From: a virus
Lineage: Duplodnaviria; Caudoviricetes
Virus record (IMG/VR): IMGVR_UViG_3300034025_000048
Span: 1 to 32,426 of that record
Reading direction: 5' to 3' (one strand)
Length of the DNA: 32,426 bases
Position numbers and translations under genes: made by a program. Shown in pieces: positions 1 to 32,426 of the stretch. Position 1 is the stretch's first letter, and each line of letters starts with the position of its first letter. The notes under the pieces are model-generated. The model searched no databases. It saw nothing but the letters and a program-made list of their open reading frames with translations, and was not told where the DNA came from.

Positions 1-120
1 GCGCCGGCGGCGATCGCCGAGGCACGCCCAGTCGCGCCGGCGCCCGCCCCTGTTCCGCCGGCGCCGAAGCGTATGGCGACCGGCAAGATTTCGCTGCGCG
101 GGACGCGGAGGGGCGGATGA
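1..120 (+). CDS. 3' end of a gene entering the window, probably the Pro/Ala-rich tail of the terminase large subunit
   Basis: Frame 1 is open to TGA at 118-120 (APAAIAEARPVAPAPAPVPPAPKRMATGKISLRGTRRGG*) with an ATGA overlap to the next gene. Identity rests only on position upstream of the gpW-like gene and portal. Confidence 0.4.
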   Translation, partial: APAAIAEARPVAPAPAPVPPAPKRMATGKISLRGTRRGG

Positions 121-398
121 ACCTAGATCCAGATCCCGACATCGTTGAGGTCATTCTGCGCGCGTGCCTGGGCGAGGGCCTGACCCCGGCTGCAGCCCGG
201 GCGATCGAGGAAAAAATTCGCGCCGAGTACGGTGGATTGCGCGTTCGTATCCCGAAGCGCAAGAAGCACCCGACAAGCGAAGCGCGCGACCAGGTGTATT
301 CGGATGGGTTGTCCACGATGACCACAGGCGAGATCACACAGAAGCATGGAATTAGCCGCGCGACGCTTTATCGCGTGATGAAAAACCGCACGGGCTGA
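117..398 (+). CDS. Mor/C-like transcription activator with C-terminal HTH
   Basis: 93 aa with an 'IRAEYGGLRVRIPKR' Mor-family-like segment and the C-terminal HTH 'TTGEITQKHGISRATLYRVM'. Confidence 0.7.
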   Translation: MNLDPDPDIVEVILRACLGEGLTPAAARAIEEKIRAEYGGLRVRIPKRKKHPTSEARDQVYSDGLSTMTTGEITQKHGISRATLYRVMKNRTG

Positions 399-442
399 CG
401 TCTCAATTTGCCCTGTTTTGAGACGTCGCCTAGCAATAGACT
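397..442 (+). promoter_or_regulatory. Late promoter copy 1: dyad GACGTCTCAA-N11-TTGAGACGTC plus -10 TAGACT (437-442)
   Basis: Perfect 10-bp inverted repeat. The motif recurs at 2316 and 23433 with identical spacing to a TAnnnT hexamer. Confidence 0.8.
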
Positions 443-466
443 CGCAGCCAACATCGGAGGTATCAC

Positions 467-694
467 ATGGTCGGAATCACACTAGAGCAAGCCCAGGCGC
501 AGCTCGACAGCTACATGGCTGCGGAAATCGCAGTCCTGTCCAATCAATCGTACAAAATCGGCAACCGCGAGTTCAAGCGCGCGGACTTGGCAGTAATCCA
601 GACTGGCATCACCACCTGGAATGACCGAGTCAAGGGCCTGTTGCGCCAGCAGCTGGGCCGCAGCCGCAGCCGCACTATCGTCGCGCGAGGCTGA
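467..694 (+). CDS. Head-tail joining/adaptor protein (lambda gpW-like position)
   Basis: 75 aa, GGAGG RBS, 'QSYKIGNREFKRADL' motif, immediately before the portal. Confidence 0.75.
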   Translation: MVGITLEQAQAQLDSYMAAEIAVLSNQSYKIGNREFKRADLAVIQTGITTWNDRVKGLLRQQLGRSRSRTIVARG

Positions 695-695
695 C

Positions 696-2300
696 ATGAG
701 CGCCCCTATCCCAGCAAAGCAGACCCTGCTTGACAAGGCCATCGCCATGGTCGCGCCTAAGTACGCAAAGGAGCGCGCGACCGCTCGCCAGGACATGGCA
801 CTCGGCGGCGGCTATACCGGTGCGCGAATCGATCGCGCGGCCCTGAGCCGGTGGCGCGTTGCCGGCGGCTCGGCCAACGCCGATACTATCCGCGACTTGC
901 CCACGTTGAGGGCGCGCAGCCGCGACCAGATGCGCAATGCGCCGCTGGCCCTCGGGGCGTTGAACACTACAGTCAGCCACGTGGTCGGCACTGGCTTGTC
1001 CTATACGCCGGCGATATCGGCCGCCTTCTTGGGACTGACCCAGGAGGCGGCCGACGCCTGGTCGACGGATACAAAATTCCGGTTCGAAGCCTGGGCGAAG
1101 TCGCTCGATTGCGAACTGGGCCGCAGGCTGAACTTCTACGGCGTCCAGGACCTGGTATTCCGGTCGATGCTTGAGAGCGGCGACAACTTCGTGATCACAC
1201 CTCGCGTGGCCCGCGCCGGCCGGCCCGCTCGCCTGGCGCTTCAAATCGTGGAGGCCGACCGCGTGTGCAACCCGAACGGCGCGGCGGACACGGAGACGAT
1301 GGTGGATGGCATCGAGCTGGACGCGGCCACGGGCGAGGCGGTGGCTTGCCACGTCGCCCGCCAGCACCCCGGCGACCCTCGTACCAAGGCCAACGAATGG
1401 GACCGCGTTGCAATGCGCGGCGACAGTACCGGCCGGCGCAACGTCCTCCACGTTTTCAAGCCGCTCCGGCCTGGCCAGGTGCGCGGGGTGCCGATGATCG
1501 CGCCCATCCTGGAGCCGCTGCGTCAGCTGGCCCAGTGGACGGACAACGAGCTAAACGCCGCGGTGGTTAGCAGCCTGTTCAGCGTGTTTATCAAGATGGA
1601 CCCGGACGCGTTCGATGATCTTTTCGAGCAGGATGCAAAAGAGGACATCATAGCCAACGCGAGCAAGTGGAGCGGCTCCATGGAATCGGGGCAGGCCATC
1701 AATCTGCTACCTGGCGAAAGCATCGAGACCAGCAGCCCGGGGCGCCCTAATCCCGCGTTCGACCCGTTCTGGTGCGCGATCGTGCGCCAGATCGGCATGG
1801 CCCTCGACCTCCCGTTCGAAGTTCTCACCATGCATTTCCAGAGCAGCTACAGCGCCGCGCGAGCGGCCTTGTTGATGGCCTGGAAAGCGTTCCGGGCGCG
1901 CCGAGACATGCTCTCCACCTACCTGTGCCAGCCCACGTTCGAACTGTGGCTCGCTGACGAGATCGCCGAAGGGCGGATCTCCGCCCCTGGCTTCTTTTCG
2001 AACGACCTGGTGCGCGCCGCGTGGTGCGCCGCGATCTGGACGGGCGACGGACCTGGAAGCATCGACCCGGCCAAGGAAGTGACGGCCGCGCGCGATCGCA
2101 TCGACCTCGGGATCAGCACGAAGGACGCGGAAAGCATCCTGCACGATGGCGTGGGCTGGCAGGACAAGCACACCCAGCGGGTAAAGGAAATCAACGCCGA
2201 GAAGCGCGACGACATCTACCTGGCGCCGATGGGGCGGGTGCCCGGCGCGGCAGCGCCGGCCAAGCCGGCAGTGCCCGAGCCGGCCGAAGAGGCCGAGTAG
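696..2300 (+). CDS. Portal protein, lambda family
   Basis: Motifs 'LPTLRARSRDQMRN', 'RPGQVRGVP', 'SSYSAARAAL' and 'IDPAKE'. ATG at 696 lies just after the upstream stop. Confidence 0.95.
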   Translation: MSAPIPAKQTLLDKAIAMVAPKYAKERATARQDMALGGGYTGARIDRAALSRWRVAGGSANADTIRDLPTLRARSRDQMRNAPLALGALNTTVSHVVGTGLSYTPAISAAFLGLTQEAADAWSTDTKFRFEAWAKSLDCELGRRLNFYGVQDLVFRSMLESGDNFVITPRVARAGRPARLALQIVEADRVCNPNGAADTETMVDGIELDAATGEAVACHVARQHPGDPRTKANEWDRVAMRGDSTGRRNVLHVFKPLRPGQVRGVPMIAPILEPLRQLAQWTDNELNAAVVSSLFSVFIKMDPDAFDDLFEQDAKEDIIANASKWSGSMESGQAINLLPGESIETSSPGRPNPAFDPFWCAIVRQIGMALDLPFEVLTMHFQSSYSAARAALLMAWKAFRARRDMLSTYLCQPTFELWLADEIAEGRISAPGFFSNDLVRAAWCAAIWTGDGPGSIDPAKEVTAARDRIDLGISTKDAESILHDGVGWQDKHTQRVKEINAEKRDDIYLAPMGRVPGAAAPAKPAVPEPAEEAE

Positions 2301-2315
2301 GAGGAATCCTAAGTC

Positions 2316-2358
2316 GTCTCAAATTGCCCTGTTTTTGAGACATTGCCCTTAGTAAAGT
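2316..2358 (+). promoter_or_regulatory. Late promoter copy 2: GTCTCAAA-N10-TTTGAGAC plus -10 TAAAGT (2353-2358)
   Basis: Same dyad and TTGCCCT spacer as copy 1, intergenic upstream of the protease/capsid genes. Confidence 0.8.
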
Positions 2359-2440
2359 CGAGCCCTCAAATCGGCGAACTAAATACCCGTGGTATCCGAA
2401 GCGCCCCCGGCAATTGGGGCGCACCAAACAAAGTCTGCCA

Positions 2441-3766
2441 ATGAAAATCCTTGATGTCTTATCCGGCCCGTGGGCCATAGAACCTGGCAAGCTGCTCGAG
2501 CTGCAGGCCATCTATGCAACGCACCTGCGCGGCGAGCAGATCGACATTGCCGCCGTGGAGGCTCGCCTCGGCCGTCCGCTTGCGAACGAGCAGAAGGCGT
2601 ATGAAATCGTTGATGGCGTGGCAATCATCTCCATCGAGGGTGTCGTCGCGAAAAAGATGAACATGTTCAGCGCGATCTCGGGCGGCGCGAGCAGCCAGAT
2701 GGCACGCCAAAGCGTCATGGACGCGCGCAGCGACCCCGCCGTCCACAGCATTATTCAGTTCGTGGACAGCCCTGGCGGCACGGTCGACGGCACGCAAACC
2801 TACTCCGAGACGGTGTTCGAATCGCGCGGCCAAAAGCCGATCGTGACCCTCGGCAGCGGCACCATCGCCAGCGCTGCCTACTGGTTCGGATCGGCCGCGA
2901 GCGCCGTGTATATCGCTGACGGGACCACGTCGGTCGGTTCGATCGGCGTCGTCGTGTCGCACAAGGACATCAGCGGCGCCGAGGCCGCGCGCGGCATCAA
3001 GACGACGGAACTGAGCGCCGGAAAATACAAGCGCGTTGCCAGTGAATACGCGCCGCTGTCGGAGGACGGCCGCCAGTCCATCCAGGACCGTCTGGACTAC
3101 ATGTATTCGCTGTTTGTCGGTGACGTCGCAAGGTATCGCGGCGTGAGCACCGAGAAGGTTCTCGCCGACATGGCCGAGGGCCGCGTCTTCACCGGCCAGC
3201 AGGCGGTCGACGCCGGCCTGGTCGACGGGATCATGTCCCTCGACGCCCTGATCGTGAAATTGAACCAAGAACGCGGCATGTCTAGCCGCTCCACCACATC
3301 GCCACGCGCCACCCCGGCTCGTGCTTTGAATTCGCCAACCACCCCAAAAGGAACAGCCGTGACCAAAGACGAAATTATTGCCCAACACCCCGGCCTGGCC
3401 GCCGAACTGCGCGCTGACGGCGCCGCTGCCGAGCGCGAGCGCATCCAGGCAATCGAAGGCCAGTCGATCGCCGGCCACGAAGCCCTGATCGCATCGCTCA
3501 AGTTCGACGGCAAGTCGACCGCCGGCGACGCGGCGATGGCTGTGCTGGCGGCGGAAAAGACCGCCCGCGCCGCGCACGCTGCAGCTACCGCGAGCGAAGC
3601 TCCGAAGCCGCTGTTGCAGAACGCCACGCCTTCGGTCACTCCATCGGCGACGAGCAAAAAGGACCTGACCAAGGCAGAGGTAGATGCCAAAGCGAAGGAA
3701 TACATGGCTGCAAACAAGGGCGTCGACTACCTCGCCGCTGTAAAAATCATTCAAGAAGGAGCTTAA
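2441..3766 (+). CDS. S49 (SppA-like) capsid maturation protease with C-terminal scaffold region
   Basis: Motifs 'VDSPGGTVDG', 'ASAAYW', 'VGSIGV', 'AGKYK' and 'GLVDGI'. Lambda gpC-like position. Confidence 0.95.
   Translation: MKILDVLSGPWAIEPGKLLELQAIYATHLRGEQIDIAAVEARLGRPLANEQKAYEIVDGVAIISIEGVVAKKMNMFSAISGGASSQMARQSVMDARSDPAVHSIIQFVDSPGGTVDGTQTYSETVFESRGQKPIVTLGSGTIASAAYWFGSAASAVYIADGTTSVGSIGVVVSHKDISGAEAARGIKTTELSAGKYKRVASEYAPLSEDGRQSIQDRLDYMYSLFVGDVARYRGVSTEKVLADMAEGRVFTGQQAVDAGLVDGIMSLDALIVKLNQERGMSSRSTTSPRATPARALNSPTTPKGTAVTKDEIIAQHPGLAAELRADGAAAERERIQAIEGQSIAGHEALIASLKFDGKSTAGDAAMAVLAAEKTARAAHAAATASEAPKPLLQNATPSVTPSATSKKDLTKAEVDAKAKEYMAANKGVDYLAAVKIIQEGA
3359..3766 (+). CDS. Putative nested in-frame scaffolding protein (lambda Nu3-like)
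   Basis: AAAGGAA RBS followed by an in-frame GTG at 3359, after a low-complexity linker. The product is helical (TKDEIIAQHP...AERERIQAIE). Confidence 0.6.
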   Translation: MTKDEIIAQHPGLAAELRADGAAAERERIQAIEGQSIAGHEALIASLKFDGKSTAGDAAMAVLAAEKTARAAHAAATASEAPKPLLQNATPSVTPSATSKKDLTKAEVDAKAKEYMAANKGVDYLAAVKIIQEGA

Positions 3767-3769
3767 ATC

Positions 3770-4108
3770 ATGGCCGCATCAAAAATTTCGATCCTCACGA
3801 TCGGCGTGATGGCGACTGTCGCCATCGCTGACAAGCAAGCCGTTACCGCAGCCGGCGCTGTTGCAGCTGCAGGCGCCAATGCCGTCGGCTTCGCAGAATC
3901 GAAGGGCGCCATCGGCGAACGCGTCCCTGTCGCGGTGGTCGGTTCCGCCATCGCGATCGCTGGCGCCGCGATCGCAAACGGCGCGGCCGTCGAAGTCGGC
4001 GCTGCCGGCAAGGTGGTCACGAAAGCTGCCGGTGTGGCCATCGGCCGCGCGCTCACGGCCGCTTCGGCGGACGGCCAACAGATCGAAGTACTGATCATCC
4101 CTAACTAA
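3770..4108 (+). CDS. Capsid decoration/cement protein (DUF2190-like)
   Basis: 112 aa, Ala/Gly/Val-rich, ends 'IGRALTAASADGQQIEVLI', located between protease and capsid. Confidence 0.75.
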   Translation: MAASKISILTIGVMATVAIADKQAVTAAGAVAAAGANAVGFAESKGAIGERVPVAVVGSAIAIAGAAIANGAAVEVGAAGKVVTKAAGVAIGRALTAASADGQQIEVLIIPN

Positions 4109-4124
4109 ATCCAGGAGAATCACC

Positions 4125-5063
4125 ATGGGAATGACCCCAACTGAAGCACGTATCGTCGATCCAATCCTCAGCACTGTCGCCAAGGGCTACCAGAACAATG
4201 AAATGGTCGCTTCCGCGCTGTTTCCAACCGTCCAGGTCCCCTCGCGCGGCGGCAAGATCATCTCGTTCGGCAAGGAAGCATTCATGCTGTACGGCTCGCA
4301 GCGCGCGCCAGGCGAGAACACCAAGCGCATCCGCTTCGGCTACGCCGGCGATCCGTATGCCCTGATCGACTACTCGCTGGAAGGCGTGGTGCCGATCGAG
4401 GTCGACCAGGAGGCCGCAAACGGTCCTGGCATCGATCTCGGCGCCGGCGCCGTGGGCGACGTCAGCGCGATCATGGTTCTGCGCCTGGAAAAGCAGTCCG
4501 CCGATATCGCACGCAACGCAGGCAGCTACGGCGTCAACAACAAGATCACCCTCTCGGGCACTGACCAGTGGTCCGACCCGGCCAGCGATCCGATCGATGA
4601 CGTCGAAGCAGCCAAGGAAGCAGTACGTGCCTCCACCGGCAAGCGCCCGAACACGATGGTCCTCGGCGCGCTGGTATTTGCCAAGCTCAAGAACCACCCG
4701 AAAATCATCGAGCGGATCAAGTACACCGGCCGCGATGTTGCAACGGTGGAACTGCTCGCTTCGCTGTTCGGCCTGCAGCGCGTCGTTGTCGGCGACGCCA
4801 TCTTTTCGAACGACGACGGAACCGCGTTCACCGATGTATGGGGCCGCGATGTCGTGATCGCGTACACCAACCTGGCGCCAGTCCAGTCCGGTGGCCTGCC
4901 GAGCTACGGCTACACCTACCAGCTCAACGGCTACCCGCTGGTGGAAGAGTCGTATTACGACCGCAGCGCGAAGTCGTGGATCTACCCGGTAACGCGTGCC
5001 GAGGCGCCGGTCATGGCTTCGTCGTCGGCCGGCTTCCTGATCCAGAACGCGGTATCTCTGTAA
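4125..5063 (+). CDS. Major capsid protein
   Basis: 312 aa, AGGAG RBS, motifs 'VDPILSTVAKGY', 'WSDPASDPIDD', 'RPNTMVLG' and 'AGFLIQNAV'. Confidence 0.9.
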   Translation: MGMTPTEARIVDPILSTVAKGYQNNEMVASALFPTVQVPSRGGKIISFGKEAFMLYGSQRAPGENTKRIRFGYAGDPYALIDYSLEGVVPIEVDQEAANGPGIDLGAGAVGDVSAIMVLRLEKQSADIARNAGSYGVNNKITLSGTDQWSDPASDPIDDVEAAKEAVRASTGKRPNTMVLGALVFAKLKNHPKIIERIKYTGRDVATVELLASLFGLQRVVVGDAIFSNDDGTAFTDVWGRDVVIAYTNLAPVQSGGLPSYGYTYQLNGYPLVEESYYDRSAKSWIYPVTRAEAPVMASSSAGFLIQNAVSL

Positions 5064-5530
5064 TGGAGATCAAGCTCACCCAGCCAACGCGGCATAACGG
5101 CAAGCGTTACCAGGTAGGCGAAACGCTGACGGTTTCCAGCCGTGCGGCGGCCGGCCTGGTCGCCGCCGGTGCCGGCGTGCCGTTCGTTGATGAACGGGAC
5201 CTCGATGCCGAGGCTGCAGCGGCCGCCCAGGCGCAAGCCGAAGCGGAAGCAGCAGCCCAGGCCCAGGCCGAAGCGGAAGCAGCTGCAGCAGCCCAGGCCG
5301 AGGCCGAAGCGGAAGCAGCTGCAGCAGCCCAGGCCGAGGCCGAAGCGGAAGCAGCTGCAGCAGCCCAGGCCCAGGCCGAAGCGGAAGCAGCTGCAGCAGC
5401 CCAGGCGCAAGCCGAAGCGGAAGCAGCCGCAGCAGCCCAGGCGCAAGCCGAAGCGGAAGCAGCCGCAGCAGCCCAGGCGCAAGCCGACGCCGACGCAGCA
5501 GCTGCTGCGAAGTCGAAAAAGAAATCCTAA
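5063..5530 (+). CDS. Small post-capsid protein with a long Ala/Glu/Gln tandem-repeat tail
   Basis: TAATG coupling to the capsid stop. N-terminal 'HNGKRYQVGETL' domain followed by 12-aa repeats. Confidence 0.75.
   Translation: MEIKLTQPTRHNGKRYQVGETLTVSSRAAAGLVAAGAGVPFVDERDLDAEAAAAAQAQAEAEAAAQAQAEAEAAAAAQAEAEAEAAAAAQAEAEAEAAAAAQAQAEAEAAAAAQAQAEAEAAAAAQAQAEAEAAAAAQAQADADAAAAAKSKKKS
5207..5509 (+). repeat. Coding tandem repeat, 36-nt unit, about 8 copies (one shortened to 30 nt)
   Basis: Unit GCCGAAGCGGAAGCAGCTGCAGCAGCCCAGGC(C/G)(C/G)A(G/A), encoding AEAEAAAAAQA(Q/E). Confidence 0.95.
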
Positions 5531-5542
5531 ACCGGGCCGCCC

Positions 5543-5833
5543 ATGTTTGTCGAAGACCTCACAGCATTTTTTAACACCGCCGAGTTCGCTGATCTGGCGG
5601 TGCTCGCCGGCGTTGAAGTGCCCGGGATCTTCGACAAGCAGTACCTGGTCGAAGGCGCCGGCATGGGCTTTGCAGCAACCAGGCCCGCGCTCACCCTGCC
5701 AACGGCCAGCGTGCCACCAAACCCGGCCGGTCTGCCCCTGGTTGTGAACGAGACGAGCTATACCGTCGTCGGAATCGATCCTGACGGCTCAGATCGGGCC
5801 GTCACGGTCCTTTTGCTGGAATTGGCGTCATGA
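5543..5833 (+). CDS. Head-tail joining protein (lambda FII-like)
   Basis: 96 aa, 'FVEDLTAFFNTAEFA...GIFD...YTVVGIDPDG', neck position. Confidence 0.7.
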   Translation: MFVEDLTAFFNTAEFADLAVLAGVEVPGIFDKQYLVEGAGMGFAATRPALTLPTASVPPNPAGLPLVVNETSYTVVGIDPDGSDRAVTVLLLELAS

Positions 5834-6270
5834 GTCTGTCTTCCTTCGCAAACATCACCACGGCCCTCATAGGGCTGCTGTCAATGGACCCGCCCGTATC
5901 GGCGCAGATTTTCCGTGCGCGCGATCGCCAACTGGCCGAGCAGTTCGAAACCGCCATCAATGTGCAATTTGACGGCGCGGTGCCGGTCAACAACGGCTTT
6001 AGCCAGGCGCCCGTCGACTGGGAGTCGCGCTACACGATCGAGTGCTACGCGCGCACAACAACAGGCAGCGCCGACCTGGCGGTTGACCCACTGCTCAGCG
6101 AAGTATTCAAGCGAATCGCCGCTGACGTCACCCTGGGCGACCTGGTGATGGATATCGGTTATCCACTCATCGAGGCCGAGTACACGTCCGAGCAAGTAAA
6201 AACCGGTTGGGTCCGGATGACCTACCCAGTGCGCCATCGCACATCAAACCTCACCTTGGAACCGCAATGA
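5830..6270 (+). CDS. Putative tail terminator/completion protein
   Basis: 146 aa, upstream of the tail tube gene, ATGA-coupled on both sides. Confidence 0.6.
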   Translation: MSLSSFANITTALIGLLSMDPPVSAQIFRARDRQLAEQFETAINVQFDGAVPVNNGFSQAPVDWESRYTIECYARTTTGSADLAVDPLLSEVFKRIAADVTLGDLVMDIGYPLIEAEYTSEQVKTGWVRMTYPVRHRTSNLTLEPQ

Positions 6271-6428
6271 CAAAAACCATCAAGGGTCCGGCTCCGGCCG
6301 AGCCAAAGCCAATCCCCAACCCTCCGGCCGGCGGCAGCTGGAAGTGGAGCGAAGAGGCCCAGGACTGGGTTGCCAACGACCCGCCAGCCGCCCCGGAAGT
6401 TAAACCAGAAGACAAACCGCAGGAGTAA
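6267..6428 (+). CDS. Small Pro-rich hypothetical protein
   Basis: 53 aa, ATGA overlap, 'PPAGGSW' motif, fills the gap before the tail tube gene. Confidence 0.6.
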   Translation: MTKTIKGPAPAEPKPIPNPPAGGSWKWSEEAQDWVANDPPAAPEVKPEDKPQE

Positions 6429-6431
6429 GAG

Positions 6432-7394
6432 ATGACCCGTAAAATCCGCAACTGTGTGATCCTCGCGAAGCGCGAGACCACCCCTGGCGTCGACGCCGCC
6501 CCAAGCGGCGCCGCCAACGCCATCCTGATCGCAGAGATGTCGATCGACCCGTTGGTGGCCGATAACATCGAACGCAAGAACATTCGCGGCTCGTTTGGCG
6601 CCAGCGCTGAGCTGGTCGGTACCGCCAACGTCAAGGTGAGCATTACCGTCGAGCTGGCCGGCTCGGGAAGCGCTGCGACCGCTCCGCAGTGGGGCCAGCT
6701 CCTGCTGGGTTGTGCGATGGCCGAAGGCTTGCTCACCACCCCGGACCGCGTCGAATACACCCCCGTATCCCTCGGCCTGCAGACGCTGACGATCTACTAC
6801 TACGACGACGGCGTGCTGCACAAGCTGCTCGGCGCGCAGGGTGACTGCACCCTCATGGCGAAAGTTGGCGAAATTCCGAAGCTTCAGTTCGACATTACCG
6901 GCGTCGACGGCACCGCGACAGCCACCCCGAACGTCACCGCGGACTACACCGCGTGGAAGCCGCCAGTGGCCATGACGAAGGCGAACGTAGTCGATATCGC
7001 TTTCGGCGCCACGTACGCAGCCGGCGCCTTCGCCGGTGGCGTTTCCTACCCAAGTAACGGCCTGGAAATCAAGTTCGGCAACGAAGTGAACTTCAATGCC
7101 AACTTGACGAACGAATCGATCGACGTTACGGACCGCTCGATGTCCGGCTCCGTCGAGCTGCAGCTGGACGCCGCGCAGGAAGTTGCGATGCTCAACAAGG
7201 TCAAGATCAACGAGCTGCAAAGCCTGGCGTTCCAGATCGGCCTGGCCAGCGGCAAGCGCATCCTGATCCATGCGCCATCGGTCCAGCTGAACAACCCGAA
7301 GAAAATCGACGTCAAGGGTGTCCGCTACTGCGGCTACGACGCGCGGTTCCTGCCCGTCAACGGCAACGACGAGCTGCGCCTGGCCTGCACCTAA
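6432..7394 (+). CDS. Tail tube (major tail) protein
   Basis: 320 aa, AGGAG RBS, motifs 'ILAKRETTPGVD' and 'VELAGSGSAATAPQWGQLL'. Precedes chaperone and tape measure genes. Confidence 0.85.
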   Translation: MTRKIRNCVILAKRETTPGVDAAPSGAANAILIAEMSIDPLVADNIERKNIRGSFGASAELVGTANVKVSITVELAGSGSAATAPQWGQLLLGCAMAEGLLTTPDRVEYTPVSLGLQTLTIYYYDDGVLHKLLGAQGDCTLMAKVGEIPKLQFDITGVDGTATATPNVTADYTAWKPPVAMTKANVVDIAFGATYAAGAFAGGVSYPSNGLEIKFGNEVNFNANLTNESIDVTDRSMSGSVELQLDAAQEVAMLNKVKINELQSLAFQIGLASGKRILIHAPSVQLNNPKKIDVKGVRYCGYDARFLPVNGNDELRLACT

Positions 7395-7412
7395 GCCGGT
7401 TCAGTGACGCAA

Positions 7413-7436
7413 AGCAGTGCAGACGTCTGCACTGCT
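7413..7436. promoter_or_regulatory. Perfect 24-bp palindrome AGCAGTGCAGACGTCTGCACTGCT; core TGCAGACGTCTGCA (copy 1 of 3)
   Basis: Intergenic. The same 14-bp core occurs at 23346 and 31582. Function as a protein-binding site is inferred. Confidence 0.65.
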
Positions 7437-7472
7437 CCCATTTCAACGCACCACCCCACTCTCAGGAAAATC

Positions 7473-7820
7473 ATGAAACTTGGCATCTCCAACAAAGTCC
7501 GCGTTCCCCTCAAATTCAAGATGCAAGACGGCGCCAACGTGCGCCAGTTCAATTTCACACTTGAATGCGACCGCCTGTCGACCGACGAGTTCCAGAAGCG
7601 CAACCAGGACGATAACGGCGTGGTCTCCAACGAGAAGATCAAAGAAAACATGCTGGGCATTACCACTGGTTGGTCCGGCCAGCAACTGGTGCTGGACGAC
7701 GATGGCCAGCCGGCAGCGTTCTCCCAGGAAGCGCTGGAATTCATGTTCGGTGTTGCCGGCGTGCTCGACGTGGCCGTGACCTCGTACATGAAAGAAAGCA
7801 CCGCCACCGTAAAAAACTGA
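7473..7820 (+). CDS. Tail assembly chaperone (gpG-like)
   Basis: AGGA RBS, ATG at 7473, 'ITTGWSG' motif, ends at the slippery site. Confidence 0.85.
   Translation: MKLGISNKVRVPLKFKMQDGANVRQFNFTLECDRLSTDEFQKRNQDDNGVVSNEKIKENMLGITTGWSGQQLVLDDDGQPAAFSQEALEFMFGVAGVLDVAVTSYMKESTATVKN
7811..7817 (+). other. -1 programmed ribosomal frameshift heptamer A AAA AAC
   Basis: X XXY YYZ pattern in the correct phase (GTA AAA AAC TGA). The -1 frame is open to 8176. Confidence 0.85.
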
Positions 7821-8176
7821 TCGACGCCGCGCGCCTTCGGGCGCGTGGCGACCTCCGGATACCTTCGGAGGAAGAGCAGGAGCCGGCAGACAGCGTTAGC
7901 GATTCGCTGTCCATGTTCGGTCTCCGGCTGGAGGGTAGCTTGCCGGTCGAAGAGGAATTCTTCCTCTGGCCGGAAAACGAGCCGGTATGGGATTTGTGGC
8001 TGTGGGTGCAGACCCAGTGGCGCTCCGATGGTGGCACCCGGACGGGTTTGGATTACCAGGGCGTCCAGATTGCCATCAACAATCGCCCCATCCCCAAGAA
8101 GGACAAGCCAGGATATTTTCGCGCGCTGCAGGCAATGGAATGTGCGGCGCTCGATGAGTGGTTCAATCAACGATAG
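7811..8176 (+). CDS. Frameshift extension of the tail chaperone (gpGT-like, DUF1799-like)
   Basis: The -1 frame reads KKLIDAAR...LWPEN...TQWR...TGLDY...MECAAL. Confidence 0.8.
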   Translation, partial: KKLIDAARLRARGDLRIPSEEEQEPADSVSDSLSMFGLRLEGSLPVEEEFFLWPENEPVWDLWLWVQTQWRSDGGTRTGLDYQGVQIAINNRPIPKKDKPGYFRALQAMECAALDEWFNQR

Positions 8177-8184
8177 GCGGAAAC

Positions 8185-11100
8185 ATGGGCTTTAGCTCCT
8201 CACCTGGTGCAATTATTCGGATCGGCGTGGATGGCGCCGCCGAATCAAACCGCGAGATCGACACGGTCACGCGCAACATGAATAACCTGGCCTCGACGGT
8301 CCAGAACGCCATGCGCAACCTGGCCGGCGCGATCGGTCTCGGCGCAGGAATCTCCGGCATCGTTCAACTGTCGGACGAATACGCAAAATTTACAGCCCAG
8401 CTGAAGCTGGCCACGCGCTCGCAGAGTGAGTACCTTGTCGGCTACCGCGACGTAAAGGCGATCGCCAATGCAGCCAACCAAGGACTGATGGAGACCGGCG
8501 TACTGTACGCGCGGATCGCAAACGGCACACGCGAACTCGGAACGAGCCAGAAGCAAGTGGCCGCTATTACCGAGACCGTCAACCTAGCACTGAAGGTTTC
8601 CGGCGCTACGGCGTCCGAAGCCGCGTCGGCGCAACTGCAGCTTTCGCAAGCCTTTGCTTCCGGCACCCTGCGGGGCGAAGAATTCAACGCGGTCAACGAA
8701 GCGGCTCCGAGGCTCATGCTTGCCCTGGCGGAGGGCATGGGTATGCCCGTGGGCGCGCTGAAGGCCATGGCGGAGGAAGGAAAAATTACTTCCCAGATCA
8801 TGGCGGTGGCTTTGCCCACCGCGCTGGAAAAGCTGCGCGAGGAAGCGAAGCAAGTCCAGACGATCTCCGGCGCCTTTACTGTCCTCAAGAACAACGTGAT
8901 GGAGTTCGTCGGCATGCAGTCGCAAGCAAGCGGCGCCGTTGCCACGTTCACTAGCGCGATCGGCTTCCTTTCGTCCAATCTCGCCCTGATTGCAGGAGCG
9001 GTGGCCACGCTTACCACGGCCAAGCTGGCGACATGGCTTACATCCATGATCGGCGGATCACTGGCGGCCGCATCCGCCAACCGGGCACTTGCCGCATCCA
9101 ACCTTGCTGCGGCTGTTACCAGCACCCAGGCCGCAGCCCAAGCCTCGGCAGCCAAACTGGCCGAGGCGCAAGCCAACGTACGTGCGACGGCATCGGCTGC
9201 CGCGCTCGCTGCCGCCCGGGTCGCCGAGCTGCGCGCCTCGGTACTGGCTGCCGAAGGCGCCGTAGCCCTGGCCATTGCGACCAACGGGCTGATTCCAGCT
9301 CAGGCCCGCGCGATCGCGCTCGCCGAAGCAAACGCGGTCGCCCTCTCGGCGCAAGCTGTTGCAGCCGGCAACGCCACCAAAGCCGCCGTCGCGTCCACGG
9401 GCGCGCTCGCGGCCCAGGCTGCTGCCGGCGGGCTGGCGGCCCGCTCCATGGGCCTGCTGCGTGGCGCGATTGCCTTTCTTGGCGGCCCGATCGGCGCAAT
9501 CATCACGCTGCTCGGCATTGCGGTCACCGCGTGGTCGGTTTGGGGCCAGAAGGCAAAGGAGAGCACCGCAGCGGTTGCCGAGAGCTACGAGGACGCCCAC
9601 AAGCGGATCGTCAAGGTGCTAGACGAACAGATCACGAAGAACGAGCGCCTGATCCAGCTTAAGAACCTGGGAATGTCGAAGCCGGCAATCGATCGGGATC
9701 TCCCCGCGATCGAACAACTGGCGGCAGCGTCAAAGCGGCTCAACGATATCAATACTCGCTCGGGCGAATTCAAGGGAATCAACAACACCGAAGCGTATTT
9801 TGCACAGGCCGGTGTAATGAATGACATCGTCGTCCTGTCCGAAAAGATGAAGAAGAATCAGGACACCACACGCGCTGCGGAGGCGATGACGATCAAGGAA
9901 CGCGTGTCCGGCTTGATGAAGGAGCACGCGACCAAGCAAGAGCAGATGCAGGCGGAGCTGAAAGGGATTGAAGACCTCAAGGGGAAGACCGCAGAGTATG
10001 ACGTGCTGGTGGCCCGCATCAAGTTGAAATATGCCGACAAGGGCGGCGCAGCTGCCGCCAAGCAGGAGGCAACGGCCTACCAGAACCTGATCACCTCCGT
10101 CCAGGAGAGGATCGCGGCCGGCAGCCTTGAGCTGATGGGCTACGACAAGATGACCGAAGCGCAGAAGATGACGGTCAAGCTCGACGCGGCGATCGCAACG
10201 GGCAAGAGCAAGCTGAGCGGGGAGCACATCAAGGAGGCTCGTGCGCAGATCGCAATCGTCGCCGCCCAGGATGCGCAGATACTCTCAACCAAGAACGTGA
10301 AGGACGGGGTCCAGGAGCTGGCCGACGAGCGCAACTCGGCCTATGAGTCCGCAATGTCCGAGGTGCGGGCAAACGAGGACCTGGTCGCGCAGTACGGCAT
10401 GACCAAGCTGCAAATTGAACAGCTCACCCTGGCCCGCCTCGAGGACCAGCTGGCGCAGCGCGCTGCGCTCGAGCTTGATGACAAAGCGGTGGCCCAGCTG
10501 GAGCGCATGATCGCGGCCAAAAAACGCAACTTGGTAGCAGTGGGCAAGCTGGACGGCCTGGAGCGCGGGTCGGACGTTGCGAAGGCCAAGGAACTGCTCG
10601 ACGTGATGACGGCCGTTGACGAGGTTACGAAAGAGGCCGCGTCCAGCATGGCGGCATCCTTCGGTCGCGTAGGTTCTGCAATCGGCAACCTTACCACGGC
10701 ACTGACCGGCTACGGCCGCGCCCAGGCGGCAATCGCTGCCCAGCTCGCAACCGAGAAGCGCGACGCGAAGAACGACCCGGTCAAGTTGAAGGCGGCCGAA
10801 ACGAAAGCGTCGCAAGCTGCCGCCACGGCGCAGATACGCCAGTACGGCGACATGGCGTCGGCGGCCAAAGGATTTTTCAAGGAGAACTCCACCGGCTACA
10901 AGGTGATGCAGGGGGCCGAGAAAGCATTCCGTGCGTACGAGATGGCAATGGCACTGCAGTCGATGGTCAAGAAGATTTTTTTCAAGGAGTCCGAGGTCGC
11001 GGCAAACGTCGCGCTGAACGGCACCAAGCTGGCCGGCGAGGCCACGACGACGGCGGCGTCGACGGGGCTGGCGGCCACGGAGGCAAGCGCCTGGGGCATT

Positions 11101-13317
11101 ACCGCAGTGGTCAAGGCGCTGGCGTCCCTGCCATTCCCGGCCAACCTCGCGGCGGGCGCGGCAACGCTGGCGGCCGTGGTCGCGATCGGCGCCAAGATGC
11201 TGGGCGGGATCGGCGGCGGCAGCGTCAGCCTGTCAGAGCAGCGTCAGGCAACGCAGGGCACGGGTTCGGTGCTAGGCGACCCGAATGCCAAATCGGAATC
11301 GCTCTCGCGGTCCTTGGAGCTGCTCAGTGCGAACTCCAGCATCGAGCTGAACTACACGCGCGGCATGCTGTCGGCTCTGCGTAACATCGAGACATCGATG
11401 GGCGGGCTGAGCAATTTGCTGTTCCAGGGCGGCAAGCTGAGCACTTCCATTCCGGAGCAGGATCTCGGCTCGACCAACAAGATCATCGGAAAGGTGCTCA
11501 ACGCGGTCGGCGGCGGCGTCATCGGCGTGCTCTTTGACAAGCTCCTGGGCGGCAAGATCAGCAAGGGTTTGGCGAAGGTATCGAATGCTGTGTTCGGCGG
11601 CAAGGTGACCACGCTCGATACCGGTATCACCGCCGACAAGGCATCTCTCGGCAGCATCATGAGCGGCGGCATCCGCTCCAACCAGTACGTCGACACCAAG
11701 AAGGACGGCGGGCTTTTCCATAGCGACAAGAACAGGACGTCGCTTACCGGCTTGGGCGCCGAGGCGAACCAGCAAATCACCCAGATCATTGCCGACATGT
11801 CCGAGGGCATCAAGCAAGGGGCGGGTGTGCTGGGCGTCGGTGGTGATCTGTTCAACCAGCGTCTTTCCACCTTTGTGGTCGATATCGGAAAAATCAGCCT
11901 CAAGGGTCTCAGCGCCGAGCAAGTGCAGAAGGAGCTGGCGGCCGTCTTTTCGAAGGTTGGCGATGACATGGCTCGCTTTGGTGTTGCCGGCCTGTCGCAG
12001 TTCCAGCAGGTGGGCGAGGGCTACTTCCAGACCCTGATTCGCATCGCTTCGAATTACGCCAACCTGGACGGCACGCTGCAAAGCATCGGCATGACGTTTG
12101 GCGCCACGGGCCTGGCCAGCATCGCTGCGCGCGAGGACCTGATCAGCATGGCCGGCGGGATCTCCGACCTGGCCGGCAAGGCGTCGTCGTTCGCCGACAA
12201 TTTCTTGACCGAAGGCGAGCGCCTGGCGCCTGTGGTCAAGTACGTGACCGATCAGATGGCGGCGATGGGCCTGGCCCACATCGACACCCGTGAAAAGTTC
12301 AAGGACCACGTCCTCTCGCTGAACCTGGTCAACGAGGCGGAGCGGCAGCAGTTCAGCGCCTTGATGGACCTGGAGGCGGCGTTTGCGAAGACCCACGCCA
12401 CCACCGAGGACCTGACAATGTCCGAGCAGGCCATCGCGGACCAGCGGAAGAGCCTGCAGGACCAGCTGGACGAACTGACGATGACCAGCGCCCAGCTGCG
12501 CGCGAAGGAACGCGCCACGATCGACGCGAGCAACCTGGCGTTGTTCGACCAGGTGGTGCGTCAACGTGATTTGAAGGAGGCTACGGAAAAGGCCAACGAC
12601 GCGCTCAAGTCGACCATCGAGCGCCTCGGCGCCACGAAGGCGAGCACGCTGGCCTACCGCGATTCCCTGCTGCTCGGCAGCCTGTCCACATTGACGCCAA
12701 TGCAGAAATATCTGGAAACGCAGCGCCAGTATTCGGAGGCGCTGACGAAGGCGAACGCAGCCCCGGCGGACGCTGCAGCCCAGTCCGCGGTGCAGAGCGC
12801 GGCCACCGCATTCCTCTCGGCCAGCCAGGTCATCAACGCATCGAGCGCGGCATACATCAACGACAAGTCGAAGATCCTGGGCGACATGACGACGTTGGCG
12901 ACGATCGCCGGCGCCCAAATGACCGACGCCCAGCTGCAGCTCTCGCGCCTGGACGCGCAGGTGAACGGGATCTCGACCCTGAACACCACGGCTCTGGCAA
13001 TCGAGCAAGCGATCCTCAACCAGGGCGCGGTGGCGCCCGTGTTCGACGCGCAGAGGTATGGCGCAGGGTCTAGCGCCGGCGTCGACACACTGGCCGGCGC
13101 ACTCCGGGAGCTGCGCGCAGAAAACGCGGAGACGCTCAAGGTGCAGGCCGAATTGCTGGCCGAGCTTAAGCGCCTGCGCGCCGATGCGGCCCGCCACGCC
13201 ACGGACGCCATGGGAGTGGCAGAAGAAGTCGGCGGTGAGATCGCCGACAGCATTACGAGCGCCTTTGACCAGGCCGCTTACGCAGCAAAAAAACCTACCC
13301 GAGTCCCCACTCGGTGA
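8185..13317 (+). CDS. Tail tape measure protein
   Basis: About 1710 aa, Ala-rich and helical, with the tape-measure N-domain motif 'QLSQAFASGTLRGEEFNAVNEAAPRL'. Confidence 0.95.
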   Translation: MGFSSSPGAIIRIGVDGAAESNREIDTVTRNMNNLASTVQNAMRNLAGAIGLGAGISGIVQLSDEYAKFTAQLKLATRSQSEYLVGYRDVKAIANAANQGLMETGVLYARIANGTRELGTSQKQVAAITETVNLALKVSGATASEAASAQLQLSQAFASGTLRGEEFNAVNEAAPRLMLALAEGMGMPVGALKAMAEEGKITSQIMAVALPTALEKLREEAKQVQTISGAFTVLKNNVMEFVGMQSQASGAVATFTSAIGFLSSNLALIAGAVATLTTAKLATWLTSMIGGSLAAASANRALAASNLAAAVTSTQAAAQASAAKLAEAQANVRATASAAALAAARVAELRASVLAAEGAVALAIATNGLIPAQARAIALAEANAVALSAQAVAAGNATKAAVASTGALAAQAAAGGLAARSMGLLRGAIAFLGGPIGAIITLLGIAVTAWSVWGQKAKESTAAVAESYEDAHKRIVKVLDEQITKNERLIQLKNLGMSKPAIDRDLPAIEQLAAASKRLNDINTRSGEFKGINNTEAYFAQAGVMNDIVVLSEKMKKNQDTTRAAEAMTIKERVSGLMKEHATKQEQMQAELKGIEDLKGKTAEYDVLVARIKLKYADKGGAAAAKQEATAYQNLITSVQERIAAGSLELMGYDKMTEAQKMTVKLDAAIATGKSKLSGEHIKEARAQIAIVAAQDAQILSTKNVKDGVQELADERNSAYESAMSEVRANEDLVAQYGMTKLQIEQLTLARLEDQLAQRAALELDDKAVAQLERMIAAKKRNLVAVGKLDGLERGSDVAKAKELLDVMTAVDEVTKEAASSMAASFGRVGSAIGNLTTALTGYGRAQAAIAAQLATEKRDAKNDPVKLKAAETKASQAAATAQIRQYGDMASAAKGFFKENSTGYKVMQGAEKAFRAYEMAMALQSMVKKIFFKESEVAANVALNGTKLAGEATTTAASTGLAATEASAWGITAVVKALASLPFPANLAAGAATLAAVVAIGAKMLGGIGGGSVSLSEQRQATQGTGSVLGDPNAKSESLSRSLELLSANSSIELNYTRGMLSALRNIETSMGGLSNLLFQGGKLSTSIPEQDLGSTNKIIGKVLNAVGGGVIGVLFDKLLGGKISKGLAKVSNAVFGGKVTTLDTGITADKASLGSIMSGGIRSNQYVDTKKDGGLFHSDKNRTSLTGLGAEANQQITQIIADMSEGIKQGAGVLGVGGDLFNQRLSTFVVDIGKISLKGLSAEQVQKELAAVFSKVGDDMARFGVAGLSQFQQVGEGYFQTLIRIASNYANLDGTLQSIGMTFGATGLASIAAREDLISMAGGISDLAGKASSFADNFLTEGERLAPVVKYVTDQMAAMGLAHIDTREKFKDHVLSLNLVNEAERQQFSALMDLEAAFAKTHATTEDLTMSEQAIADQRKSLQDQLDELTMTSAQLRAKERATIDASNLALFDQVVRQRDLKEATEKANDALKSTIERLGATKASTLAYRDSLLLGSLSTLTPMQKYLETQRQYSEALTKANAAPADAAAQSAVQSAATAFLSASQVINASSAAYINDKSKILGDMTTLATIAGAQMTDAQLQLSRLDAQVNGISTLNTTALAIEQAILNQGAVAPVFDAQRYGAGSSAGVDTLAGALRELRAENAETLKVQAELLAELKRLRADAARHATDAMGVAEEVGGEIADSITSAFDQAAYAAKKPTRVPTR

Positions 13318-13345
13318 CCAGCAACGCTAACAGAAAGCACTGCAC

Positions 13346-15550
13346 ATGAATTTCGCCGACTTAGTAGAAGAAACAACCACAGTCACCTCCACCGCTGCGA
13401 TCGCCCTGCTGGGGGCGTCCGCCGGATACCGCACGTTCGCTCTTGAGTACGCGCTGAACACGGCCGATATTCCCGTTTGCGTGAAAGACGCTGCCGGCAA
13501 TTACGAGATCGGGCTGTATACGCTCTCCGCTGCGCAGGTACTGACTCGCAACGCGATCACCAAGAGTTCGAATGCGAACAATGCCGTCGCCTTTGGTGCG
13601 GGCACGAAGACGGTCGGCGTAGTCCTGTCGGCAGGGCAGATCGGGAAGCTCCACGCCACTGACGCAACGGAGGTAACGACAATCGCCGATGCGGCCGCAG
13701 CCTACCTGGCCGTGACGATTGGCGGGGTCGCCCGCAAGATCTCGGCGGCCAACTTCCTGACCACACTAGGACAGACGATCGCCCAGCTCGACCCGGCCGG
13801 CGCGATCGTGGGCACGGATCGATTGCCGATCAGCCAGTCAGGCGTGGAAAAGTACGGGACCATGACGGCGATCGCGGCCGCCGTCGCATCGCTGTTGGGT
13901 TTGACGGACAACACGGCGCCCAACGTCAGCTCGGCGGTGGTGTCGAACGCGGCCCCCACGGTGGTTGTGTTGCAGATGTCGGAAACGCTAAACGCCGGTT
14001 TCATTCCGGCCGCCAGCGCGTTCACCGTGAGTGGCCATACTGTGTCGAGCGTTGCCATCGCCGGCTCCACCATCAGCCTGACCTGCTCGGCTGCCTTCAT
14101 CTACGGGGAGACGCCGCGTACCGTGGCGTACACCCAGCCAGGCACGAACAACGCTCGCGACAGCGCTGGCAATCTGCTCGCCAACTTCGCAGGGACTGCG
14201 ATTACCAACAACGTGGCCAGCGCCGATGTGACCGCACCAACGTTCGTCAGCGCCGCCATTGCGAACGCATCGCCAACGGTGATCGATATCACCATGAGCG
14301 AGGCCCTGGCGGCGAGTGTGCCCGCGTCGACGGCATTCGCGGCGAGCGGCAAGACGATCACGGGAGTGTCGGTCGCAGGGTCGGTGATTTCCGTTACCGT
14401 AAGCGTGGCCTATGCTTTTGGCGATACGCCGACGATCACCTACACGCAGCCTGGCGCGAACCGAATCCAGGATGCAGCTGGTAATCCATCGGCGAGTTTC
14501 GGGCCGTCGACGGTGACCAACAACATCGGCGCGACCGACACTGTGCCCCCGAGCTTTGTTAGCGCCCAGGTGGCGAACGCTGCGCCGACTCAGATCGTGA
14601 TCACGATGAGCGAGACGCTCGGCGCCTTCACGCCGGCCGCAGCGGCGTTCACGCTGTCCGGCGGCAAGACCTGCACCAACGTCGCCCGATCGGGCGCCAC
14701 CTTGACCCTGACCGCGTCGGCCGCCTACGCGTATGGCGACGTGATCACGGCCTCCTACGTCAAGCCTGGCACCAACCAACTCCGCGACGTTGCGAACAAT
14801 GAAACAGCATCGTTCGGCCCGGTCGCAGTCACCAACAATATCGCGAGCACCGCCCCTGCTGCAGCAGTGACGTCGCTCGCTGCTGGTGCGAAAGCCGATA
14901 CCACGATCGAGCTGACGTGGGTAAATGCAACTGGCGGCACGGGATGGACGGTCAAGCAGCGCACGACCGCCGGCGGCGGCGCCTATACAACGTCGACCTT
15001 GTCGGTCGCAGCAACGGCGACCGGTTGCACCGTTTCGGGCCTTGCGGCGAATACGGCATACGATTTCGAGGTTACCGTCTTCAACGGCGGGGGCAACGGT
15101 CCAGCTGCTACGCTCGGCAATATCTCGACCACTGCAGCATTGGTCGCATGGACCAACTCCGCGTACAGCGGGACGTCCTTCAAAGCGACGGCCGATGGTA
15201 CAACCGCGTCGTCCGTCCAGGGCACCCTCAAGGGATATCTCGCAGCGAAGTGGCTGAACGGCGGGACCTATTGGGCAACGACGCCAAAGCCTGCTACGTG
15301 TAAAGGCGGTTGGGGTACGTCGGCAACAGTCCCCCCGGCTGAGATTACGATCGGTCAAAACCAAGCCGGCAGTGCTCCGGTCAACGGCATGCAGCCGCTC
15401 GGCGCCGCGACGGGCAATAACTGGAATATCGAACTGTACTGCTGGCTCACCGGCGGCTCGGGCTCCACCACGATGTACTACTGGATGAAGCCGGTTGATG
15501 GGGCTGCGCAATGCCTCACCCCGAGCGGTGTCATCTTCACCAACGTGTAA
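13346..15550 (+). CDS. Virion adhesin/fibre-like protein with three Ig-like (SwmB-type) repeats and an FN3-like domain
   Basis: Repeats start at 13907, 14225 and 14537 (DxTAP...MSExL...YTQPG...DxAGN...F...VTNN). FN3-like 'LTW...VSGLAANTAYDFEV'. Confidence 0.75.
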   Translation: MNFADLVEETTTVTSTAAIALLGASAGYRTFALEYALNTADIPVCVKDAAGNYEIGLYTLSAAQVLTRNAITKSSNANNAVAFGAGTKTVGVVLSAGQIGKLHATDATEVTTIADAAAAYLAVTIGGVARKISAANFLTTLGQTIAQLDPAGAIVGTDRLPISQSGVEKYGTMTAIAAAVASLLGLTDNTAPNVSSAVVSNAAPTVVVLQMSETLNAGFIPAASAFTVSGHTVSSVAIAGSTISLTCSAAFIYGETPRTVAYTQPGTNNARDSAGNLLANFAGTAITNNVASADVTAPTFVSAAIANASPTVIDITMSEALAASVPASTAFAASGKTITGVSVAGSVISVTVSVAYAFGDTPTITYTQPGANRIQDAAGNPSASFGPSTVTNNIGATDTVPPSFVSAQVANAAPTQIVITMSETLGAFTPAAAAFTLSGGKTCTNVARSGATLTLTASAAYAYGDVITASYVKPGTNQLRDVANNETASFGPVAVTNNIASTAPAAAVTSLAAGAKADTTIELTWVNATGGTGWTVKQRTTAGGGAYTTSTLSVAATATGCTVSGLAANTAYDFEVTVFNGGGNGPAATLGNISTTAALVAWTNSAYSGTSFKATADGTTASSVQGTLKGYLAAKWLNGGTYWATTPKPATCKGGWGTSATVPPAEITIGQNQAGSAPVNGMQPLGAATGNNWNIELYCWLTGGSGSTTMYYWMKPVDGAAQCLTPSGVIFTNV

Positions 15551-15558
15551 GGGCGCGC

Positions 15559-17082
15559 ATGAAAATTCGAATTACTTCGACGCCCCGGCTGCGGCTGCGC
15601 GCCGGTAAGGTTGGCCTGGTGGGCGAGTTCGGTGGAACGGCTGCTGACAGCGTCACCTTGATCGATTTCGCCCTGGACTATCAGGGCTTTCAGCATGTGA
15701 GCGGAAGCAAGAATATCCCTGTTTCAGTGAACTACACCGGATCGCCCAGCCTGATCGAGGTGCGTGCTGTCAACGACGAGACCGGGATCGCGGTCACGCC
15801 CTGGACCACACTCGCGGCCAACCCTTCGGGCGGCCTGGCAAGTGGGTTCCTCAACGTCGCTGCGGCGTTGCGGTTCTGCCGCCTCGAGGCGCGCTGCGGA
15901 GTCAACACCGCGCTCGTTTCAAGCGGCACGAAGCGCTTCGGCGTCGGGATCTTTGTTATCCAGTGGGGCCAGTCGAACATGGCCAACAGGACCTCTGCCA
16001 ACGGCCCTCGATATCCGCTGTCTAGCAAGTACGTCCGCGAGTTCTCTACTGCCGGCGTATTCCGCAGGTTCGGCAACATTAACGACACCTACCCTCCGAA
16101 CACGCTGTACGGAACGTACTCGTCATACACGGGTTCCGGTGGCTCTGTTGGTGATGGCGACGTCATGTTCGCTAACCTCTTAGCTGCCGCGCTGCAGATG
16201 CCCGTGTTCCTGATCAACCGTGCGGTCGGCGGCTCGGAGATATCGTCGTGGATCGAGGATAACAATGCCGGCGTCGACAACAACTGGGACAAGCTTCGCA
16301 AAGCAATCATTGCCGCGACCGGCGGGGACTTCGAACTGGCGATCGGCCAGATCGGCGAGACAGACGCAAATTCGAAGACGCAGGCTTACATGGAGACGAA
16401 CTTTGCAGCAGTCCACGCCAACATGAAAACCCTTTCCGGTCGCAACAACAGCAACTTCAAGTTCGGCTTGTGCTCGCTCGGCCAGGGCAGCTACCTGACT
16501 TCGGTCGAGGGCGACTTCGGAAGGATGCGCCTGGCCGTCCAAGCTTATTGCAACAATACCGGCGCGTACCTGGCGACGAGCTATCACGACACGCTTACCT
16601 CGGACACCGTCCACATCCTTGGCGAGGGCTTCGGGCGCGGCCAGCCACGGGAGGCCAAGTCCTTCCTGGCCACGCAGGGCATCGGCACGTCGGGCGCCGG
16701 GCCGCGTATCGTCAGTGCGCTTCGGTCCGGGCTTGATGTGGTATTCACCGTCGTACACGCCGGCGGCACCAATTTGACCGATGGCGCCGGCGGCACCGGG
16801 GCGGCCCTTACGGGGTTCCAGTTCTATGACGAGGGTGCTGCCAGGGCGGCGATCGCTTACACGGCTACGGCGATCCTCAGTCCTACGAGCATTCGCGTCA
16901 CCTTGGCATCGCTGCCGGCCGGAGTATTGAAGGCCCGCTATGGAATCATGAATGTGCCCCACGGGACCAACAACAACCCGCAAACCTTCGTGGCGGCGTC
17001 GTGCGTCTACGACAATGCTTTGCCGTTCAACAGCACAGTCGGCTGCCCGATGCAGGTGTGCGCTGAACTCACCGTGAACTGA
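15559..17082 (+). CDS. SGNH/SASA-family carbohydrate O-acetylesterase, probably virion-associated
   Basis: GQSNM nucleophile motif, AVGGS, a QGExD-like 'QIGETD' and DTVH (DxxH). Confidence 0.8.
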   Translation: MKIRITSTPRLRLRAGKVGLVGEFGGTAADSVTLIDFALDYQGFQHVSGSKNIPVSVNYTGSPSLIEVRAVNDETGIAVTPWTTLAANPSGGLASGFLNVAAALRFCRLEARCGVNTALVSSGTKRFGVGIFVIQWGQSNMANRTSANGPRYPLSSKYVREFSTAGVFRRFGNINDTYPPNTLYGTYSSYTGSGGSVGDGDVMFANLLAAALQMPVFLINRAVGGSEISSWIEDNNAGVDNNWDKLRKAIIAATGGDFELAIGQIGETDANSKTQAYMETNFAAVHANMKTLSGRNNSNFKFGLCSLGQGSYLTSVEGDFGRMRLAVQAYCNNTGAYLATSYHDTLTSDTVHILGEGFGRGQPREAKSFLATQGIGTSGAGPRIVSALRSGLDVVFTVVHAGGTNLTDGAGGTGAALTGFQFYDEGAARAAIAYTATAILSPTSIRVTLASLPAGVLKARYGIMNVPHGTNNNPQTFVAASCVYDNALPFNSTVGCPMQVCAELTVN

Positions 17083-17090
17083 GGCGGGCC

Positions 17091-17438
17091 ATGATTGGAC
17101 AATCAATTTCTAGCGCGCCCATCAGTGGCGCCCGTGCAGTATCAGGTCCCGCACTACCGGACGACGGCACGCTCAATCACATTCGCTACAACCTGGTCAC
17201 ACACGATGTCGAACAGCACGTCAACCTGGTCAACCTTCGCTACGCTCTGTTTGCGCAGCTGTCGCCGTCGAATTTTGGCGCACCCGTCGCAAAAGGGACA
17301 ATCCCTCTCATCAGCGGCCCGGCCCAGCTGGACATCGCGGTGTCTGCAGCGGCTGTGCCGATCGGGTGGTACATGCTGATTCTGTCGGACGCCGATAACA
17401 CCACCACCGTGGCCGTGCCTGTGTTGGTGGCCAAATGA
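17091..17438 (+). CDS. Hypothetical tail-region protein
   Basis: 115 aa, GAGG RBS, ATGA-coupled to the next gene. Confidence 0.65.
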   Translation: MIGQSISSAPISGARAVSGPALPDDGTLNHIRYNLVTHDVEQHVNLVNLRYALFAQLSPSNFGAPVAKGTIPLISGPAQLDIAVSAAAVPIGWYMLILSDADNTTTVAVPVLVAK

Positions 17439-19015
17439 CGAACATCGTATTTGACAGCCCGCGCGCTCCAGGCGGCGGCATCGTGTTTGATGTTCCAACG
17501 GCCGAACCCCTAGCGCCGTCGACGGGCGATGGCGGCGTCATCAGCGACGCCGCATTCAACGACTGGCTGAGCAGCGACGAGGCGATCACCAACGTGCTGG
17601 TGGAAACCTTCGCCCTGGTGAACGGCGTCCGCACCAGGTTCCAGTGGTCAACGCTGGGCTATACCACCGAAGGGGTGGCGAACCCGGTCTACTACCCGCC
17701 CGATATATCGCTAAGCGTCCCGTTCCGCGAGGCCCTGTCGCTGCAGGGTCCTGCGACGCTGTCCGCCGGCGATATCGAGATCGACAACACGAATGGCGTT
17801 AACGAGTCGCTTGCCGCCCACATTTGGGCGGACGAGCTGCAGTGCTGGGTGGGCGACGTACGCTGGTCGCGCCTGGACTACCGCCCGATCCTGATCGGGC
17901 ATACGGTTGGCCTGGAGCGCAAGGGCACTTCGTTTGCGTTGCTGCTGCGAGACATGATGGAGGGCCTGAACTACCCGATGAGCGAGAAGAAATTCGGTGG
18001 TAACGGCGTCACCGCGGACACGTTGGTTCCGCTTAGTTTCGGCGAGTCCTGCAACGCGAGCGGCGCCTGGGAGGACCCGGCCGGGCTGGTGCGCCGTTGG
18101 CACGACGGCCCCATCGAGGGCATCGTTGAGGTGCGCGCCAACATGCTGCCGATAACCGAGCAGCTGACGGTCGACAACGCCACTGGCAAGGGTGTGCTGC
18201 TGGTGAACAACGAGAACGCTACGATCACCGCGACCGTGCAGGGCGACAAATTCGGAGGTGTATTTCGGAAGACCATCGCGAGCCTCGTGATGCGCTTCAT
18301 CACCGGGTATGGAAAGGACATCGGCCGGTACAACTCGTCCAATATCGACGTCGCAAACTTCGCTGATTTCGACGCGGCGAACCAGCAGGCTGTCGGCCTG
18401 CACGTGCTCGACCGGCTCAACGTGATCGACGCCTGCGCGCTCCTGGCCAGCAGCGTTGGCGCCCAGCTCGCGCCGGCACTGGAGGGCAAGCTGCAGCTGA
18501 TCCAGATCGCGATCCCTGCAGCGGGCGCCGCCAGGGTCATCACGGCGTCGCACATGTTGGTCGACAGCCTGCGGCACGTCGAGCGCATCGAGCCGGTGGC
18601 GGCCGTGCAGCTTGGCTACTGCAAGGTATGGACCGTGCAGAAGGGGCTGAGCAGCAACATCCCGGCGGAGCACCGAGTCCTGTTCGAAAGCGAATGGCCG
18701 CTCACGGTGACGCGCGTCAGCGCAGCCATCAAGAAGGCGTACAGGATCGATGGCGAGCCGGCCGTGATGAAGCCCACCATGTTCCTCAATCGCGCGGACG
18801 CCGTGGCCGAGGCCGACCGGCTCGTCGCGCTGTGGGGGCCGGGCCGAGACATCTACGAATTCGAAGGCGTGCCGGAACTACTGCAGATCAAGAAAGGGCA
18901 ACGGATCATTGTGTACCACGAACTGGATGGGATGGAGGCAGGCGTCGAGGCGCAAGTGCTTGAGGTCGAGCGCAACTGGATTACGCGTGAAGTGAAAGTG
19001 AGGTTCCTTAAATGA
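17435..19015 (+). CDS. Minor tail/tail-tip hub protein
   Basis: 526 aa, motifs 'GDIEIDNTNG' and 'VPLSFGESCN', coupled within the tail operon. Confidence 0.7.
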   Translation: MTNIVFDSPRAPGGGIVFDVPTAEPLAPSTGDGGVISDAAFNDWLSSDEAITNVLVETFALVNGVRTRFQWSTLGYTTEGVANPVYYPPDISLSVPFREALSLQGPATLSAGDIEIDNTNGVNESLAAHIWADELQCWVGDVRWSRLDYRPILIGHTVGLERKGTSFALLLRDMMEGLNYPMSEKKFGGNGVTADTLVPLSFGESCNASGAWEDPAGLVRRWHDGPIEGIVEVRANMLPITEQLTVDNATGKGVLLVNNENATITATVQGDKFGGVFRKTIASLVMRFITGYGKDIGRYNSSNIDVANFADFDAANQQAVGLHVLDRLNVIDACALLASSVGAQLAPALEGKLQLIQIAIPAAGAARVITASHMLVDSLRHVERIEPVAAVQLGYCKVWTVQKGLSSNIPAEHRVLFESEWPLTVTRVSAAIKKAYRIDGEPAVMKPTMFLNRADAVAEADRLVALWGPGRDIYEFEGVPELLQIKKGQRIIVYHELDGMEAGVEAQVLEVERNWITREVKVRFLK

Positions 19016-20847
19016 TTCCAGTTCTTAACGATATCGACAAGCTGCTGCAGGCGGCACCATCGCGCTACGGCCAGGCGATCGAGCGCGCGCTCAACCTGAC
19101 CGCGAGCGCTCGCTCGTTCGATGTGGCGCTCGACGCCACCGTCACCCCGGCTGCGATCGTGTTCATCGCGTCAGGCCCCGGCATGACAGGGCCGGTTCAG
19201 TTCACCACCGACAACGGCACAGAGCTTACTGTCGCCGGCAACGTGGCCACCCTGACGCCTGCAGGTCTCGTCGGCAGCGGCGTGACCGTTACCGCATCCA
19301 TGACGGTCGAGGGGCAGCCATACGTGGCGCGGCAAACGGTCGCGCGCGTGCTGGCGTTCGACTCATCGCCTCCGCCGGCGCCAGTCGGGCTGGCCACGGC
19401 TGGAACGCTGGCCACCATCCAGTTGACCTGGTCGGCTACCAACAACGTGAACGTCGGCAAAGTGGAGATTTGGCGATCGTTGACCGACGACCTCGGCGCG
19501 GCCGTTGCGGTGGGCGCCACGGCGGGCCTGGCGCGCTCCTACGCCGACAACATCGGCGCGGCCGGCTCATTTTTCTACTGGATTCGCTACATCTCAAAGG
19601 CGAACGTCGCCGGGCCATTTAACTCCGTGGCCGGCACAAGCGGAACGGCCGGCACTGACGGCGCGCACATCCTACAGCTGCTCACGAACAGGATTACCAA
19701 GTCGCAGCTGCTGGCGGATCTCCGGGCGGAAATTGAACTGTTGACGGCTTCGGAGGGCACGCCTGGCAGTGTCAACGCGCGCATCAAGACGGAGACCGAC
19801 GCCCGTGTCAATGCGCTGATCGGCGAAGTCACGGCCCGCGAGACGTACGTCAAGCAATACACGTATAGCAAGGCTGAGACTAACGAATCGCAGTCGCTGC
19901 TGGCATCGGACATCACGGCGAACTACCGCGCCTACGCGAACGCCGCTCGCGACGTGGCGATCTCGGCAGCGGCCGCTGACATTCGCAACTATAGCTACAG
20001 CCAGGCGGGCACCAACAGCGCGATCGCGGCAATGGCGTCGACCCTGCGGTCAGAGTTCGCGGCGGCCGGCAACGCGAGCGAATCCTATGTGCAAAACTAC
20101 ACGTACAGCAAGAGCGCGTTCGACAGTGCCCAGGCCGGCCAGACCAGCAGCATCACGGCGGCCTACAAGACCTACGCGGACGGCGCGCGCGACCAGGCTG
20201 TCACCACGGCGGCCGCCGATGTCCGCAACTACAGCTACAGCCAGGCCGGGACCAACAGCGCGATCGCATCCATGGCGACAACCCTGCGAGCGGAGTTTGC
20301 CTCTGGCAGCGGCGCTAGCGAAGCCTACGTGCAGAGCTACGCATACAGCAAGGCGACCGTAGACAGCGCCATTGCCCAGTCGACGTCGCAGCTGACCTCA
20401 ACGGTCGGAGGCCACACCACCACGCTACAAACCCAAGGCTCGTCGATTGACGGGTTGCGTGGACAGTTCACCGTCAAGATCGACAGCAACGGCTACGTGA
20501 CCGGCTACGGGCTGGCCAGTGGCGCGGTCAATGGCGTGCCGACATCGTCGTTCATCGTCAATGCCGCAAACTTCGCGGTAGCTGCGCCAGGCGTGGTTCC
20601 GAAAGTTATGTTTTCTGTCGGCCAGATCAATGGCCAGACCGCTGTCGGTATCGGTGGAGTTGCCGTACTAGACGACGCGATCACGGCCCGCGCGCTCGAC
20701 GTGCAGCAGCTTTCGGCTATCACGGGCGTCATCGGCACCCTGCGCACGGCGACCACAGGCGCGCGTACGGAGATTCACGACAACGTTCTCAAAATGTTCA
20801 ACGCGAGTAACCTGCGCGTCCTGCAGCTGGGGGACCTTACGCTATGA
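19012..20847 (+). CDS. Tail tip/host-specificity protein (FN3-like domain, helical repeats, gpJ-like C-terminus)
   Basis: 'VEIWRS...FFYWIRYI...GPFN' domain and DUF1983-like 'FTVKIDSNGYVTGYGL...SSFIVNAANFAV'. Confidence 0.8.
   Translation: MIPVLNDIDKLLQAAPSRYGQAIERALNLTASARSFDVALDATVTPAAIVFIASGPGMTGPVQFTTDNGTELTVAGNVATLTPAGLVGSGVTVTASMTVEGQPYVARQTVARVLAFDSSPPPAPVGLATAGTLATIQLTWSATNNVNVGKVEIWRSLTDDLGAAVAVGATAGLARSYADNIGAAGSFFYWIRYISKANVAGPFNSVAGTSGTAGTDGAHILQLLTNRITKSQLLADLRAEIELLTASEGTPGSVNARIKTETDARVNALIGEVTARETYVKQYTYSKAETNESQSLLASDITANYRAYANAARDVAISAAAADIRNYSYSQAGTNSAIAAMASTLRSEFAAAGNASESYVQNYTYSKSAFDSAQAGQTSSITAAYKTYADGARDQAVTTAAADVRNYSYSQAGTNSAIASMATTLRAEFASGSGASEAYVQSYAYSKATVDSAIAQSTSQLTSTVGGHTTTLQTQGSSIDGLRGQFTVKIDSNGYVTGYGLASGAVNGVPTSSFIVNAANFAVAAPGVVPKVMFSVGQINGQTAVGIGGVAVLDDAITARALDVQQLSAITGVIGTLRTATTGARTEIHDNVLKMFNASNLRVLQLGDLTL
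19840..20380 (+). repeat. Internal 240-nt (80-aa) duplication in the tail tip gene
   Basis: Segments at 19981 and 20221 both encode RNYSYSQAGTNSAIAxMAxTLRxEF. 'YVxxYxYSK' occurs three times at the same period. Confidence 0.85.
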
Positions 20848-21140
20848 CCTATGGCTTCCGAACATGGAAGGCGGACGGAACGCCTATGCTCACCCTGGAC
20901 GGTTCGGGCGGCGTCTACATAGGATTCATCCAACACGACCCGAATGCCGGCGGTTCGAATCAATATGTTTTTACGAACATCGGCGATTTGCAGCTGCGCG
21001 TCGTGCAGGCGAACGGGAATCGGAACTATTGGCGGTTAGGCACGGTCGGCGGCTACCCAGCAATAATTATCGAGGAATATGAGTCGACAACACATTATGA
21101 TTACGGCGGGACATTGGACCTGTGGGTCTTTGGAGTTTGA
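20844..21140 (+). CDS. Small tail-tip accessory protein
   Basis: 98 aa, 'MTYGFRTWKADGT' start typical of genes following J-like proteins, lower GC. Confidence 0.65.
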   Translation: MTYGFRTWKADGTPMLTLDGSGGVYIGFIQHDPNAGGSNQYVFTNIGDLQLRVVQANGNRNYWRLGTVGGYPAIIIEEYESTTHYDYGGTLDLWVFGV

Positions 21141-21938
21141 ATGGCATTCGGTCTAAAAATTAATACGACAAATGGGGAGCGTTTGCTGGATAACCAGTTC
21201 ATGCTGCCCGAGTTCGTGGGTAAGGTTTATATAAACCCCACCCCCAGCTACGACTACATTTCCACAAACAGTCATAACAACGCGGCGGGAGTTTATCGGA
21301 CCAGGAATTACGACTTTGCGGCCGGGCAGGGTATCGAGGCGCTGGCCGGTCCGCTGGCCGGAAGAAACTTTATGATTTTCTGGAAGTATCCGGATACCGG
21401 TGCGGCCGACCTTTGGTGGAACACGTACTACTTTGGAGCGATGAATTTGTTTTCCAAGAATGCATCGCCGCCAAGCCTCCCGATCGGATACGTTTTTGCG
21501 GTAGGCCACGCCGTGGCGAGTAATGCCCAGTTCGGAATGCGCTACTGGAACGATGCCGGCACGCTCATGTTCGATAGCGGCAACCGCCAGCTGCAGCCGT
21601 ACTCTGTGGCGACCGGGATGAATTTCGATATGACCACCATCAACACCGTGCAGCCCCCGATGCCGGCGGCTCCCGGATTTTTGCAGCCGGTTTGCTATTT
21701 CATTTCGGATGTTCGGCAGGCTTCCAGCGATGAATACCCGAATAGTGGCCAGTTCAATTACATGTATGCGAACGGAGGCATCCGGCGTAATGGGCCTTAC
21801 ATTCAGTCCTTTATGCCAATGACAGAGAAATACGATTACAGCGGCGTGTCGGAGCCAAATAACTGGAGCGACAACGCGTTTTTCGGCTCAACCACAGGGC
21901 TAGTAATGCCCATAATCGACTGCTCTATTTACGACTGA
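21141..21938 (+). CDS. Tail-tip accessory/receptor-binding candidate
   Basis: 265 aa, 'FGLKINTTNG' and 'FGMRYWNDAGTLMFDS' motifs, aromatic/Asn-rich, lower GC. Confidence 0.65.
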   Translation: MAFGLKINTTNGERLLDNQFMLPEFVGKVYINPTPSYDYISTNSHNNAAGVYRTRNYDFAAGQGIEALAGPLAGRNFMIFWKYPDTGAADLWWNTYYFGAMNLFSKNASPPSLPIGYVFAVGHAVASNAQFGMRYWNDAGTLMFDSGNRQLQPYSVATGMNFDMTTINTVQPPMPAAPGFLQPVCYFISDVRQASSDEYPNSGQFNYMYANGGIRRNGPYIQSFMPMTEKYDYSGVSEPNNWSDNAFFGSTTGLVMPIIDCSIYD

Positions 21939-21940
21939 CC

Positions 21941-22579
21941 ATGATAAATAAAAATATTGTTACACCCAACCTGGTAGCCGCGGCATTTCACCGGGTATCA
22001 GAAATTCAAGCAGTGCCACCATTTGCCTATGCTCGGGTAAGCGTTGTCAGCTACACCGACGAAGCCGCATATTTGGCGGGCGCCGGCCTGGTGTATGTCA
22101 CGCCGTTGATGGTTCCAATCGATATGGTCAACGGATCATTGCTAGCTACTGTTGAGGACTGGATTATCGGGAATGAAGCGAGTCCATTCGAAGGCGGCAC
22201 CGTCGCGATCGATAAACTCGATACTTTGGATAACGCGCGCGACCGGGCGTGGGACAAGTTCAAGCGTATCCGCGATGCGAAAGAGGCGGAGCCTTTTGAG
22301 CACAACGGCCGTGTTTATGACGCCAACAAGATCAGCGTTACCGGTGCCGCGCTCGCTGCCTTTATGGCCGTCTCCGCCCAGGCGCCTTATTCGATTAACT
22401 TCACCCTTGCCGATAACAGCGTCGTGGTCCTGGATGGCCCCGAGATGATGGCAGTGGGGATCGCGCTCCTGCAGCACATCGACAATGCTCACCAGCTGGG
22501 CCGCCAGGTGCGTGAGCTGATCTATGCCCCGGAAACGGATACGTTCGACAAAATCGCCGCCATCACCTGGCCGGCTTAA
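21941..22579 (+). CDS. DUF4376-like tail fibre assembly-type protein
   Basis: C-terminal 'WDKFKRIRD...FTLADNSVVVLD...IAAITWP'. Confidence 0.7.
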   Translation: MINKNIVTPNLVAAAFHRVSEIQAVPPFAYARVSVVSYTDEAAYLAGAGLVYVTPLMVPIDMVNGSLLATVEDWIIGNEASPFEGGTVAIDKLDTLDNARDRAWDKFKRIRDAKEAEPFEHNGRVYDANKISVTGAALAAFMAVSAQAPYSINFTLADNSVVVLDGPEMMAVGIALLQHIDNAHQLGRQVRELIYAPETDTFDKIAAITWPA

Positions 22580-22588
22580 TGGTGCCTC

Positions 22589-23416
22589 ATGGATAAAGTA
22601 AAACTGATCATCGACAACGCAGCACGGCGCGCGGTTATGACCGCCACGCCGGTCGCGCCCGGCATGGCGATCGCCGCGACACTCAACAGCACCATGTCGA
22701 ACGTGTGCAGGGCAACCGGCACCGCCCTCGATATTACGATGACATGGCCCAGCACGGAGCGGATAGGCGGGGTCCACCTGATCGGCAACCTCACGCCCAC
22801 GGCGACCATCGAGGTCCTCGGCTACTCCGATGCTGCCGGCACGACGCTCGTGCGCCAGGTCGGCCCTATCCTTGCGTGCCCTGCGCCGGCGCGCAAGCTG
22901 CGATTCCCCTGGACCGCAGCCACGGCCGCCGTCGCCTACGCTTATGGCGGGGGTAGTCACGGCTTCGCATGGTTCGACAACACGAATGTACGCCGCTTGA
23001 TAGTCAAGATCCGGGACACGGCGAGCCTGCAGGGCTACATCGAGATTTCGCGGCAGTTCGTGGGAGAGTCCTTCTCCCCGGACGAGAATGCCGCCTACAA
23101 CCCGGGGCTGACTCCTGTGCATCTCGGCAGCCAGTATCGGACTCACGCCGGAGATCGCCGCTCGATTAAGGGGACGAAGCACTTCAAGCTGGCTATCGAG
23201 CTGGAGCACATGACAGAGTCCGACCGCAACTACATCTGGAACATGATGGTAGCGAACGGCCTCGATGAGCCGATGATCGTCAGCCTCTACCCTGGCGATG
23301 CATCACCCTCGCGCGAGAGGGATCACATGATGCTTGGCGCTTTAGTGCAGACGTCTGCAATGCGGCGTCCAAACTTTGCGCAGCATGCCACCTCCCTGGA
23401 GTGGGAAAGCATGTAG
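22589..23416 (+). CDS. Minor tail structural protein (possibly distal-tail-like)
   Basis: 275 aa, 'NLTPTATI' and 'GYIEISRQFVG...SP..NAAY...RTHAG' pattern, last gene of the tail block. Confidence 0.55.
   Translation: MDKVKLIIDNAARRAVMTATPVAPGMAIAATLNSTMSNVCRATGTALDITMTWPSTERIGGVHLIGNLTPTATIEVLGYSDAAGTTLVRQVGPILACPAPARKLRFPWTAATAAVAYAYGGGSHGFAWFDNTNVRRLIVKIRDTASLQGYIEISRQFVGESFSPDENAAYNPGLTPVHLGSQYRTHAGDRRSIKGTKHFKLAIELEHMTESDRNYIWNMMVANGLDEPMIVSLYPGDASPSRERDHMMLGALVQTSAMRRPNFAQHATSLEWESM
23346..23359. promoter_or_regulatory. Palindrome TGCAGACGTCTGCA (copy 2 of 3), intragenic
   Basis: Identical to the cores at 7418 and 31582, about 75 bp upstream of the lysis promoter dyad. Confidence 0.6.
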
Positions 23417-23432
23417 CAAATGGTGCCGGGGC

Positions 23433-23475
23433 GTCTCAATTTGCCCTTATTTGAGACGTCGGAATTGCATAGTCT
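23433..23475 (+). promoter_or_regulatory. Late promoter copy 3: GTCTCAA-N11-TTGAGAC plus -10 TAGTCT (23470-23475)
   Basis: Same dyad and spacer, intergenic upstream of the lysis cassette. Confidence 0.8.
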
Positions 23476-23535
23476 TCTCCCCAGGGAACGTTTCTGTTCC
23501 GCATGCTTTTTCCACCACCCTGGCTCCGAGATTCT

Positions 23536-23862
23536 ATGACCACCACCTCCACCGCTGAACCTCGCATCATCGACACCAAAATGCAGCTGACCTGGCTGCT
23601 CAGTACCGCCGGGGCGATCATCGTCGCGCTGGGCGCCTTCGCTGTATCCAACGCCAGCAACACCGAAAAGACCCAGGCGAAACTCGACCTGCTGCGCGCT
23701 GACCAGGCCACGCTGATTGTGAACATCGCCAAGCTCGAAAAGCGCAGCGACGACCGCGACGGCCGGCAAGACCAGTTCAAGGAAACACTGTTCGGTATGC
23801 AGCGCGCCATCGACAGCCTGAACATGCGCACGGAAGCGGTGGAAAGGGTGGTGCGCAAATGA
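23536..23862 (+). CDS. Single-TM coiled-coil lysis-module membrane protein (holin/antiholin-like)
   Basis: One hydrophobic helix (LTWLLSTAGAIIVALGAFAV) followed by a coiled coil. First gene of the lysis cassette. Confidence 0.55.
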   Translation: MTTTSTAEPRIIDTKMQLTWLLSTAGAIIVALGAFAVSNASNTEKTQAKLDLLRADQATLIVNIAKLEKRSDDRDGRQDQFKETLFGMQRAIDSLNMRTEAVERVVRK

Positions 23863-24329
23863 TCATGACTCTGCTCTCGATGCTCGGCGGCGGTCTGATG
23901 CGCATGCTGCCCGAGCTGATCGGCTTCATGAACAAGAAGACGGACAACGCTCACGAGCTGGCCATGCTGGACCGCCAGTTCCAGCTGGAGTCGACCAGGT
24001 CGGCCGCGCGCGTGCATGAGATTGAAGTGCAGGGCGACATCAGCCAGACATTAGCCCTCCTGGACGCGCAGAAGGAAGCGCTACGCGGTCAAATGCAGTT
24101 GGCCGGTATCTGGTGGGTCGACGCCTTAAACTTCCTTGTGCGGCCGCTGACAACGTACTACTTCCTGGTGTTCTACGGCATCGTGAAACTGGCCACGATC
24201 GTGGTGGCCATGCGCGCGGCCGACCCTTGGGTGTCGATCATCCAGTGTTGGTCGAAGGACGACGCGGCGATCTTGGCCGGCATACTGTCGTTCTGGTTTG
24301 TCGGTCGCGTTTTCGACAAGAGCAAATGA
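23859..24329 (+). CDS. Holin-like membrane protein
   Basis: Hydrophobic segments with 'VRPLTTY' and 'ILSFWFVGRVFDK', directly upstream of the lysozyme. Confidence 0.65.
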   Translation: MIMTLLSMLGGGLMRMLPELIGFMNKKTDNAHELAMLDRQFQLESTRSAARVHEIEVQGDISQTLALLDAQKEALRGQMQLAGIWWVDALNFLVRPLTTYYFLVFYGIVKLATIVVAMRAADPWVSIIQCWSKDDAAILAGILSFWFVGRVFDKSK

Positions 24330-24853
24330 GCGCGATCAAACTGGCACTGCCCCTGGTCAAGTTGTCGGAGGGGCTTTGCCTGCGCGCCTACCCTGACCCG
24401 GCGTCGCCGTTGTCGATGGCGATGGCCGCGCGGCGCATCCTCCGTCCCTACAAGGCTTTCGCAGCCGAGATACCTGCGGATCTGCGCCACCTGTCCGGCG
24501 CGCCCTGGACGATCGGCTACGGCGAAACTTTCGGCATTGTCGAGGGGATGGTCTGGACCAAGGAAAAGGCCGAGCTGGAACTGGTGCGGCGCCTGGCCAG
24601 CTTTGCCAAGGGCGTGCTCAAGCGCTGCCCCCAGTTGCACCTGGAGCCGGAAAGCCGGCTGGCCGCTTGCATCTCTCTTGCCTACAACATTGGCCTCGGC
24701 GCGTTTGGCGCGTCATCGATCTGCAGGAAAACCGCCAGGCAGGAATACGCTGCCGCAGCGGACTCATTCAGACTTTGGAACAAAGCCAACGGCAAGGTGA
24801 TGGCTGGCCTGACCACTCGCCGCGCCCTGGAGCGCGACCTGTACCTGCAATAA
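24326..24853 (+). CDS. Endolysin, GH24 phage lysozyme
   Basis: Motifs 'SEGLCLRAYPD', 'WTIGYG', 'SLAYNIG' and 'WNKANGKVMAGLTTRR'. ATGA-coupled start. Confidence 0.92.
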   Translation: MSAIKLALPLVKLSEGLCLRAYPDPASPLSMAMAARRILRPYKAFAAEIPADLRHLSGAPWTIGYGETFGIVEGMVWTKEKAELELVRRLASFAKGVLKRCPQLHLEPESRLAACISLAYNIGLGAFGASSICRKTARQEYAAAADSFRLWNKANGKVMAGLTTRRALERDLYLQ

Positions 24854-24860
24854 ATTCAAG

Positions 24861-24971
24861 ACAGAGCGACCGCCGTGCCTGCGCTAACAAGCGCGGCGGA
24901 CCTCAATCCACTGACGAACCAGTGAACCAAGCAAGGCTCTGTACCTCCCGGGAGGCGCGCGGAGTCTAGCA
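24861..24971. ncRNA. Candidate structured RNA between endolysin and methylase
   Basis: Closing stem ACAGAGC/GCTCTGT encloses two hairpins and a third hairpin follows. A minus-strand extended -10 TGcTAGACT lies at 24971-24963. Confidence 0.5.
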
Positions 24972-24996
24972 CAATAATTAATAAAAAGGTTTACTT

Positions 24997-25785
24997 ATGG
25001 CAATGCCTATCATTCCGTGGATCGGCGGCAAGCGCCGCCTGTTTGACCACCTGGTCCCACAATTCCCTTCCCACGACTGTTATGTCGAGGTGTTCGCCGG
25101 CGGCGCTGCGCTGTATTTCATGCGGCCGCCAGCAAAGGTCGAGGTCATCAACGACATCAACGGCGAGCTGGTGCGGCTGTATCGAGTCGTCCAGAATCAT
25201 CTGGAAGAGTTCGTGCGGCATTTCAAGTTCGCGCTGGCCAGCCGCGAGGTGTTCGCCTGGCACCAGGAAACGCCGCCCGACACGCTGACCGACATCCAGC
25301 GCGCCGTGCGTTTCTTTTACCTGCAGCAGCACGCGTTCGGCGGCAAGGTGAATAGCCAGACCTGGGGCACCGCGACGACGACGCCACCAATCAACCTGCT
25401 CCGCATCGAGGAGAACCTGTCTGCGGCCCACTTGCGGCTCGCTGGCGCCTTCATCGAGCACATGGACTGGTACAAGCTCATGGAGCGCTACGATCGGCCC
25501 CATACGCTGTTCTATCTGGACCCGCCGTATCTAGAAACCGAAGGATATGGGGTCGACTTCTCCAAGGATGAGTACGTAAAGATGGCGGAATTGATGGGCC
25601 GGCTCAAGGGCAAGGCGATCCTGAGCCTGAACGACCATCCCGAGATCCGGCGCATCTTCGGTGCGTTCCAAATGGACACTGTGCCGATCACGTATACCGT
25701 AGGCGGCGGAGGAAAGGCGGTCGACCGTGGTGAGCTGATTATCTATAGCTGGGACCGAGCTGCAGAGCCGGCCGGCCTGTTCTAG
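24997..25785 (+). CDS. D12-class (Dam-like) N6-adenine DNA methyltransferase, orphan
   Basis: Motifs 'PWIGGKRR', 'YVEVFAGG', 'EVINDIN' and catalytic 'YLDPPY'. Confidence 0.95.
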   Translation: MAMPIIPWIGGKRRLFDHLVPQFPSHDCYVEVFAGGAALYFMRPPAKVEVINDINGELVRLYRVVQNHLEEFVRHFKFALASREVFAWHQETPPDTLTDIQRAVRFFYLQQHAFGGKVNSQTWGTATTTPPINLLRIEENLSAAHLRLAGAFIEHMDWYKLMERYDRPHTLFYLDPPYLETEGYGVDFSKDEYVKMAELMGRLKGKAILSLNDHPEIRRIFGAFQMDTVPITYTVGGGGKAVDRGELIIYSWDRAAEPAGLF

Positions 25786-25827
25786 CCGTGAATTCCACGG
25801 CGTAACTTTTGGCGTAACTAGCCGGGA

Positions 25828-25926
25828 TTAGCGAGCACTCTTCATAGGGGGAACACCTTCATGCATCATGGGGGTGTGCTTGCTTTTAGGTCCGTTTGCA
25901 AGTGCTTGATTTAACGCAGTATTCAT
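25828..25926 (-). CDS. 32-aa mini-ORF, putative phage-supplied replacement N-terminus for host MutS
   Basis: MNTALNQALANGPKSKHTPMM|HEGVPPMKSAR*. MutS begins with HTPMMQQY and the similarity stops at ATGATGCA. Confidence 0.7.
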   Translation of the reverse strand: MNTALNQALANGPKSKHTPMMHEGVPPMKSAR

Positions 25927-25942
25927 TCGTAAGCTTTTGATT
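25899..25942 (-). promoter_or_regulatory. Two IHF binding sites
   Basis: AATCAAGCACTTG (25911-25899) and AATCAAAAGCTTA (25942-25930) both match WATCAANNNNTTR exactly. Confidence 0.75.
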
Positions 25943-25980
25943 TGCCTAACATTTCTGTTCAATCGCTGCGACCGTCGAGC

Positions 25981-26020
25981 GATCACGACACATCACAACA
26001 CATCACAACACTTCACAGTT
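25981..26020. repeat. 10-bp tandem repeats, candidate excisionase (AlpA/RDF) sites
   Basis: GATCACGACA CATCACAACA CATCACAACA CTTCACAGTT. Confidence 0.65.
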
Positions 26021-26063
26021 TAGCGTAGCTTTTTTTGCTTAAAAAATAAAGCTACGCTAAACT
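26017..26063. promoter_or_regulatory. 16-bp perfect inverted repeat containing arm-like sites and the likely int promoter
   Basis: AGTTTAGCGTAGCTTT-N15-AAAGCTACGCTAAACT. TTGCTT(26035)-N17-TAAACT(26058) on the + strand. Confidence 0.65.
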
Positions 26064-26125
26064 CGCCCCTGTTTTTCTGAACCTTAGAAAAAACCTACGC
26101 CGGACTTACGCCGGAAGGGGCAACC

Positions 26126-27418
26126 ATGCAATTCGATGCGCGAGAAGCGAAGCTACTCACGGCAGGCCAACACTTTACCATTTCCGACTGCCCAGGGCTG
26201 CGCCTGCAGGCTACGGCCACTCGTCGCAGCTGGATCTATCGCTATAAGAGCCTGGTCGATGGTCGCATGCGTCAGGTCAAGCTTGGCGACTGGCCAGCAA
26301 TGTCGCCGGCCGTGGCAAACGTTGAATGGGAGAAGGCCCGGCAGCAGCGCGACGCCGGCGTCGACCTGTCAATGGTGAGCAAGGCAGCAAAGGCAGTCGA
26401 GCGCAACGCGCGCGAACTGGAGCGCGAAAAGCAGCGCAAGGGAGTGCTGACCGTAGCCAGGCTGTGCGATGAGTATCTGGTCGGCCGCGTCGAGGCTAGC
26501 CGGGCCGAGAAGGGCGCCGCCGAGGTGCGCCGCATGTTCGCCACCATGCTCGGCCCGCTCGGCGAGGTCGAGGCCGCGACGCTCACCAGGTCGCAGGCGT
26601 TCGACCTTATATCCAGCTTCCTCCACATTCCAGTGCAGGCGATGAAGCTGCGGGCGGAAATGGGTGCGGCCTGGGACTACGGACTCGACGCCGGCCGGCT
26701 GCCTGAGTCGGCTGCGAACTGGTGGCGATTGATCCTGCGTGGCCAGATCAAGAGCAAGGGGCGGTACATCCAGGGCAAGCTGGCTGGCACGAAAAAGCGG
26801 GTGCTCAGCGAGGCTGAGCTGGCGATGCTGATCCCATGGCTGCCGAACTTCTCGCGCCTGGTCGAAGAGGTCTGCACGCTGTATCTATGGACGTGTTTGC
26901 GGGGCGCCGAGATCCTGCAGATGGAAAAGCATGAGCTAACTGATGAGGTCGACGGCTTGTGGTGGACGGTGCCGAAGGAGAAAACAAAAAACCACTGGAG
27001 GGAAAATTCGGGGGATTTGCGCGTGCCGTTGATAGGGCGTGCGGAGGTTATTGTGAGGCGGAGGATGCTTGCTGCGGAAGGGTCGTTTCTGTTTCCGTCA
27101 AACGGCAAGACGGGCTACGTCCAGCAGAAGACGATCGGCTGCGCGATATGGGTTCATATGCCCTACAGTCAAACGCGGCCGGAGTCGTCGCGCGCTCGCC
27201 TGCCCGTCACGCATTGGGCGCCGCATGACTTGCGGCGATCGGGCCGCACGCTGCTGGCCGCCCTCGGGTGCCCCGACGAGGTAGCCGAGGCGGTGATCGG
27301 CCACATGCCATCCGGGATTCGGGGCGTCTACAACCGCCACTCGTACGACAAGGAACGCCGACACTGGTTGACCAGGTTGAGTGATCACCTGGAGCAGCTG
27401 GTCGCCGGCGCCGGTTAG
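26126..27418 (+). CDS. int: Tyrosine integrase with N-terminal arm-binding domain
   Basis: Arm domain 'PGLRL...SWIYRY...QVKLGDWP'. Catalytic residues in CLRGAE, HDLRR, IGH and GVYNRH. Confidence 0.97.
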   Translation: MQFDAREAKLLTAGQHFTISDCPGLRLQATATRRSWIYRYKSLVDGRMRQVKLGDWPAMSPAVANVEWEKARQQRDAGVDLSMVSKAAKAVERNARELEREKQRKGVLTVARLCDEYLVGRVEASRAEKGAAEVRRMFATMLGPLGEVEAATLTRSQAFDLISSFLHIPVQAMKLRAEMGAAWDYGLDAGRLPESAANWWRLILRGQIKSKGRYIQGKLAGTKKRVLSEAELAMLIPWLPNFSRLVEEVCTLYLWTCLRGAEILQMEKHELTDEVDGLWWTVPKEKTKNHWRENSGDLRVPLIGRAEVIVRRRMLAAEGSFLFPSNGKTGYVQQKTIGCAIWVHMPYSQTRPESSRARLPVTHWAPHDLRRSGRTLLAALGCPDEVAEAVIGHMPSGIRGVYNRHSYDKERRHWLTRLSDHLEQLVAGAG

Positions 27419-27660
27419 TTCGTTACGCATTTTTTCTTCCTCCCGCCAGTGTTCTCCGGAGGCAGGTTGTTCGCTATCGGCCGCTGCTCGGCCCATTCTT
27501 CGACTTCCCGGTACAGCCAGGCCACGCGCCGGTTCGACAGTTCGCGTGGTGCCGGGAACGAGTTCTCGCGCACGAGCCGCTGGATGCTCGGCTCGCTAAG
27601 CGATACTGTTGCCGCCACTGCAGGCAGGTCCAGGTACAGTGGCGGAACAAATGCTTTCAT
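27415..27660 (-). CDS. AlpA-family regulator/excisionase
   Basis: 'LDLPAVAATVSLSEPSIQRLV..NSFPAPRELSNRRVAW...EVEEW', convergent with int. Confidence 0.9.
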   Translation of the reverse strand: MKAFVPPLYLDLPAVAATVSLSEPSIQRLVRENSFPAPRELSNRRVAWLYREVEEWAEQRPIANNLPPENTGGRKKKCVTN

Positions 27661-27929
27661 TTGACGACTACTTTCATTGCATGGTCGATGAGTTCGCGGC
27701 CAGTGTGGCCGGCCAGCGCGGCCGACAGCAGCGCGGTAAGGCGGCGGTCAGTGCTCGCCGTCATGTCGCCGCCGACAACCGGCAGCACGAAGTCCAGGCG
27801 GGCGCTGTCATCGGGCAGCAAAGCATTTTCTTGTTCCATGTTTTCCTCCATTGAGTGCGTTTTGCAAGTGCAGTATTTTCCGAACGTGACGCCTGATCCG
27901 GCGCAGGTAGAGCAGTCCGCGGCACTCAT
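27657..27929 (-). CDS. Small hypothetical protein with CxxC...CxC motif
   Basis: ATGA-coupled on both sides, starts 'MSAADCSTCAGSG...YCTC'. Confidence 0.55.
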   Translation of the reverse strand: MSAADCSTCAGSGVTFGKYCTCKTHSMEENMEQENALLPDDSARLDFVLPVVGGDMTASTDRRLTALLSAALAGHTGRELIDHAMKVVVK

Positions 27930-28585
27930 GAGTTGGCCTCGCATACGGCCAATTCGCGGCGCTGCAGGGCGTGCGCGGCCACCGCTATCAAGTCGTCCTC
28001 GAGCGCCACGTCGCTGGAGTCGAGGCACGGCTCAAATTCGTCCAGCCGGGTCACTGCTCGCCACGCTGCGGAGATGATTCGCGCCTGGTGGGCGGCGTCG
28101 TCCAGGGCGTTGTGCTTCGTGCCCATGAACGGCACCATCGCCTTCTCAAATCCGAGGGTGCGTGCCGCCTCCACGATCGTGCGCATGTCCCGAATATTCC
28201 AGTACTCCCACGGTGCGGCGCGCAGCATTGCCTTGTTGTAGGCAGTCTCAAGAATTGAGATATCGAAGGTTGCGCCGTTGCCCCAAACGCATGCCGGCGT
28301 CGCGCCGACGAACTCGTTAAGCTGCAGGAGAGCCACCGTCAAGGGAAGCTTGACGCGATCCTCATTGAAGATAGCGCGGGCAGCAGGCTCCTGGCGCATC
28401 CACCAGCTGAGCGTGGAGCCGTCCACGTGGCCCACGCTGATTGCGCTGTCGATATCGATCTCGGCGTAAAGCGACCGGATGATTTCTCCCGTGTTGCGGT
28501 CGAACTCAGTGGCGCCGATCGAGAGGATGGCGGCATCGTTGCGCTTGCTCAGCGTTTCCAGATCAAGGCTGATATCAGTCTTCAT
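27926..28585 (-). CDS. DEDDh 3'-5' exonuclease
   Basis: Motifs 'LDLETL', 'WGNGATFDI', 'RDMRT' and 'HNALDDA'. ATG at 28585 is coupled to the upstream stop. Confidence 0.9.
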   Translation of the reverse strand: MKTDISLDLETLSKRNDAAILSIGATEFDRNTGEIIRSLYAEIDIDSAISVGHVDGSTLSWWMRQEPAARAIFNEDRVKLPLTVALLQLNEFVGATPACVWGNGATFDISILETAYNKAMLRAAPWEYWNIRDMRTIVEAARTLGFEKAMVPFMGTKHNALDDAAHQARIISAAWRAVTRLDEFEPCLDSSDVALEDDLIAVAAHALQRRELAVCEANS

Positions 28586-29508
28586 ACTGGCACCTCGCGA
28601 TGAGCGGCCAGGAACGCGCCCAGCAGCTCCTCCACGCCCTCGACGCACGTCTCGCTGCCGTTGTGCCACCCTTGAGCGATCAACGCCTGGGCGAACGCTT
28701 CTGCTGCGTCCCGTTGCGCTTCCTTGCCGGCAGTGCTCTGCGTGGGCGTGGAAAACTTGTAGTGCATTGGTTGCACACGGAGCGCGGCCATGTACGCGCT
28801 GCGGTCGGCGTCGTCCCATCCCTCGTCCCCTGGGCGGTAGCCCGAGAGATATTTCCCGAAGGTGACCGTTGCCTGGCTGTCCGCGTCGTTGGTGGCCAGG
28901 TGCGTCTCCAGCGCTTTGCGGATGACGTCGGTGGAGGCGCCTCGCGCGTCGAGCATCATCGCGTACACGGCCACGTCGACCAGGTCACCGATGGCTAGGT
29001 TGTGCGTCATGCTCCTGGCCAGGTCCGCGTCGTTGCAGTTCGGCGTGTCCCATCCGTAGCGGCCTGCCTTGCGCGCGATCGCCAGGCGCTTGAGCACCTT
29101 GCCAGTAAAGCGGGCGGCAGCTTCGTCGTCGGCGTGTGTGGCGCGGCTCTGCCCCATCACGTCGACCAGCGTTACCCATCCGCCTTTTTCATCGGGGACC
29201 ATTCCCTTTCCCGTCGATGAGTAGCGGGTCAGTTCGTGCAGGTGGACGATGACGCCGCTCAGCAGCAGCTGCTCCAGCTGGTTGACGCGACGGACGGCGA
29301 TCGGGTACGGATGCTCGGAGGGGTAGGCCAATGTTGCGAGTGGCATTTGTTCGGTGGGTTGCATGCTTGCTTCCAATCCTTGATGTGCCGCTTCTGCTGC
29401 GGCTAGTTTGTCGATGTGTCGAAGTAGGGCGGTTCGGTACTGGCCAAAACTCTGGAAGCTGACAGAGTAGGTGTCGCAGGACACCACTCCGCGCAGCTGG
29501 CCGAGCAC
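28582..29508 (-). CDS. Hypothetical early protein (start uncertain: 29526 CTG, 29508 GTG or 29364 ATG)
   Basis: Open frame containing a phage-type segment 'KRLAIARKAGRYGW...GDLVDVAVYAMML'. Confidence 0.65.
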   Translation of the reverse strand: MLGQLRGVVSCDTYSVSFQSFGQYRTALLRHIDKLAAAEAAHQGLEASMQPTEQMPLATLAYPSEHPYPIAVRRVNQLEQLLLSGVIVHLHELTRYSSTGKGMVPDEKGGWVTLVDVMGQSRATHADDEAAARFTGKVLKRLAIARKAGRYGWDTPNCNDADLARSMTHNLAIGDLVDVAVYAMMLDARGASTDVIRKALETHLATNDADSQATVTFGKYLSGYRPGDEGWDDADRSAYMAALRVQPMHYKFSTPTQSTAGKEAQRDAAEAFAQALIAQGWHNGSETCVEGVEELLGAFLAAHREVPV

Positions 29509-29522
29509 GCGCTCAACGGGCG

Positions 29523-30260
29523 TCAGGCGAACTCCGCCTGTGCATTGACGCGAATGCTCGGCGGCTCACTGAACTGGTTGAACCCGTCGAGGCTGACGCC
29601 CTGCAGCAGGTACTCGTAGAATGCGGACAGGCCGCCGTTGCGGATCTCGTCCGCCACGGCCGCGTAGAACAGCGGGTCACGCGGCGGTGGAACTTCCAGC
29701 ACGTAGAAGCGCCGGTTGCTCGCTGACAGTGGCATGAGGTCGTCCGAACTGGAAAGGAACACCAGGTTCAGTTCGTTGGCGACCGTTTGCGCCGGCAGGC
29801 CCTTCTGGTTGATCTCCAGGCTAGAGTTGGACACCAACGCTTTCGCCTCGGCGGTGTAGCGCGCCGGCACACGCTCATTCACCACCAGGTAGCGCGCGTT
29901 CAGTGCCCAGCCGTTGAATGTGCTGAATGCCTTGGCGGCGGTCAGCCGGTGCCCTCGCAGTCCGTAGATGGCGGCAATGACCTCCTCAAAGAACAGTGAC
30001 TTGCCGGTTCCCTCTGCGCCGTTGACAACCAGGGCGTGTTGCATCTTCGCGCCTGGATTTTGGAGAGGGTAGGCCAACCACTTCAACAGGTAGCGGTAGG
30101 CGAACTGGTCGAAGTCGCACAGGTGCATAAGCAGCGCGTTGATGTTGACGCAGCTGGTCGGGATGGTGCGCGGAGGTGGCGTGATCACACGGCTAACCGT
30201 GCGGATACAGATCTTCGCCGAGGCGGCGATGCTCTTCATCATGATGTGAACTGGTTTCAA
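29523..30260 (-). CDS. Stand-alone SF3/primase-helicase-like P-loop NTPase (DUF5906-like)
   Basis: 'WLAYPLQNPGAK', Walker A 'GAEGTGKS', 'FNGW' and 'NRRFYV'. AGGAG RBS before TTG at 30260. Confidence 0.8.
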   Translation of the reverse strand: MKPVHIMMKSIAASAKICIRTVSRVITPPPRTIPTSCVNINALLMHLCDFDQFAYRYLLKWLAYPLQNPGAKMQHALVVNGAEGTGKSLFFEEVIAAIYGLRGHRLTAAKAFSTFNGWALNARYLVVNERVPARYTAEAKALVSNSSLEINQKGLPAQTVANELNLVFLSSSDDLMPLSASNRRFYVLEVPPPRDPLFYAAVADEIRNGGLSAFYEYLLQGVSLDGFNQFSEPPSIRVNAQAEFA

Positions 30261-30283
30261 GTGTGGCTCCTGGTGGGTTTCGA

Positions 30284-32413
30284 TTAGGCTGCAACAGCGG
30301 CCGGGGTTGCTTCGGTGGTGGTGGTGACGGGCGTTGCCGGGTCTTCCGAACGAGTCGGCCATGGCCATGCGTCGGCTGGGAGTAAGCGTTTCTTGCCGCC
30401 CTTCTTTTTGGCGACCGGCGTGTCGAGATCCGCCAGGCTTAGGCCGTCTTCGGTCGCCTCTTCCGCTGCTGCGGCCGTTCCTGGTTCCTGCAACATCGGC
30501 ACAGCCTCGTGCGTCGTCTCGATTGCGGCTGGCTCGACAACTCCCGCGCCCTCGGCAGCAGCGCCCGGCAGGACAAAACCGCCCGCAGCGTAGACATAGC
30601 CCGCTGCCTTGGCGGCGCGCTCCAGCTTATCGATCAGATCAAACCGCACCTGGTCGGCAAGGACCGCTTTGCACAGTTCGTTAATGCGATGCGGGGCGAC
30701 CTTGATGAACTTCACCAGGTCGTCGTATTGCATGGTCGACGTGTCGATAACTGCAGGAGAGACTTCCTCGCGAACGACGTCAGGGTCGATGCCTTCGTGA
30801 CGCGCCATGGCCAGGACCGGCTCAAAGGCATATCCGCAATCTTCGCTACGCATGTCCCAATGGTTCACTGTCAAGGTCTCGCCCACTAACAGGTCGACCA
30901 AGAGCAGCTGTATTTCAGGCAGGCCGGCAGTGTCGATATGGGCGCAAATCGCCTCCTCGCCTGTGCTATCGAACGTGTAGACGTCGTTCAGTTCGATGTG
31001 AGGCAGCGGCAAGATTTGAACCGCCATTTTCGTTATCTCGCGCAGCGCCTCAAGCGTGAAACCGGTTGTCGCGCCTTTGGTGCGGAGCCGTTTATAGAGA
31101 GCGATTCGGAATTCGGTTTCCTTGTCAGCCTTCTCCTCGAGGCAGCGTTGAGCCTCTGCTGCGGCAGCGCGCGCCTTTGCATGGACGTCCGGAGTGTCCG
31201 GCGCCTTTCCCATCCTGGTCGCGTGTTGCTCAACCGTTTCGCATGCGCCGGCAGCTTCCAGGGCGGCCTGCAGCGCTGCGCGGTCGTACAGTGCGAAAAC
31301 GGTGCCGTCGCTATCCTTCACGTACTGGGCAACTGGCGGCATCTCTTTGCCGGTCAGGTGCGTTGCGGCCGTGCCGTTGTTCTTTGTGTCGGGAGCGTTG
31401 CGTTGGAAGTACCAGATCGATTGCTCCGCGCGGGCGAGCGGTAAATCTCGGGCGTGCCAGTAGTTCGGCAGCGCTGCGACTTCTTCCTTCGCTTCGATGA
31501 CGGGGATGCCGGTCTTGTTGGCAGCAACAACGATCCTCGCGAAGTGAGCGCCCTTCTTTTCCGCGAAGCAGTCGGGGTCTGTGCAGACGTCTGCACTGGA
31601 AACGTCCTTGAAGATTTCCGGCTGGTTGCCCGTCCTCTTAGGGCATTTGACGCACGACCCGGCGCTGGCTAGCAGCTTCGCGTCACCCAGCGGGAAGATG
31701 GCAGTGGCGAGATCGAGCATGTAGCGCTGCTGCAGGTGCTCGACGGCGCGGCGATAGGAGAGTGGCTCGCCGACTGGGTAGCTGTTCTTTGGGTTGATGA
31801 TCTCGTCCAGCGCTTTCGCCTGCAGTGCCGGCAGCGGAATACGTGCGATCAGCAGCGCCGTCGACGCCGAGATTTTGTCGTCGAGGAATTGCTCGCGAAC
31901 ATCAAGACTGAGGGCGCACAGCTTGAGGCGGCCGTACACGTAGGAACGGCTTTTCTTGATCTCGTCGGCCAGCTGGTCGGCGTTGTATCCGTGCTGCTGC
32001 ATAAGCAGTTCGTAGCCCTCCGCCTCTTCCAGCGGGTGGGGATTTTCCCGCTGCAGGTTTTCCAAGATCCGCAGCTTGGCCGCCTGCAAGTCTGTGAGGT
32101 TGCGGACCATCGCCGGAATAGCTTCAAGCTCCGCGATGGTTGAGGCGCGGAAGCGCCGCTCGCCGGCAACGATCTCGTATTCTTCTGGCTGCTCTGGTGT
32201 CGGGGTGACTGGCCGTATCAGAATTGGCTGCGCCACGCCGTCAGCCTTAATGCTGGCAGCCAGCTCCTGCAGGGCGGCCTGGTTGAAGCGCTTACGATTG
32301 TCCGGAGAGATGCGGATTTGCTTGAGCAGCACCAGGCGGAATTCGCCATCGTTATGGACTGCTGCGGGGCTAACGGCGGACTCGACGGCGGCAGTGATCA
32401 ATTTTTTCTTCAT
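30284..32413 (-). CDS. parB: Long ParB/RepB/Spo0J-family protein
   Basis: 'QPILIRP', 'IVAGERRFRA', 'ENLQRE' and an HTH region, then a Cys cluster and a long C-terminal extension. Confidence 0.92.
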   Translation of the reverse strand: MKKKLITAAVESAVSPAAVHNDGEFRLVLLKQIRISPDNRKRFNQAALQELAASIKADGVAQPILIRPVTPTPEQPEEYEIVAGERRFRASTIAELEAIPAMVRNLTDLQAAKLRILENLQRENPHPLEEAEGYELLMQQHGYNADQLADEIKKSRSYVYGRLKLCALSLDVREQFLDDKISASTALLIARIPLPALQAKALDEIINPKNSYPVGEPLSYRRAVEHLQQRYMLDLATAIFPLGDAKLLASAGSCVKCPKRTGNQPEIFKDVSSADVCTDPDCFAEKKGAHFARIVVAANKTGIPVIEAKEEVAALPNYWHARDLPLARAEQSIWYFQRNAPDTKNNGTAATHLTGKEMPPVAQYVKDSDGTVFALYDRAALQAALEAAGACETVEQHATRMGKAPDTPDVHAKARAAAAEAQRCLEEKADKETEFRIALYKRLRTKGATTGFTLEALREITKMAVQILPLPHIELNDVYTFDSTGEEAICAHIDTAGLPEIQLLLVDLLVGETLTVNHWDMRSEDCGYAFEPVLAMARHEGIDPDVVREEVSPAVIDTSTMQYDDLVKFIKVAPHRINELCKAVLADQVRFDLIDKLERAAKAAGYVYAAGGFVLPGAAAEGAGVVEPAAIETTHEAVPMLQEPGTAAAAEEATEDGLSLADLDTPVAKKKGGKKRLLPADAWPWPTRSEDPATPVTTTTEATPAAVAA
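31581..31596. promoter_or_regulatory. 16-bp palindrome GTGCAGACGTCTGCAC (copy 3 of 3) inside parB
   Basis: 18 bp (31581-31598) are identical to 7417-7434. Confidence 0.6.
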
Positions 32414-32426
32414 GGAAGTTTCCGGT

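Follow-up and report, generated by a model that had tools for sequence, protein, structure and literature searches.

What purpose could a fragment of the mismatch repair gene mutS serve beside the integrase gene of a tailed phage? The question is raised by a short minus-strand open reading frame with HTPMM codons in the virus record IMGVR_UViG_3300034025_000048 (Caudoviricetes), all 32,426 nucleotides of which were analysed and are called the window here. The first-pass annotation had taken the locus for a phage attachment site (attP) that targets mutS and carries a replacement MutS N-terminus. A spare mutS start beside the integrase gene makes it likely that the phage inserts into the first mutS codons. 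The reading that we prefer, with a probability of about 0.92, is that the phage integrase would recombine the attP core with the HTPMMQQ codons of mutS, that the MutS protein of the lysogen would receive a phage-made tail and that excision would restore the native gene.

The mutS motif and the phage that carries it

The frame has the HTPMM codons placed in a dyad, as described earlier (Table 1). It consists of 16 codons, the HTPMM motif, whose His is the next codon, and 11 unrelated codons (HEGVPPMKSAR). The putative replacement start is limited to the first 21 codons; the remaining codons read through into the other arm of the phage and exist in the attP form alone. A Pfam search of the 32-aa frame matched no family.

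The two dyad arms (25853-25861 and 25869-25877) are complementary at 7 of 9 bases and enclose a spacer (25862-25868); the arm at 25869-25877 also encodes the His-Thr-Pro codons. Identity to MutS codons stops after ATGATGCA: the next codon is CAT (His) in the window and CAG or CAA (Gln) in the mutS bodies of lysogens. When dyad centres were scored for 14 attP forms, the centre at TGATGCA reached 5.1-5.6 of 9 and the next centre 3.7. Spacer lengths of 5, 7 and 9 give similar scores, and the dyad thus sets the crossover centre, not the length by itself; the 7-bp central spacer proposed at first is correct in its position, while its length does not follow from the dyad. An overlap of 7 bp, the usual length for lambda-type integrases, is compatible with junction and dyad data. 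A contig of run X1 (a biocrust metagenome that may be the source sample), which is an independent assembly, has 0 differences across the site.

Table 1. Predicted features of the attachment site and of neighbouring genes, in window coordinates
Feature	Position	Strand	Basis or remark
Frame, 32 codons	25828..25926	-	ATG 25926 to TAA 25828
Putative replacement MutS start (first 21 codons of the frame)	25926-25864	-	Frame open in relatives' arms
Core dyad, two putative 9-bp core-type integrase sites around the overlap	25853-25877	.	Binding predicted from lambda-type att anatomy
Predicted 7-bp strand-exchange (overlap) region TGATGCA, in Met-Met-Gln/His codons	25862..25868	-	Shared by junctions
IHF consensus site 1, within the replacement start (codons Asn-Gln-Ala-Leu)	25899..25911	-	Exact match
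IHF consensus site 2, 3 bases short of the replacement ATG	25930..25942	-	Exact match
10-bp repeat in three tandem copies; candidate sites for an AlpA-type excisionase	25982..26011	+	Putative role
20-bp inverted repeat with two TACGC arm-type motifs	26017..26063	.	Putative role
TAnnnT hexamer, recurring; candidate -10 box of the integrase gene	26058-26063		Putative role
Pair of direct 11-bp repeats; candidate arm-type integrase sites	26093..26114	+	
Pair of direct 9-bp repeats in the short arm; candidate arm-type sites	25799..25819	-	
Tyrosine integrase with arm-binding domain, 430 aa	26126..27418	+	Pfam PF13356, PF00589; tree
AlpA-family protein, likely excisionase	27415..27660	-	PF05930; PHROG excisionase families
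D12-class adenine methyltransferase, last gene before the attP short arm	24997..25785	+	PF02086

The integrase gene is divergent from the replacement start and the AlpA-family gene is next after it. Genes of a temperate tailed phage are readily found in the window (portal, S49 protease, major capsid, tail tube, tape measure, lysozyme, integrase and AlpA). Terminase and repressor are absent from the 32 kb; the contig is partial, beginning just ahead of the head-tail adaptor and stopping at a ParB-like gene, and the virus record consists of the window alone, without host DNA. The capsid protein has no match in the five phages compared (L010, L003, RS-AB1, Aval and KS9), indicating that structural modules vary among mutS-site phages.

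Three further regions of the window were recorded. The tail region at 13346-17082 encodes proteins of 734 aa (repeat and fn3 domains) and 523 aa (SASA-type esterase domain) that are unmatched in the related prophages compared and are likely a host-recognition module. The protein after the capsid gene (4838-5530) has a tandem Ala/Glu/Gln-rich repeat. The early region at 29526-32413 encodes a ParB-like protein of 709 aa and a VapE/primase-like piece of 281 aa, both also present in L010. We also considered whether the adenine methyltransferase has a link to mismatch repair, but discarded the idea: the protein scores below the Dam cut-off, and copies (63-85% identical) are present in only three of the seven mutS-site elements compared.

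Integrase relatives, their targets and their junctions

Integrase relatives were collected in contigs (genome, viral and metagenome), among deposited phages and in genomes around Massilia frigida, where 3 of 36 genus-level and 18 of 401 family-level genomes had a match. After removal of one short weak match (L012) and five duplicate loci, 39 integrase loci were kept, 36 of them with upstream DNA. An xTPMM motif is found 210-253 bp upstream of the integrase in 23 of these 36 loci, and its presence follows integrase identity: 16/16 loci at 56% or more (223-253 bp upstream), 7/10 at 50-56% and 0/10 below 50%. Among the 23 motif loci, a mutS body follows in 16, the attP form seen in the window is present in six, and one locus is truncated; the 23 include repeats, namely two near-identical Ralstonia records and three copies in one genome (G408). 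The closest relatives are L010 (77% identity), a phage record of 38,895 bp in attP form with terminal repeats and terminase, and a prophage of M. frigida (74%), whose replacement start (MNTLSNQEV..) is similar to that of the window (MNTALNQAL..).

In a quick maximum-likelihood tree that left out twelve redundant rows and matches shorter than 300 aa, the window integrase falls into a clade of 19 rows (SH-aLRT 100). The motif is carried by all 17 rows that have flanks (five of these had been selected by motif), and the named members of the clade are Oxalobacteraceae. The host of the phage is thus likely a member of the Oxalobacteraceae of the Massilia/Telluria type. The exact 32-base pattern expected for a junction of this phage has 0 matches in metagenome contigs, and the run X1 contigs have the attP form alone, with neither joints nor loose ends there, although contigs drop rare forms. 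As no lysogen or junction of its own was found, both the host and the integration of this phage are predicted from relatives of at most 77% identity.

The more distant integrases have other targets. Those at 54-55% identity follow the 3' end of ribA (KS9, locus L020, 1-19; L117, 2-160) and one at 51% follows maf (L118, 2401-2853). As these related integrases adjoin the 3' ends of ribA or maf, the wider family appears to have changed targets several times and target choice is not fixed. We assume that KS9 integrates into ribA, the support in this analysis coming from sequence alone; a literature search for the KS9 integration site found no paper. Five integrases at 41-45% identity (L005, L006, L007, L008 and L119) are situated at the start of a 2-hydroxyacid dehydrogenase gene. 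In this sister clade (Polaromonas, Rhodoferax) the integrase gene is divergent at the dehydrogenase start, and the AT-rich arm and TACGC-type repeats are alike; the dehydrogenase start is possibly another target for re-heading.

Could the motif in the window be a relic or a chance match of a phage that integrates elsewhere? Some relatives at 55% identity or less do use other genes; however, these relatives have no motif, and mutS is the target of every one of the 16 relatives that reach 56% and have flanks, in agreement with the earlier expectation that close integrase homologues would not be found at other loci. In the window, the motif is surrounded by a full att anatomy. Its single copy there, together with a distance to the integrase gene (247 bp) that matches the relatives, argues against chance, and such an explanation can be given almost no weight.

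Both junctions were recovered by pattern searches in 10 of 15 genomes. The remaining five comprise two with motifs outside the pattern (G242 and G356; VTPMM/ITPMM), an attP-form contig (G002), one with a single junction (G003) and a chance match (G004). In all 10 lysogens, one junction joins an element-made start to the mutS body. At the other junction the native mutS start is stranded: it ends soon after the core and enters a phage arm that resembles window positions 25861-25799. In Massilia-like hosts the stranded start has about 20 codons of the type M..PSEIN..EK. Where both ends lie on one contig the elements are 36.8-61.6 kb in size, and among those checked four have terminase and portal, one has a tail sheath and one a terminase. 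The junctions of the 10 related lysogens map to the HTPMM codons at both ends, as had been proposed, and agree with an attP that targets these codons and brings a replacement N-terminus.

The two ends of an element always have ATGATGCA in common, sometimes with nothing further on one side: the core is identical at attL and attR in 10/10 lysogens, with the shared run going down to 1 base on the left and 0 on the right. Native frame, core and mutS body are in register in all 10, which predicts excision free of scars. When the window arm was joined in silico to each of the 10 bodies, the frame was open through all 523 codons covered.

The first-pass annotation had pointed to a hypermutator upon excision, as in Vibrio splendidus 12B01, where loss of the prophage frameshifts mutS. 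This has been shown for 12B01 and the target motif is the same (Chu et al. 2017, PMC5296598), but the identical cores, in register at both junctions of 10/10 related lysogens in silico, stand against it, as does the core that stays in frame in the attP-form sequences. Further, the 2-bp excision scar was found in 12B01 only and was called possibly 12B01-specific, and the three other elements tested excised cleanly: those of E. coli 536, P. putida F1 and B. multivorans CF2, the latter two being prophages that excise to a scarless circle (PMC5296598). A scarred excision of the window phage is therefore highly improbable and this part of the annotation is not supported.

Two loci deserve separate mention. 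G408 has a tandem double prophage in mutS (C17, 1447438-1520966), consisting of two 36,756-bp copies with attP between them, as well as a separate contig of about 36.8 kb (C3) that ends at attP, which fits an active element. In L054 (G394:C40:180181), a phage-type short arm comes after a second core that lacks a mutS start ahead of it; this is possibly a secondary site or a remnant.

For the window phage, we propose that the tyrosine integrase would recombine TGATGCA, the 7-bp core, with the identical stretch among the HTPMMQQ codons of mutS in the host. In the resulting lysogen, HTPMM preceded by 16 phage-made codons would be joined in frame to the MutS body, and the native mutS start would be left at the opposite prophage end; after excision the native gene would be restored with no scar. 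The spare start would serve as a repair patch, with which the phage could use a highly conserved target while the host keeps mismatch repair. It would also be written over recombination signals of the phage, with N-Q-x-L/V corresponding to an IHF site and the HTP codons to a core-type site.

Coding and predicted recombination signals in the replacement start

For analysis of the arms, relatives were picked by integrase and not by motif, and near-identical arms were merged at 80% identity, resulting in 19 independent arms. The MutS frame is open for at least 11 codons in all 19 (median 31), compared with 9 and 13 arms for the other two frames (medians 6 and 14), indicating that the replacement-start frame is under constraint of its own. 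An in-frame ATG is present in 17 of the 19 arms (0 and 2 in the other frames), and all 19 have either ATG or GTG. Two fusions, those of Massilia frigida and Telluria, were scanned; both exceed the MutS cut-off along the full length of the model, and the MutS at these two junctions is full-length. In the MutS family models, as in the alignment to E. coli MutS, the first residues covered are those of the HTPMM motif, which leaves the residues ahead of it free to vary; the data fit a free N-terminal tail followed by a needed HTPM.

In the whole 32 kb, the two sites listed in Table 1 are the only exact matches to the IHF consensus (taken from PMC7581858); 0.23 matches are expected and 2 of 100 shuffles reach two. 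Site 1 is found at the same offset with at most one mismatch in 17/19 independent arms and site 2 at offset 63-64 in 14/19, while site 1 is absent from native mutS arms (0/10). The N-Q-x-L/V residues shared by the replacement starts are therefore likely an imprint of the IHF site. A separate pattern scan for an IHF site plus core in viral contigs gave 30 hits, all 30 with a related integrase alongside.

Other predicted signals are similarly placed. The short-arm 9-bp repeats of the window lie 44 and 56 bases past the core, and a corresponding motif is present 42-44 bases past the core at 10/10 attR junctions, with a second copy at 8/10. Together with the three 10-bp repeats, the arm-type repeats would complete a lambda-like attP layout. 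Just beyond the core dyad, the short arm also has a conserved CCTATG-like stretch (window 25840-25850), in which one T is invariant in 24/24 arms.

The overlap between coding and IHF sequence leads to a different view of the upstream frame, as an untranslated by-product of the IHF sites, with lysogens restarting MutS at a core Met or losing MutS. The coincidence of the conserved residues with the IHF motif would agree with this, and so would the start signals, as neither a clear Shine-Dalgarno sequence nor a promoter was seen: inspection of the sequence ahead of the replacement ATG gave no obvious ribosome-binding site, the window has 0 matches to a sigma-70 consensus promoter toward mutS, and a relaxed promoter scan in that direction was not above background (mean best score 7.6, versus 7.8 in shuffles). 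However, the MutS frame alone, unlike the other two, is open with a start codon in 19/19 arms, and a restart at the core would lose His-Thr-Pro-Met, where the family models begin. An untranslated frame is thus very unlikely, and translation from the phage ATG is predicted. The negative scans for a promoter and a ribosome-binding site also count against the preferred reading.

It is also conceivable, in line with the phage control of mismatch repair put forward at first, that the phage arm would alter the amount of MutS in the lysogen, and that lysogeny or induction would shift the mutation rate of the host. Integration necessarily replaces the upstream region of mutS, two IHF consensus sites flank and overlap the new ATG, and Chu et al. 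raised the possibility for scar-free elements (PMC5296598). The arms scanned had no conserved promoter, though, recombination fully accounts for the IHF sites, and no rate change outside 12B01 is shown in the available text of Chu et al. (PMC5296598). We regard such an effect as unlikely. Slightly less likely again is a dual-coded switch, in which IHF, integrase and excisionase on the mutS-start DNA would set the MutS level according to the state of the recombination complex and intact prophages across Betaproteobacteria would tune the mutation rate without scars. The finding of a further site that splits and rebuilds mutS would be of greater importance only if lysogens differed in MutS level or mutation rate; the question dates from 2017 and is easy to test with this family in soil bacteria.

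Comparison with known mutS-site elements and attachment sites

The window phage is a free-phage example with a fully readable attP that joins the elements splitting and rebuilding mutS. It provides a predicted crossover, a likely host group and, by the IHF overlap, a possible explanation for the conserved look of replacement starts. It also reveals a trap in annotation, as the annotated mutS start and upstream region of such lysogens are phage DNA.

The attP of lambda-type phages has a core, a 7-bp overlap, arm sites, IHF sites and Xis sites. The site in the window likewise combines a core dyad with two IHF consensus sites, tandem 10-bp repeats and arm-type repeats paired on each side; it is different in that its long arm also encodes the start of a host protein, the roles of the individual sites being predicted from sequence.

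The mutS-site design has been known since 2017, prophages included, and the window phage adds another example: Chu et al. (mBio, PMC5296598) describe hundreds of elements in the mutS HTPMMQQ motif, some of them prophages, so that a virion-type phage at this site is not new, contrary to what had been suggested at first. Shared features are the HTPMMQQ target (predicted for the window phage), an integrase within about 300 bp of the motif and an element-made in-frame start (predicted to be translated in the window). For a promoter supplied by the element, the scans of the window gave no candidate above background. The orphaned host start of their elements is matched in the 10 related lysogens; the window, being an attP form, has no such junction. 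Host genera of their Table S2, which lists a 41,944-bp element of Massilia alkalitolerans, overlap those of the relatives found here (Massilia, Ralstonia, Acidovorax). The window is the free attP form of another phage, and no 2-bp scar is predicted for it, unlike for the V. splendidus 12B01 element. A word search of the main text of Chu et al. (PMC5296598) returned no IHF, arm sites, virions or plaques.

Literature searches, which covered few subscription papers, identified no later study of mutS HTPMMQQ elements, and a search for IHF consensus, attP and integrase returned no mutS paper as judged by title and start of abstract. Within this scope, which makes for a weak negative, a replacement start written over IHF sites was not found in print. 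In a Ralstonia preprint (10.1101/2024.10.16.618685) mutS appears only as a typing gene.

Aval, a temperate myovirus of Acidovorax (OP131589; PMC11619371), has been isolated, forms plaques and was imaged by electron microscopy. The same attP design (...HTPMMH) opens its record, and its integrase is 53% identical; it differs in host and as a myovirus, and the available part of its paper (PMC11619371) mentions neither mutS nor attP. The 44-kb prophage AB1 of Burkholderia gladioli has an integrase and AlpA, and its site is reported as adjacent to mutS (PMC13366799); the likeness is to the published description alone, the available part of which includes no replacement start. SpyCI of Streptococcus pyogenes is likewise a phage-like element in a mismatch-repair locus (PMC3430984, PMC4129442). 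It interrupts mutL and is a shown growth-dependent mutator switch (PMC3430984, PMC4129442, PMC13492144), whereas the window phage would rebuild the gene that it enters.
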